Part shown: one piece after another, positions 1 through 64,000 of the stretch
Layout: each line of letters opens with the position of its first letter
Position numbering within the stretch: position 1 is the first letter of the stretch
DNA from: Halobacteriovoraceae bacterium
Lineage (GTDB): Bacteria > Bdellovibrionota > Bacteriovoracia > Bacteriovoracales > Bacteriovoracaceae
Reading direction: 5' to 3'
Length of the DNA: 64,000 nt
Assembly: GCA_963719505.1 (NCBI GenBank)
Contig: CAVRCF010000001.1
Coordinates: forward strand, 320,001-384,000
Position numbers and translations under genes: made by a program
The notes under the pieces: model-generated
Seen by the model: only the letters and a program-made list of their open reading frames with translations
Told to the model about the DNA's origin: nothing
Databases searched by the model: none

Positions 1-651
1 TATCCCATCTTCGTCTACATTACACACATAGAGCATCTCTTTTAAAGTGATGAGGTGAAGGTCTTTAACAAGGTCTTTTTCCTCATCGGAGAGATCTAAC
101 TCTCTTGCTGCTGTTCCGTTTTCAAGAGCTGCTTTTAATCTATCAAGCACAGGAGCTGCAGCTTGAGCATCAGCTTTTACTTTTTTATCATTTGATTTTA
201 AAAACCTACTAAGGTTGCTAATTCTTTTCTCTACACTCTCCAAGTCGGCAAATGCTAATTCGATATTGATAACTTCTATATCTGAAGCAGGATCAATCTT
301 TCCATCTACATGAATAATATCTGTGTCATCAAAACATCTTACAACATGTGCAATCGCTGCCACTTGACGAATATGTCCTAAGAACTGATTTCCAAGTCCC
401 TCACCTTTTGAGGCACCCTTTACCAGTCCTGCAATATCCTTAAACTCCATGGCTGCAGGTATTATACTCTTTGGCTTAACAAGTTCAGTAATCTTATTCA
501 TTCTCTCATCAGGAACATTGACGATTCCGATATTGGGCTCGATAGTACAAAACGGGTAGTTTGCCGCTTCTGCTGGAGCACTCGTTATTGCTTGAAATAT
601 AGTTGATTTTCCAACGTTGGGTAATCCAACGATTCCTACATTTAATGCCAT
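1..651 (-). CDS. ychF: Redox-regulated ATPase YchF (5' part; runs off window start)
   Basis: Manual translation from ATG at 651: MALNVGIVGLPNVGKST...ANYPFCTIEPN...DIAGLVKGASKGEGLGNQFL; follows pth. Confidence 0.96.
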   Translation of the reverse strand, partial: MALNVGIVGLPNVGKSTIFQAITSAPAEAANYPFCTIEPNIGIVNVPDERMNKITELVKPKSIIPAAMEFKDIAGLVKGASKGEGLGNQFLGHIRQVAAIAHVVRCFDDTDIIHVDGKIDPASDIEVINIELAFADLESVEKRISNLSRFLKSNDKKVKADAQAAAPVLDRLKAALENGTAARELDLSDEEKDLVKDLHLITLKEMLYVCNVDEDGI

Positions 652-662
652 TATTTTCTCCG

Positions 663-1238
663 TTACTTTATTTCTAAAAAGTTTTTCTTATTATATTTTG
701 TTGCGGCTTTCATGCCGTCTTTTAAAAATGCGCTTAAGGCTTCATCGCAGTTTTTCATAACGATATCAAGTTCTGTCTGCTGATCACCACTAAATTTTCC
801 CAATACCCAACTCGAGACACTTCCATGGACTGGTCTTCCGATACCAATTCTCATTCTAAAAAAATCCTGAGACCCCATATGAGAAGTAATAGACTTTAGA
901 CCATTGTGTCCGGCAAGTCCTCCACCTTTTTTAAATTGTATCTGCCCAAAGGGAAGATCTAGCTCATCTTGTAAAACTAAGATTTCAGAGGCTTCTATTT
1001 TAAAAAACTTGCACAGTGGGCCAACACTCTCTCCGCTCAAATTCATGTATGTATTTGGTTTTAAAAAATAGACTTTTTCACCAGCAATGGTCTTTTCAGT
1101 GTAATGCCCTTTGAACTTGGCTTTCCAAAAGGTTCCATCCAAAAGGCTACACGTGTCCAGTAGAATCCAACCAATATTGTGGCGAGTATTCTCGTATTCA
1201 ATTCCTGGATTTCCGACACCAACTACAAGTTTAATCAT
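663..1238 (-). CDS. pth: Peptidyl-tRNA hydrolase
   Basis: GVGNPG, TRHNIG, KPNTYMNLSG, GHNGLKS, RMRIGIGRP motifs. Confidence 0.97.
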   Translation of the reverse strand: MIKLVVGVGNPGIEYENTRHNIGWILLDTCSLLDGTFWKAKFKGHYTEKTIAGEKVYFLKPNTYMNLSGESVGPLCKFFKIEASEILVLQDELDLPFGQIQFKKGGGLAGHNGLKSITSHMGSQDFFRMRIGIGRPVHGSVSSWVLGKFSGDQQTELDIVMKNCDEALSAFLKDGMKAATKYNKKNFLEIK

Positions 1239-2179
1239 ACGAATAGGGAACTTACCGAGTCGTGGTTGAAAGTGCGCTGAATGGCTTTAGATAAGATATC
1301 TGCAGTCGATAGAACGTGGATTTTTGAAACTGTTTTACACTGTTCACAAAGAGGGATTGTATCCGTCACAATAACAGCTTCGAGTTCAACGCAAGAATTT
1401 ATTCTCTCAGCTGCTGGACCACTAAAAATACCATGTGTTGCAAAAGCATAAATTTTATTTGCACCATGCTCTCTCAAAGTTTTTGCAGCTTCTACTAGAG
1501 TGCCTGAAGTATCAATTATATCGTCAATAATACAAACATTCTTACCCTTTACATCACCAACAATATTCATCGCCTTGGCAACATTTGGACTTGTTCGTCT
1601 TTTATCAATCATGGCGATATCAGTATGCAGTCTTTTCGCGTACCATCTCACTCTCTCAACACCACCAGCATCAGGCGAGACCATCATAAGATTTTCTGGA
1701 TCCACTTCATTTTGAATATAGTCTAGAAAAACAGGTGACGCATAAATATTATCAAAAGGAATATTAAAGAACCCTTGAATTTGCCCTGCGTGAAGATCCA
1801 TTGTAATGACACGAGTAGCACCAGCTGCAGTGAGCATATCGGCTACAAGTTTTGCCGTTATAGGTGTTCTTGGGCTGGCTTTTCTATCTTGTCTGGCATA
1901 ACCGTAATGAGGAATTACAGCTGTAATTGATTCGGCCGATGCTCTTTTCAAAGCATCGATCATAATTAGCAACTCCATTAGGTTGTCATTGACTGGAGAA
2001 GAAAGTGTTTGAATTAAGAAAACGTCCGCACCTCTAACATTTTTTTCAATCTCACAATAAATTTCTCCATTAGCAAACTTTAACAGTTGTGGATCAACGA
2101 GTGGAACTTCTAAAAATGATGAAATTTTATTAGACAACGAGGGATTTGATGAACCAGACACTAGAACTAAACGTCGCAA
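1235..2179 (-). CDS. prs: Ribose-phosphate pyrophosphokinase
   Basis: YGYARQDRK, MDLHAGQIQGFF, VSPDAGG, IIDDIIDTSGT motifs; TTG start. Confidence 0.97.
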   Translation of the reverse strand: MRRLVLVSGSSNPSLSNKISSFLEVPLVDPQLLKFANGEIYCEIEKNVRGADVFLIQTLSSPVNDNLMELLIMIDALKRASAESITAVIPHYGYARQDRKASPRTPITAKLVADMLTAAGATRVITMDLHAGQIQGFFNIPFDNIYASPVFLDYIQNEVDPENLMMVSPDAGGVERVRWYAKRLHTDIAMIDKRRTSPNVAKAMNIVGDVKGKNVCIIDDIIDTSGTLVEAAKTLREHGANKIYAFATHGIFSGPAAERINSCVELEAVIVTDTIPLCEQCKTVSKIHVLSTADILSKAIQRTFNHDSVSSLFV

Positions 2180-2201
2180 AGTCGTTCTCCTCTATAGAAA
2201 G

Positions 2202-2276
2202 TGGCAGGGGTAGCTGGGATCGAACCAGCGCATATCAGGATCAAAACCTGATGTCTTACCACTTGACGATACCCCT
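2202..2276 (-). tRNA. tRNA-Gln (anticodon TTG)
   Basis: Cloverleaf folds by hand: acceptor AGGGGTA/TACCCCT, anticodon arm TCAGG-TTTTGAT-CCTGA, T arm GCTGG-TTCGATC-CCAGC, encoded CCA; usual position upstream of prs. Confidence 0.96.
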
Positions 2277-2402
2277 ACAAACGTTTCTAAAAATATACGG
2301 ATTCGACCTAAAAATGGCAAGAGATAACTTTAGGAAATTGTTAAATTGGTGCTATAATATTTCAGTTATAAATTTTATGGCGCAAAGCTAAAAGAAGAGA
2401 CT

Positions 2403-3191
2403 ATGATCGTTTGGGACATTGATCCAGAAATATTTAGAATAGGGCCTATAGCCATTAGATACTATAGTCTCGGATTTGTGCTCGCATTTATTTTAGGTGA
2501 AAAGTACGTCTATAGTATTACAAAAGTGAAATTCAACTGGTCAGAAAAAGAAATGTCCTCATATTTAGCTTATCTTATTGGTGGGACATTTATTGGGGCA
2601 AGGCTTGGCCATGTTTTATTTTACCAACCAGAATACTATCTCTCTAACCCTCTAGAAATATTTCAAGTTTGGAAAGGTGGGCTCGCAAGTCACGGTGGCT
2701 ATGTTGGAGTACTCATCGCAGTATGGCTTTATATAAAGAAATTTAAAAACATTACCTATCTTCAGAGTATGGATATTGTTGTCGCTCCATGTTTATTTGC
2801 AGGTTCGCTTATTCGTCTAGGCAATCTAATGAACTCTGAAATTGTTGGTCACAAAACAGACGTTGCTTGGGCTTTTGTCTTCAAGCGCGTTGACCTCATT
2901 CCAAGGCATCCTTCGCAGATCTATGAGTTTCTTGGCTATTTCACAATCTCAGTCATCCTTTGGCAACTTTACAAGCGCTTTGGTGACACATGGAAAAGTG
3001 GAAGAATTTTAGGATTTGCCATGTGGCTGAGTTTTTCATTTAGAATCTTCGTAGAAACATTTAAAGAGAATCAAGTCATGTTTGAAAATGAAATGTTTCT
3101 TAATATGGGCCAACTTCTCTCAATTCCCTTTATCATCGTGGGACTAATCATGGCTTTTGATCTGGGTGGAAAGCTTAAACATCAGTCGTGA
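2403..3191 (+). CDS. lgt: Prolipoprotein diacylglyceryl transferase
   Basis: IGARLGHVLFY, WKGGLASHGG, IRLGNLMNSE, RHPSQIYE motifs. Confidence 0.95.
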   Translation: MIVWDIDPEIFRIGPIAIRYYSLGFVLAFILGEKYVYSITKVKFNWSEKEMSSYLAYLIGGTFIGARLGHVLFYQPEYYLSNPLEIFQVWKGGLASHGGYVGVLIAVWLYIKKFKNITYLQSMDIVVAPCLFAGSLIRLGNLMNSEIVGHKTDVAWAFVFKRVDLIPRHPSQIYEFLGYFTISVILWQLYKRFGDTWKSGRILGFAMWLSFSFRIFVETFKENQVMFENEMFLNMGQLLSIPFIIVGLIMAFDLGGKLKHQS

Positions 3192-5074
3192 CAATAAAGC
3201 TCGTAGAGCTGCTTTCCCCGATAAAGTTGGAAGTTTTGAAAGATTCTAAAAGCACTGGTGGCACCTGCTAAACGAAGTGTTTTTCCCGCTCTTTGTGAGT
3301 CTACGCCATACCAAATCGCATAAAAAACCTTACCATCAAATGCAACATACCAATTATCGAGTCCCTTATTAGTTGTTCCCGTCTTTCCAAACATCATAAT
3401 CTCTTTAATAGCACCCAGTGAAACTCTAGAAATAGTTGTCTCTTTTGCATTAGACATTTCAAAAAGGATTGAGTCTTCAAATGTATACTTTCCAGATTTT
3501 ATATTTTCACATGTTTTTTTAAAGTACTTTAAATAGGAGAAAGACAAGTCTCCCAAGGACATCTCTATCGCCCCTAGTAGTTGTGCTGGATACTCAGCCA
3601 GTGGAGTTAAAAGTTCGGGAAAGTAATTCAACAGCTTTGGCTCTAATTTTTCAAAGCCCACTTCGGCCGCGGTCCTAATGAGGGGAATATTTTTTGATTT
3701 TTTAACTGCGTAACGAAGGTCTACCTGGGGCTCATGAACGGCAGAGCCATCTTTTGGAGTCCAGTTACCTGAGACCAACTTTAAAGTGATAGGGCTAGTC
3801 GAAACCTTGTCATTCAAACTCTTTCCAAGTTCAATTAATTGTTCGTAAATGATCGGCTTTAAAACACTTCCAACTTGATGTTTCTCTTCAAATATCGCCC
3901 TCTCCAAATCTCTTTCATTTTTGGAGTAATAGTAAAAGCTATTAGGACAAGTTTTATCAATACAATTAATATCAATAGCAATGAACTTAGTTGCGACATC
4001 TAAGTCTTTCGTTTGCTTGACCAAAAGATCATTTATTTTTTTAACGGACTGATAAAAAACATATTTTTCAAAGGGCTCTAAATAATTATTTAAAGTTTTG
4101 CTTAAAAAATAATATGACTTTAAAGAAGAGCCTTCATTTTTTAAGGTGAGAGACTTAATCCACTCTGCCCAAGAGGTTTCATCCCAACGACTTGAGCTTT
4201 TATCGCCGACCAATGAGAGTTCTGATAATCGCTTGTAAACGATTCCAGTTCTTCCCTGAAGTCTTTCAAAGTGTCGAAAAGGACTATAAAAATAAGGTCC
4301 CTTTAACATTCCGATTAACATTGAAGCCTCAAAGTCAGTAAGGTTCTTGGGCGACTTATTAAAGTAGGCCATTGATGCGGCTTTAATGCCCTTGATATAA
4401 ACTCCATCAACGACACCCCAAAAGATCTCATTAAAGTAAGTTGTTATGATCTCCTCTTTGGAAAGCTTATACTCAATATAAAAGGCATAAACCATCTCTC
4501 TAAGCTTGCGTTCAAATCTCTTTTCATTTGTCAGAAAGAGGTTTTTCGCCAACTGCATAGTCAGTGTTGATCCCCCTTGAACTTTTTTCATCGCTTTGAC
4601 ATCAGCAACAAAGGCTCTCAGAAGGGACCTATAGTCGACTCCATCATGCTCTAGAAAACGATAGTCCTCTATACCGATGAGGCCCTTCCATAGAAGTGGA
4701 GAAATATCATCGAAGCTTGTGTTGAACTTTATACAATTATATCTTTTGCAATCATTCTTTATAAGCTTTGGAAGGATGATTTCTTTATTCACTAAATAAT
4801 TAGAACCTTGGCCCTTTAAGGAGTCATCGGCAAACAGACCATCAAGGAAATTCTTCTTTGATTTTATATTTGTGAAATTGAGATAGTCTTGTAGATCAGT
4901 CTTTTTGACTAAAGTACCTGACTCAAGAGTGGACTCCCCTTTTGTTTGTTCTGAGTAAGTGACTTCAACTTCTGTAAGTTTTTGGTGGACTTCGCTGATA
5001 ACGACGCTGACATAGACAACGCCTATCAGCACAAAAAGTCCAACACACCACAGAATAATTTTAATTGCCTTCAT
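3182..5074 (-). CDS. Class A penicillin-binding protein (transglycosylase + transpeptidase)
   Basis: EDYRFLEHDG, QGGSTLTMQLAKN, RKLRE GT51 motifs; SVLK, SKN, KTG transpeptidase motifs; probable start at MKAIKIILW (5074), just before the TM anchor. Confidence 0.88.
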   Translation of the reverse strand: MKAIKIILWCVGLFVLIGVVYVSVVISEVHQKLTEVEVTYSEQTKGESTLESGTLVKKTDLQDYLNFTNIKSKKNFLDGLFADDSLKGQGSNYLVNKEIILPKLIKNDCKRYNCIKFNTSFDDISPLLWKGLIGIEDYRFLEHDGVDYRSLLRAFVADVKAMKKVQGGSTLTMQLAKNLFLTNEKRFERKLREMVYAFYIEYKLSKEEIITTYFNEIFWGVVDGVYIKGIKAASMAYFNKSPKNLTDFEASMLIGMLKGPYFYSPFRHFERLQGRTGIVYKRLSELSLVGDKSSSRWDETSWAEWIKSLTLKNEGSSLKSYYFLSKTLNNYLEPFEKYVFYQSVKKINDLLVKQTKDLDVATKFIAIDINCIDKTCPNSFYYYSKNERDLERAIFEEKHQVGSVLKPIIYEQLIELGKSLNDKVSTSPITLKLVSGNWTPKDGSAVHEPQVDLRYAVKKSKNIPLIRTAAEVGFEKLEPKLLNYFPELLTPLAEYPAQLLGAIEMSLGDLSFSYLKYFKKTCENIKSGKYTFEDSILFEMSNAKETTISRVSLGAIKEIMMFGKTGTTNKGLDNWYVAFDGKVFYAIWYGVDSQRAGKTLRLAGATSAFRIFQNFQLYRGKQLYELYCHD

Positions 5075-5154
5075 ATCATTGCCAGTGTTTAAGGAATTGA
5101 ATATTATTTCCTTCAACTTTATACAATACAACTTAAAATATACAGGAGCTTTTT

Positions 5155-6552
5155 GTGAAAAGAACATTAAAGAAACTGGGTGCAGCGATCATCCTTCTAG
5201 GATCTGCAAATTCATACGCCCTTCCCATTGATTGGAGTGGAAATATTGGGTTTGATCAAAATATTATTCGCGATGGACGAGGAATTAAGGGCGACTGTAC
5301 AAAAACAGATGGTTCGGAGTGTATAACTAAAGATAATCAAAACGTAAGATACCAAAGTCTTCTTTTAAAGCTTAAACCTTCAATTATTGTTAACGACTCT
5401 GTAACAGTAAAGGGTGAAGTTACAACAGGGACTTTTAGAGGTGCTTTCCTTGGGGAAGATGGAACTGGAGACAGCTCTTATTATGCTCAAACAAATAGTG
5501 GATCTAGCTTAAACTTCACTCAACTCTATGCAGAGATGTATGCAGATACAGCTTTATTTAGAGTTGGTAAGTATGCGAGAAACTACGGCCTTGGTGCAGT
5601 CATTAATAGCGGATCTAATTCTTGGGATAGATTCTTCTCTAGTTATGAAGGTGTAGAAGCTGAATTTAAACTTGGAAGCTTTAAACTTATTCCAGCTCTT
5701 TCCAAATTTAAATCCGATGCAACTCTTCCAAACGGTAAGTACGATGCCAACGAGCAATCTGTTATTGCTATGTATGACAACAGTAATAAAAATTTAAAAG
5801 TTGGCGTTTTTTATGGCGTTCGTGATGTTGAGTCTAATTCCGACCTTTATACAACAGACACAACCTCCCAAGAGACAACTCTTATTGATATTTTCTTTGA
5901 AAAGTCATGGGGAGATTTTAAGCTCGCTGTAGAAATACCTCTCATTTCTGGAGAAGCGGGTACAGCTTTTACCAATACGACAGATGATCAAGACTTTGAT
6001 GCCAGAGCTTATATCGTTGAAACAAGTTACCAATTAAACCCAAGATGGAAAGTGGGTTTAAACTTTGGTTCAGTGACCGGTTCAGACGGAGAAGACGATT
6101 CACATGAAGCTATGTACCTTCACCCAAACTATCAAATTGCTGAAATTATGTTTCGATACAACCGCCAAGGCTTTCAAGATGCAAATGAAAATGCTTTGCG
6201 ATCAAGTATCGTAAATACAAACTATGCGAAAGTTTTTGCTTATTATGAAAACGATGCTTGGGGCTGGAGAATGGACCTTATTATGGCCAAAGCTCTTGAG
6301 TTCGCAAGTAATGGAGATCAATTTTACGATCACAAATCTCAAACATACCAAGTTGCTAATGCCGACCAAAATGAAGATCTGGGAATGGAGTTTGATGCAG
6401 CTTTTGACTATAAGTGGAGTCCAGCTGTTGTTGTGACTGGCTATGCAGCTTACTATCAAGTGGGTGAGTTTTATGAATTCACTAATGGTGCTGAAGATGT
6501 TGAAGCAGCATCTATCATTGCTACAGGTTTTAAAGTTAATATAGGGTTCTAA
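5155..6552 (+). CDS. Outer-membrane beta-barrel / porin-like protein (alginate-export-like)
   Basis: Signal peptide ending SYA; alternating aromatic beta strands; DLGMEFD motif; C-terminal Phe. Confidence 0.65.
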   Translation: MKRTLKKLGAAIILLGSANSYALPIDWSGNIGFDQNIIRDGRGIKGDCTKTDGSECITKDNQNVRYQSLLLKLKPSIIVNDSVTVKGEVTTGTFRGAFLGEDGTGDSSYYAQTNSGSSLNFTQLYAEMYADTALFRVGKYARNYGLGAVINSGSNSWDRFFSSYEGVEAEFKLGSFKLIPALSKFKSDATLPNGKYDANEQSVIAMYDNSNKNLKVGVFYGVRDVESNSDLYTTDTTSQETTLIDIFFEKSWGDFKLAVEIPLISGEAGTAFTNTTDDQDFDARAYIVETSYQLNPRWKVGLNFGSVTGSDGEDDSHEAMYLHPNYQIAEIMFRYNRQGFQDANENALRSSIVNTNYAKVFAYYENDAWGWRMDLIMAKALEFASNGDQFYDHKSQTYQVANADQNEDLGMEFDAAFDYKWSPAVVVTGYAAYYQVGEFYEFTNGAEDVEAASIIATGFKVNIGF

Positions 6553-6565
6553 AAAGTAGAACCCT
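6543..6565. terminator. Probable hairpin terminator between convergent genes
   Basis: AGGGTTCTA-aaaag-TAGAACCCT 9-bp perfect stem at the junction of convergent ORFs. Confidence 0.5.
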
Positions 6566-6591
6566 TATTTCTAATCTATTGATTAATAAAT

Positions 6592-8868
6592 TTATCTAAA
6601 GAAGTTAAATCCACCCATAGGGCTCGTTTGGTTACCCATGTAACTATTCATGAGTCCTGGGTATTGTGCCCCCCCTGAATATCCACCAGTATAACCACCG
6701 CCATACATTGGTTGCTGGCCACCGTAGTAGCCACCTTGGAATTGATTATAACTTGGGTACCTGCCCTGATTCATTCCAACTCCGAGGCCTAGATTCAATC
6801 CAAGTCCAGATGAAAAGCCTTGTTGTTGGTATTGGTTATTCATCATATAAGGATTCATATTGTAATTGCCTGGGCTCATCATCGGACTTGCAAACTGGCT
6901 GCTTAGTCCAGGCTGAGAGAACTGATTAAACGATTGAGTCATCATTGGGTTTTGTGCCCCTTGCATCATCATCGGATTCATCATTGGATTCATCATCGGT
7001 GGCGTGTATCTCATCGGTAATTGAGCAGCCGGACTCTGTGGCGTTGTAACTGGAACTTCAGGAGTCTTTGATGGCTTACTGGCATAGTACTCATCTCTGT
7101 ATCCTTCAAGCTTTTGCCATTCTGCATATTTAGATTTATACAGATCAATTTGTGCATCACAAATTTCAATTTGTTGAGAGCTCACAGTGTATTTAGACTG
7201 AGCGATGAGCATTTCGTCTTCGACACACTCTTGAAGTTTTGTCATATATCTTCCGCCGTACTGTTGAGCATACGGATTCTTTTTAGCACATTGACCCATG
7301 ACCGATTGATAAACCTGGCCCTTTATTCTTAACCACATCTGATCACCTTGAGATTTTTTAACATAGAGCTGCTCACACTGAGCTAGCTTTTGTGCATAAA
7401 ATTCTGATTTATTTTCGTCTGGATTGGTTAAGACAGATTCTCTTTTTGTATACTGGTCGTAGGCAACTTCTCTGTAGTCAGCAATAACATCATTTAAATC
7501 CTCTACCGGCATCATATCTGTAATATCTTTTGAGAACCGGCACGAGCTATTATCAATAGCATAGGCTTGACAAGAAGCCTTAAGACTTATGACGGACTTA
7601 TGCATATTAAGTGTTGCTCTTTTCCATAAAGGATCTTTTATAGGAGCTTTCTTTTTCATTGATAAGAAATGAGCGTAGTCAGCTGAAGAAAAATAAGGGG
7701 CTTGCATATACTGAGAAAGCTCTTTAGAGATATCTCTCATCTTTTTTTCTAACCTTTCTTTTTCTTCTGGAGAGGTAGCGACGTCAAGTTTTGCCTGTAA
7801 ATTAACTAATAGATTTTCGTTTTGTTCGTCTGCTGTATTATGTGAAGAGGAGTCAAAGTGTTTTTGCACGATCAACTTATAAAAATCCTCAAACAACTCA
7901 GCATATTTTTTGGTATCTAATTTACTCATGTCACCTTTTTCAACGGCGGCATCAAATTCTTTTTTTGCTTTTGCCACCTTCGCTAAAAGGTCTTTTTTCA
8001 TAATCGCTTCTAATTGAGAATATGTACCAGAGAGGCTTGTGAAGGCTTCAAGGTTTTGATAAATACTTTGGTAGTTAGCCTCATTACAAAGCTTAGCTGC
8101 TTTATCTTCAAGAACTTGATTTCCAATATCAATCTTCGAATATATTTTGTAGCCACCTTTTTGAATGTCTTCGTAAAAGTAACATTGGTCATTTTTAATT
8201 AATGTTTTATTGGAGAAGACCTTATTCATATTATTAAAAGCTGGGCCTTTTGATACAAAAATTAGTTTACCTGTATCAGTTACTCCTGACTTATCAACAT
8301 CAAGGTTGGCTTTAACTATTTTTGATTTATTAATTTTTCCATCGTCGTAGACACCTGTCTCTTTTAAACAAGAGATAAAACCATCCATCGTTGGAGCGAA
8401 TGATTTCGTTTCGGTCGAGATTGACTCTCCGTTGAGCACTTGTACCTTATATTCACATTCATCCTTTCCACATGACTTGACCCTCGTCTCAAAACTATGA
8501 GGGATCCCATTACCTGCTGGATGAAAAACAAAATCAAGGAGGGAGTTACAATTGGCAATCATTTCGCCACCAAAAATATTTAGTTCTCCCGTAGAAGGAT
8601 TATGTGTTGGAGTTAGTGTTGCACCTTTTCCTCTAAGTAGCCCCATAACAAAGCTTAAAGGCAAGGAGCTTTGGTCTGTAGAGTCACAACTAACTGTTGA
8701 TTCCATAGACTGGCCTTGAGTTAAGTCTGTCGGTGTCACAGTTGTGACCGTTGTTGACTGTATCTCCTCTTGAGAGTCCGAAAGTGCTCCAAGTAAGGTT
8801 CCATTTAGCTGTGCCATTGAATTAAAAGACAGACACAGAACAGAAAAACCAAATAATACTTTATTCAT
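6592..8868 (-). CDS. Secreted hypothetical protein with Cys pairs, helical core and Q/N/M/G/Y/P low-complexity C-terminal tail
   Basis: 758-aa ORF, signal peptide ending SMA, tail such as PMMNPMMNPMMMQG...GGYYGGQQPMYGGG. Confidence 0.8.
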   Translation of the reverse strand: MNKVLFGFSVLCLSFNSMAQLNGTLLGALSDSQEEIQSTTVTTVTPTDLTQGQSMESTVSCDSTDQSSLPLSFVMGLLRGKGATLTPTHNPSTGELNIFGGEMIANCNSLLDFVFHPAGNGIPHSFETRVKSCGKDECEYKVQVLNGESISTETKSFAPTMDGFISCLKETGVYDDGKINKSKIVKANLDVDKSGVTDTGKLIFVSKGPAFNNMNKVFSNKTLIKNDQCYFYEDIQKGGYKIYSKIDIGNQVLEDKAAKLCNEANYQSIYQNLEAFTSLSGTYSQLEAIMKKDLLAKVAKAKKEFDAAVEKGDMSKLDTKKYAELFEDFYKLIVQKHFDSSSHNTADEQNENLLVNLQAKLDVATSPEEKERLEKKMRDISKELSQYMQAPYFSSADYAHFLSMKKKAPIKDPLWKRATLNMHKSVISLKASCQAYAIDNSSCRFSKDITDMMPVEDLNDVIADYREVAYDQYTKRESVLTNPDENKSEFYAQKLAQCEQLYVKKSQGDQMWLRIKGQVYQSVMGQCAKKNPYAQQYGGRYMTKLQECVEDEMLIAQSKYTVSSQQIEICDAQIDLYKSKYAEWQKLEGYRDEYYASKPSKTPEVPVTTPQSPAAQLPMRYTPPMMNPMMNPMMMQGAQNPMMTQSFNQFSQPGLSSQFASPMMSPGNYNMNPYMMNNQYQQQGFSSGLGLNLGLGVGMNQGRYPSYNQFQGGYYGGQQPMYGGGYTGGYSGGAQYPGLMNSYMGNQTSPMGGFNFFR

Positions 8869-8900
8869 ATAAACCCCAAAGTTTTAGTACTCGTCTACTC

Positions 8901-8927
8901 TGATCGGTAATTTATGAATTAAGTTTA
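8901..8927 (-). promoter_or_regulatory. sigma28 (FliA)-like promoter
   Basis: Minus strand TAAA-N15-ACCGATCA versus consensus TAAA-N15-GCCGATAA, 33 bp upstream of the ATG at 8868. Confidence 0.55.
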
Positions 8928-8950
8928 GTTTTTAATCTAAGATGTTGATT

Positions 8951-9925
8951 TTACAGTATAAAGGAAGGTTTAATTTGGGTAATGACCTGATCCGAAACCT
9001 CTTCAACAGATTTTTGATAACGCTCTACTCTGTTATACGAATCACTGGGGTCATCTGTTAAAACTTGAATCTTTCGAACATTGATTTCGTAGTTTTTTTG
9101 ATCACTAATTCTCATATAGATCGTTTCTGGAAAATCAAAATCTTTTGATAAAAGGACGTAGTTGTGAAGCTGGAATTCTACTTCATAACTATCACCGACT
9201 AATCTCATCATGAGAAGTCTATGTGTATCATTATCGAATCTTAAAGTGACCTTATCGCTTTCGTAGACAAGATAGAACTTTTTATTTTCAAAGACTCTTT
9301 TTAAAGCATTATTTTCATCTATAAAGCTTGACTCCAAAGTCTCATTTACTTCTGCAAGTTTTTTTGGGTCACTTGGTTTAAGTGGGTTTTCACCAGCATC
9401 CTCGTTATTATTTACCTTGCCTAAATAGGTTCTATAGCGGCTTAGAAGCCATTGTAGTTTTTTATTAAACTTATTTTTATTTGGCTGAATTTTAGGATCT
9501 AAACTTCCCAGTAAAGAGACAAGCATGTCTGACTTGTTAACCATTAAGCTTCTCATCAGAGAATAAAAAGCCTTTGTCTCAAGGTTACTCGACTTTAAGC
9601 TTTGAAAATCAAATTTCTTAAACGTATTTACTTTATTAATTGTTTGATTAGAAATAACGCCATCTCTATAGTCCACTTGTACAAGATCGATAACACCTTT
9701 AACATCTGAGTTGAAAAGGAACTTGTAAGTCGACTTTGCAGGTTCTGCTGATTTTATTTCCTCGTCTTCACTTTTAATTCTATTGATGACAACTGAGCCA
9801 TAGGTTACCTTATCTGTAGTATCCACATTATTTCCGTTACGAAGCATTGAATCCACTGTCGGGATGTAGGCAAAGCTGTTCAAACAGAATGTTAATAGGA
9901 TAAATGCAATCTTCTTGTTGTTCAT
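8951..9925 (-). CDS. Exported hypothetical protein
   Basis: 324-aa ORF with signal peptide ending SFA; no family recognised. Confidence 0.75.
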   Translation of the reverse strand: MNNKKIAFILLTFCLNSFAYIPTVDSMLRNGNNVDTTDKVTYGSVVINRIKSEDEEIKSAEPAKSTYKFLFNSDVKGVIDLVQVDYRDGVISNQTINKVNTFKKFDFQSLKSSNLETKAFYSLMRSLMVNKSDMLVSLLGSLDPKIQPNKNKFNKKLQWLLSRYRTYLGKVNNNEDAGENPLKPSDPKKLAEVNETLESSFIDENNALKRVFENKKFYLVYESDKVTLRFDNDTHRLLMMRLVGDSYEVEFQLHNYVLLSKDFDFPETIYMRISDQKNYEINVRKIQVLTDDPSDSYNRVERYQKSVEEVSDQVITQIKPSFIL

Positions 9926-9973
9926 ATAATTCTCATTGTCTATAATAGCTAAAATCTTATTATAAGGCAGTAA

Positions 9974-10858
9974 ATGAACAAGTCACATTTTTTTATAATT
10001 TTTTTATCTCTTTTGGGATTACAAGCATCGGCTTCTATTCGTGACCTTGAAACGACTAGGCTGCAATCTACTGCTGGGGCTGGCGTGGCGTCAGTTTTGG
10101 TCAATGAAGCGTCGTTTTTAAATCCAGCCTCTATCGTCTTTGTGCCGACTTCAGCTTTTTATTATCAAAGAGGAAGCTCAACTCTAAATGGAGATTCCGA
10201 CCAAAGAACTTCAGATTTTTCTGATGGCTCCAACGAGGTTTACCTGTTGTCGGACTCATCTGGTCAACTAAAGGGAACGTTCAGTTACCAAAGGCAAGCT
10301 GAAAATCAATATAGAAGACTGCGGTTTACAAGCTCTCTTGCTGCAAATTATGGTAAAAGGTCATCTTTTGGTCTTCTTTACCGTTACACGACGGACGAGG
10401 ACATTAGGGAAGATGAAGAAGAGAAGTATCATCAAGTCGTTCTAGGAATGACCCATATATTTTCAGAGCAGTTTTCTTTTGGTGCCACGCTAGTTGATCC
10501 TTTTCTCGCCAATAAAGAAGATGCAAGGTTTACTGCAGGTATTCAGTATACACTAATTAGTAATTTAATTCTTATCTTGGACTACGGAGTTAACTTCAAC
10601 GATGATCCCAATAAAAATTCAGTGACTAAAGGTGCTCTTCAGATCAACTTCTTTAGAGACTTTTTTCTTCGCGGTGGGAGATTCCATGACAATATAACAG
10701 GTTTATCTGGGAATGCATGGGGACTATCTTGGATTGGTCCAAGGCTCGCTTTGGAATATGCTGTTAAGTCATCGGAAGTGACTCAAGAGAAGTCCGACTA
10801 TTTCTACGAAGAAGAAAAGTTAATCGAAAGTTCACTCTCACTCGCTCTTATTTTTTAA
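9974..10858 (+). CDS. Putative outer-membrane beta-barrel protein
   Basis: Signal peptide, N-terminal GAGVA...NPA motif typical of FadL/PorV-like barrels, amphipathic strands, terminal Phe. Confidence 0.6.
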   Translation: MNKSHFFIIFLSLLGLQASASIRDLETTRLQSTAGAGVASVLVNEASFLNPASIVFVPTSAFYYQRGSSTLNGDSDQRTSDFSDGSNEVYLLSDSSGQLKGTFSYQRQAENQYRRLRFTSSLAANYGKRSSFGLLYRYTTDEDIREDEEEKYHQVVLGMTHIFSEQFSFGATLVDPFLANKEDARFTAGIQYTLISNLILILDYGVNFNDDPNKNSVTKGALQINFFRDFFLRGGRFHDNITGLSGNAWGLSWIGPRLALEYAVKSSEVTQEKSDYFYEEEKLIESSLSLALIF

Positions 10859-10861
10859 ATC

Positions 10862-11629
10862 ATGACGACAAAAGAAGAAGATAAAAAAGAACAACAGCGC
10901 CGAGTTCTCCTCCAGAGAAAATTTGGTCAACGAATAACAATTGCCAGGCAAGGACGCGAAGCCTTTTTGGCGAAAGAATATGTTATTTGCATGCATAAAT
11001 ATCTTGAATATTTAACAATCGTCTCTGACTCCAGAGATGTTGAAGATATCTATGCACTTTCGCCTTCTGATTTCGATGATAAAACTCAGCTCTCTGAACT
11101 TCTGCTTATCAGCCATATCTATTGGGAGATGGCGAGAATCAATGAAATGACACCCAAGCTTCAAGCAAACTTTCAAAAGTGCTTATCCCAGTTTGTTAAA
11201 TTTACTATAAATCAACCCTACCAAGTTCTTAATGCTGAGATGCTTAGAAAATATAATAAAATGAACGCCAAGCGCTCAAGGTTTGCTACAAAGTACTCGG
11301 AGGCCTATTCTGAAATTTTTGTGCAGTCTAAAAAGTGTTTTATCGCTACTGAATGTTTTGGCTACGACCACCCTCACACAAATAATCTCAGGGTTTTTAA
11401 AAACGAACTTCTCCAGTGGCCTTTTGGCGAAGTCTTAGTTGCCACCTATTATAAATCATCCCCTTTAATGATAAAGAAACTTCACCAGATCGCACTTTTA
11501 GAGACCTTAAAAAAATATCTGGTTGTGCCGTTTTTAACCTTCTTTTCATTATTTACAGAAACGAGTATATTTAAAAGATGTTCCTATTATCTAAAATTAT
11601 TGCAAAAGAATGGTTCAAATCGCTCTTAG
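10862..11629 (+). CDS. Helical protein with C-terminal CFI-box-CTERM-like domain
   Basis: CFIATECFG...LRVFK...L...FGEVLVATYYKSSP near the C-terminus, followed by a hydrophobic stretch. Confidence 0.7.
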   Translation: MTTKEEDKKEQQRRVLLQRKFGQRITIARQGREAFLAKEYVICMHKYLEYLTIVSDSRDVEDIYALSPSDFDDKTQLSELLLISHIYWEMARINEMTPKLQANFQKCLSQFVKFTINQPYQVLNAEMLRKYNKMNAKRSRFATKYSEAYSEIFVQSKKCFIATECFGYDHPHTNNLRVFKNELLQWPFGEVLVATYYKSSPLMIKKLHQIALLETLKKYLVVPFLTFFSLFTETSIFKRCSYYLKLLQKNGSNRS

Positions 11630-12669
11630 GAGCAGTCATCGTTCTTTTCATTCTCATCACTGTAGGAGACATCGTTAATGGTTTTCTAAGAAGCTATACA
11701 GCGAGACGGGTCTTGATTGAGTATATTCTCAAGATGCCAGAGTTGATGGGAAAGATGCTTCCCATTAGTGCCTTACTCGCGACTCTTTTTTCCATCAATA
11801 AGCTCAAAGGTCACAGCGAACTCATCGCCATTCTTGCTGGGGGTTACTCAGCCTTTAGAATATATATATTGGTGCTTCTTTGTTCGTTAACAGTCGCTGC
11901 TGCTCAGTTTGTAAACCTAGGCTTTTTAATGCCTCAAGCCAACAAGACTAAAAGGCTTGAGTTTGAAAAATCTAGAAAAAATGAAAGTAAATACCTTGCT
12001 CGATCACAGATCGGAGGAACGGGACTTCTTTGGTATAAGTCGGACAACTACTTTACCTCTTTCAAAGCTTATGACCGTGAGAACAGAATTCTCAAAGGGG
12101 TTACCTTTTACTTCTATTCGCAAGAGGGAAAAACGACGAGTGTTTATAAGGCTGAATACGCCAAATTTATAAAAGACTACAAGTGGGAATTTAACAATCT
12201 CAAGGTAATGCAATTTCTGGATAATAACGATTTCCCAAAGGTGAGCCCTCTTGGGAAGCTGATGGTCACTCTCAAAGAAGACCCTAGTGATTTTGGACAA
12301 TTTGAATCAGATATTACAACTTTGGGTTTCTTTAATCTTTATCAGTTCATCTCCAGACTCAAAAACACAGGAATTAATTCTTCTGAGTATGAAATAATGC
12401 TTTACGAGAAAGTCTCTCTATCTGTTATTTGCGTTATTTTTTCTCTTTTTCCACTCGCTGGTATTTTTACCCCCAATAGAAGAGGTGGATCCTTTGGAAA
12501 GAGTGTTGTTTTGACTCTGATCTTTACCATCGGCTTTTGGCTCGTCTACTCCTCAGTTATCGCAATGGGTAATAATGGTAGTTTAAACCCAATTGTAGCA
12601 ACCATGGGTATTCCAGCCTTGTTCGTCCTCTACATCTTAGGCGTAATTCGTAAAAATCGCTCCCTCTAA
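11578..12669 (+). CDS. LPS export ABC transporter permease, LptF/LptG family
   Basis: 3 TM + periplasmic beta domain + 3 TM; SELIAILAGGYS motif. Confidence 0.85.
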   Translation: MFLLSKIIAKEWFKSLLGAVIVLFILITVGDIVNGFLRSYTARRVLIEYILKMPELMGKMLPISALLATLFSINKLKGHSELIAILAGGYSAFRIYILVLLCSLTVAAAQFVNLGFLMPQANKTKRLEFEKSRKNESKYLARSQIGGTGLLWYKSDNYFTSFKAYDRENRILKGVTFYFYSQEGKTTSVYKAEYAKFIKDYKWEFNNLKVMQFLDNNDFPKVSPLGKLMVTLKEDPSDFGQFESDITTLGFFNLYQFISRLKNTGINSSEYEIMLYEKVSLSVICVIFSLFPLAGIFTPNRRGGSFGKSVVLTLIFTIGFWLVYSSVIAMGNNGSLNPIVATMGIPALFVLYILGVIRKNRSL

Positions 12670-12707
12670 GCTATTCGCAAATGCTTATAAATATGCTATA
12701 AATTCTT

Positions 12708-13283
12708 ATGGAAAAGATACTTGAAAATTACGAATTAAAAGGGAAAGAGCTTCCAATAGTGACCTACCCAGACCCTGTTCTCACTCAAATTGCACAGCCT
12801 GTGACAGAGTTTAATAAAGAGCTTCAAACTCTTTGTATAGATATGCTTTATACGATGTACCACGCACCAGGTATTGGCTTGGCAGCGCCTCAAATCGGTT
12901 TAAGCAAAAGACTATTTGTCATCGACGTGGACTTTTCTAGAGAAGAAACTTCAGAGGGTTCAGAAGAATATTTAATGAGTGATTTTAACCCCAGAATATT
13001 TATCAACCCTGTGATAAAAAAAACAGAAGGTGAAACAGTTTATCAAGAGGGCTGTCTCTCTTTGCCTGGTATTTATGAAGATGTTAAAAGGTTTGATAAA
13101 GTCGAGATTGAATATCAAGATACCGAAGGCAATAGTCACACCCTTGAGGCGGAAGAACTTCTCTCTATATGCATTCAACATGAGAACGACCATTTAGAAG
13201 GTAAAGTATTTATAGACCGTCTCAGTAACTTGAAGAAAGCTTTTTTTAAAAAGAAACTAACAAAAGCAAAAAAACAGCAATGA
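12708..13283 (+). CDS. def: Peptide deformylase
   Basis: GIGLAAPQIG, EGCLS, QHENDHL motifs. Confidence 0.97.
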   Translation: MEKILENYELKGKELPIVTYPDPVLTQIAQPVTEFNKELQTLCIDMLYTMYHAPGIGLAAPQIGLSKRLFVIDVDFSREETSEGSEEYLMSDFNPRIFINPVIKKTEGETVYQEGCLSLPGIYEDVKRFDKVEIEYQDTEGNSHTLEAEELLSICIQHENDHLEGKVFIDRLSNLKKAFFKKKLTKAKKQQ

Positions 13284-14224
13284 AACAGCATAAAAAGCTT
13301 AAGACTGTCTTCTTTGGAACACCTGATTTTTCGGTTCCCTCACTGGAGCTTTTGGCAAACCACTCAAATATTGAGCTGGTCAGTGTAGTCTCTATGCCGG
13401 ATAGACCATCCGGTAGAGGTCAGAATGTTAAATCTCCAGAAGTCATTCAATTCGCAAAGCAAGCTAAAATAAATTTTTTTCAAACTGAAAATATCAATAA
13501 AGAAAAAGAGTTTATTGAAACTCTCAAAAATCAACAAATCGATCTTTTCATTGTTTTAGCATTTGCCCAGTTTTTAGGTGAAGAGCTTTTAGAACTACCA
13601 ACATTGGGATGCTTTAATATTCATACATCTCTTTTGCCTAAATACAGAGGTGCTGCACCTATTCAGTACGCATTATTAAATGGTGATACTTCTACAGGTG
13701 TGTCCATTCAAAAAATGGTAAAGAAAATGGATGCCGGTGATCTCGCCTTAAGTAGCCCCATTGAAATCTCACCCACAGAAAGTGGAGGTCAGCTCTACAC
13801 TAGACTAAAGTTTCAAGCTGCTCTATCGCTAAATGATTTTATTCTTAATACTGTTGAAGAAAAGATAGAGTTTGTCCCTCAAGATGAAAGTAAGGTGACT
13901 TTTGCACCAACATTAAAAAAAGAAGATGGCTTTTTGAGTTTCAAAGATGAAACGTATGAAAATATTTTTAATAAGTTGAGAGCTTTTGATCCTTGGCCTG
14001 GGATTTATTTCTTTCTCGATAAAAAAAGAGTAAAGGTTTTTGAAATAGAAAAGTCCCTTGAGAACTTACAACCTGGACAGATGAAACTGACAAGTACATC
14101 TATTTTAATTGGCTGCCAAGACTCTACACTTTCACTTTTAACGATACAGATTGAAGGCAAGAAAAAGTCAAAAGCCAGTGCAATTGTTAATGGCCTTGAC
14201 AAGAACACAAGAGTTAACCCATAG
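13280..14224 (+). CDS. fmt: Methionyl-tRNA formyltransferase
   Basis: FFGTPDF, PDRPSGRG, NIHTSLLPKYRGAAPIQ motifs; follows def. Confidence 0.97.
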   Translation: MKQHKKLKTVFFGTPDFSVPSLELLANHSNIELVSVVSMPDRPSGRGQNVKSPEVIQFAKQAKINFFQTENINKEKEFIETLKNQQIDLFIVLAFAQFLGEELLELPTLGCFNIHTSLLPKYRGAAPIQYALLNGDTSTGVSIQKMVKKMDAGDLALSSPIEISPTESGGQLYTRLKFQAALSLNDFILNTVEEKIEFVPQDESKVTFAPTLKKEDGFLSFKDETYENIFNKLRAFDPWPGIYFFLDKKRVKVFEIEKSLENLQPGQMKLTSTSILIGCQDSTLSLLTIQIEGKKKSKASAIVNGLDKNTRVNP

Positions 14225-14231
14225 GAATCAA

Positions 14232-14876
14232 ATGACAATAATCGCACCAAGTATACTTGCTAGTAATTTTTTAAAACTACAACAAGAAATAGAATCATTT
14301 AATGAGTTAAGTGATATCTGGTTTCACTTGGATGTAATGGATGGTCACTATGTCCCCAATCTCACTTTTGGAGCTTGTGTCTTAAAAGATATATCCTCTG
14401 TTACCAAACACCCCTTAGATGTACACCTTATGGTGACAAATCCGCTGGACTATATTGAGCCATTTAAAAAGCTAAACCTTACGAACTTTACTTTTCATTG
14501 GGAGGCGGTGACTCATCATGACAGTGCTGTCAATCAGTTAAAAGATCACTTTAGTTCTGTGGGCATCTCTTTAAACCCAGCAACTCCAGTCCACTTAGTG
14601 CCGGATTATATTTATAAAAAGATAGACCTTGTTTTGATCATGTCTGTAAATCCAGGCTTTGGGGGACAATCTTTTATTGAAAGCACGACTGAAAAGCTTC
14701 GTGAACTTAAAAAAATGAGAGATAAACTAGGGGCAAGTTTTAAAATCCAAGTGGACGGTGGAGTCACTGATAAAAATGCAAAGAACTTAGTAGAAGCAGG
14801 TGCAGATATACTTGTGGCAGGCTCATTCATCTTCGGCTCCCAGTCGTATAAAGATGCAGTAAATAAATTAAGATAG
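14232..14876 (+). CDS. rpe: Ribulose-phosphate 3-epimerase
   Basis: IAPSIL, HLDVMDGHYVPNLTFG, MSVNPGFGGQ, VDGG motifs; start set to ATG 14232. Confidence 0.96.
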   Translation: MTIIAPSILASNFLKLQQEIESFNELSDIWFHLDVMDGHYVPNLTFGACVLKDISSVTKHPLDVHLMVTNPLDYIEPFKKLNLTNFTFHWEAVTHHDSAVNQLKDHFSSVGISLNPATPVHLVPDYIYKKIDLVLIMSVNPGFGGQSFIESTTEKLRELKKMRDKLGASFKIQVDGGVTDKNAKNLVEAGADILVAGSFIFGSQSYKDAVNKLR

Positions 14877-14884
14877 GAAATGAT

Positions 14885-16447
14885 ATGAATGTAGATTTTA
14901 GTAAAGCAAAAACATATATACTCGATGGTAAAAGTCTAACCATTGATCAAATTTATGAAATTAGTAATGCAAAGGTTGGTGATGTCCACGTAAAATTAAG
15001 TGACGACGCTTTGGCCCTTATGCAAAAGTCACGGGACTATGTCGATCAAATTGTTGAAGAAGGAAAAGCTGTCTACGGAATTAATACCGGTTTTGGTGCA
15101 CTATCATCTAAACACATACCAAAAGCTGACCTTTCAACCTTACAATATAATTTGATACGTTCTCACTGCACAGGTGTAGGTAATCCCTTTCCGAAGCTTA
15201 CAACGAGAGCGATTATGATTCTTAGAGCGAATTGTCTTGCCTCTGGTTTTTCAGGAGTAAGTCTTGAATGTGTGCAACTCATTCTAGACTTTCTTAATTA
15301 TGGTATAACTCCTGTTGTACCAGAAAAAGGATCTGTCGGAGCATCAGGTGACCTTGCCCCTCTTTCACACATAGCCCTAGCGCTAATTGGTGAAGGAGAT
15401 GTCGACTTTCAAGACAAAACGATCAAGTCTGACTTTGCTATCGATTATATTAAAAAAGTTCCTGCGAAGCTTCGAGCTAAGGACGGACTTGCCCTAATTA
15501 ATGGAACTGCCGTTATGGCCGCCCTAGGTGCACTAGCTCTCTATGAGGCTAAGCGCATGATTAAAATCGCTGATATTGCGACTGCTCTTACCCTTGAAGC
15601 TGTTAGAGGAACCAAGCAGGCTTACGACGAAGACATCTCCGCTTTAAAGCCACAGCCTGGCCAAGTGCTAGTCTCAAAGAATTTAACAAGACTTTTAAAA
15701 GAAGAATCCGAAGTTTCAAAATCACATATTGATTGCGGCAAAGTCCAAGATCCATACTCACTAAGATGTGTTCCACAAGTTCACGGCGCTATTAGACAAA
15801 CGATCAGCCACGCAGAAGATGTTTTAACTGTTGAACTAAACTCTGTGACGGATAATCCTTTAATTTTTGTCGATAAGAAAAAAGTTGTCTCCGGAGGAAA
15901 CTTTCACGGTGAAGCCCTAGCTCTTTGTATGGATTATTTAGCAATGGGCATGGCCGAAGTTGCAAGTATTTCAGAAAGAAGAGTCGAGAAGATGATGAAC
16001 CCAACCTTTTCAGATCTCCCAGCCTTTTTGGTAAAGGAATCAGGTTTAAATTCAGGGCTTATGATCGCTCATGTTACGATGGCTGCACTAGCTTCAGAAA
16101 ACAAATATCTCTGTCACCCTGCAAGTGTCGATTCAATTCCTACATCAACGGACAAAGAAGACCACGTATCCATGGGTGTAACGTCGGGACGAAAACTTCA
16201 CGAAGTTATCAGAAATGTAAAAATCTGTCTTGCCATCGAGTTTTTATGTAACACTCAAGGTTTAGACCTCCTGAGACCTCTACGATCTAATAAAGCTCTT
16301 GAGGAAGTTTATAAACTCATAAGAAAACATGTTAAGCCCATTGAAAAAGATAGAGTTTTTCATATTGATATTAAAAATATAACGGCTCTTGTTTCAAATT
16401 TTGAAATTTTATCTGTGGTTGAAAACGTTGTAGGCGAACTCGATTAA
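14885..16447 (+). CDS. hutH: Histidine ammonia-lyase
   Basis: VYGINTGFG, GSVGASGDLAPL (MIO-forming ASG), QDPYSLRC, GGNFHG, EDHVSMG motifs. Confidence 0.95.
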   Translation: MNVDFSKAKTYILDGKSLTIDQIYEISNAKVGDVHVKLSDDALALMQKSRDYVDQIVEEGKAVYGINTGFGALSSKHIPKADLSTLQYNLIRSHCTGVGNPFPKLTTRAIMILRANCLASGFSGVSLECVQLILDFLNYGITPVVPEKGSVGASGDLAPLSHIALALIGEGDVDFQDKTIKSDFAIDYIKKVPAKLRAKDGLALINGTAVMAALGALALYEAKRMIKIADIATALTLEAVRGTKQAYDEDISALKPQPGQVLVSKNLTRLLKEESEVSKSHIDCGKVQDPYSLRCVPQVHGAIRQTISHAEDVLTVELNSVTDNPLIFVDKKKVVSGGNFHGEALALCMDYLAMGMAEVASISERRVEKMMNPTFSDLPAFLVKESGLNSGLMIAHVTMAALASENKYLCHPASVDSIPTSTDKEDHVSMGVTSGRKLHEVIRNVKICLAIEFLCNTQGLDLLRPLRSNKALEEVYKLIRKHVKPIEKDRVFHIDIKNITALVSNFEILSVVENVVGELD

Positions 16448-17673
16448 TGCAAAACAATGAGACGATAAACCATCTGTTTTTGCCTGAGCACGGAAAAGAG
16501 CTAATCTCTGGGATTCCCTGGGCTTTTCCAAAACCAGAAGAGCAATTAGCTAAGTGGTCTTTTCTAACTCAAAACTATTTTTCGTTCGAACAAAATAATA
16601 TAAAGGCATTACAAGCGAGTCTTAATAATAATGAATTTCAATCTCCGACAAAAGAGAAGATTCAAAAATTTATTAAGGATAAAAGCGCCCATTTAAAAAG
16701 CTTAAGTAAAGTCCTAGACCCATTTTTAAAAAAAGAACAAAAGGTAAAGATAGACTCCTTTCAAAATATCTTGGCCTACCAAGATCTAATCTTTAGAGAT
16801 TGGTCTTGGGGAAAGCACGAGAATAAAGTCTACTTAGACTACATACTAAAGAGCTTAAAAGGTGATGAAAAAAATATTTTAGTTCTTGGAGCAGGGGCTT
16901 GTGGTCTTAGTCATCAATTAGCTCAGAACTCAAAAGCTAATATCATCGCCACCGATATTAATCCCTATCTCTTTCTTTCCTCTCAAAAGCTTTTTAATGG
17001 AAAAACATTGAAGCTGGGTGAATTTAACGATTATCCATCATCAATTGAGCACTACTCCTACATGCACGAGTTCGATAAGATTGAATCATGTAGAAATCAT
17101 TTTCAAGTTTTTTGTGACTTTGGACAACTCCCCTTTAAGCCGGGCTCTTTTGATGCTGTTGTTAGTCCTTGGTTTTACGATATCGTTGATCATGAACTAC
17201 CCTCTTCTCTTGGGCTAACGAATGATCAGCTCAACGACGCCGGCATCAATATTTTTATCGGTCCAAGTAATTTTCACAAAGGTAAGATTTCAAAAAGCAA
17301 AACGACAGAGGAGATTTTAGAAAATTTTGGTGCGCACTATGAAGTTGTTTCTAGTGAAAAAAGATTTTGTCCTTATTTAGACAATCCAAAAGTCAGCCAA
17401 AAGAGGACTGAAGAAGTTCTTTTTATAACGGCTTCTAAAAAAATAAAAACTGAAACCAAACAGCCCATAGACAATCATCAGATAAAGCTCACTCCAAGTC
17501 TCATCGCTTACAGACAAAAGGTTGAGGTTTTTTCAAAAATTTTAAAGCATGTCGGTGATAATCAAAGCTATGAACAGTTAGCTCTTAAATTGGAATCTGA
17601 ATTTAACTTTTCCCACGATGAAGCCCTCTATTACGCTAAGAGCTTCATGCAAAAAATCTATCAAGAACTTTAG
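16447..17673 (+). CDS. Class I SAM-dependent methyltransferase, N2227/carnosine N-methyltransferase-like
   Basis: IFRDWS, ILVLGAGACGL, FDAVVSPWFYD, IFIGPSNFH resemble N2227 motifs; TAATG overlap with hutH. Confidence 0.65.
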   Translation: MQNNETINHLFLPEHGKELISGIPWAFPKPEEQLAKWSFLTQNYFSFEQNNIKALQASLNNNEFQSPTKEKIQKFIKDKSAHLKSLSKVLDPFLKKEQKVKIDSFQNILAYQDLIFRDWSWGKHENKVYLDYILKSLKGDEKNILVLGAGACGLSHQLAQNSKANIIATDINPYLFLSSQKLFNGKTLKLGEFNDYPSSIEHYSYMHEFDKIESCRNHFQVFCDFGQLPFKPGSFDAVVSPWFYDIVDHELPSSLGLTNDQLNDAGINIFIGPSNFHKGKISKSKTTEEILENFGAHYEVVSSEKRFCPYLDNPKVSQKRTEEVLFITASKKIKTETKQPIDNHQIKLTPSLIAYRQKVEVFSKILKHVGDNQSYEQLALKLESEFNFSHDEALYYAKSFMQKIYQEL

Positions 17674-18866
17674 TTCCCAACTTCTATAATCTCAAATTGA
17701 AACGAGAACTTGTCTAAGTTTACGCCCTGATCTTTTAAGGCCAAAAGGTAGTAGCTCGAAAGACTTCTCATTTGTGGTGTCGTTGTTGTATCGACAACCG
17801 TATACACGGAGTGCTGTGGATTGTAGTATCCATTTATTAGAGTCTTCATCCCTTTAACTCGAACACTTACTGAAGATGAGATAATTTCAGGATCCCAAAT
17901 TTGATAACTAAACTCATCAAATTCCTTAATTTTCAATCTTAAAGTCACTTCCTCATTTACATCGAGAAGGCCTGATAAATCATATTCTAAATAACCTGTC
18001 TCAGCTTGATTATTAACTGGGTTATTTGCGATGACCTGAGCCACGCTTAAAGAAAGAGTTGTGGTTTTTCCATCGTTACTTGTTTCAACAACGGTGTCTT
18101 CCTGAAGTGCTTTCCAGCTTTCAATTGCGGCTTTCATCTCCATCGCATCATCGTTACAGTTACTCCAACAGTAATGTCCATCATTTTGTAGTCTTTGAAC
18201 GAGGCGTGAGTTGAAAATATTGTTAAAATCGACAGCACCATTTCCTACCACACCGCTATGAGCAGTCATTGGATTGGGGTCCGCATGGAAAGGTCTCCTA
18301 TCTATATGACAGGTTGTACATCTTACTTTCGTAATCTGATGAACTGTTTGGGTAAAGGCTTCTACAGAACTAATACCTTCAGTAACAACAGTTGTTCCAC
18401 CACCTTGATCTCCACCAGTATTATCCTCTTCTTCAACTTCAGCTTGAGCGTTGACAACGACTGCCCACTCCTCAATAGCCTCTTGTATCTCCAAGGCGTT
18501 TTCACTACAGTCTGACCAACAGTTGTGGGCTTCATCTCTGAGCTTTGCTACTAGTCTTGAATTAGGAATATTTGAAAAGTTTACTTTAAATTGATTAACA
18601 ACAATATCGTGTGCTTCTTTTACATCATCAGATGCGTGAACCGGATTTTGGCTACTGTGACATCCAATACAATTCTTTCTTGTCACTCTATAGACTGATT
18701 TCTCAAAAGAATCTAATGACGCATTAGTTGAAAGAACGCCGGCATCGCCGCCACCGTTAAACTTTAATTCTGTTGGCCTAGGAGTGTAGGGATTTCCGCA
18801 CTGGTTATATGCGAACATCACCAAACCTAGCATCAAGATAATTTTTACTTGGATTATTCTTTTCAT
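17670..18866 (-). CDS. Di-heme c-type cytochrome lipoprotein with tandem duplicated domain
   Basis: Lipoprotein-like signal ending YNQC; CIGCH and CTTCH, each followed by an HxCWSxC motif. Confidence 0.7.
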   Translation of the reverse strand: MKRIIQVKIILMLGLVMFAYNQCGNPYTPRPTELKFNGGGDAGVLSTNASLDSFEKSVYRVTRKNCIGCHSSQNPVHASDDVKEAHDIVVNQFKVNFSNIPNSRLVAKLRDEAHNCWSDCSENALEIQEAIEEWAVVVNAQAEVEEEDNTGGDQGGGTTVVTEGISSVEAFTQTVHQITKVRCTTCHIDRRPFHADPNPMTAHSGVVGNGAVDFNNIFNSRLVQRLQNDGHYCWSNCNDDAMEMKAAIESWKALQEDTVVETSNDGKTTTLSLSVAQVIANNPVNNQAETGYLEYDLSGLLDVNEEVTLRLKIKEFDEFSYQIWDPEIISSSVSVRVKGMKTLINGYYNPQHSVYTVVDTTTTPQMRSLSSYYLLALKDQGVNLDKFSFQFEIIEVGN

Positions 18867-18873
18867 TACATTC

Positions 18874-20364
18874 CTAAAAAATTAGATAGTCATTTAAATT
18901 GCTTCCAAAAGGATTATCACCAACGATCTCTTCGAGTCTTCCCTCTTCTCCATGTCTGGCGAGATAATTAGCGACCACAGCTTTGGCCAAGTTTGTAACG
19001 TTATTACTAATGACGTTGGCTGATTTTTCAACATTTGAATCTGCCTTCACATGTCCAACTTGCCTCTTTGCTGTATTAGAACCACTGGTACCGTGACGAA
19101 GAGTTGGTCGTCCTCCCTGATGCTGATAATTCAGCATAAAGGTAGCAGCTCTTTGCCCATCGTCATTGGTGAACTTATATTTTCCGCCTGCATTTTCATC
19201 GACCATTGATTTATTACTCGATATTCCACCGTCAGTGAAAACATAAACCATAACATCTTTCTGCTTTGCTGCAGCGAGGGCCAAGATTCTTCCGATAGCT
19301 TCGCCAGCTTCACGGTCTTTGTTCTCTTGCTCTACTCTGGTTCCTCTACCGTGATAGTCAAAACCACCAAGCTCGATTGTTCCCGTTCCAATGTATCCGT
19401 CTAAAACAAGCTTTGCTATTGATGCTTGTTTTCTTTGTTCGTTATTGTTTAAATTATCATAGATACCTGTTACAGCTGAGTCTTCTCTTGGGTCGATTGA
19501 AGCTGAGGTGTATCTTTGAGCATTATTATGAACTCTTTGATCAATATTATCTTTTGAAAATCCACATGCTGCGACTTCTCTTACCTGTTCAGGTAAACTT
19601 TTTTGCGAGAAAGAATTTAACTTTGACTCACTCATATATTGAATTGTTTGCAGAACTCTTTTAGCTTTTACGTCATCAAATAGATTATGCACTCTACCCA
19701 GTGAGATAAGTTGAACACAGTCATCAGGTGAATTTACTGCAACTGGTGCAATTGTTGGATCGTAACTCATTGTTGGGATGATTGATCGTCCCCCACTTCT
19801 TCCATTTCTCGTTCCAGCCGTTTGAGCGATATCTCCAAATGATCCGGCTTTGTTTAGCCAGTACATTGGGTTATGAGGGTTGTTAGCAGTGTCATCGTTT
19901 GAAACAGCACAAAAAACTGCTCCTTCACATTTTTGGCGAATAGACATACTCGTATTATTTCTTATTCCTTCAAGCATCGCTGATTGAGAGTGAAATTTTA
20001 GACCCAATTCCGTATTAATCATTCCACTATTCGAGGGGTTCATACTTGTTGGTAAACCAAGTCTTCCATAGTCGTTTATATAACTATGCTGTCCACCGGC
20101 GTCACCGACCATAACATTACTTCCAGGGATACTTCCACCGCCTGAAAGATCGATGATGATAATAGGTGTTTTTCTTTGGGATAGATCAAGTGGCTCGAAG
20201 CAATTCTCAGCGCCATAAGCTGACTTCATATTGAGTGCACCCAATAACGTAGGTGCCATAACAAAGCCCGTTCCTGAAATTAACCCTTGAGAGAGAAAGT
20301 CTCTTCTGGTCACTAATTTGTGATCTTTTGGAACAATGATTTTTTTAGTTTCGTCTTTTTTCAT
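18874..20364 (-). CDS. Tat-exported DUF1501/DUF1552-like protein
   Basis: TRRDFL twin-arginine signal; IIIIDLSGG, GGFDYH, VYVFTDGG motifs typical of this alkaline-phosphatase-like group. Confidence 0.65.
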   Translation of the reverse strand: MKKDETKKIIVPKDHKLVTRRDFLSQGLISGTGFVMAPTLLGALNMKSAYGAENCFEPLDLSQRKTPIIIIDLSGGGSIPGSNVMVGDAGGQHSYINDYGRLGLPTSMNPSNSGMINTELGLKFHSQSAMLEGIRNNTSMSIRQKCEGAVFCAVSNDDTANNPHNPMYWLNKAGSFGDIAQTAGTRNGRSGGRSIIPTMSYDPTIAPVAVNSPDDCVQLISLGRVHNLFDDVKAKRVLQTIQYMSESKLNSFSQKSLPEQVREVAACGFSKDNIDQRVHNNAQRYTSASIDPREDSAVTGIYDNLNNNEQRKQASIAKLVLDGYIGTGTIELGGFDYHGRGTRVEQENKDREAGEAIGRILALAAAKQKDVMVYVFTDGGISSNKSMVDENAGGKYKFTNDDGQRAATFMLNYQHQGGRPTLRHGTSGSNTAKRQVGHVKADSNVEKSANVISNNVTNLAKAVVANYLARHGEEGRLEEIVGDNPFGSNLNDYLIF

Positions 20365-20372
20365 TACAATCC

Positions 20373-21119
20373 CTATAATGTCGTTACTGGAGCTGAAGCG
20401 AGTAAAGCCGTACAGACTCCCTTAGCTACATCTCTTGTTGTGTTTGGTGAATTTAGGTTTATGTTGTCACCCTGTACAAGGTCGTCAATGAGCAAACTCA
20501 TCTGTGTTATCGCTACCTGCTCAACCTCAAGGGGTTGAACATTTCTTCCCCAAAATCTGTCAATAAAATCTCTTATCATTACCAACTTTCCGTTTGGTCC
20601 AAGAGCCTGATTAGGAGATTGAGAAATATTAAAATTTGTAAAGAATGAATTATAAAGTGCAGATCTATTAAATAATGAATGACAAAATTCAGCTGCAAGT
20701 TTTATTGTTGCAATTTGGTGAGCGGTTCCAAAGTTTTTAATACTGGCATCAAACGGTAGCTGAGTTTTTAAATCCTCGTATGTTCCTCTTAATGTATTGT
20801 CTTCAAGTGGGTCTACACTTGTTAAGACTTGATATGTAACATAGATAGCTTCAAAGTCTTTCACCCCAACGTCTGTTACTAATCTTGCTACTTCTGTTGC
20901 TCCAGCTTCTTGAAATTCACCCGATCCTCCTGGAGGAAGTGTTCCACCAGAATTAATTGGAGTATCGTGATATTCGTCAACGTCGCCACCACCGTTACTC
21001 TTTACAACCGGTGCATCGTATTGTTGGACAACACATTGGTTAAAAGTAAAAAACATCGTGCAAAGAAGACCTAATGAAATTAGCTTCCATACATTTTTAT
21101 TATGAAAATTAATCTTCAT
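20373..21119 (-). CDS. Hypothetical lipoprotein (helical; DUF1592/1595-like elements)
   Basis: Signal ending FNQC; FIDRFWGR helix; C-terminal VCTALLAS; within operon. Confidence 0.6.
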   Translation of the reverse strand: MKINFHNKNVWKLISLGLLCTMFFTFNQCVVQQYDAPVVKSNGGGDVDEYHDTPINSGGTLPPGGSGEFQEAGATEVARLVTDVGVKDFEAIYVTYQVLTSVDPLEDNTLRGTYEDLKTQLPFDASIKNFGTAHQIATIKLAAEFCHSLFNRSALYNSFFTNFNISQSPNQALGPNGKLVMIRDFIDRFWGRNVQPLEVEQVAITQMSLLIDDLVQGDNINLNSPNTTRDVAKGVCTALLASAPVTTL

Positions 21120-22326
21120 GCTTATCTCCTACACATTTCGCAACCGTTTTAACGAAAAGGTTTTTCATATTGTATTGATCGTTGCTCTCAAACTCGCTGG
21201 CCATTTGTTCGATGAAAGATTCATCTTCATCACCAGGAGATTTCACACAAACTAATTTAAAAACTTTTTTAGACATACAAACTGAGAACTGCCTAGACAT
21301 TGTTAGCATTTTTCCAAAATCGCTAGCACCATTTCCGGTTTGAGGACCTCTAAAACCTAGGTTTGAATTTTGTCCATCAGCCCAAAGGTTGATCCAGCTA
21401 TCATCCGTTGTTACGTAGCCTCCAGGAAATTCAGGCTCGTGGTTCATTTTACTATTCACACCATTATCATAGCGAAGTCTTCCACCTCTGAAGTCATAGT
21501 GTGCAAAAGCGCCACCTAGAGCATCTTGTCCAGCATGGCATCCAACGCAAGTATTCTTGTAGGTTCTTGAGTCTCCACCCGGATTTCTAGGAACATCTCT
21601 TCGTACTCTATAGTCTGGAGTGGTTGTGTCATGCAGGTCTTCAAAGTCCTTACACATAAAATTCATAAACGCATATCTAGTCATTCTTCTATTGGTACCA
21701 GCAGTGTAAAATGCCTCAGCACCAGCTCTTGAAGAAAAGATACCAGCACTTCCGTCTCGACCACCGGCCATTACGTTTACCTCATCTCTTCTATTATTAT
21801 CTTGTATATTATTTTCTGTTTGAATAACTTGTGTCTGTCTTCTTTCAACGAGGTTATCTTTTAATGAAAGATTTCTCCTCTCCATTTCTCTGTAATGATC
21901 ATTACTTGTTCTTCTAAAGTTGAAGTTTTGATTCCCCATACTTGGACCAACGTAAACAAGATCGTCATAAAGAGCTCTGGTAAAAGGTTTACCTGGCTGA
22001 TCACTATCTCGAATCGCTCCAATAAGTGTCGCCACCATATCATTGAGATCAACAGCCTTTGCTCTTTCTTGATTCGAAAAGGGTTTAAGCCAATTTTTAA
22101 GTTGTACGTCATAAAAGTAGCGACTCTGAATCGCTATCTTAGCGGCTTCTTCTAAACCTCTATCACCTGGGAACTGATTAATTTGGCTCTCCATTTGATT
22201 TAAGGTGGTACTTCCTGGCATAGGAGGTACACCTGTTAGGCGATTGTGAATATCCCAAGCTTTAAGTCTCGACTCTGTCGCCATAGCACTTGATGATAGT
22301 AAAATTAATAGCATTATTTTTTTCAT
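21109..22326 (-). CDS. Secreted mono-heme protein, DUF1588/DUF1585-like
   Basis: Sec signal ending AMA; GIFS...NRR...FMC, CVGCH..DAL..AF..YD, C-terminal F..CM.KKVF...YNMKNLF. Confidence 0.65.
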   Translation of the reverse strand: MKKIMLLILLSSSAMATESRLKAWDIHNRLTGVPPMPGSTTLNQMESQINQFPGDRGLEEAAKIAIQSRYFYDVQLKNWLKPFSNQERAKAVDLNDMVATLIGAIRDSDQPGKPFTRALYDDLVYVGPSMGNQNFNFRRTSNDHYREMERRNLSLKDNLVERRQTQVIQTENNIQDNNRRDEVNVMAGGRDGSAGIFSSRAGAEAFYTAGTNRRMTRYAFMNFMCKDFEDLHDTTTPDYRVRRDVPRNPGGDSRTYKNTCVGCHAGQDALGGAFAHYDFRGGRLRYDNGVNSKMNHEPEFPGGYVTTDDSWINLWADGQNSNLGFRGPQTGNGASDFGKMLTMSRQFSVCMSKKVFKLVCVKSPGDEDESFIEQMASEFESNDQYNMKNLFVKTVAKCVGDKHED

Positions 22327-22347
22327 ATTTTAGTCTCCAACATCTAC

Positions 22348-22375
22348 CTGTCGGAGAAATTTTAAGAAATCTTTA
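22348..22375 (-). promoter_or_regulatory. Possible sigma28-like promoter of the heme operon
   Basis: Minus strand TAAA-N16-TCCGACAG, with the spacer one base longer than consensus. Confidence 0.3.
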
Positions 22376-22415
22376 TTGAACTTTATATAAGTGAATAATT
22401 TTCCGATAACTTTCC

Positions 22416-23240
22416 ATGAGAAAAATTTTTGCTGTTAATCTTTTATTATTTTCATTGGTTGTTTTAGTTGATCAATTAACTAAGACATATATCGGTGGCA
22501 TTGTCGGTATTCATCAGAATCATGGCTTATTCCTAGGTAGTTTTTCAAATTCACCGATAGCCTTTCGAGTTATAACCCTTGTTACATTTTCAGGTTTTCT
22601 GTTTTTTCTTTATTTTGTCTCTCTCTATCTCTTTCCTAATAAAATCAAAACTCTCAAGTACTCACTCAGTCTTATTCTCGGTGGAATTGTTGGTAATGTC
22701 TTAGATAGACTGCTTTTAGGCTACACTCGAGACTTCATTCCCTTTAAGCTTTATAGCTTTCAATCATTTTTCAATGCTTCAGATGTTTTTTTGGCCTTTG
22801 GATGCTTGGGTGTTATCTTTATTATTTTCAAGTACGATAATCTCATATGGATCCCGGATAATAATAGAGCAAATTATTTGGTTAATCCCAAAGAGCAGCT
22901 GAGACTTGCTTTTAAGTTTTTTATGGCTTCAATTTTAACGTCAGTATTTTTTGGGATTTTCTCTTTTTCCTTTCTAAGCGTCTATTTGAATGCTCCCTCA
23001 TCAGTTATTAGAGACTTTATAACCATCTTCTGTATCCTCTCAATTATTTTTGCGCTGAGCACATTTGTCTTGGGAATTTTTGTCTCTCACCGTTCTCAAG
23101 GACCTCTGTATGCCTTTGAGTCTTATGTAGAGAAGCTAATCGAAGGAAAGAGCTATAAGCTCAAACTTAGAGAGGGAGATAACAATAAGCATTTAGAAAA
23201 AGTCGCTCTCAAACTATATAATCATTTTATTAAGAAATAA
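22416..23240 (+). CDS. Lipoprotein signal peptidase II (LspA) fused to a C-terminal 2TM-HAMP-like module
   Basis: DQLTK, GGIVGNVLDR, RDFI, FNASD motifs; C-terminal TM pair then SHRSQGPLY...LREGD. Confidence 0.75.
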   Translation: MRKIFAVNLLLFSLVVLVDQLTKTYIGGIVGIHQNHGLFLGSFSNSPIAFRVITLVTFSGFLFFLYFVSLYLFPNKIKTLKYSLSLILGGIVGNVLDRLLLGYTRDFIPFKLYSFQSFFNASDVFLAFGCLGVIFIIFKYDNLIWIPDNNRANYLVNPKEQLRLAFKFFMASILTSVFFGIFSFSFLSVYLNAPSSVIRDFITIFCILSIIFALSTFVLGIFVSHRSQGPLYAFESYVEKLIEGKSYKLKLREGDNNKHLEKVALKLYNHFIKK

Positions 23241-23276
23241 TTGGTTTTTTAGTCCACCTTTAATTACAATTATTTC

Positions 23277-24440
23277 ATGCATTTTATCATTTTTCTCATC
23301 ATTCTCTTTTCGGGAAGCGCACAGGCCTACCCCAACTTTATTTCTAAGGGTTATCACGCTTGTTTAACATGCCATTATAACCCATTTGGAAATGGACCTT
23401 TAAATGACTATGGTCGTGCACTTGGAGCTAGTGCGATTGCAGATAGATTATTTATTCCTGACTCGGTAACGGATGAGAAGCTAGCAGAAAACTCAGGGTT
23501 TTTCTTTTCTAAACCTTCTCAGAAATATATTCGCCCTTCAATAGATTACAGAGGAATGCAATTAAACAGAGGAATTGATCAGGATGATCCAGATCGCCGC
23601 TATATTAATATGCAAATAGATCTCTCCCTTACGGCTAAATTTGGAAAAACTGACAACTATATCGCAACCTTTACTCACGGAATTGTTCCAGATAACTCAG
23701 CAAGGCCTATAGATGGCAAAACGCAAGAGTTAAACTACACTCGTGAGGCTTACGTTGGATACAGGCCTGTCCCTTCTCTAGGGTTTTATGTCGGTAAAAT
23801 GGATAAGGTTTTTGGTATTCGTATTCCGGATCATAATGCCTACTCGCGCCTTTCAACAAACCTCAATCAATACTCAGCATCCACTGGTGTTATGGTTCAT
23901 TACGGTGAGGAGAAGTTTGATTTTGGAATACAATACTTCAATGGTGAAGGTGATATCGAAAAGAGAGATAATGAGCAAACTAGAGGTTTTACGACACTTT
24001 TTGAGTATTCTATCTTTACGGACTATCGAATAGGAGCCTCCCTTTTAACAGAAGAGGACATTAATAATAATAAAAAAGATATAGCCGCTTTTATCTTTAA
24101 AGCCAGAGTTGGAAAGGCTTCCTCTTTAATGCTTGAGACTGGGCAGATCAATAATGAACTTGTCTCTTCTGGCGAGAGCTCTTCCCGTTATATATTTATG
24201 CAAAACCACTTAAATCTAAAAAGAGGGATGAATTTTCTTTTTACTTATCAATACCTACAAGCAGATATAGATAAAGAATCTGAGATTTTTATTTATGCAC
24301 CGGGTTTTCAGTACTACCCTTGGCAAAGGGTGGAATTAAGAGCTGAAATTCAAAACCAAAGAGTAGTGGATGAAGACTCCAACACTCCGGTTGCGAGTGA
24401 TTCGTGGTCATTTCTAGGACAGGTTCACTTATGGTTTTAA
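23277..24440 (+). CDS. Outer-membrane beta-barrel with N-terminal CxxCH heme motif
   Basis: Signal ending AQA; CLTCH near the mature N-terminus; beta-strand pattern ending QVHLWF. Confidence 0.65.
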   Translation: MHFIIFLIILFSGSAQAYPNFISKGYHACLTCHYNPFGNGPLNDYGRALGASAIADRLFIPDSVTDEKLAENSGFFFSKPSQKYIRPSIDYRGMQLNRGIDQDDPDRRYINMQIDLSLTAKFGKTDNYIATFTHGIVPDNSARPIDGKTQELNYTREAYVGYRPVPSLGFYVGKMDKVFGIRIPDHNAYSRLSTNLNQYSASTGVMVHYGEEKFDFGIQYFNGEGDIEKRDNEQTRGFTTLFEYSIFTDYRIGASLLTEEDINNNKKDIAAFIFKARVGKASSLMLETGQINNELVSSGESSSRYIFMQNHLNLKRGMNFLFTYQYLQADIDKESEIFIYAPGFQYYPWQRVELRAEIQNQRVVDEDSNTPVASDSWSFLGQVHLWF

Positions 24441-25465
24441 AATTTTTACTTATTTTCTTTATTTGTAGCTCTACTCTTCTAGCAAGACCTTCTGGTCGCT
24501 CAATGCAATTACAGTTGGCGCAAAAATACTATAAGAAAAAAATGTATCGTAAAAGTATCATCAGCTTGAAGAAATCTTTTAACTTGAAAAGAACTAAAAG
24601 TACCCCAACACCAGTGATCCAATTATTGGCGCTCAATTATCTTAAATTAAAAAAGCATAAAGTAGCTTCTCGATTTTTCCATATTGTCATAAGAAGAAAC
24701 TACAGAGAAAAGCACATCCAAGTTTTAAGATCTTTGAGTACTGGTGGACTAGGTGATATCGATATTCCCCAGAAGCTTTTACGTATTTATTATCATTTAG
24801 GTCAGATCTATTACAAAATATTCTTCAAAACAAAATCGATTCCTTACTACCGAGCCAGTGAGAAATATTTTAAGATTTGTGAGGAGAAAGAACATCTCGA
24901 TGATAACGCTACTGAATATATCGACAGCCTTGCTGCGATCAAGACACTTATCGACAAGAAGGAATTTACAAGTAAATGGTTTGCCACGATTGGAGCTTTA
25001 AATTGGCAAGAGAAACTTGAACTTGTTAACTCTACAAATGGCAATACAACCAAGCTTTTATCAAACGCCAAAGCACTTTGTGTCGGTGGTGGTTACCGCT
25101 ATACCAACGCCTATCATGGTGTTGAGATTTCGTCTTGCTTCTACTCCGGAGCCGCTAACATCAGTGCCGACAACACTGCAACCTACTCTCAAGATGGCGT
25201 AGCAGTCTCCGGGTTTCTCATCGATAGTGGATACGTTTTTAAACCTTACTCAGAAAAAGTTGCTATGATTTTCTCGATTCCACTTTTTTACAGAGATGGA
25301 GATTATACGCAGCCGGACAATTTTTCTATCCCCGGAAAAGGTCAACTAAGTGCTGGTTTATTCGTTAAAGCACGCTATGAAATGCCAATTATCGATCTCA
25401 TTTTTAGTATTGGAAATATGGGTAGTACAAACGTTTTAATGCTGCAAACTGGTTATACATTTTAG
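24431..25465 (+). CDS. Exported TPR-like + C-terminal beta-barrel protein
   Basis: Signal peptide; TPR-like helices (YYHLGQIYY); beta-rich C-terminus ending GYTF; start set to ATG 24431. Confidence 0.55.
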   Translation: MVLKFLLIFFICSSTLLARPSGRSMQLQLAQKYYKKKMYRKSIISLKKSFNLKRTKSTPTPVIQLLALNYLKLKKHKVASRFFHIVIRRNYREKHIQVLRSLSTGGLGDIDIPQKLLRIYYHLGQIYYKIFFKTKSIPYYRASEKYFKICEEKEHLDDNATEYIDSLAAIKTLIDKKEFTSKWFATIGALNWQEKLELVNSTNGNTTKLLSNAKALCVGGGYRYTNAYHGVEISSCFYSGAANISADNTATYSQDGVAVSGFLIDSGYVFKPYSEKVAMIFSIPLFYRDGDYTQPDNFSIPGKGQLSAGLFVKARYEMPIIDLIFSIGNMGSTNVLMLQTGYTF

Positions 25466-25507
25466 AGTTCTCGTTGTATAAAATTCCTATATAACGAGGA
25501 GCAAAAT

Positions 25508-27165
25508 ATGAGTAATATTCCACTACCACCAACTGGATCAAAGCTAACCTGTAAAGGATGGCATCAAGAAGCCGCTTTACGCTGCCTATTAAACAATCTT
25601 CACCCTGAAGTTGCTGAGGATCGAGAGAATTTGATTGTCTATGGCGGTAATGGTCAAGCTGCTAGAAATCATAAGGCACTTGCAGATATTATATCAACCT
25701 TAAAAAGTTTAGAAAATGACGAAACATTGCTCGTTCAATCGGGAAAACCTGTTGCCGTTTTTCCAAGTAATCCTCAATGGCCCCAGAGTTCTTAATTGCC
25801 AATTCTAACTTAGTTCCAGAATGGGCGAACTGGGATCACTTTAATAAACTCAAAGATGAAAATAAAATGATGTACGGTCAAATGACTGCTGGATCTTGGA
25901 TATATATTGGCTCACAGGGAATTCTTCAAGGAACCTACGAGACATTTATGGCCGCTGCCAAAAAGCATTGGAATAAAGAAGATATGAAAGGAATCTTAGC
26001 TCTCTCGGCTGGAATAGGTGGTATGGGCGGAGCCCAGCCTCTAGCAGTTAAGATGGCCGGTGGAGTTTTTCTAGGCTGTGATGCCGAAATGTGGAGAATC
26101 AAAAAGAGACTCGATACCAAATACGTTGATGAGTTCTTCGAGGATTGGGATAAAGCTATAGAGAGATCTCTTGAAGCAAAGAAAAATGAAGAATCAGTCT
26201 CAATTTGTGTTGAAGGAAATGCTGCCGACTTTTTTAAATACGTCTACGATAAAAAAATAGTGCCTGACCTTGTTACAGATCAGACATCTGCTCATGACCC
26301 TTTAAATGGATATATTCCAAATGGAATGCCTATTGAAGAAGCAAATAAGCTCAGAAAAACTAATCCAGCGAAATATACTGAACTGTCTTATCAAACGATG
26401 AGAGCTCATGTTGAGGCGATGCTCCTTTTCCAAAAAGCAGGATCTCATGTTTTTGACTATGGGAATAACCTCAGAGCAGGGGCAAAGAAGGTTGGGCTAG
26501 AAAATGCTTTTGATTTTCCAGGCTTTGTTCCCGCTTATATTAGACCTCTTTTCTGCGAAGGAAGTGGCCCCTTTAGATGGATCGCTCTGTCTGGAGACCC
26601 AGAAGATATTTATGAAACAGATAGAGCTTTGATGGAACTCTTTCCAGATAATAAACCCCTTCACAATTGGCTCACCAAAGCTAAAGAGATGATTCAATTT
26701 CAGGGTCTTCCTTCAAGAATTTGTTGGTTAAAATATGGAGACAGAGAAAAAGCGGCTCTTTTATTTAACAAACTGGTGAAAGAGGGAAAAGTAAAAGCTC
26801 CAATCGTGATTGGCCGAGATCACCTAGACTGTGGAAGTGTCGCGAGTCCTAATCGCGAAACAGAAGCAATGAAAGATGGAACAGATGCTGTTTCTGATTG
26901 GCCTCTTCTTAACGCTTTTATCAATATCAATAATGGAGCCTCTTGGATAAGCTTTCACCACGGTGGTGGTGTAGGAATGGGCTTTTCTCAGCACTCCGGA
27001 ATGGTTATTGTCGCAGACGGATCAGAAGAAATGGACAGAAGACTCTCTCTTGTTCTAAACAGTGATCCCGGGATGGGAATTGTTCGCCACGCTGATGCTG
27101 GGTACGAAACCTCAATAGAAGTAGCCAAAGACAAAAGCACAAAGATAAAGTTTCCAAGTTTATGA
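25508..27165 (+). CDS. hutU: Urocanate hydratase (frame break at ~25775-25795)
   Basis: [39 protein letters not shown] motifs, split across two ORFs. Confidence 0.93.
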
Positions 27166-28376
27166 ATATCATAAGAAACATAAATCAGATTCTTACTTTA
27201 GAAAGTGCAGCAAAAAAAGAAGGAAGAAATCTTCAACCTAGTGACCTTGATCTTATCTCAGACGGGGCAATTGTTTTTGACGATAAAACGATTCACTGGG
27301 TGGGTAAAGATAAAGACCTTCCCTCATCATATCAAAACCTTCCATCCAAAGACGGATCTGGCTTAGTTATAACTCCTGGCTTAGTAGACTCGCACACCCA
27401 TTTAGTCTTTGGAGGTGATCGAGCATTCGAATACACCATGAGATTGAATGGAGATGACTATCAAGATATAGCAAATGCAGGCGGTGGAATTTTATCCACT
27501 ATGGAAAAAACAAAGAACACCTCTAGGGAGAAGCTTTTCCAAGATGCTTGTGAAAGAATAGAGCGAATCTCTACCTATGGCGTTCGTGGGATCGAAGTAA
27601 AAAGTGGGTACGCACTCACCTATGAAAAAGAGAAAGAATTATCCTTAATAATCAACGATCTTAAAAATCATTTTAAAGGCAAAATGATTATTCACAATAC
27701 CTTTATGGCCGCACATGCTGTCCCGAAAAATTTTTCCTCGTCGAAAGATTACATGGAGAGCGTTGTCATTCCCCTTCTCGAAGATGAAGATATCAACGGG
27801 GTAATTGACTCTGTAGATATTTTTCACGAAGAGGGTTATTTTTCTTCCGAAGATGTTGAATTACTTTTTGAAAAATGCAAAGAACATAAAATCAATACTC
27901 GAATTCATGCTGATGAATTTAACGACAATAAAGGAGCCGTTCTTGCTAGTCGCTTTAATTCTTTAAGTGCAGACCATTTACTTGCTACTAATCTTGAAGG
28001 TGCCAAAGCGCTTTCAAAGTCCAAGACTATTGCAACTATTTTACCCGGTACTGCATTTTTTCTTGGGAAACCACTTGCAAACGCTCGAATGTTTCTCGAT
28101 GAGGGATGTGCCGTAGCAATCGCATCAGATTACAATCCAGGCTCATGCCACTGCGATAATCTTTTAATGGTTGCCTCTATTAGTGCAAAATCTCTAGGGT
28201 TAAATATTGCAGAACTTTGGGCCGCAATGACTTTAAATGCATCAAAGTCTATTGCAAGAGAAGATATAGGAAGCATTCAAGTTGGGAAAACTCCCCTTTT
28301 TAGCTTTTTTAAAACTGAAAATATTGATCAGATAACTTACAGTTGGGGACGGAATTTTTCAGTGACTAACTTTTAG
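27162..28376 (+). CDS. hutI: Imidazolonepropionase
   Basis: [32 protein letters not shown] motifs. Confidence 0.95.
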
Positions 28377-28941
28377 ATTCTAAAGCTTTTTTGATTTTGT
28401 AGACAAATTTTTCTTCAACAAAGTCAAATTCCTCATTGGTAAAAAATATAACCTTTCCATTTTTGAAAACAATAGATGCTGGTATTTTTTGAATTCTAAA
28501 TTTATTTGTTACTTGATATTTCATATCGTTAACCGACTCAAATTTTAACTCATATTTTTTTTCAATTTTTACAATTTCCTTCTCTGGTGATTCATCGTCA
28601 TTATTGATACCGATAACGACCAAGTCTTTATTATCAATTTGCTTTATCAATTTATTCAAAGCAGCAAACTCAGAGACACATGGCCTACACCAACTGGCCC
28701 AAAAATTTAAAATTACAACCTTATCTTTTAAAGCACTTGCTGAGACCTCTGTCCCCTTTGTTGTTTTTAAATCTAGGTTTTCATAGACCTTTTCAAAACT
28801 TGAGTATTTCGCTTCTTTATCAGAAACCTTCTGTGCCGTTGATTTTGGTCCATTGAATATCATTTGAAGCACTAGCATCATGCCAAATAGACTTGTGAGA
28901 GCGATTGCTGGAAAAAATTTCTTCATATCTATAACCTTCAA
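28366..28941 (-). CDS. TlpA/ResA-family membrane-anchored thiol-disulfide oxidoreductase
   Basis: LNFWASWCRPC motif; N-terminal TM. Confidence 0.88.
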   Translation of the reverse strand: MKVIDMKKFFPAIALTSLFGMMLVLQMIFNGPKSTAQKVSDKEAKYSSFEKVYENLDLKTTKGTEVSASALKDKVVILNFWASWCRPCVSEFAALNKLIKQIDNKDLVVIGINNDDESPEKEIVKIEKKYELKFESVNDMKYQVTNKFRIQKIPASIVFKNGKVIFFTNEEFDFVEEKFVYKIKKALESKS

Positions 28942-28998
28942 TTAACGAGAAAATTGTATAATAATTCCCATAACTTTAAAATACGGATTTAATTACCT

Positions 28999-29220
28999 AT
29001 GGAAATAAAAGAGACTATACACGATGAAATCGAACATGAAAAACTGTTAGATGAAAGCGGACAAACACTCGTGGAATTCGTTCTTCTCCTTCTCATTGTC
29101 ATGTCTATCTCTTTTGTTTACATGAGTGTCGTTAACAGAGGCATTGCTGACTATTGGCAAGCAATGGGCAATATCCTTTTAAAAGACGTTCCACAAAAAC
29201 AATCTCTTAAGCTAAGGTAA
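28999..29220 (+). CDS. TadE/Flp-like prepilin
   Basis: Class III signal ESG|QTLVEF followed by a hydrophobic helix. Confidence 0.65.
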   Translation: MEIKETIHDEIEHEKLLDESGQTLVEFVLLLLIVMSISFVYMSVVNRGIADYWQAMGNILLKDVPQKQSLKLR

Positions 29221-29223
29221 AAG

Positions 29224-30699
29224 ATGAAAAAGTATATACTCTCGCTGGATCAGGGAACAACAGGGTCTACAGCACTAATAGTCGATTCCAATTCACTAAA
29301 AGTAGTCGCTCAATGCAACCATGAATTCCCGCAGATCTTTCCTAAACCAGGACTAGTTGAACATGACTTAGATGAAATTTGGAAAAGCCTCAAAAATGCG
29401 GTGATAGATGTTTTGAAACAGACTGGTATTGATCCTAAAGATATTGAATCAATAGGAATAACAAATCAAAGAGAGACGACATGCGCCTATAGAAAAGACG
29501 GAACCGCTTTAGCAAATGCGATAGTCTGGCAAGATCGAAGAACAAGAGACTTCTGCGAGGAGAACTCTGGAGCCTATCAGGACTTGAAGAAAAAAACTGG
29601 TCTACCACTAGACTCTTACTTCAGTGGAACAAAGATGCGTTGGCTTTTGGAACACAATAAAGAGGTGCAACAGGCAGCTAAAGAAAATGATCTTTTATTT
29701 TCAACAATTGATACTTATATTTTATATCGACTCACAAATGGTGAATCCTTTCTAACTGAGCCAAGTAACGCTTCTAGAACCTTATTAATGGATCTTTCTT
29801 CTACCGATTGGGATGAGAAGCTTCTAAGTTTTTTTAATGTTAAAGATTCGTTTCTTCCAAAGATTGTCGACTCTTTTTCTTTATTCGGAAAGACGAAAGA
29901 CCTAGATTTTTTGCCAGATAATATTTCAATTTCTTGCCTCTTAGGTGATCAACAATCAGCCCTTTTTGGCCAAGGCGGTAGTGAAAAGGGTGACCTCAAG
30001 TGTACTTACGGAACTGGTGCTTTCATCCTCTTAAATACAGGTTCGGAAATTAAATTCTCAAACAATAATTTGATCACGACAGTTGCTTTTCGACATAAGG
30101 GACAAACAACTTATGCCCTCGAAGGCTCAACCTATATAGCTGGGGCGGCTGTTCAGTGGCTAAGAGATAATTTGAAAATTATTGAGACTTCTGCCGATAT
30201 TGAACAACTCGCAAGACAAGCAAAAGATGAAAAGATGGAAGAAATATTTTTCTTTCCCTTTTTCACCGGCATTGGATCTCCGTATTGGAATTCTGACGCT
30301 ACCGCTTCAATCATTGGATTAACTCGTGGGACTACCGACTCTGAAATAGCTCGCGCTGCTTTAGAGGGTATCGCCTTGTCAATAAATGACTCTGTTCGGG
30401 CCCTTGTGTCTGATGTAGAAATGGATGTTGAAGAAATTTTTGTCGATGGTGGAGCCTCGCTAAATGACTATCTTATGCAAATGCAGGCGAACTTTTCAAG
30501 TTGTACAATATCAAGACCAGAGGTTTTCGAGACAACCGCATACGGTGTTGCTCTTGGGGCTCTTTTAGGTTTAGGTAAACTCAATTTTGATCAAATAAAA
30601 AGCATAAGAAAAATTGATAAGTCCTTTCAACCTATTTCTTCGCAATATGTGACAAAGAAGAAAGTTGATTGGACTCGACTCATTAAAAAGATATATTAG
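29224..30699 (+). CDS. glpK: Glycerol kinase
   Basis: LDQGTTG, GITNQRET, IVWQDRR, GDQQSALFG, KCTYGTG, VDGG motifs. Confidence 0.95.
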   Translation: MKKYILSLDQGTTGSTALIVDSNSLKVVAQCNHEFPQIFPKPGLVEHDLDEIWKSLKNAVIDVLKQTGIDPKDIESIGITNQRETTCAYRKDGTALANAIVWQDRRTRDFCEENSGAYQDLKKKTGLPLDSYFSGTKMRWLLEHNKEVQQAAKENDLLFSTIDTYILYRLTNGESFLTEPSNASRTLLMDLSSTDWDEKLLSFFNVKDSFLPKIVDSFSLFGKTKDLDFLPDNISISCLLGDQQSALFGQGGSEKGDLKCTYGTGAFILLNTGSEIKFSNNNLITTVAFRHKGQTTYALEGSTYIAGAAVQWLRDNLKIIETSADIEQLARQAKDEKMEEIFFFPFFTGIGSPYWNSDATASIIGLTRGTTDSEIARAALEGIALSINDSVRALVSDVEMDVEEIFVDGGASLNDYLMQMQANFSSCTISRPEVFETTAYGVALGALLGLGKLNFDQIKSIRKIDKSFQPISSQYVTKKKVDWTRLIKKIY

Positions 30700-31394
30700 T
30701 CATTCATAACGATGTATTTATCTTTTCTGAATTCTTGCCGTTTATAGAAAAGCCTTTTTTTCAATTCGAAAAGTGCAACCTCAGTATTATCTTGAATCTG
30801 TTTCATTTTTTCAATTCCTGAGCTATTTGTCAGATCCAGTGCATTTATTGCAATCTTTTCTTCCATCTTTAGTTTTTCTTTTTCCCTTTGGTAAAGCTTT
30901 TGGTGCTTAAAAAGAAGCACTTCTTCGTTAACATTATTAAAGGGAACAACTTTTTTACCGGCTGAAATGACGCTCGCAGGTTCGCGAGCTGAAACAGCAC
31001 TTATGACCGATGTATATTTTTTCTTATTCGATTCGATAATATCTAAATACTTGAGATTGATTCGATTAACCTCATCAATAATTTCAGCTCTCATTTTTTC
31101 CATATCATTCTTTGCGCTTACATCATTGACAATGACGGGAGCTTTAGACTTTCTAATTTCATCAAGAAGTTCATTTCTAATATCAGAAAGCTTTTCTGCA
31201 GAGCTATAGTCTTCCGTTTTGCTGTCAATTAAAAATGACGTACCAAACGCGATGAAAACCGTGTAGGAGACAATAAAGAATGAAGCCCAAACTGGATTAA
31301 TAGTCTTTTTCAAGTATAGGTAATTTCCAGTAAACGGTTCAACCTCAGCTGATGATTTTTTTACATCTTTGTTCATTTTTGACAATTGATTCAT
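30696..31394 (-). CDS. Membrane-anchored coiled-coil hypothetical protein
   Basis: Single N-terminal TM then charged helices; contains REPAS. Confidence 0.7.
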   Translation of the reverse strand: MNQLSKMNKDVKKSSAEVEPFTGNYLYLKKTINPVWASFFIVSYTVFIAFGTSFLIDSKTEDYSSAEKLSDIRNELLDEIRKSKAPVIVNDVSAKNDMEKMRAEIIDEVNRINLKYLDIIESNKKKYTSVISAVSAREPASVISAGKKVVPFNNVNEEVLLFKHQKLYQREKEKLKMEEKIAINALDLTNSSGIEKMKQIQDNTEVALFELKKRLFYKRQEFRKDKYIVMND

Positions 31395-31516
31395 AGCGAC
31401 CTCTTTTTGATCATTATATAGTTAAACACCCTAGCATTTCATTGCGATCGTAAATTCAAGGACTTAGTTATATTAAACGATTTGGGGAGTACCAATTTTT
31501 CTTGGCAAAGTCGCCT

Positions 31517-32797
31517 TTAACCAAAAAGTGTAAAGAGATCTTCGATTCTTCGGACGTTATGAATTTTAGAGTTTTTAATTTTGGTATTACAGACGATTTT
31601 TTCAACAAAGCTATTTTCAAGCATTGACTCGATCTGTTTATCTTCTGGGAATTTTAAAACTCTTCCTGTTAAACTCAACTCCCCTAAAAAGATGAAGTTT
31701 TGTTGGATTTTTTTACCTTTAGCTCTTCCTAAAATTGAGGCAATGACAGCAAGATCTAATTTATTTGGTATAGTTTTAGATTTTGTTATTAAGTTCAGAT
31801 AAAGTTCTTTGTTCTTTAGGATTCCAGGAAATGAGCTTTCCAGAATCGCCAACAAGATATTCATTCTCGAAAATTCGTAATTGTAAGCTATGTTTTTCGG
31901 GCTTGATGAGCCTCGCACGAGGCATTCAACCTCTACCAGTGAAACTTCATGAGATGTATTAATAACAGAACACACGCAGCCAATCAGTTCCGTTGAAGAT
32001 AACCCTTCACTCCAACAGCTGTGCTCATTGATAAATTTTATCCCTTTTTGATCATGGCTAAATGATATCGTTTTTCCTATGGTCCCAAATCTATTTTTAT
32101 TCGTCTCTACCCTTATAAAACCACTACTGAAAGTTAGGCTAATACTAATATCAACCATATGTTCAAGAGCTTTTGGGCCAGCGATCGCCCCTGCTTTATT
32201 GACCTGACTTATAATGAAAAATGTTATTCCTCTAGACTTTGCTAAATCAAGAATTTCACTAACTATTTCCTTAACGACACCAGTAGATCCGGCTTGCCCC
32301 AGGAAATCTTCATGTTGAAGAGCTTGTATCGAGTCAATAATGATAACATCGAACAAAGGAATTTCTCTTTTAATTTGGTTCCAACTGGATGCAAAAGTAA
32401 AACTTATATCACTGTCTAAAATTTCCATTCTTTTACAGCGTTTAAAGACTTGTGTATGAGATTCTTCTGATGAAATATAGAGAACTTTTTGATTTTTAAT
32501 TGTGCTTATTAGATTAAGGACAAAAGTGCTTTTTCCCACACCAGGTTCACCAGAGGTAAGAATAAGGGCCCCAACAGAGACATCTCCTAAAATTTCTTTA
32601 TAGATATTTCTATCATAACCTAGAGGTTTTTCTTTCACTTCTTGAATCTTAGAAATTGATCGTGAAGCCGAGGTTTCTTTTTGTATCGACTCTTCTTCTA
32701 AACTATTCCAAGAAAGACAACTATTGCATTTTCCAATCCATTGAGAAGATCTATATCCGCATTCCGTGCAGATATAGGCTTTCTTCTTCTTTGTCAT
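31517..32797 (-). CDS. radA: DNA repair protein RadA/Sms (divergent)
   Basis: CxxC-n-CxxC zinc finger, GEPGVGKST, IIDSIQ, GPKALEHMVD, KNRFG, GELSLTG motifs. Confidence 0.9.
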   Translation of the reverse strand: MTKKKKAYICTECGYRSSQWIGKCNSCLSWNSLEEESIQKETSASRSISKIQEVKEKPLGYDRNIYKEILGDVSVGALILTSGEPGVGKSTFVLNLISTIKNQKVLYISSEESHTQVFKRCKRMEILDSDISFTFASSWNQIKREIPLFDVIIIDSIQALQHEDFLGQAGSTGVVKEIVSEILDLAKSRGITFFIISQVNKAGAIAGPKALEHMVDISISLTFSSGFIRVETNKNRFGTIGKTISFSHDQKGIKFINEHSCWSEGLSSTELIGCVCSVINTSHEVSLVEVECLVRGSSSPKNIAYNYEFSRMNILLAILESSFPGILKNKELYLNLITKSKTIPNKLDLAVIASILGRAKGKKIQQNFIFLGELSLTGRVLKFPEDKQIESMLENSFVEKIVCNTKIKNSKIHNVRRIEDLFTLFG

Positions 32798-34683
32798 TGT
32801 CCTATTAGCTCCTTAAAGCTTTCTTCATTAATTATAGGTATATTTAGCTCCTGTGCTTTTTTAAATTTGGAAGATGAACTTTCGACATCATTAGTGATAA
32901 CGTAATCAGTCTTGGTGGAAACACTTGAAACAGCTTCTCCTCCATTTTCCTTTATCATTTTTTGCAACTCTGAGCGCTTCATAGAGAGACTTCCAGTGAT
33001 GCAAAATTTTAATCCAGAAATATTTGTGTCCTTTGGTATTTCAACAGATTTAAAGACAAATCCGTAGGAAATTAATTTCTCTATAATTTCTTTTTTTTCT
33101 TTTAAGGAGTTTATAAAATCTGTTGCTGATTTTTCAGCAAACCCATCCATTGAGATTAAATCTTCAATGGTCATGTTCATTACTTTTTCAATTGAGTCGT
33201 AACCACCAAGAACGACCTTTTCACACTTGTTGTAGGCACCACCTGTAATCCCTAAAGCGGAGAGGAACTGGATGAGTGAAACGTTTTTGCTTTTCTCAAT
33301 GTTGGCAATTACCTTTGATGCAAGCTTTTCCTTAACTTTCTCTAGTTCAAGAAGCTGGTCATTTTTAATAAAATAGAGGCTCGGAATATCCGTCACTATC
33401 TTATGTCTTATAAGTTCCTCTAACCTCTTCCCAGAGAGGTCATCTATTCCTATCTTACTGATAAAGTTTAAGATCTCATCCTTAACCTTTCCTGGACAGG
33501 TTTGGTTTTTACAAACTAATCTTATTTGCTCTATGACAACTGGCTCAAAACACGAAGGGCATTTTTCAGGATAGGTAAATTCATTTGAACTAGACTCGGA
33601 GACACCTAAAAACTTTGGTATTACTTCGCCAGATCTAACGACTTCGATGATGTCACCAGCTTTCAACTTAAACTGCTTAACCATTCCAAAGTTGTGAAGT
33701 GTCACTCGGGTAACTTTAGCACCACTTAAAACCGTTTCCTCAATATTTGCTACAGGTGTGAGAAAGCCATTCCTAGAGACCTGCCAAGAGATCGACGTAA
33801 TTTTTGCAAGCTTAAACTCCCCTTGAAACTTGAAAGCTAGTTTATAACGAGGATGGTGGGCCGTCTCCCCCATCGTTTGATGAAGGGTGAGGTCATCGAA
33901 TGAAAAAACGATCCCATCAATTAAATAGTCACCTTCAGACATAAATATTTTTGCATTTTCAATTTGATCTTTGAAGTCATCTTTAGTCTCACATAATTGA
34001 AAGTCGGGAATTTCAAAGTTTTCTTTTTTTAGCCATTTCATTTTTTCAGTCTCTGTACTTACTTCTTCTTTTTCAAATAAGACTTCGAAGGCTTGAAATG
34101 TTAAAAATCTTGAGAGGTCGTAATTTTCTTTTCTTCCTAAAAGTCCCGCTACAATATTTCTCTGGTTCGTTGGCTTCTCTAACCCTCTTAGTTCCATTTC
34201 TTCTGATAACATAATAAAGTTCTCCTCAGAGCAATAGACTTCACCGCGGACTTCAACCTTATTTTCGTAACTCTTCAATTTCTTTGGAATAGATCCTATG
34301 CATAAAGCTTTATTGAGAATATTTTCACCAATTCGTCCATCTCCTCTAGTCTTGGCCAAATGTAGAGAGCCATCTTCATAAACTAATGAACAACTAGAAC
34401 CATCAATTTTTAAAGTACTGATTACTTTTTTTCCACCAGCCCAAGAAATAAGGTCATCAATCTTATATGTCTTTGATAAAGAGAGCATTTTTTTATCATG
34501 TTCAATTTTTTCGCCAGATATAACTGAAGTTCCAACGATAGAGAGAATTTCATTTTCAGGGTCTAGGGACCTTAATTCTTCTTCAAGTTTGTCATACTCA
34601 ACATCTGAAATTTCAGGTTTCCCTTGATAGTAGAGACTTTTATGTTTGATAATTTCTTTTTCTAGAGATTCAATTTTTGACAT
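32794..34683 (-). CDS. ligA: NAD-dependent DNA ligase
   Basis: KIDG, TRGDG..GE, EVRGE, RSGEVIP motifs, Cys zinc finger, C-terminal BRCT. Confidence 0.96.
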   Translation of the reverse strand: MSKIESLEKEIIKHKSLYYQGKPEISDVEYDKLEEELRSLDPENEILSIVGTSVISGEKIEHDKKMLSLSKTYKIDDLISWAGGKKVISTLKIDGSSCSLVYEDGSLHLAKTRGDGRIGENILNKALCIGSIPKKLKSYENKVEVRGEVYCSEENFIMLSEEMELRGLEKPTNQRNIVAGLLGRKENYDLSRFLTFQAFEVLFEKEEVSTETEKMKWLKKENFEIPDFQLCETKDDFKDQIENAKIFMSEGDYLIDGIVFSFDDLTLHQTMGETAHHPRYKLAFKFQGEFKLAKITSISWQVSRNGFLTPVANIEETVLSGAKVTRVTLHNFGMVKQFKLKAGDIIEVVRSGEVIPKFLGVSESSSNEFTYPEKCPSCFEPVVIEQIRLVCKNQTCPGKVKDEILNFISKIGIDDLSGKRLEELIRHKIVTDIPSLYFIKNDQLLELEKVKEKLASKVIANIEKSKNVSLIQFLSALGITGGAYNKCEKVVLGGYDSIEKVMNMTIEDLISMDGFAEKSATDFINSLKEKKEIIEKLISYGFVFKSVEIPKDTNISGLKFCITGSLSMKRSELQKMIKENGGEAVSSVSTKTDYVITNDVESSSSKFKKAQELNIPIINEESFKELIGQ

Positions 34684-34686
34684 CTA

Positions 34687-36027
34687 TTAAACCTTAAATT
34701 TTTTGTTATATTCCTTAAGTTTTCTTTTAACATTTGAAGCGAGATAAACAGTCCCTATAATGTTTGGAATTGCCATAAGGGCGAATGCTATATCAATAAA
34801 GTTTACGATATCACTCATCTCAACCATAGCCGCTAATACCAGGGAGCCAGAATAGAAAAGAATGAATGCTTTTTCACCAAGGAAGTATTTACCTCGAAAC
34901 AGATAGTTCCAGCACTTTTGACTATAGTTTGCCATTCCTATCATTGTGGAAAATGAAAAGAGGAGGATAATGATTCCTAAACCATGGCGGCCAAATGCGC
35001 CTAAAGAATTTTCAAAGGCAAAAGTTGTAAGATTTATTCCATTTAGATCTGATGCTGTTGAATCAAAGTTTACAAGTATGGTTAAGGCTGTAAGCGTACA
35101 CACTAAAATAGTATCAATAAATGGCCCTAACATGGCAACATAGCCCTCTGATACCGGCTCACTTGTTTGTGCATTTCCATGGGCCATAGGCGCTGTTCCC
35201 ATCCCCGCCTCATTTGAAAAGGCTGCTCTTTTCACACCGGTTTGAATGATATGCATAATTCCATATCCAAGCGCTCCCCCACCGACAGCTTTTCCAGTTA
35301 ATGCTTGAGAAAAAATATTAGCGAAGGTTGCTGGTATCTCTTCAAAATTCAAAACCAAGATAATGATACATAAAATGACATAAAGTGCACTCATGGTTGG
35401 TACGACTTTCGTGGTAATACTAGCAATTCTTTTTAGTCCTCCCAAAAGGATATAAAAGATTGCAACAGCGAAGATAGATCCCGTTAGAATCTTAGGGGAT
35501 CCATAACTTTCAAATGCAAATAAAGAGAGTTGGTTAATTTGAAAAAGAGCAAGTGTACCTATCACGCCAAAAATAGCAAAGAGGATGGCCATGAATTTAA
35601 ATTTCGATCCCATTCCATGTTCGATAAAGTACATAGGACCCCCCTGAACTTCACCTCTATAGTCTTTTCCTCGGTAAAGAACAGCGAGAGTACACTCGAA
35701 AAATTTTGTATTCATCCCTAAAAGTGCAGCAATCCACATCCAAAAGATCGCTCCAGGACCACCTTGATAAATAGCGATAGCAACACCTGAAATATTTCCA
35801 AGTCCAATCGTCGCTGCCAGGGCATTACATAAAGCTTCAAAATGTGTCAGTTGCCCCTCAACTTCTGAATGCTTTGTTTTCCCTGAAACAAGTTTCAATG
35901 CGTGAACAAAACCTCTTAAGGGAATAAACTTTGAGTAAGCGATAAGGATTATATTAGCGACAAGTAAGAGACTTAAAAGAGGAACCCCCCAAATAAAACC
36001 GGCAAAGTCTGAAAGTATATCGCTCAT
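34687..36027 (-). CDS. Alanine/glycine:cation symporter (AGCS family)
   Basis: TIGLGNISGVA, GGPGAIFWMW, GGPMYFI, FSNEAGMG motifs. Confidence 0.92.
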   Translation of the reverse strand: MSDILSDFAGFIWGVPLLSLLLVANIILIAYSKFIPLRGFVHALKLVSGKTKHSEVEGQLTHFEALCNALAATIGLGNISGVAIAIYQGGPGAIFWMWIAALLGMNTKFFECTLAVLYRGKDYRGEVQGGPMYFIEHGMGSKFKFMAILFAIFGVIGTLALFQINQLSLFAFESYGSPKILTGSIFAVAIFYILLGGLKRIASITTKVVPTMSALYVILCIIILVLNFEEIPATFANIFSQALTGKAVGGGALGYGIMHIIQTGVKRAAFSNEAGMGTAPMAHGNAQTSEPVSEGYVAMLGPFIDTILVCTLTALTILVNFDSTASDLNGINLTTFAFENSLGAFGRHGLGIIILLFSFSTMIGMANYSQKCWNYLFRGKYFLGEKAFILFYSGSLVLAAMVEMSDIVNFIDIAFALMAIPNIIGTVYLASNVKRKLKEYNKKFKV

Positions 36028-37493
36028 TAATATGAAAACAATGCGCCAAGTTTTAGCATTGTATCCCTGTAAGTTACTTCAGAGACGTCTCCACTGAAAT
36101 CCGCACTATTATTTGTTATCTCTACGCCACCAATTAAAGTGACTTCTGGTGCATATTTAAAACTAGCTCCCGCTTCAAAATGAAGAGAGTTTGAGTCTTT
36201 ACTAGATCCATATATATTGTCATCATCTTTGAATTCAGAAAATGGAATAATTTCTCCCTTGGCAAAAATTCTTATCCCTCTTTGAAGTGGCATGTTTCCA
36301 CCAACACCCACTAGAAAGCCAGATAAGCTGTTGGAGCCAAATCCGTCTACATTACTTCTTTCAACATTGTAAGAGTAATTGACATAACCACCATAAAGAT
36401 TAACTTGAGGTCCATAAAAGAAACCCATGGGTAAATACTTATAACCACCAACGACTTTAAGAACACCATTTGATACGGATACCGTTTTTAAATCTGGGCT
36501 GCCTGAATCCTTTGAAAGGTTACCCAACGTTCGGGAAAATTCACCAGCAACAAAGTAATTTCTGGTTATCCAAGCCTCACCCTCTACACTTAAACCGTAG
36601 GTTAAGCCTGACATTTTTATTGAGCCAGCTGAAGGAGAAGTACCAATAGAACTTGATCCCATCTTCAGACCTATCGTAAGGGTTCCTAGTTTTCCAAATG
36701 TTTTCTCTTTTGCATCATCGAAATTTTTATTTCCAAGGCTATTAAGAGCAGTAACCTCTTCTAATGTTACCCAGTCGCCTGGTTTAATTTTAGTATTTGT
36801 ATTGTAAACTTTGATAATTCCGAGAGCTTGTTTAGTACTCTCATTAAAAATCTTTCCTTCTGCAATATCATCAAAGTCCCATTCGACAACAGTTTTTAAA
36901 AGCCTATGTCTGGTCTTATTTTTATATCTTTTTACTGAAAATTTTTGTCCAATTGATTTTTTCTTATTTGGTGAAACGGTGAACGTGACCTGGTCTCCTA
37001 ATACACCGATGACTTGACCATCATAGGGAATACTTTGTTCGTAAGTTTCTAGCCATGTTACCAGCTGATTAGAAACACTCTCAACATTTGCATTCTCAAT
37101 AATTGTTTTTTCATTAAAGTATAAATCAATTCCATTTTCACCCAAGACATCCATCTCGAGTTCAACTTTATTGACCACATACTTAATATTAATTCTAATG
37201 AGTGATCCTACCTGAAGCTTATTTATAACTGTTCGAAGGACCTGTGGATCCTCGAGGTGCTCGGCAAGTCTTTCACGGTATTTACTAAAAACTGTTAACA
37301 ATGAAGCCGTCGATTCGTAATCGCACCAGTTTCCTTCCTTTAAATAGTCTTCTAGCCGCTCATAAACTCTGTAACCCAACGCATGGCCAGCACTATCAGT
37401 GACAGGAAGCATAGAGCATTTTCGCATACTAAATCGTTCTGCATATAGATTTCCAGAGAGAAGAAGAAAAACACTTATAATAAATATTTTCAT
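36027..37493 (-). CDS. Outer-membrane protein (N-terminal periplasmic domains, C-terminal beta-barrel)
   Basis: Signal ending LYA; C-terminal ~220 aa of amphipathic strands ending LFSY. Confidence 0.6.
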   Translation of the reverse strand: MKIFIISVFLLLSGNLYAERFSMRKCSMLPVTDSAGHALGYRVYERLEDYLKEGNWCDYESTASLLTVFSKYRERLAEHLEDPQVLRTVINKLQVGSLIRINIKYVVNKVELEMDVLGENGIDLYFNEKTIIENANVESVSNQLVTWLETYEQSIPYDGQVIGVLGDQVTFTVSPNKKKSIGQKFSVKRYKNKTRHRLLKTVVEWDFDDIAEGKIFNESTKQALGIIKVYNTNTKIKPGDWVTLEEVTALNSLGNKNFDDAKEKTFGKLGTLTIGLKMGSSSIGTSPSAGSIKMSGLTYGLSVEGEAWITRNYFVAGEFSRTLGNLSKDSGSPDLKTVSVSNGVLKVVGGYKYLPMGFFYGPQVNLYGGYVNYSYNVERSNVDGFGSNSLSGFLVGVGGNMPLQRGIRIFAKGEIIPFSEFKDDDNIYGSSKDSNSLHFEAGASFKYAPEVTLIGGVEITNNSADFSGDVSEVTYRDTMLKLGALFSY

Positions 37494-37798
37494 GATAGCT
37501 CGTTTTGAAGTTGAGGAACTGTTTGAGAAGAGTTTTCATATATTGTGACAAGCATTTTTATTTCTTGTAGCTCTTCAATTTTTAACTGAAGTTCTCTTTG
37601 GAGACGTTGGTTTTCAAATTTTAATTTTATAATTTCTTTCTCTGGTGAGTTCTCATCAAAGTTTTTAACGAATATATAGTACTTTCCGTTTTCTTCTTTA
37701 TGCTTTACTCGATCAGCTTTTATATATCTTCTCACTGTCGATATAGATTTTTTCTTGTAAGCTGCGAATTCTAAGACACTTAACCATTTACCTTCCAT
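37490..37798 (-). CDS. Small MerR/excisionase-type HTH protein with C-terminal coiled coil (RacA-like architecture)
   Basis: WLSVLEFAAYKKKSISTVRRYIK...GKYYI, then heptads LKFENQRLQRELQLKIEELQEIK. Confidence 0.7.
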   Translation of the reverse strand: MEGKWLSVLEFAAYKKKSISTVRRYIKADRVKHKEENGKYYIFVKNFDENSPEKEIIKLKFENQRLQRELQLKIEELQEIKMLVTIYENSSQTVPQLQNELS

Positions 37799-37904
37799 AG
37801 TAAATACCCTTCTTTTTTGCTCAGTTATTGGGTTTTATTCCCTCTATATAATAATGAATTAGTTGTAATATCGCAAAATCAAACTTTTATAAGTTTTCTT
37901 TAGC

Positions 37905-39122
37905 ATGTCGTTATTTTATACTTCTCTTATGATTGATGTGAACCTAAGTGAATTTAAAAACAAAAAAACCGCCCTTGTTCTATCCGGAGGTGTTGTTAAG
38001 GCAGCTTCCTGGCATTTGGGTGTGGCTTTGGCTTTAGAAGAGTTGGGATTCAATTTAAAAAGTAACAAAAATTCCACGGAAGACCAGTTTAATTTGTCTC
38101 GTTCACTTGAGATTGGGACCTATGTTGGGTCTTCAGCTGGAGCGATGATAGCCATTTTTTTAGCAAGTGGATTTACCCCCCAAGAGGTCATTAATGGTGT
38201 TCTTGGCCTAAAAAGCTCAAGAATGGAGAAGCTCTCCTATAAACATATGTTTCATTTGGCCAAAAAGAAGTCAAAGCCACTCAATTCGGATATCTATCAT
38301 CCTTTGGATGAATTTCCTCCTCTGATCAGGAGTTTGATTAAACCTTTCTCCAGCTTTTCAGGATTTTTTTCCACAGAAGGTGTTAGAAAATATCTCATCG
38401 ATCATATTTTAGACTTCGATACTTTTGAGGAATTTGTTCCAGATCTTTTTATTGTAGGAACTCAACTGGACCACTCCAGAAAGGTGATTTTTAGCAAGTA
38501 CAATTATCCATCACCTTCTCACGATGCTACTGCTTGTTACTATACAGGAACCTCTATTTCAGATGCGGCTGCGGCCAGCATGTCTGTTCCTCCCTTTTAT
38601 ACCCCTTATCCAATCATTAATCCAAAGACTGGGGAGAAAGACTACTATATAGACGGGGAAATCCGAGAAACTCTATCGACTCACGTTGCGGAAGACAATG
38701 GTTGCGATATTATCATAAGCTCTTGGACTCACACACCTTATCATTTCTTTGATGAGATTGGCTCACTCGCAAATTATGGGCTCCCTAGTATCGCAATTCA
38801 ATCGATTTATCTTATGATTCAGAAAAAGATTGTAGCCTCTAGAGCTCGCCGTGCTACTGCCAACGATATTATCAACACTGTATCTGGATATATGAAAAGC
38901 CAACAGTTTACCGAAAAGCATAGAAGAGAGATTTTAGCCATTCTTGAAAGAAAGCTAAACTATAAGAAGAATGTTAAGTTAATAGACATCTATCCTGATC
39001 ACCAAGATTACAAACTCTTTTTTGGAAACTCCTTCTCTCTTAATCCGAAAGTCGCCGCCCACACCGTCAAAGCTGGTTACAAGAAAACTATGCAGGTTTT
39101 TTATCAGTCTGAATTTCTATGA
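37905..39122 (+). CDS. Patatin-like phospholipase
   Basis: LVLSGG, GSSAG nucleophile motif, ASMSVP, IDGE catalytic Asp. Confidence 0.88.
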   Translation: MSLFYTSLMIDVNLSEFKNKKTALVLSGGVVKAASWHLGVALALEELGFNLKSNKNSTEDQFNLSRSLEIGTYVGSSAGAMIAIFLASGFTPQEVINGVLGLKSSRMEKLSYKHMFHLAKKKSKPLNSDIYHPLDEFPPLIRSLIKPFSSFSGFFSTEGVRKYLIDHILDFDTFEEFVPDLFIVGTQLDHSRKVIFSKYNYPSPSHDATACYYTGTSISDAAAASMSVPPFYTPYPIINPKTGEKDYYIDGEIRETLSTHVAEDNGCDIIISSWTHTPYHFFDEIGSLANYGLPSIAIQSIYLMIQKKIVASRARRATANDIINTVSGYMKSQQFTEKHRREILAILERKLNYKKNVKLIDIYPDHQDYKLFFGNSFSLNPKVAAHTVKAGYKKTMQVFYQSEFL

Positions 39123-40507
39123 TTAAAATCTTTTTGCTCATCTTTTCTCTTTCAGCCCTTTCGTGGACTAATCCAGACTCCTTTAAAAGCGGAGTTATTG
39201 AACTTGAAGAAAGAGTAAACAGGACCAATTTAAAATCTTCATTACTCTCTGGTGGTGGAGCAATAAGCAATTCTTTGGTAGAAAAAATCTTAAAAGACTA
39301 CGAGAAAAAAATTGATTCAAACTTTGCCATCGACAATTATTTTAAAGACAGAGTTAATTTTTGGTTTCGAATCTATACACAATTCACTTCTAATCAGGTG
39401 GTTATTCATGACAAAGAAAACTTGGCGCTCGTTTATAATGTGGTCGATTTCAATGATATTGCATCCTCAAGCCTTAATCGGTATGTAAAAGCAAAGTTAC
39501 AAACAAAACTCTCGCTAGAACAAACAAGGAATATAAAAGCTGATTTTACAAAACTATCGACAAGCTTCTCAAACCTTACCAATAACCAAAAACTTTTACT
39601 CGAGAAGGTTAAAAAGGTTTTTAGTATACCTAAAGGAAAGAAGAGGAGAAAATCCTTTTTTATTGGTTTGGCCGACAACCTTAGAACCCAGACAGGGCAA
39701 AGAGATATGATTGAAAGAGGAGTTATTAGAGCGATTCCTTATTTTCCTTACCTTGAAGAGAAGATAAAGCTTTTTAATATCCCAAAAGAGCTTTTAGCAA
39801 TTCCCTTTTTAGAATCTTCTTTTAATCCAAATGCCCACTCCAAGGTTGGAGCTTCTGGTGCTTGGCAGTTTATGCCTTTTATCTCAAGTCTCTTTATGCC
39901 AAGAAGGAATAAATACCTCGACTACCGAAGAAATATCTTTGTTTCAAGTATTTCAGCTTTTGATCTTCTAAGAGAAAATAAAATGATCCTTAAAAGGTGG
40001 GACCTAGCAGTAACTGCTTATAACTCTGGCACTAAACATCTTTTAAAGGCCAAAAAACAGCTTTTAAAGAGTAAACAGGATTTCAACCTTCCGAATGTTT
40101 TAAGGTTTTATGATCACGATCATCTGGGGTTTGCATCCAAGAATTTTTACTCTGAGTTTCTGGCCCTTGTTCATGTTTTAGCCTATCGAGATCAGATATA
40201 TTCTATTGACCAATATGAGAAGGAAAAGAGAAGATTTAACTCCGGAAATATAAACTTCTTTATTGCAAAATGTCGAATCCTTCCTAAAAAGATTGATTTA
40301 CTTCTAAAAAAATCTTCACCTAATCATCGAAAACTGAATATGCATTTTAGAAATCCAGAGCGATATTATAAAAGAGGCCATATTTTAGTTTCCGATATCG
40401 ACCTCAACAAAAGAAGCTATCACAAAGTGGAAGATCGTATCTTGAAGAAATACAAACCAATAGATTGGTTTAAGAAAGCAAATGTTAAAAGATGTGGAAG
40501 GTTATAG
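39119..40507 (+). CDS. Lytic transglycosylase (MltD-like SLT domain)
   Basis: IPFLESSFNPNAHSKVGASGAWQFM, AVTAYNSG, FASKNFY motifs. Confidence 0.88.
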   Translation: MIKIFLLIFSLSALSWTNPDSFKSGVIELEERVNRTNLKSSLLSGGGAISNSLVEKILKDYEKKIDSNFAIDNYFKDRVNFWFRIYTQFTSNQVVIHDKENLALVYNVVDFNDIASSSLNRYVKAKLQTKLSLEQTRNIKADFTKLSTSFSNLTNNQKLLLEKVKKVFSIPKGKKRRKSFFIGLADNLRTQTGQRDMIERGVIRAIPYFPYLEEKIKLFNIPKELLAIPFLESSFNPNAHSKVGASGAWQFMPFISSLFMPRRNKYLDYRRNIFVSSISAFDLLRENKMILKRWDLAVTAYNSGTKHLLKAKKQLLKSKQDFNLPNVLRFYDHDHLGFASKNFYSEFLALVHVLAYRDQIYSIDQYEKEKRRFNSGNINFFIAKCRILPKKIDLLLKKSSPNHRKLNMHFRNPERYYKRGHILVSDIDLNKRSYHKVEDRILKKYKPIDWFKKANVKRCGRL

Positions 40508-42646
40508 TTGCTCAACCAGATATGTTGAGTTTGAACAATAAGACTGAAGATGATCAACTGATCCATCAATATATTCTATTTTTGCATTTATAATTCCCTG
40601 TTCTTCTCCAAGGATAAATATTTTTTTAGATTCTGCACTAAAGTCACTATAGAATAATCCATCAGTATCTAATATTTTAGTTTGAATACCCATCATTCTG
40701 TCTGCGGCTTTACCAGATAAACTGTAGGAGTTCGCCTTTTTACTAAGGTTTATCTGAATCAGACACTGAGTTCCTACGCTTCCAAGAGAGAATTGTCCAA
40801 GGACAAATCGCATATAGGTTTCACTAGGGATGGTAACTTCCTCATTTTTCCAACGACCAACAAATACTGTTTCTCTCAGGTGGCTAAGTTGAAGGTATGA
40901 ACGAGTTCCAAGGGGATAGAGAACATCACCAGCTTGGTACTTATTTAGAGTTAACTTCTTGTATTTTGTATCAAAAGTTAACCCTGCGATGTCTGTATTA
41001 TCAATACTTAGGGGTGAAATAGACTTTGATAGTAGATTTTCTTCATTTAGATCGAACTCATCAGCCAAGACTTCTCTATAGTAGTTCGGCTCAAAATAGA
41101 TTTCTTCTGCTTGAAGATGAATAATTTTTGAAATTGTTTCATTCTTAGTATTTAGGAAATTTATTATAGTATTTCCAGGCATTGCATCGATAAAAAGAAT
41201 ATAATTGAAGTCACTATCAGCTCTGTTGACTACTTTGAATTTTGAATCCAAAAAGACTTTACCTGAAAACTTACCATCAATTTCTACATCTTCTGTTCCT
41301 CTGTCGAGTTCAACCAAAAGAAAGGCTTCATTTCCTCTAAAATTTTGACTACTCAAAATTGATTCCATCTTTTTATTAGAAATCATAGGAACAGAAGCTA
41401 TATCTTCCCCCTCTTCAAACACTAAATCTATCGTTGTCGGCATCATATCTTTTACGACAATCGTACTTCTTCTGATCGCCATTTCATTATTAATTTTAGT
41501 CGATATATTAACTTCGCCATTGCCTGAGTCAGATAGTATATCATTACTGTCATCAGAGAATCTTATATCAAAGTTTCTCACCGATTTTTTAGTTCCCACG
41601 ACATAAGGCTTGATAAGAAGATTACTTTTATAGTTTCTCTTATTTATTATTTTTGCACTTGTTTTCGTTTGAGGAATAAGGTTTTTCACCGTTTTATTTA
41701 CTTGTTCGGAGCTTGGTACTATCTCCTGTTTTGACTGGGTGGCTCCAGCATCAGCGAATAAGTTCCATACCTTATCAGCTTCTTTTTTCGTATCTGATAT
41801 TTTTGGAGGGACACCCTTGCTTACTTTTGTCTTCAAAGCTTGAGCAATTTGCACTGTCGTTTGCGATGCCGCAGAAACAACTGCCTTCTTCCCTTCATTA
41901 GATTTTTCAACATCTTTTGAGTAGTCAAAAAATACTAATTCATCTTTAACCGGATTTATAGCCTCAGACTTTGTTGATTGCGCAACAACTTTAATCTCTT
42001 CTAGAGGTAGATCCTCTAGAGCTAAATCAAGATGCTTAGGCTTTTCATTCGACGCTTGAGTCGTAGAAATCCTATCGTAATCTGGTTTTGTCTTGGCAAT
42101 AAGAGTAGGTTCAGACTTTTGTGAGTAATCTCTAATTTTAATGTCAATAGCCGCCCACTTCGATGAAGCAACAGTCTGTTCCAACACAATCTTTTTCACA
42201 GTAACTGGGTCAGAAATATCTAACTCATAAACCTTTTTAGAAAGAGATTCCTGTCCTTGAGAAGCAGATAATGAATCTAAAACCTTTTGAGACCTGTTTG
42301 GTAGATTGTATCCTTTAACTTGTTTTGGAATTGCTGCACTTTCTTTATTTAGAAATTCAACATCTACTTTTTTCGGTTCGGAAAGATTTTCCTCATTTAT
42401 TGATACATGATAAAAATCGAGACTTTCTACATCGTTGAAATTCTCTTCATTTATTAAAATATTGGCTTGTTTTGGAGTTGTTTTTAGATCCGAAACCTTT
42501 TGAATTTTTTCAGAAGATTTCTTTTGGAAAGAGCTCGTAAGCACCTTATCAAAAGCCTTTTCAGCTTTACTGTCGTCTAGCATTTTCGGTATAAAAATGG
42601 CAAAACTAAGAATAAATGTCAGTAAAACTAGACTTTTCTTTTTCAT
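40502..42646 (-). CDS. Large membrane-anchored/exported hypothetical protein
   Basis: 714-aa ORF, N-terminal TM, disordered middle, beta-rich C-terminal half. Confidence 0.7.
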   Translation of the reverse strand: MKKKSLVLLTFILSFAIFIPKMLDDSKAEKAFDKVLTSSFQKKSSEKIQKVSDLKTTPKQANILINEENFNDVESLDFYHVSINEENLSEPKKVDVEFLNKESAAIPKQVKGYNLPNRSQKVLDSLSASQGQESLSKKVYELDISDPVTVKKIVLEQTVASSKWAAIDIKIRDYSQKSEPTLIAKTKPDYDRISTTQASNEKPKHLDLALEDLPLEEIKVVAQSTKSEAINPVKDELVFFDYSKDVEKSNEGKKAVVSAASQTTVQIAQALKTKVSKGVPPKISDTKKEADKVWNLFADAGATQSKQEIVPSSEQVNKTVKNLIPQTKTSAKIINKRNYKSNLLIKPYVVGTKKSVRNFDIRFSDDSNDILSDSGNGEVNISTKINNEMAIRRSTIVVKDMMPTTIDLVFEEGEDIASVPMISNKKMESILSSQNFRGNEAFLLVELDRGTEDVEIDGKFSGKVFLDSKFKVVNRADSDFNYILFIDAMPGNTIINFLNTKNETISKIIHLQAEEIYFEPNYYREVLADEFDLNEENLLSKSISPLSIDNTDIAGLTFDTKYKKLTLNKYQAGDVLYPLGTRSYLQLSHLRETVFVGRWKNEEVTIPSETYMRFVLGQFSLGSVGTQCLIQINLSKKANSYSLSGKAADRMMGIQTKILDTDGLFYSDFSAESKKIFILGEEQGIINAKIEYIDGSVDHLQSYCSNSTYLVEQL

Positions 42647-42757
42647 AATAGTTATTCTATTTTACATGTTCTCTAATAAAACAAAACTCTAAAGCGGCTT
42701 ATAGAGCAAGTTTGTGAATAGCCACTTGTTTTTTAGTGGTGAGTACTCAACAAAAAG

Positions 42758-43276
42758 GTGACTATGCAAATTAAAAATTTCGAACTCAAAGCCAAATTGA
42801 AAGATCCAGATAAAGTAAAAGATATTCTTCTTGAACTTAATGCTGATTATAAAGGATGTGATGAGCAGTTAGATTCTTATTTTAATGTTCCCAGTGGAAG
42901 ATTAAAACTTAGACAGGGAAATATTGAAAATTCTCTCATTTTTTACAAAAGAGAGGATACAAATAAAGCTAAGGAGTCAGATATCTCCTTTTCTAAAATT
43001 CCTTTTGAATCTGATAATATACTTGATGTTCTCACTCATGCTTTAGGGGTTAAGAAGGTTATAATAAAGAAGAGGGATATATATTTTATCTACCATGTAA
43101 AGTTTCATATCGATTATCTAGAAGGACTGGGCTCTTTTGTTGAAGTAGAAGTTATTGACGATAAAAATGAGTACTCAATTGAACAGATGAAGGAGCTTTG
43201 TCTCTTTTATAAAAACAAACTCGAAATTAGTGATTCTGATTTAATTGATAAGTCTTATTCTGATATGGTTCTATAG
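42758..43276 (+). CDS. cyaB: CYTH-domain protein (class IV adenylate cyclase family)
   Basis: ELKAK, QLDSYF, GRLKLR, KKRDIY, HID.LEGLGSFVEVE, SYSDM motifs. Confidence 0.85.
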   Translation: MTMQIKNFELKAKLKDPDKVKDILLELNADYKGCDEQLDSYFNVPSGRLKLRQGNIENSLIFYKREDTNKAKESDISFSKIPFESDNILDVLTHALGVKKVIIKKRDIYFIYHVKFHIDYLEGLGSFVEVEVIDDKNEYSIEQMKELCLFYKNKLEISDSDLIDKSYSDMVL

Positions 43277-43344
43277 GACCAGGTTTTTTGGTGGTTCTAT
43301 GGGGGCACTGTCAAAAATGCAAAAAAAATGCCCCGATAGGGGCA
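43266..43344. repeat. Cluster of three 16-bp palindromes (motif family B)
   Basis: TGGTTCTATAGGACCA 43266-43281, TGGTTCTATGGGGGCA 43292-43307, TGCCCCGATAGGGGCA 43329-43344. Confidence 0.8.
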
Positions 43345-43347
43345 TTT
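43321..43347 (-). terminator. Intrinsic terminator of atp operon
   Basis: Stem AAATGCCCC-gata-GGGGCATTT with an A-tract that gives a U-tract on the minus strand, just past the atpC stop. Confidence 0.8.
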
Positions 43348-43358
43348 AATTTATCTTT

Positions 43359-43769
43359 TTAATTTTGATTACCAAGCTTGAGCCTCATTTTGGCCCTCTC
43401 AAGTTTTCTTCTAAACTTAATAATGTCTACATCTGTAAGAGAAGAGTCACCCTTTAGTCTAGATTCAGCTTTTGCTTTTGCAGCTTTTGCTCTTGCAATA
43501 TCAATTTGATCAGCTGTTTCTGAAGTTGTTGAAAGAACATTTACTTCTTTTTCAATCACTTTTAGTAAGCCAGCTGTCACTGAAAATTTTCTCTCACCAC
43601 TACCAACTTTAGCCGTTAGGATACCAGTTGCTAATTCAGAGATTAAATTTATATGTCCAGGTAGAACATTAATTTCACCATTAACAGTTGGTATTGTAAA
43701 AGAGTCACAATCGAGACCCTTTAAGATAACACCATTTGGAGTGAAAATATTTAATTTAAAGTTACTCAT
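43359..43769 (-). CDS. atpC: ATP synthase F1 epsilon subunit
   Basis: IFTPNG, GEINVLPGH, IDIARA motifs; operon position. Confidence 0.93.
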   Translation of the reverse strand: MSNFKLNIFTPNGVILKGLDCDSFTIPTVNGEINVLPGHINLISELATGILTAKVGSGERKFSVTAGLLKVIEKEVNVLSTTSETADQIDIARAKAAKAKAESRLKGDSSLTDVDIIKFRRKLERAKMRLKLGNQN

Positions 43770-43772
43770 TTT

Positions 43773-45177
<1,405 letters not shown>

Positions 45178-45189
45178 TATTATGTCTCC

Positions 45190-46060
45190 CTAAGAGTTAA
45201 GCGACTCAGCACCAGACACAATTTCTGTTAATTCTGTCGTAATCGCTGCTTGTCTTAATTTGTTTATTGTTAATGTTAAATCTTTAATCATATCTCTTAC
45301 AGTTATTTGTCGCATTATCCATCGCCGTCATTCTGGCTCCGTGCTCAGCTGCAATTGCATCAAGAATACATGTGTAAATTGTCGTGTTTAATACTTCTGG
45401 GATTAAGTTATCCAAAATCTTTGCAGCACTTGGCTCGTAGATAAAATCTATTGGAATTGTTTCAAGATTTACCACTTCACCTGTTGTTACAGTCATTGGA
45501 AGAAGCTTGTTTTACACTCGAGTTAAATTCAATTGCTGAAACAAAAGCATTATAAGCCGAGGTAGACATTAGCAACTTCGCCAGAGACAAATTTTTCAGC
45601 AAGTTCGCTTGCAATGGCCTTAACTTCATCAAAAGTTGGGTCATTTTTTGCGAACTCGTATTTTTTCGTCGATGGTATCCCTTCTCTTTTAAGAAGGCTT
45701 TCACTTTCTTTCCAATAAAGTAAAACTCAAATTTTTCTTGAGATTCCTTTTTAAACTTTAGGACTCTTTTATAGAGTTGTGAGTTATAACCCCCACATAA
45801 TCCCTTATTAGAAGAGACGACGAGTACAATTGATTTTTTAGCTTCTGTATTTTCCTTAAGGTACTCATGAGAATAGTTTTCTACAAGTGAGGAAGCCATA
45901 CGAACAGTCTTTCTAATTCAGAAGAATAAGGCTTAAAGTTCGTTATCTTTCCTTGAGCTTTTGACAGCTTTGCTGCAGAAACCAGTTTCATGGCACTAGT
46001 GATCTTGAAAGTATTTTTCGTACTTTTAATTCTAATTTTAAGATCTTTAATATTAGCCAT
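45190..46060 (-). CDS. atpG: ATP synthase F1 gamma subunit (several frame breaks)
   Basis: MANIKDLKIRIKS...ITSAMKLV, SSNKGLCGGYN, EHGARMTAMDNA, RQAAITTELTEIVSGAE in shifting frames. Confidence 0.92.
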
Positions 46061-46080
46061 TAGTTCCTCTTAAGTTTCTA

Positions 46081-47590
46081 TTATTTATTAGCGTCAACAA
46101 AAGCTTTAATAACTTCGTTTAACTTCGCTTCAGATTCTGGCGAGATTTTTTTCTCGTTAGCAATAGCATTACGAAGGTCAGAGTGTTTCGCTGTAACGTG
46201 TTCGATTAAGTTTTTCTCTATAGAAACAATTTTAGATTTATGAACTGAATCGAAGAAACCTTTTGTTGCAGCATAGATACTAATAACTTGATCTTCAACT
46301 TCAAAAGGTGAGTATTGTGGTTGCTTAAGAAGTTCTACCAATCTCTCCCCTCTTTCAAGTTGCTTTCTTGTTGCTTCATCAAGATCTGATGCAAACTGAG
46401 AGAAAGCTTGAAGTTCTCTATATTGAGCAAGGTCTAGTCTAAGAGTACCAGCAACACCTTTCATTGCTTTAATTTGTGCAGAACCACCAACTCTTGATAC
46501 TGAGATACCAACGTTAACAGCTGGTCTAACACCAGCGTTAAATAGATCACCCTCAAGAAAGATCTGACCATCTGTAATCGAAATAACGTTCGTTGGAATA
46601 TAAGCCGAAACGTCACCTTCTTGAGTTTCAATAATTGGAAGAGCTGTTAATGAACCAGCACCAACATCATCACTCATCTTTGCTGCACGCTCAAGAAGTC
46701 TTGAGTGAACATAGAATACATCCCCTGGGAATGCTTCTCGTCCTGGTGGACGTCTAAGAAGAAGTGATAATTGTCTATATGCTTGAGCTTGTTTAGTTAA
46801 GTCATCATAAACGATAAGTGCATGTTGTCCGTTATCTCTATAGTACTCACCCATTGTACAACCAGTAGTAAGGTGCAATGTATTGAAGAGGAGCTGACTG
46901 AGATGCTGAAGCATTTACGATAATTGTATACTCAAGGGCACCAGCTTCTTTAAGTTTTTGATAAACTTGTCTAACTGTTGATTGCTTTTGTCCGATCGCC
47001 ACGTAAATACATTTAACGTCTTTACCTTTTTGATTGATAATAGTATCGATAGCAACGGCTGTTTTTCCAGTTTTTCTATCACCAATAATTAGCTCTCGTT
47101 GTCCTCTTCCAATTGGAATCATAGAGTCGATTGCTTTAATACCTGTTTGCATTGGCTCATGAACTGGTTTTCTTTTAATAATACCAGGTGCTTTGATTTC
47201 AATATTTCTATATTCAGTAGCATTGATTTCACCTTTACCATCAATTGGCTCACCTATTGAGTTTACAACTCTTCCAAGAAGACCGTCACCTACTGGAACC
47301 TGAACAATTTTTTCAGTTCTTTTAACAGTAGATCCTTCTTTAATGTGTGAAGATTCACCTAGAACAGCAACACCAACGTTATTTGATTCAAGGTTTAAAA
47401 CCATCCCCTTAACGCCACCGTCGAACTCAACAAGTTCTCCAGCTAAAACGTTTTTTAAACCAAAAACTCTTGCTACACCATCACCGATAGTTAGAACAGT
47501 TCCGATTTCGTTTACATCTAATTTAGTTTCGAAATTCGCAATTCTTTCTTTGATAATTCCCGTAATTTCTTCAGGTCTCATTGTACTCAT
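46081..47590 (-). CDS. atpA: ATP synthase F1 alpha subunit (frame break near 46860)
   Basis: [30 protein letters not shown] motifs in two ORFs. Confidence 0.95.
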
Positions 47591-47634
47591 CCAACTAATC
47601 CTTATGTTATTGTTAAGTTATTTTTCGTCTTTTT

Positions 47635-48177
47635 TTAGTTCTCTAAAACTGACTCTTTAAAATGCTTTAACTGGTTATCAACTGACGCATCTACTTGTAG
47701 GTCATCAACTGTTATTCTATATCCGGCTGTTACGCCTTCATTCTTTTTATATTCTAAAACTGGCTCTTTACCACCAAGTTGACTTTTCAAAGCGGCAAGA
47801 AGTTTATTCTTGTGGTCGTCAGAAATTGAATCTGAATGCCCTTCGATTGTTCCTCTTAAAAAACCTTTTTCATGATCATCTATAACAATCACTTCCTTAA
47901 AAATTAAAGGGAGAAGACTTATTCTTCCTTCATTAATTAGGTAATCAACTGAGGCTTTTGTATATTTATGAAGTCCAATTTTGTCGGCGATAGCTCCAAA
48001 AACAGAAAGCTTATCTTCTTGAGAGAAAACATCTAAAAACAAAACGTTTTCTAAATCATTTGAAGAGTTAATAACCTCTGTTAATGATGTTAGCTCTTCA
48101 GCCATATTGAAGTTATTTTCTTTTGCTAAGTCTAAAAAAGACTTCGCATAAATTTTTGCTGTATTTTGCTCTTTCAT
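47635..48177 (-). CDS. atpH: ATP synthase delta subunit
   Basis: AKIYAKS, AGYRI..DDLQVDASV; operon position. Confidence 0.88.
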   Translation of the reverse strand: MKEQNTAKIYAKSFLDLAKENNFNMAEELTSLTEVINSSNDLENVLFLDVFSQEDKLSVFGAIADKIGLHKYTKASVDYLINEGRISLLPLIFKEVIVIDDHEKGFLRGTIEGHSDSISDDHKNKLLAALKSQLGGKEPVLEYKKNEGVTAGYRITVDDLQVDASVDNQLKHFKESVLEN

Positions 48178-48713
48178 TATCTTAAACCCTCTAGGATTTT
48201 ATTGGTCGCTTCGGTATTTAGACCTTGGTCTGCTTTGATTTTAGTTTTTGCATTTGCGATAACAGCGTCAAGTAGCTGCTCGTTTAAATTATTAGCTAGT
48301 TCTTGTTTTTCGGTTTCAATTTTTTTAGATGCTTCTTGTTTCAAATTAGAAATTCTACTTTCAACATCTTTTTCATAATTAGATTTGTAAGTTGAAACTT
48401 CAGTTGCTCCATCTTTTTTGATGGCTTCAACTTCAGATTCTAAATTGGAAAGTTTTTTCTTTTGAGCTGCCATCAACATATCAGCTTCCTTGGCCTTAAC
48501 ACTTGCTCTTTCCATGATATTTTTAACATCTTGTGATTTTGTTTTAAAATAGTCTTTCATGATAGGGATCAAAATATACAGGAGACCGGCAGCTAAAAGA
48601 CCGATATTAACGAACGATGGTATAAGGTCAGATGGGCTTCCATGTCCAGTACCGCCGGCAGCGTGCACAGTCCCATTAACTAATAATAAAGCTAAGATTG
48701 ACTTCATTTTCAA
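48177..48713 (-). CDS. atpF: ATP synthase F0 subunit b
   Basis: N-terminal TM + long coiled coil, upstream of atpH. Confidence 0.8.
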   Translation of the reverse strand: MKMKSILALLLVNGTVHAAGGTGHGSPSDLIPSFVNIGLLAAGLLYILIPIMKDYFKTKSQDVKNIMERASVKAKEADMLMAAQKKKLSNLESEVEAIKKDGATEVSTYKSNYEKDVESRISNLKQEASKKIETEKQELANNLNEQLLDAVIANAKTKIKADQGLNTEATNKILEGLR

Positions 48714-49160
48714 TTATCCTTTTGTAATTTTTTGTACGAGTGACATTGCGAGTTCTTCAGCACCAGCTAGAACTTCATCTTTTTGTGCAGCAACTTTTTC
48801 TTCTGACTCTCTTCTAGATTGATCAACAAAATCGTTTACTGATTTTTCTTCTGTTCTATATTGAGATTCATACTTTTTTGTTAACGCATTTTTTTCTGCT
48901 TCTATTCTTTCTCTTTCAGCTTTTGTTGCATGAGAAATCTTCTCTTTATATTCAGCAGCAAGCCTATCAACTTCAACGAATTGTCTATCGGCATCACCCT
49001 CAAGGCCAGTTGTATTTTTTTCTCTTTTTTCGATAATGTTTTGTAAATGACCAAGAAATAAAAAGTTTGAAGCGGCTAGCACTACAATGACCATAATCAG
49101 CTGAGTCCATAGGGTTTTATCAGCACCTAAGCTCGTAAAAATACCTAAAACCATATCCAT
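48714..49160 (-). CDS. ATP synthase F0 subunit b'
   Basis: TM followed by IIEKRE and coiled coil; first gene of atp operon. Confidence 0.78.
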   Translation of the reverse strand: MDMVLGIFTSLGADKTLWTQLIMVIVVLAASNFLFLGHLQNIIEKREKNTTGLEGDADRQFVEVDRLAAEYKEKISHATKAERERIEAEKNALTKKYESQYRTEEKSVNDFVDQSRRESEEKVAAQKDEVLAGAEELAMSLVQKITKG

Positions 49161-49200
49161 AGTTTGAATCCTAATTTATTGAAGTTAAATTTAACAATAT

Positions 49201-49229
49201 TTGATATTCGTTCGGGGCAACATAGTCAA
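49201..49229 (-). promoter_or_regulatory. sigma70-like promoter of atp operon
   Basis: Minus strand TTGACT-N17-TATCAA, 41 bp upstream of the b' start. Confidence 0.5.
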
Positions 49230-49237
49230 GTAAGATC

Positions 49238-49573
49238 TTACTTTTTATCTTTCATTTTCGTTACACCGTGAAAGATAACGCCCTCTTCTACAATAAGACT
49301 CGGAGAGGTAACAGTACCCTCAAACCTTGCAGGTCTTCTTATCTCCACTCGCGATGTCGCTTTTATGTTTCCTTTGACGGCACCTGAGATGAGAATGATA
49401 TTGGCGTTGATGTCTGCGTTGATGACAGCCCCTTCTGATATAATAAGAGTGTCATTGGAGAAGATACTTCCTGTGACGATTCCTGAGATTCTAACAATCC
49501 CATTAAATGAGAGGTTGCCTTCAAAACGACAACCCTCTTCTATAATCGCACATATTTCATTTTTGCTTGCCAC
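49238..49573 (-). CDS. Bactofilin (polymer-forming cytoskeletal protein, DUF583)
   Basis: Beta-helix repeats FEGNL..VRISG.V.GSI...LII.EGA.I.ADI...I.G.V.GNI...VEEGVIFHG. Confidence 0.9.
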   Translation of the reverse strand: MASKNEICAIIEEGCRFEGNLSFNGIVRISGIVTGSIFSNDTLIISEGAVINADINANIILISGAVKGNIKATSRVEIRRPARFEGTVTSPSLIVEEGVIFHGVTKMKDKK

Positions 49574-49604
49574 AAAGATCTCCCTTGATCTTTATAAAGT
49601 AGAA

Positions 49605-50483
49605 TTATTTAGATATTAAAAATTTGTAAATATCATTAAACTCGGCTTCATTTGTATACTTTAGAGTAATTGTACCAGAACCATTATTTTTTGTCTTTAA
49701 TTCAAAATGGTATCCAGTTTTATTTTCGAGTTTTTGTTTAATACTATCAAGTTTCTCGTCAAAAAATTTATTACTCGTTTTAGGCTTAGATGCTCTTTTT
49801 GTTTTAATAGCTTTTTCTAAGTCTCTAACTGACATCTTCTCATCAATAGCAAGTCTCGCAAATCTCTTTGTTGCCTCGTCATCTTTTAGTGATGCTAAAA
49901 CCTTTGCATGACCAAATGAGATGTCTTCTTTCTGAAGATGCCCAATGACTTCTCGAGGAAGCTTAAGCACTCTGAGAAAGTTAGCAATTGTCGATCTCTC
50001 TTTACCAATTTGTTTTGCTACTTCTTCTTGAGTTAAACCAAATTCATTCATTAAAGAATAGTAAGATAAAGCCTCTTCAACGCAGTTTAAATCTGCTCGC
50101 TGAACGTTCTCTATAATGGCCATGGCCATATGCTCTTTCTTACTGACTTTTTTGGTCACAACAGGAACCATCTCAAGACCAGCAAGCCTTGAAGCCCTAA
50201 GTCTTCTCTCTCCAGAAATTAAAAGAAATGTTCCGTCACTTTGTTCAGTGACGATAAGGGGCTGGATAATACCATTTTCTTTTATTGAAGCTGATAATTC
50301 AGTAATCTCTTTATCTTTAAATATTTTTCTGGGCTGATCTTTATTTGCTTTAACTTTTTCTATAGGCACTAATAATGACCCATTACCTTGGCTTTTTGGC
50401 TGTCCCATATTCGGTGAAGCATTCCCACCCAATAATGCGCTCATTCCTTTACCCAGTGCTAACTTATTTTTCGTTGTTGCCAT
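49605..50483 (-). CDS. parB: Chromosome partitioning protein ParB
   Basis: LGKGMSALL, QPRKIF, GIIQP, GERRLRA, IENVQR, HTH RSTIAN motifs. Confidence 0.96.
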   Translation of the reverse strand: MATTKNKLALGKGMSALLGGNASPNMGQPKSQGNGSLLVPIEKVKANKDQPRKIFKDKEITELSASIKENGIIQPLIVTEQSDGTFLLISGERRLRASRLAGLEMVPVVTKKVSKKEHMAMAIIENVQRADLNCVEEALSYYSLMNEFGLTQEEVAKQIGKERSTIANFLRVLKLPREVIGHLQKEDISFGHAKVLASLKDDEATKRFARLAIDEKMSVRDLEKAIKTKRASKPKTSNKFFDEKLDSIKQKLENKTGYHFELKTKNNGSGTITLKYTNEAEFNDIYKFLISK

Positions 50484-50497
50484 CTCAATTTCCTCTC

Positions 50498-51361
50498 TTA
50501 TATTTGGTAGTCATCAAAACTTGGAATATTTAATTCATCTTTGTTTATGATTTTTTCGATAATTGGTTCATCTTTCTTTTTTAAGTCTGACTTCGCTTTA
50601 TCTTTATAAATGATTTCTTTTGCTACATTGAGGTATGCCTCTGATCCCTTGGATGTAATGTCATAAATAATTATGGGCTGACCATGACTAGAACATTCAG
50701 ATAGTTTTACGTTTCTTGGGATAATTGTTTTAAAAGTATCATTTGGAAAAGTATCTCTGATTTCCTGAGCAACTAATTTTGATAGATTATTTCTTCCATC
50801 AAACATCGTTAGCAAAATACCTTCTAATTCAATAATTGGATTTAGGTTTTGCTTTATGAGTTTTACGGTATTGATAATTTGAGCTAGTCCTTCCATCGCA
50901 AAATATTCAGTTTGCAGTGGTACAATGTAACTATCCGCTGCACTTAAACCGTTGACCGTTAATAAGGATAAAGACGGTGGACAATCGATAATAATATACT
51001 CGTATAAAGCCTCTAGAGGCTCAAGGGCAGACTTTAACTTAGACTCGCGAGCGAATGCTTGCATAAGTTCTACCTCTGCACCAATGAGGTTATTATCAGA
51101 CGGGCAGATATGAAGCTGAGGAAGTTCTGTTTCATAGATACAGCTTTCAATATTTTCACCACCTATCATCGCATGATAGATATTAGCCGTTGAAAAGTTT
51201 TCTTTACTTAACCCCAGTGCAACACTTGCATTACCCTGAGGATCTAGGTCAACTACTAGTGTCTTCTTCTCAGCTACAGCTAAGCATGCTGCTAAATTTA
51301 TGGCAGTGGTCGTTTTACCTACCCCACCCTTTTGATTTGCAATTGCTATTATTTTAGCCAT
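50498..51361 (-). CDS. parA: Chromosome partitioning ATPase ParA
   Basis: [33 protein letters not shown] motifs. Confidence 0.96.
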
Positions 51362-51402
51362 TTATTCTACCTCTTATATTAATTCTTCTTTAAGATTAGT
51401 TT

Positions 51403-52053
51403 TTAAAGAAGAGTGGAAAGTTTGACAAGCTCGTTTGTAATTTTTGTTGTTCCACATGGAACATTTTTTGATCTAAATCCAATTAAAAGTCTTTTTTCTG
51501 TTCCCTCAACAGACAATTCCTTCTCTTCTATTATGTCCCAATTCTTTTTTGCTAGTTCTATCTGATCTCTTTCAAGCTCGTAGAAACCAGGCCCCTTATA
51601 AAAAAACACTGTTATTTCGCATAAACTATTTATTTTTTCCAAAAAGTCATGAACCTTACCTACAGCTTTGAGGGTACAGGTCGTTGGCATATCAAAGATA
51701 ATATTCTCAATCCTAGAGTGTACTAGTTTGAAATTATCTAGCCCGAGCTTTTTTCCAATTTCGGTTACAACAATAACTTTTTTCTTTCTAGTCTCGACAC
51801 CGATAAATTTTTTGTCTGATAACCTGTGGGCCATTGGAAGGATGGGAAAACCACCACCAAACCCAATATCTATCATTACACCAGTGCTATCTAACTCTTT
51901 TACAAAAACATCAGATTGATCAAGTGGTGCAAGTGAATCATCTATCTGTTTTAAGACAAAGTCATCATAATCCACAATTCTAGTGAGGTTTATGCCTGCA
52001 TATTCGGTTGTTAATAAATCGAAGTATTTTCTTGAAAACTCTTGTTGATCCAT
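51403..52053 (-). CDS. rsmG: 16S rRNA m7G527 methyltransferase
   Basis: INLT, DIGFGGGFP, KKV motifs; lies between mnmG and parA. Confidence 0.88.
   Translation of the reverse strand: MDQQEFSRKYFDLLTTEYAGINLTRIVDYDDFVLKQIDDSLAPLDQSDVFVKELDSTGVMIDIGFGGGFPILPMAHRLSDKKFIGVETRKKKVIVVTEIGKKLGLDNFKLVHSRIENIIFDMPTTCTLKAVGKVHDFLEKINSLCEITVFFYKGPGFYELERDQIELAKKNWDIIEEKELSVEGTEKRLLIGFRSKNVPCGTTKITNELVKLSTLL
51448..51463. promoter_or_regulatory. parS site
   Basis: TGTTCCACATGGAACA, 1 mismatch to TGTTCCACGTGGAACA; inside rsmG. Confidence 0.8.
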
Positions 52054-53882
52054 TACATTCCTGCCACAACAGCTAAAGTAGCTGGTCGAAGACCATCAAT
52101 AAGTTTCAATTGTCCAAAGGTTTCAGGCTTAATCTTCTCAATTCTTTGTTTACACTCAAAACTGATATTTTCTGATGAAACAAGCCTAGACCAAGATATC
52201 TTTTTAGCATTTAAGCCCATTATTTTTTGATTATGAGTAACAGCTTTAGCTATGTAGCCACTGTATTTTGTATCAATTGCAACGTTTCTAAGGACCGTAC
52301 CGTCAATAGATATCCCACTGTAGTCACAATATAACTTTAAGGTCGAAATTGGGTTAAAATTTGTATTTTTTAATAAATCAGATAGAGAAATCTTCTCTGA
52401 TACGACTAATCCAATTTCTTTAAGAAAAGGAGATTGAGGATTTATACTATTTCGCTCTACAGATTCGCTCAATGAAAAATATGTTGATAAATAGGATTCA
52501 TTGTACTTATCAACATCAGTATTTAATCCAAGTTTCTCTCTATACTTCGCTATTCTAGTAACAGTGTTATCCTCTCTCACTGATAGTCTATTTTCATTCC
52601 TAGCGGTAAAAAGTCGATAAGGTTCATCTCTAGTGTTAGATATGAGATCCTCAATCATAACTCCTATATAGCTATCAGTACGGCTCAAAACAAACTTTTC
52701 TCTGCCCAAAACACTCAAGGCTGCATTAACTCCAGCAATTAACCCCTGCCCAGCTGCCTCTTCATAACCAGAAGTACCATTGACTTGTCCAGCAAAGTAT
52801 ATGCCTGGCATTTTTTCTAATTCTAAACCATATGTTAATTGTGTTGTATCAATAACATCGTACTCAACAGCGTAACCATATTGTTCCACGTGGCACTTTT
52901 CGAGACCCTCAATCGTTTGTAAAAATTCTTCTTGAATCTCTTTGGGTAAACTTGTTGATATACCACTTGGATAGACGGTGTTTAGGTTTAAGCCTTCTGG
53001 CTCTATAAACACATGATGAATATTTTTATCAGGATATCTATAAGCCTTATCCTCAACAGAAGGACAATATCTCGCACCCACCCCTTGAATCTGGCCATTA
53101 AACATTGGAGATTTTTCTTTATTATTTCTAATAACTTCTAGTGTTTTCGTATTAGTTCGAGTTAAAAAACACGATACTTGCTTAAGATTTCTGTAAGAAT
53201 CTTTGTGCAAGCAGTGAAATGAAGCAACTGTCTCATCACTTTTTTGCTCTTCCATCAATGAGAAATTAACACTATCTTTGTTGAGTCGTGCTGGTGTACC
53301 AGTCTTAAAACGAGCAGAGACTGTATCTATATCTTTAAAAAATTCAGCCAGAGACACAGAAGGGTCAGCACCCGAACGACCACCACTTGTTTGTTCACTT
53401 CCAGTATGCATTTTACCGTTCAAGAAAGTACCAACTGTAATTACAATCTTTTTAGTGTTCCACGTGGAACTTTCTCCGTGAATGATAAAACCATCTTCGG
53501 TAGATTCTATCTTCTTAGCTTTATTTCTAATTATATCAATGTTTTCAATTTTAGAGATGAGTTCCTCAGCAAATACAGAATACATTTCTTTATCGATTTG
53601 AATTCTTGTGGATTGAACTGCAAAGCCTTTTGATTCATTTAATGTTCTGAATTGAATTCCGGCCATGTCAGCTAATTTTCCGGTAATTCCGCCTAGAGCA
53701 TCAATCTCTCTTACAACTTGACCCTTGCCTACTCCACCAATAGATGGGTTACATGGCGCAGACGCTAGGCCAACACCTGGAAGTGTAAGAATAGCTACTT
53801 TTAGACCAAATTGAGAGGATAGAAATGCGGCTTCTATACCTGCATGTCCACCACCAATGATAATGATATCGTAATTTTTCAT
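52053..53882 (-). CDS. mnmG: tRNA uridine-5-carboxymethylaminomethyl modification enzyme MnmG/GidA
   Basis: GGGHAG, CNPSIGG, RFKTGTPAR, RYCPSVE, GQVNGTSGYEEAA motifs. Confidence 0.96.
   Translation of the reverse strand: MKNYDIIIIGGGHAGIEAAFLSSQFGLKVAILTLPGVGLASAPCNPSIGGVGKGQVVREIDALGGITGKLADMAGIQFRTLNESKGFAVQSTRIQIDKEMYSVFAEELISKIENIDIIRNKAKKIESTEDGFIIHGESSTWNTKKIVITVGTFLNGKMHTGSEQTSGGRSGADPSVSLAEFFKDIDTVSARFKTGTPARLNKDSVNFSLMEEQKSDETVASFHCLHKDSYRNLKQVSCFLTRTNTKTLEVIRNNKEKSPMFNGQIQGVGARYCPSVEDKAYRYPDKNIHHVFIEPEGLNLNTVYPSGISTSLPKEIQEEFLQTIEGLEKCHVEQYGYAVEYDVIDTTQLTYGLELEKMPGIYFAGQVNGTSGYEEAAGQGLIAGVNAALSVLGREKFVLSRTDSYIGVMIEDLISNTRDEPYRLFTARNENRLSVREDNTVTRIAKYREKLGLNTDVDKYNESYLSTYFSLSESVERNSINPQSPFLKEIGLVVSEKISLSDLLKNTNFNPISTLKLYCDYSGISIDGTVLRNVAIDTKYSGYIAKAVTHNQKIMGLNAKKISWSRLVSSENISFECKQRIEKIKPETFGQLKLIDGLRPATLAVVAGM
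52882..52897. promoter_or_regulatory. Degenerate parS site
   Basis: TGTTCCACGTGGCACT, 2 mismatches; inside mnmG. Confidence 0.6.
53456..53471. promoter_or_regulatory. parS site
   Basis: TGTTCCACGTGGAACT; inside mnmG. Confidence 0.85.
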
Positions 53883-53893
53883 TTAAGACCTAA

Positions 53894-53909
53894 AGTTCCA
53901 CGTGGAACA
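53894..53909. promoter_or_regulatory. parS site
   Basis: AGTTCCACGTGGAACA in the mnmE-mnmG intergenic gap. Confidence 0.85.
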
Positions 53910-53910
53910 A

Positions 53911-55404
53911 TTATTTTCCTATACAAAAATTTTGGAAAATATTTTCTAAAATATCGTCTGGCGAAATTATACCAACGAGTTCGGAAATACAATGGCCTAC
54001 TATATTAAATTCAGAGGAGATGATCGAAATATCTGTAGATTTATTCAAGGTTTTTTCATACTCTGAGAGTAAATTATAAACATTATTTATTTGATCTACA
54101 TGCCTTTCTAGTAATATCGGCTCTTTATTGGAAATTTCTGTATATTTTAAATAAATTCTATCGAGAATAAATAAATTAAGTTTACTATTGGTATTTTTCA
54201 AGTTTGCCCCGATAGGACCACAGGTGATAACTGGTTCTATAGGACCAACATCACCCTTAGCAATACTAGTTTTTGGCTCTATAGGACCATTTAAGAAAAT
54301 TGGTTCTATAGGACCATTTAAGAAAATTGGTTCTATAGGACCAAGAATCTTCAATTCTTTAAAAATTTTAGATGAGTTTTCAATGAACCCTTCTTGATCT
54401 GCATTGGTGAACAAAATAAGATCAAAAAAGTTGTCTTTAAAAACCTCTGTTAGGTCGGAGGAACTCTCGAATGGATTAATGACCAATATTTTGAAAAATG
54501 CATTCTTGGCAATTTTCCAAGTCTTTTCAATTCCAGCTGTTTCAATCACGTCCGACGTCTCTCTCACACCGGCTGTATCGATAAGTTTAAATCGAGAGCT
54601 TTTAAAAAATATTTCTTCACTGATATAGTCTCTAGTTGTGCCAGCGATATTTGAAACTATGGCACGATGATTTTTTAAAAGAGAATTAAAGAGTGAACTC
54701 TTTCCTGCATTAGGCTCACCTATCAAAACAATCTCTGGCTCTATTAAATTACCCTTACCTGATATGATTCTATCTTTTAAAACTGAGATACTATCTTTCA
54801 ATTTATCTAGGGTGACTTGAATTTGCCTATTTCCCTCCTCTTCACCTACATCATCCATAAAATCAATAGACAACTCAATAGCTGAACGGTGCATCTTATA
54901 AGAAGAAAGCAACTCCAAATATGCCTCTTGCAAAGACCCATTTAAAAGAGACATTCCCTGCTTAAGACTGAGGGGATTATTCGCGTTTAGAAAAAGATCG
55001 AGCCCTTCGACTTGGCTTAGTGATAATTTTTTATTTCTATAGGCCCTATATGAGAACTCACCTGGGTAGGCTCGTCTAATATTAAGTTTTTTACAAAGAA
55101 GACTAATAATATTTTGAACATTTATAGCATTCCCATGAACTGAGAGCTCAAGAATATTTTCACCATTAAAGGATTTGGGCCCCTTAAAAAATGTAAGGAC
55201 AATTTCATCGATAACATCTTTACCATCCAAAATTTTACAATAATGGGCAAAGCGATTTTTAATTAAACTTGGACTGATTGAAAATACATCTTCAAATAAC
55301 TCTAGAGAAGAAAAACCTGAAATTCTAATAATTGCAATTGCTGTATTGATGTCGCCACCGGAGCTACATGCAATAATACAATCATTAGAATCGAAAAAAT
55401 CCAT
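53911..55404 (-). CDS. mnmE: tRNA modification GTPase MnmE with internal GPIEP repeat insertion
   Basis: IAIIRISG, GPKSFNGE, PGEFS.RA, GEPNAGKSS, GTTRD, DTAG, C-terminal FCIGK. Confidence 0.95.
   Translation of the reverse strand: MDFFDSNDCIIACSSGGDINTAIAIIRISGFSSLELFEDVFSISPSLIKNRFAHYCKILDGKDVIDEIVLTFFKGPKSFNGENILELSVHGNAINVQNIISLLCKKLNIRRAYPGEFSYRAYRNKKLSLSQVEGLDLFLNANNPLSLKQGMSLLNGSLQEAYLELLSSYKMHRSAIELSIDFMDDVGEEEGNRQIQVTLDKLKDSISVLKDRIISGKGNLIEPEIVLIGEPNAGKSSLFNSLLKNHRAIVSNIAGTTRDYISEEIFFKSSRFKLIDTAGVRETSDVIETAGIEKTWKIAKNAFFKILVINPFESSSDLTEVFKDNFFDLILFTNADQEGFIENSSKIFKELKILGPIEPIFLNGPIEPIFLNGPIEPKTSIAKGDVGPIEPVITCGPIGANLKNTNSKLNLFILDRIYLKYTEISNKEPILLERHVDQINNVYNLLSEYEKTLNKSTDISIISSEFNIVGHCISELVGIISPDDILENIFQNFCIGK
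54205..54343. repeat. Array of five 16-bp palindromes (motif family B) within mnmE, including a 27-bp tandem duplication
   Basis: Copies start at 54205, 54232, 54274, 54301, 54328 (spacing 27/42/27/27); consensus TGGTTCTATAGGACCA. Confidence 0.9.
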
Positions 55405-55412
55405 ACAAACTT

Positions 55413-56861
55413 CTAGTTTCTTCTATAGACAAACAACTGTTGTAACATGGCCACGAAAGTTGAGATGACAATATAAAGTGTCAGACCTGCAGGAAAATCT
55501 TTCATAAATACCGCAAAAATGAGGGGCATAAACATCATGATTTTTTTCTGAGTTGGATCCATAGTTGTTGAAGGAGTAAGTCGTTGATGAAAAAACATTG
55601 TAATACCCATTAAAACAGGAAGAACATAGTAGGGATCTTTCGATGATAAATCTGTGATCCACAACATAAAAGGAGCATCTACGAGCTCTACAGCTGAATA
55701 AAGAACTCTATAAAAAGCGAAAAATATTGGCATTTGTAAGATCATGGGAAGACAACCGCCAAGAGGATTTGTACCTGCTTTTTTAAACAAAGCCATAGTC
55801 TCTTTTTGCATTCTTTGAGGATCTTCTTTATATTTTTCTTTGATCTTTGTAAGCTCAGGTTGAATCTCCTGCATCTTCTTCATACTTTTGAAAGACTTAT
55901 ACTGGAGTGGGAAAGTTAACATTCTCATGAGGATCGTTAATAAAATTATCGAGACACCCCAATTTGGAATCAATGAAAAGAAAAACTGTAATCCTCTTAA
56001 AATAGGTACTGCTAAAATTGACCAAAAACTAAAATCTACTGCAGCTTCTAAATTATTGCCAAGATCAAGCAGGTGATCGTATTCCTTTTTTGCGAATATA
56101 TAACTAAAACTTAGTTTTTTAACTTGTTTCAAATCTTGAACCGTTAAAACACCAGCCTCTGTCATTTCATAAACAAGAGGCCTTTTATCAATTTTGTACA
56201 TAAAGATGTGATAGTAAAAATCAAGACCAAACCACTTAAGCTCTACATCACCTTTGTCGTCGTCACCGACATTAGAAGCATCAAGACTATCAGAATACAT
56301 AACAAATTGTTTATATTTGCCACCTTCTAACTCTTCCTCTTTCTCATTTATAGTAAAACGATATTTAAAATCTCTAGATGAAAGAACATCAACCTTAAGA
56401 AAACCTTTGTCATCAAGGCTCAACGTACCGTTTAAATCGTAAGTTGAATTGGAAAGCCTGAATTCTCTATCTGAAATTTTTGAAACAGAAAAATTAACGG
56501 ACTTGAACTTCCCGTCAAAATTAAAAAGAACCTTGTTGTTATCCTCAATTGGAAATAAATCTTTAAAAGTTTTTCCAGTTTGATTAGAAAGAATATCTTT
56601 TATGATTAAATCAGAAGAGATGAAATATGTAAGCTCTTCGCCTTTAACTTCGATGACTGTATTAGCAGTCTTTTTTGAAACTTCACTTTTGACAGTATCT
56701 ATCTTTTTATCGTCAACAACAGGTGGATTTTTATCAATCTCCACTTTCTTAACATTATTATCGACAGTTGCTACTGGTGGCGCAAAGTAATATTGCCAAC
56801 CAAATAGAATTAAACCAGATATAATTACCGCAACTATAGCGCGTCTTTGTTCACCACTCAT
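55413..56861 (-). CDS. yidC: Membrane protein insertase YidC
   Basis: NWGVSIILLT, SMKKMQEIQP, NPLGGCLP, QMPIFFA, WITDLS.KDPYYVLP motifs. Confidence 0.96.
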   Translation of the reverse strand: MSGEQRRAIVAVIISGLILFGWQYYFAPPVATVDNNVKKVEIDKNPPVVDDKKIDTVKSEVSKKTANTVIEVKGEELTYFISSDLIIKDILSNQTGKTFKDLFPIEDNNKVLFNFDGKFKSVNFSVSKISDREFRLSNSTYDLNGTLSLDDKGFLKVDVLSSRDFKYRFTINEKEEELEGGKYKQFVMYSDSLDASNVGDDDKGDVELKWFGLDFYYHIFMYKIDKRPLVYEMTEAGVLTVQDLKQVKKLSFSYIFAKKEYDHLLDLGNNLEAAVDFSFWSILAVPILRGLQFFFSLIPNWGVSIILLTILMRMLTFPLQYKSFKSMKKMQEIQPELTKIKEKYKEDPQRMQKETMALFKKAGTNPLGGCLPMILQMPIFFAFYRVLYSAVELVDAPFMLWITDLSSKDPYYVLPVLMGITMFFHQRLTPSTTMDPTQKKIMMFMPLIFAVFMKDFPAGLTLYIVISTFVAMLQQLFVYRRN

Positions 56862-56928
56862 TAAATCTCCGAGAATAGAATTTTTGAGGTTCTATCATAT
56901 TAAAAACAAAGATAAAATAACCAATTAA

Positions 56929-57291
56929 TTAAACAATTTTTTTAAATACTCTTGTGAGGTCATCTCGAATAGAAGATATCTGAGATTCGCTCAATGAATC
57001 TTTTTGCTTAGTAAACCTATTGTTTGTCACAACAAGAATATCGTACCCTGAATGTTTGTGAGATGAATGTCTAAAAAATTCTTTGACGACTCTTTTAAAC
57101 TTATTTCTTTTGACTGCATTACCAAATTTTTTAGATGCGCTGATACCGAGGCGGGAGACTGATAACGTGTTTTTCTTATAATAGATCAGAGCTGAATCTG
57201 AACGCAAAAAAAGACTACCCTCTCGTAGTGAGAGGAAGTCTTCCTTTGATAATAATCTAAATATTTTTGAATAATCTAAAATACTTTTCAG
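56929..57291 (-). CDS. rnpA: RNase P protein component (start codon uncertain)
   Basis: RLGISASKKFGNAVKRNKFKR; the frame extends upstream of TTG 57207 through YSKIFRLLSKEDF to CTG 57291. Confidence 0.88.
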   Translation of the reverse strand: MKSILDYSKIFRLLSKEDFLSLREGSLFLRSDSALIYYKKNTLSVSRLGISASKKFGNAVKRNKFKRVVKEFFRHSSHKHSGYDILVVTNNRFTKQKDSLSESQISSIRDDLTRVFKKIV

Positions 57292-57296
57292 TGATA

Positions 57297-57449
57297 TTAT
57301 TTTGTACCAGTTGAAACTGTAAGGCTTTTTCTACCTTTTTTTCTTCTAGCGGTAATAACATTTTTCCCACCTGGAGAAGACATTCTTTTTAGAAAACCAT
57401 GTTTTCTTAGTCTTTTTAACTTCTTTGGTTGCCAAGTTCTTTTACTCAT
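57297..57449 (-). CDS. rpmH: 50S ribosomal protein L34
   Basis: Manual translation [50 protein letters not shown]. Confidence 0.96.
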
Positions 57450-57641
57450 AACTAATCCTAAAACAAAATATGTTTATATTAAAATCTTTTTTGGAGCCTA
57501 TAATTACAAGAAGAATGAGAATGGGTCAACAAATTAAATACTAATAATAGTATGGTAAAAAATTGTAAATTTAATATTCAATGTTGAAAAGTATACGGCC
57601 ACGTGTTAAAAAACGTCTCAATCAAATTATACAGGGGTCAT

Positions 57642-59264
57642 ATGAGCGATAGTTTTCCGTTTGACAAGTTCATCAAGTCTAATAAAAACAATACCTTAGA
57701 GAATTCAAAACAAGACATCTCAAAATTTTTTAAAACTGAGGCAACTGCTGCAACTATTGAAAAAAATGAACAAAAACAAATAGTTAACCACGATTCAGAT
57801 GAGTTATACACAATAACTAGCGAAATACTCTCTATTGTTAAAAACAATATACCATCTGAAAAATTTAGCACCTATTTTTCAAATACATTCGTCCTGACAA
57901 GCTTCGATGAAATGGACTTCCACTTTAGTGTTACGACAAAGTTTATTAAAATGATGATTGAAAATCATTACAAAGAATATATCAACCAAGCCGTTATTGA
58001 ACTCATGGGTAAGCCCTTTAATATCAATATCAACCTGCTAGACAATATAGAAACACAATATTCACAACCATCAACAACGAGTAAAATACTTGATGCTACC
58101 ATTAATGAAACTCAAAAATTTGATCTTCAAAAAAGTATATCAGTAAAAGATATGAGTTTTAAAATTGATCCATCATTCACGGCTTCAAGAGAGGACATCG
58201 CTGGCGTTGTCAGAAGCAGTGAATTAAAACATCTCAATGGAAACGTGTTTGGTAGAATTGATAAAACAAAGACTTTTGATAATTTTGTTGTCGGTCCATC
58301 AAATAATATGGCCCACGCATTTTCTTTAGCTGTTTCAAAAGATCCAGGTTTGGCTTACCCGCAGTTATATCTTTATGGAAATTCTGGTCTTGGTAAAACT
58401 CACCTTTTGCATGCCATTTGCAATTATATTGATGAGCAGAATCCAGAAAAGAGAATATGCTTTACGTCAGCGGGTGACTTTACCAAAGAGATGGTTATGT
58501 CCATCCAAAGCAAAACGATCGGTGACTTTCAGCGCAAATATACAGACCTTGTCGATGTTCTAATCATCGATGATATTCACGAACTTAAAGATCGAGCTAG
58601 AACACAAGCAGAATTTTTTCATATCTTTAATGAGCTCCAAAATAAGAAAAAACAACTTATTTTTACCTCTGATAAAGCTCCAAAGGAGATATCTGGCTTG
58701 GAAGACAGAATCAGAACTAGACTCTCTAGCGCGCTTCTCACTGACATTCAGCAGCCAGATTTGGAAACCAGAATCGCTATTTTAAAGAATAAAGCAAACG
58801 AGAGAGACATCTATATCGGTGATGATGTCATCAATCTCATCGCAAGTTGTGTGCGAAATAATGTTCGAGAGCTTGAGGGTAAACTAATAAAATTAGGTGC
58901 TTACTCAGACCTTATGAATGTCGACATCGATTTAGAAATTGCAAAAGAGCAGCTCAACCTCTCTGAAGACAATCAAGACAAACTTCTAACTGTAGAGAGT
59001 ATCGCTAAAACTGTAGCATCCTATTATAAACTGCCCCTTGGCGATATAAGAGGGAAAAATAGAAAAGCTGAACTGGTACTGGCCCGCCATATATCGATGT
59101 ATCTTATCCATAAACTACTAAAAAAGACGTTGGAAGAAATCGGAGAATATTTTAACAAGCGGGATCATAGTACGGTTATTCATGCCATCGATAAAATGAA
59201 AAAACGAATCTCTGACGAAGCTTCTTTTTCACAACTCATCTATGAAATAGAATCGAACGTATAA
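57642..59264 (+). CDS. dnaA: Chromosomal replication initiator DnaA
   Basis: TFDNFVVG, GNSGLGKTHLL, LIIDDI, NVRELEG, RDHSTVIHA motifs; start set to ATG 57642 after AGGGG. Confidence 0.97.
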   Translation: MSDSFPFDKFIKSNKNNTLENSKQDISKFFKTEATAATIEKNEQKQIVNHDSDELYTITSEILSIVKNNIPSEKFSTYFSNTFVLTSFDEMDFHFSVTTKFIKMMIENHYKEYINQAVIELMGKPFNININLLDNIETQYSQPSTTSKILDATINETQKFDLQKSISVKDMSFKIDPSFTASREDIAGVVRSSELKHLNGNVFGRIDKTKTFDNFVVGPSNNMAHAFSLAVSKDPGLAYPQLYLYGNSGLGKTHLLHAICNYIDEQNPEKRICFTSAGDFTKEMVMSIQSKTIGDFQRKYTDLVDVLIIDDIHELKDRARTQAEFFHIFNELQNKKKQLIFTSDKAPKEISGLEDRIRTRLSSALLTDIQQPDLETRIAILKNKANERDIYIGDDVINLIASCVRNNVRELEGKLIKLGAYSDLMNVDIDLEIAKEQLNLSEDNQDKLLTVESIAKTVASYYKLPLGDIRGKNRKAELVLARHISMYLIHKLLKKTLEEIGEYFNKRDHSTVIHAIDKMKKRISDEASFSQLIYEIESNV

Positions 59265-59272
59265 TTTATTTG

Positions 59273-59302
59273 AAAAGCCTCTATATATATAGAGGTTTTT
59301 TT
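59273..59302 (+). terminator. Intrinsic terminator after dnaA
   Basis: AAAAGCCTCTA-tatata-TAGAGGTTTT followed by a T-tract. Confidence 0.65.
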
Positions 59303-59309
59303 ATCTCTT

Positions 59310-59700
59310 TAAACGTTATCTACATAAAAGACCCATGTTAATAAGTATAAGGTGTTGTTGGCCCTAATCTTTTACACAATGTGGATAAATTGATGATAAA
59401 AATGGTAGATTTCAATATTTAATGCGTTTCAATAAAAACAAATCGGGTTTAATGTCGATAACTGGGTGGAAAAGAAAAATATAAAAATTTTCTTTGTCTA
59501 TTAACTCTATAATATCCGCATGAAATATAAATTGTTTATGAAAATTCTATTGATAACTATTCTAAACTTTTCTTATAACTCATTAAAATTAAAGGAAAAG
59601 TTGAGTTCTCCACAGCTGTACCCTTTTAATAATAATAATCTTTTTTATATATAAATATTAAACTTATAAAACATCTAAAATTTGGGTACTTGCAAATTAG
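59310..59700. other. Replication origin oriC (DnaA boxes, DnaA-trios, AT-rich unwinding region)
   Basis: dnaA-dnaN gap with TTATCTACA 59316, TTTTACACA 59370, TGTGGATAA 59380 (perfect), TGTCGATAA 59453, TTCTCCACA 59606, (TAA)4 59627-59638 and an AT-rich tract. Confidence 0.85.
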
Positions 59701-59758
59701 AATTTTAGAAGCTAAATATTTGCCATCTTAAAAATTAATTTAACGGCTAGGTAATGCA

Positions 59759-60883
59759 ATGAAAATAAATATCCAATCACAGGTTCTTCGAGATGGTTTG
59801 AATAAGGTACTAACCGTGATCGACAAGAAAAACTCTAGACCGATACTTACGAATTGCTTAATTAATTCATTCTCAGATCACATTGAGCTTATCGCAACGG
59901 ATCTTGAGGTCATGGCGAAAATTAAAATACCAGCACAAGTTTCTGAAACTGGAAATTTTTGTATCAACACGAAAAACATTTTTGATATCGTCAGAGAATT
60001 ACCAGATGCAGAAATGCAAATGGATATAAACAAAGAAAGCAATTTACTTAATTTAACATGTAAAAAAATAAATTATTCACTTCTCATCACAAACTCTGAA
60101 GATTATCCACAAGTAAATTTTGACAAAATTCTGGAGAAGGCTTTAAATTAAAATCTAATGATCTTTACAAAATCATTCAATAAAACATCTCATGCAATTT
60201 CAACTGATGAAACTAGAATTAATTTAAACGGAATTTACCTTCAAGAAATTAGATTCTAAACTAAGAGCAGTAGCGATCGATGGACATAGATTAGCACTTC
60301 TTGATATTCATAATTTTGATTCAGACAATCAAAGTTTAGTGGATGGTGTTATTATTCCTAAAAAAGGAATCATTGAACTTAAAAAAATAGCTGATAAATA
60401 ATTTAGATAGTGATCTTGTTATATCTCTTGATGACTCATTTATTACATCAATTGCGAATGACAATTATTTCTTATCAATTCGATTAATTGCTAGAGAGTA
60501 TCCAAAGTACCAAACAGTTATACCTTCTAAAACAGTTCAATACAATGACCGTTGAGAGAAGTGCACTTTTTAATGCTGTAAAAAGAATCAGAATCTTATC
60601 TAATGAAAAAACAAATGGAATAAAAGTCTATTCTTACAAAGAATCAACTTAACAATATCAGCCAATCATCCTTCATTAGGTCATGCTACAGAAGTTATTC
60701 CAGTCAATTATGATGGTGATGAAATGGAAATTGGATTTAATGCAAAATATATGCTGGATTCTTTCAAGTCCTCGATGTTAATGAAATTATATTTGAATTT
60801 AATAATGAGTTAAGTCCTGTGATCATAAGCTCTAATGAGGAACCTGAAATTTTCTTGGAATCATAATGCCTCTTAAATTATAA
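59759..60883 (+). CDS. dnaN: DNA polymerase III beta clamp (several frame breaks)
   Basis: RPILTN, ATDLE, AIDGHRLA, IIPKK, IGFNAKY, GIIMPLKL stop, in shifting frames. Confidence 0.93.
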
Positions 60884-61983
60884 TGGCACGTAAAGTTACA
60901 TAAACTTCAGGTAACAAATTTTAGAAATCTATCAAATGACATTTTTGAATTTTCCGAAAATATAAATTGTATTTTCGGTGATAATGGAAACGGAAAAACT
61001 AATATCCTTGAAGCGATATAACTATCTTATAAACAGAAAGTCATTTCGTAAAAAATACAGCTTTTCCACAAATAATCAGTATCGAGTGTGAAAAACCTGA
61101 AATATTATTTTCTTCAATTTTAAAAGAAGAAGGAAATCTACTATCCATACACTGGCAAAGTGGTCTTTAAAATCTAGTGAGTGGTATATTGATAATGTTC
61201 CAACAAAAAAGAAGCCCAACCTTCATACAGTTTTTATTAATCCTTTTGACTCATATTCTTTTCATTCAATACCAGCGTTTAGAAGAGATTGGTTTGATGG
61301 TCATTTTTCAAAATTGAGTAAAGACTATAAAAAAACCTTAAAACAATTTAGTGATTCATTGAAATTTCGAAATAATCTCCTCTCAAAGAGACCACCGCAA
61401 TACAGAGAACAAATAAAAGCGATAAATCCCTCACTTGCAGAAAATACATTTAAACTTTTAAAACTCAGAGATGAATACGTTGCAGGAATAGAAAGTTATT
61501 GCACAAAAATATTTAAAGACATTTTTCACGAAGAGCATGAATTAGAAATAAAAATGGAATCAAAATTCCATGGAAAGTCGATTAAAGAAATTCACACTTT
61601 TTACGATGAATCAATTCAAAAAGACGAAATTATGTTCAAAACGCACTACGGAATTCACCGAGATGACTATGTGCTTCAATTTTGATGGATTTAATTCCTA
61701 TGAATATTGCTCTTTAGGACAACAAAAAATGAGCTTTCTGAGCCTTATATTTGCCTATATAGAGCTTTTTCGGTATAAATTTACCTCTTACCCTATTGTA
61801 CTAATTGACGATGTATCTGGGGAACTAGATAGTCGTCGTTGGAAAAACTTAATTTATTATCTTAGAGATAAAAAATTTCAAGTTATGATCACGACCGCGA
61901 ATGAAAATTTTAAGAAAGAACTTGAGAAAATAGAGGAATCAAGAAAGTTTTTTATATCCAACGGACATGTAGAGCAAAATTGA
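60883..61983 (+). CDS. recF: DNA replication/repair protein RecF (frame breaks)
   Basis: NFRNL, GDNGNGKTNILEA, GIHRDD, SLGQQK, LIDDVSGELD motifs. Confidence 0.92.
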
Positions 61984-62012
61984 TTCCATAGAGTGAAAGG
62001 GAGATTCATCAT

Positions 62013-64000
<1,988 letters not shown>

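Follow-up and report, generated by a model that had tools for sequence, protein, structure and literature searches.

A 16-bp inverted repeat (ideal form TGGTCCTATAGGACCA; consensus in the window TGSYYCKATRGGRSCA) was found to be a real element that is confined to the origin side of the chromosome, conserved across the family Bacteriovoracaceae and selected at the level of DNA. It is very probably a selected cis-acting DNA element and probably a binding site for a protein. The complete explanation favoured here, in which its sites would form a second centromere-like locus read by a second ParB-type protein, is given a probability of roughly 0.45.

The window (the whole stretch of DNA analysed, 64,000 nucleotides) was scanned for the consensus, which gave nine exact start positions: 43266, 43292, 43329, 44853, 54205, 54232, 54274, 54301 and 54328. 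With up to one mismatch allowed and both strands counted there were 17 matches, while 100 shuffled windows averaged 0.03 matches and never exceeded 1. A preliminary description of the sequence had listed nine copies, five of them in frame in mnmE at spacings of 27/42/27/27 bp, and had reported no full copy in the first 43 kb; the scan recovered all nine, against 0.03 expected, together with the spacing, and the consensus scan found none upstream of 43266, the first match. The mnmE copies are indeed in frame; four of them are translated as GPIEP and one as GPIGA. Measured from the start of dnaA (57603), which served as the origin marker, distances to the nine copies run from 3.3 to 14.3 kb, where the preliminary description had given 5-16 kb from oriC. 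The features concerned are as follows.

43266-43281, unstranded: motif site TGGTTCTATAGGACCA, the same sequence as in mnmE; it overlaps the CYTH stop codon and has a T-run after it.
43292-43307, unstranded: variant motif site TGGTTCTATGGGGGCA in the CYTH-atpC gap.
43326-43347, unstranded: TGCCCCGATAGGGGCA copy, a probable terminator (9-bp stem, T-runs on both strands).
44853-44868, unstranded: motif site within atpD, read as AGPIGAK in the true frame of the gene.
49238-49573, minus strand: bactofilin gene directly downstream of parB.
49605-51361, minus strand: canonical parA (50498-51361; Pfam AAA_31/CbiA) and parB (49605-50483; ParB_N and HTH_ParB).
51448-51463, unstranded: parS-like palindrome TGTTCCACATGGAACA in rsmG.
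52882-52897 (C1:372882), unstranded: weaker parS-like site TGTTCCACGTGGCACT in mnmG.
53456-53471, unstranded: parS-like palindrome TGTTCCACGTGGAACT in mnmG.
53894-53909, unstranded: parS-like palindrome AGTTCCACGTGGAACA in the mnmG-mnmE gap; the first array site in mnmE is 296 bp away.
53911-55404, minus strand: mnmE, tRNA-modification GTPase of 497 amino acids (Pfam TrmE_N, MMR_HSR1, MnmE_helical).
54205-54343, unstranded: five-site array (54205, 54232, 54274, 54301, 54328), in frame in mnmE, in a disordered loop.
57603-59264, plus strand: dnaA (Pfam Bac_DnaA, Bac_DnaA_C).

The assembly to which the window belongs (G000; 3.69 Mb in 5 contigs, 83.5% complete) has frameshifts in atpA, atpG and atpD, so that single bases in it are not fully reliable. 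It was found to hold 12 consensus positions, all on contig C1, nine of which fall within 11 kb (C1:363266-374343); with a weight matrix (score of at least 18), 9 of 13 sites were in C1:355-385 kb. The remaining sites, three from the consensus and three weaker matrix matches, were inside ordinary ORFs in all six cases. Across 25 genomes, 134 of 153 strict positions (our own row count) were in the fetched origin-side loci. The sites are thus not scattered in the manner of a REP element, the pattern against which the preliminary description had set its claim of an origin-proximal family.

Presence in relatives was equally consistent, the motif being borne by all 24 Bacteriovoracaceae genomes of the first sample and, in separate samples, by 146 of 149 and 35 of 35. 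Three of the 149 had no strict match; in two of these a ParB1 match was missing too, so the region may simply be unassembled, and the third had two degenerate sites 3 kb from parB. In the other families of the phylum matches occurred in 14 of 165 genomes, at 1-3 each, and a reversed control pattern matched at a similar rate, while an order-level sample gave 934 match rows versus 10 control matches; outside Bacteriovoracaceae the motif is at noise level. The sole non-family genome with matches in the first sample (G027) had two sites in a duplicated intergenic segment of ~60 bp with a T-run, and these were set aside as terminator-like.

The syntenic home of the motif is the block dnaA-yidC-mnmE-mnmG-rsmG-parA-parB-bactofilin-atp, where it flanks the ordinary parS-like cluster. 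A GTDB scan for two adjacent sites, with one genome per species, returned at least 118 stretches; at all 80 loci among the matches listed, genes of the dnaA-to-orf714 block were present. These 80 were labelled Bacteriovorax, Bacteriovoracaceae or Halobacteriovorax, or carried broader or looser names (Bdellovibrionales, Bdellovibrio sp., Oligoflexia, Deltaproteobacteria, one Epsilonproteobacteria and two 'bacterium'). Among the cultured members with arrays are Halobacteriovorax marinus and Halobacteriovorax sp. CON-3, whose sites are in mnmE and the parB region. The number of sites per genome ranged from 1 to about 13, either single or in arrays at 23-38 bp centre to centre, and array units of 24, 27 and 30 bp were seen. 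The parB-bactofilin order was kept in the fetched loci of 20 of 24 relatives, several of which have the motif in the gap between the two genes; in one (G016) this spacer holds five sites, all upstream of the bactofilin start codon.

Like parS, the motif is a 16-bp inverted repeat (consensus of 166 sites), and in both length and arrangement of the arms it agrees with the local parS-like sites. The similarity of half-sites put forward earlier, 5 of 8 positions, was confirmed against the parS-like sites of the window (TGGTCCTA versus TGTTCCAC); the three positions that differ include the whole centre, and the arms share 5 of 6 bases. The canonical parS sequence is not matched by the motif, and G000 has four separate parS-like sites. 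The description of the family as origin-proximal and distinct from parS is supported.

The motif is very probably a double-stranded cis element under purifying selection throughout Bacteriovoracaceae, and its sites occupy a region of roughly 20 kb beside dnaA that extends to either side of the parS cluster. Spacer DNA is nearly absent from this operon block, and the arrays would therefore have lodged where extra sequence is tolerated, that is, in short intergenic gaps and, in frame, in disordered linkers (mainly the MnmE loop, and in one genome the ParB linker), where the requirement at the DNA level would dictate a peptide rich in Gly, Pro, Ser and Ala. It is proposed that a DNA-binding protein with sequence specificity would recognise each site as a symmetric dimer, and that the cluster would constitute a second centromere-like or origin-organising locus. 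The likeliest reader may be ParB2, a family-specific paralogue which retains CTP-binding motifs but differs in its helix-turn-helix, and which is accompanied by its own ParA2; this assignment is tentative and falls somewhat short of even odds. A bolder version, with two partition machines on one origin (ParA1/ParB1 acting on parS and ParA2/ParB2 on the second palindrome, the arrays interleaved with parS and the linkers of MnmE and ParB1 dictated by the centromere), may be entertained as a speculation against which the odds are appreciable.

ParB2 is encoded at G000:C1:30706-31590, about 340 kb away and outside the window, in one operon with an overlapping parA2 gene. Orthologues were found in 24 of 24 family genomes of the first sample and, in the later comparison, in 35 of 35 family genomes and in none of 165 genomes from elsewhere in the phylum. 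The protein keeps the GERRxRA and ENxxRE motifs, while its recognition helix is unlike that of ParB1 and the G-H-A-K stretch of ParB1 is missing; in Caulobacter ParB, according to PMC7383237, the corresponding region holds specificity residues. The best 120 homologues listed from a large protein collection were all close orthologues (68-100% identity); the named ones are ParB family or hypothetical proteins of Bacteriovoracaceae/Halobacteriovoraceae, and no characterised relative was among them. At 14 parAB2 loci, no motif was present within about 3 kb (matrix score of at least 10) and no shared perfect palindrome that could be a site of ParB2's own was found, the only recurring one (3 of 14) being coding-driven and inside parB2. 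The lack of a separate site speaks for ParB2 as the reader, while the absence of the motif there speaks against it, since the sites of partition systems usually adjoin the operon. Phylogeny offered no independent contrast of ParB2 with the motif, and the three motif-negative family genomes still have ParB2. The link goes back to one shared phylogenetic origin, both being family-specific, and many other genes would have that origin too.

Other candidate readers were considered. A third ParB_N protein (on G000:C3) has clear orthologues in 14 of 24 family genomes, plus one weak, and fits poorly. The product of orf714, a gene next to the atpC-side cluster, belongs to no Pfam or NCBIfam family above cut-off, and the protein atlas places it in a 'hypothetical protein' cluster at 0.85. 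The ORF at 37490, which had been named earlier as a candidate, gave no Pfam match and an NCBIfam match far below cut-off; the second ParA/ParB operon is the better candidate.

The strongest rival explanation, although a less likely one, is that the sites are real protein-binding sites with a different reader, either ParB1 in a second mode or a family-specific regulator or nucleoid protein, and have a regulatory or structural role such as a boundary or roadblock to ParB1 spreading, control of the bactofilin or orf714 promoter, or replication control. The flanking of the parS cluster places the sites in the zone where spreading of ParB1 would be expected, and several are directly upstream of the bactofilin gene or orf714, but up to 11 sites occur within one ORF (mnmE of G022), which is not operator-like. 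The 5 of 6 arm bases shared with parS and the lack of the motif near parAB2 would also suit this explanation; against it, the helix-turn-helix of ParB1 is ordinary, and ParB1 has parS-like sites of its own. No alternative protein was found, the third ParB_N protein being present in only 14 of 24 genomes and orf714 and the ORF at 37490 being without a family above cut-off.

An explanation of the arrays as neutral or selfish repeats, either a slippage-prone minisatellite or a REP/MITE-like element without cell function, is improbable. A 27-bp tandem unit does exist (Tandem Repeats Finder, 54273-54343: 2.6 copies, 97% matches), copy number in mnmE varies among close relatives (3 to 6 in genus g1), and arrays break assemblies, the contigs of G023 and G151 both ending within them. 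Against this, more than 50 genera keep the same 16 bases while their MnmE proteins are only about 33-62% identical and the spacers between sites are not conserved, and the copies are few per genome and held in one fixed syntenic block. No Y1 (RAYT) transposase (PF01797) was matched in G000, which is 83.5% complete, while control genomes were matched, and no arrays were found in viral contigs. Single sites in atpD have moreover come about by point changes: the copy at 44853 is present as described, but it is in a native, conserved region of the peptide, in which AGPV(N/K)(S/A) became AGPIGA in genus g1 only, so that three residue changes created the motif.

A further possibility, and a very improbable one, is that the palindromes form hairpins in single-stranded RNA or DNA (a terminator, attenuator, processing or stabilising signal, or cruciform). 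Their segments fold better than shuffles (z -3.5 to -6.2), which is trivial for palindromes, and at the atpC/CYTH end the copy at 43329 and, more weakly, that at 43266-43281 show the terminator pattern. The 43329 copy has a 9-bp stem and a T-run on each strand, and its simplest explanation is an intrinsic terminator that serves atpC and the CYTH gene in both directions; the three copies between 43266 and 43344 are where they had been placed, but the membership of this one (43326-43347) in the motif family is doubtful. The mnmE copies are without T-runs, none being seen by eye after any of the five (the scan covered the atp-side copies), and sites are found in both orientations.

The arms of the motif, TGGTCC, TGGTTC or TGCCCC around a TATA-like centre, also argue against a hairpin and for a dimer, since the two vary independently and without compensating changes. 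Hybrids with one TGCCCC and one TGGTYC arm, in which 2 of 6 pairs are broken, made up 53 of 166 sites, while two TGCCCC arms were found at 1 of 166 (the 43329 copy) versus 5 expected; in coding copies read in the mRNA sense, a C.A mismatch occurred at 27 sites and a G.U wobble at 12. The earlier statement that variants keep the inverted-repeat symmetry accordingly holds in part, perfect palindromes accounting for 25 of the 166 sites (25 genomes) and a further 74 having one asymmetric position. TGCCCC differs from TGGTCC at two adjacent bases and is conserved too (9 of 31 intergenic copies), a feature that a single symmetric reader would not obviously explain.

Selection on the DNA was assessed most directly in mnmE. 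The product of this gene aligns with E. coli MnmE (9hip) over residues 6-308 and 436-497, and the repeat loop (residues 354-406) has a pLDDT below 50, so that the array-encoded segment is predicted to be a disordered loop. Codon usage was determined for 82 peptide-defined repeats from 23 MnmE proteins. The first Gly codon was GGT in 77 of 78 cases, whereas the fourth-position Gly was GGA (31), GGG (22) or GGT (1); second-position Pro was CCT (60), CCC (3), CCG (2) or CCA (0), as against CCA (52), CCG (6) and CCT (2) at the fifth position. The Ile codon was ATA (54) or ATC (6) and never ATT, compared to a background of 57% ATT. The base preceding the motif, which is the third base of a variable codon, was T in 80 of 82 repeats, whatever the residue. 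Synonymous codons therefore mirror one another while the peptide varies: the main frame alone yields 16 different pentapeptides, and the two other frames are also used. In total, 135 of the 166 sites were in ORFs and 31 between recognised genes, the intergenic spectrum being the same as the coding one, and six other recognised genes besides mnmE contain the motif. These observations support the view, already advanced in the preliminary description, that selection acts on the DNA and not on the peptide; GPIEP is not kept through synonymous changes that break the palindrome. Of the four refuting outcomes named in that description, the three that were checked (REP-like scatter, absence in relatives and this one) were not observed. 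Selection for a flexible Gly/Pro linker in MnmE, with the DNA likeness a by-product, can scarcely be upheld, for although most genera have the repeat in frame at one and the same point of MnmE, in a predicted disordered loop, its codons are mirrored and its preceding base fixed, the same DNA recurs in spacers, other frames and other genes, and MnmE of G008, G017 and G019 has no array while sites occur elsewhere in their block.

Comparison with known systems places the motif closest to parS/ParB, in which a 16-bp palindrome is likewise present in few copies near the origin and par operon, often within coding sequence. Clustering at the origin and par locus was found here (9 of 12 sites in G000 within 11 kb; all 80 listed loci in the dnaA-to-orf714 block), and a ParB-family CTPase without an assigned site, with helix-turn-helix and CTP motifs (ParB2), is encoded in every family genome searched. 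The motif differs from parS in its tight arrays, in frame in disordered loops, and in being absent beside the candidate parAB2. The sopC site of the F plasmid consists of tandem units, each with a 16-bp inverted repeat read by SopB, a ParB-family protein; the tandem architecture is shared (units of 24/27/30 bp here), but sopC is plasmid-borne and non-coding, has longer units and adjoins its partition operon. The NBS sites of Noc cover most of the chromosome, and this ParB paralogue is not known to have a ParA partner, whereas ParB2 is encoded with ParA2 in one operon and the motif sites are confined to about 20 kb; because of this confinement, the nucleoid-occlusion-like role suggested earlier is disfavoured. 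The ram sites of RacA in Bacillus are palindromic and origin-enriched and tether the origin region, but they extend over hundreds of kb and their reader is not known to be a ParB, while the motif lies within about 20 kb. REP/BIME and Rickettsia RPE elements are short imperfect palindromes, and RPE can sit in frame in protein genes; these occur as tens to hundreds of dispersed copies, compared to about a dozen at one fixed locus here, and the mostly intergenic placement of REP/BIME contrasts with 135 of 166 sites in ORFs (25 genomes).

A precedent for divergence of a ParB paralogue and its site is given by Noc/NBS, where, according to PMC7383237, the site is a parS derivative changed at few positions and a few helix-turn-helix residues set specificity. 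In multi-replicon Burkholderiales, a single cell contains several ParB/parS pairs whose 16-bp sites are related yet distinct (PMC5450999). Each of those pairs serves its own replicon, whereas both site families are side by side at one origin here. The motif was not found in the full-text literature, including the portion of PMC11789641 covered, a search that extended to texts outside subscription journals and supplementary files.

If the proposed reading is true, the orphan, family-wide ParA2/ParB2 pair would gain a target. We know of no earlier case in which one chromosomal origin has two ParB-type site families next to each other. The arrays would also be a clear natural example of an essential enzyme whose amino-acid sequence is shaped by a cis DNA site, with mirrored codons as the signature. 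The proposal is directly testable because cultured members carry arrays. These predators grow as a multi-chromosome filament inside the prey and then anchor one chromosome per attack-phase cell; a dual centromere, if true, could serve this life cycle of filament growth and chromosome anchoring, and would provide a handle on origin sorting and anchoring in predatory bacteria that grow as polyploid filaments.

A consensus search of the window returned exactly nine motif positions, none of them before 43266, in agreement with the preliminary description, which had counted nine copies and no full copy in the first 43 kb; the shuffled window gave a mean of 0.03 matches. The copies (all consensus matches) and the genes around them were located as follows.

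42758-43276, CYTH-domain gene, beyond atpC and convergent to it
43266-43344, three motif copies
43359-43769, atpC, end of the atp operon
44853, one motif copy in atpD
53911-55404, minus strand, mnmE (Pfam TrmE_N, MMR_HSR1 and MnmE_helical)
54205, 54232, 54274, 54301 and 54328, five motif copies in mnmE
57603-59264, plus strand, dnaA

All five copies in mnmE are in frame (encoding GPIEP four times and GPIGA once), and a tandem-repeat search identified a 27-bp unit which takes in the three right-hand copies. The minus-strand gene order past dnaA was found to be yidC, mnmE, mnmG, rsmG, parA, parB, a bactofilin gene and the atp operon to atpC, while a search for a family match to the 714-aa ORF past the CYTH-domain gene (orf714) gave none. 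In the assembly as a whole, parS-like palindromes (TGTTCCACGTGGAACA type) occur at four positions and nowhere else: 51448, 52882, 53456 and 53894. The bactofilin gene (49238-49573) lies directly 3' of parB in the window and likewise, among the loci fetched from 24 relatives, in 20, a neighbourhood which recalls the Myxococcus bactofilin scaffold positioning ParB-parS, as parts of that study describe it (PMC5703909).

Across the assembly (3.69 Mb, 37% G+C), 12 consensus positions were identified, all on contig C1 and 9 of them at C1:363266-374343; a weight matrix derived from these sites gave 13 matches at a score of at least 18, with 9 at C1:355-385 kb, so that the proposed clustering on the origin side was borne out genome-wide. 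Six weaker or remote matches were examined and all lay within ordinary ORFs; several encode G-[SP]-I-G-[PA]-type peptides, on which ground these matches look coincidental, a side effect of common codons. In one genus (g20) an extra variant, TGGTCCGATAGGAGCA, recurs at a place distant from the origin, in eight genomes or more (for example at G022:C1:15019 and G052:C1:246292). The essential ATP synthase genes are broken at 43773-47617 of the window, with frame changes in atpA near 46867 and in atpG near 45297, and atpD carries two close, mutually compensating frameshifts (approximately 44650-44815); because the five-contig assembly is only 83.5% complete, these breaks look like assembly indel errors and not pseudogenes.

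The motif was kept across the Bacteriovoracaceae, the comparison that had been proposed for it. The consensus was present in 24/24 genomes of the family (22 genera) compared to 1/16 from other families, and the reversed pattern used as a control gave one match among 41 genomes. In a larger sample of the order it occurred in 146/149 family genomes (934 match rows compared to 10 control matches), and in a phylum sample in 35/35; 14 of 165 genomes from 27 other families in the latter had 1-3 matches each, approximately the control rate. Matches in a genome of another family (G027, contig C9, positions 3058 and 4590 of locus L075) were rejected as members of the motif. They lie in a duplicated intergenic segment of approximately 60 bp with a T-run, 5' of two ORFs whose products are putatively secreted or lipoprotein-like, and are, from their sequence, probably terminators unrelated to the motif of the Bacteriovoracaceae.

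The origin-side region was fetched for all 24 relatives (loci of at most 20 kb each), and gene order was that of the window in 24/24, as far as the contig extends. The 25 genomes had 153 strict-consensus positions by a count of match rows, and 134 of these fell within the fetched loci. At a matrix score of at least 16, the loci and the window held 166 sites: 101 in mnmE, 31 between recognised genes, 7 in parB, 6 in the bactofilin stop-to-stop frame, 5 in mnmG, 4 in orf714, 3 each in yidC, parA and atpD, 2 in dnaA and 1 in rsmG. The sites in the bactofilin frame probably lie, mostly or entirely, upstream of the true start; those of one relative (G016) are located 5' of it. Sites recur at a fixed point of MnmE, in the parB-bactofilin gap and in the gap after atpC, and the parS-like sites in mnmG and rsmG stand between these places. 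MnmE is without an array in three relatives (G008, G017 and G019), where the motif occurs elsewhere in the block; in G019 (locus L052, G019:C163, 8842-9140) seven copies are in frame in the canonical ParB, within the linker that joins a Lys/Gly-rich N-terminal peptide to the ParB_N domain, and read as GSIGAK/GSIGPK repeats. The relatives are mostly metagenome-assembled genomes whose contigs often break within arrays (L056 and L057, on G023:C6 and C24, and G151:C9 end inside them); the repeats therefore break short-read assemblies, and copy numbers there are lower bounds.

A scan independent of genome choice (one genome per GTDB species, two adjacent sites required) returned at least 118 stretches. 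All 80 loci among the matches listed contained genes of the dnaA-to-orf714 block, and 433 of the 491 sites in those 80 loci were within mnmE. The listed loci were labelled Bacteriovorax, Bacteriovoracaceae, Halobacteriovorax or with broader or looser names, the looser labels being Bdellovibrionales, Bdellovibrio sp., Oligoflexia, Deltaproteobacteria, Epsilonproteobacteria (one) and 'bacterium' (two).

The claim that selection acts on the DNA and not on the peptide was strongly supported by mirrored codon choice in the MnmE repeats. Circularity was avoided by searching MnmE with a loose peptide pattern first and reading the codons afterwards, in a set of 82 repeats from 23 MnmE proteins.

Codon counts in the MnmE repeats
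First Gly: GGT 77/78
Second-position Pro: CCT 60, CCC 3, CCG 2, CCA 0
Ile: ATA 54, ATC 6, ATT 0
Fourth-position Gly: GGA 31, GGG 22, GGT 1
Fifth-position Pro: CCA 52, CCG 6, CCT 2

As background, the remainder of the same mnmE genes uses GGT for 36% of Gly, CCA and CCT for 38% and 36% of Pro, and ATT for 57% of Ile. The residue preceding the repeat varies widely and the third base of its codon is T in 80/82. The mirrored codon choice together with this fixed T therefore points to a palindrome requirement and not a peptide requirement. Sixteen different pentapeptides are encoded by the motif, GPIEP and GSIGP being one DNA site in two orientations; eight sites use a second reading frame (WSYRT-like) and five the third, which only TAG-free variants can use. 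Intergenic sites have a variant spectrum equal to that of coding sites, at spacings which are not multiples of three. The atpD genes of other genera encode AGPV(N/K)(S/A) with varied codons, and those of genus g1 encode AGPIGA with codons that match the motif exactly. The array-encoded MnmE residues 354-406 are predicted to be disordered (pLDDT <50 compared to a whole-model mean of 79.5), are flanked by two helices in the predicted structure and lie within a stretch without alignment to E. coli MnmE.

Folding energy is uninformative as to a hairpin, because palindromes fold by construction. The arms TGGTCC, TGGTTC and TGCCCC combine freely across sites, and in each of 53 TGCCCC/TGGTYC hybrids two of six pairs are broken; TGCCCC, in which two adjacent bases differ, also occurs in 9/31 intergenic sites, and sites with TGCCCC on both arms numbered 1 compared to 5 expected under independence. 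Coding copies with one TGGTTC arm give, in the mRNA sense, a C.A mismatch in 27 cases and a G.U wobble in 12. This uncompensated arm variation argues that base pairing is not what the motif conserves and that conservation acts on each of the two half-sites separately, as would suit a DNA-binding protein that is a dimer. The sole double-TGCCCC site, the copy at 43329, has a 9-bp stem with T-runs on either strand and is for that reason best read as the terminator of atpC and the CYTH-domain gene. In the copy at 43266-43281 the centre holds the TAG stop codon of the CYTH-domain gene, and since a T-run follows, this copy may also be a terminator of that gene.

Exactly two ParB homologues were found per family genome (24/24 searched). 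The second, ParB2 (295 aa, C1:30706-31590 of the window's assembly, outside the window), is encoded approximately 340 kb from the arrays in a parA2-parB2 operon (C1:30706-32396, locus L032/L074) whose genes overlap, ParA2 having 259 aa; the distance from ParB2 to the par locus was about 260-430 kb in the eight relatives with both on one contig. Identity to these proteins was 70-85% for ParA2 and 56-77% for ParB2 in the parAB2 loci fetched from 13 relatives, and ParB2 orthologues were present in 35/35 family genomes compared to 0/165 others in the phylum sample. Its closest relatives of solved structure are Noc and Spo0J/ParB, and the GERRxRA and ENxxRE motifs are retained; the helix-turn-helix (ASERKI..ALGISKSEVHR.L.IAKLP) is unlike that of the window's canonical ParB1 at most positions, and ParB2 is without the G-H-A-K stretch of ParB1. 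We infer that this region corresponds to Caulobacter ParB residues 162-207, which parts of one study give as containing the parS-contacting and specificity residues (PMC7383237). Neither a palindrome of ParB2's own nor a motif copy was found within approximately 3 kb of parAB2 in 14/14 loci. ParB2 and this parS-like motif are thus each an orphan, the one lacking an assigned site and the other an assigned reader, and both are specific to one family, a single phylogenetic coincidence which is suggestive of ParB2 as a candidate reader; a search for an independent phylogenetic contrast between the two found none. A third protein (322 aa, C3:39709-40674 of the window's assembly, locus L033) has a ParB_N domain only, with clear orthologues in 14/24 family genomes and one weak further match.

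A full-text search, to which supplementary files and subscription journals were out of reach, found no description of the motif, and parts of a Bacteriovorax chromatin study mention parS in general terms only (PMC11789641). The prediction of a centromere- or anchoring-type site for a protein is plausible from the sequence comparisons. The motif is rated as a putative parS/NBS-like site family, unusual in one respect, namely that housekeeping proteins carry its arrays in frame, within disordered loops.
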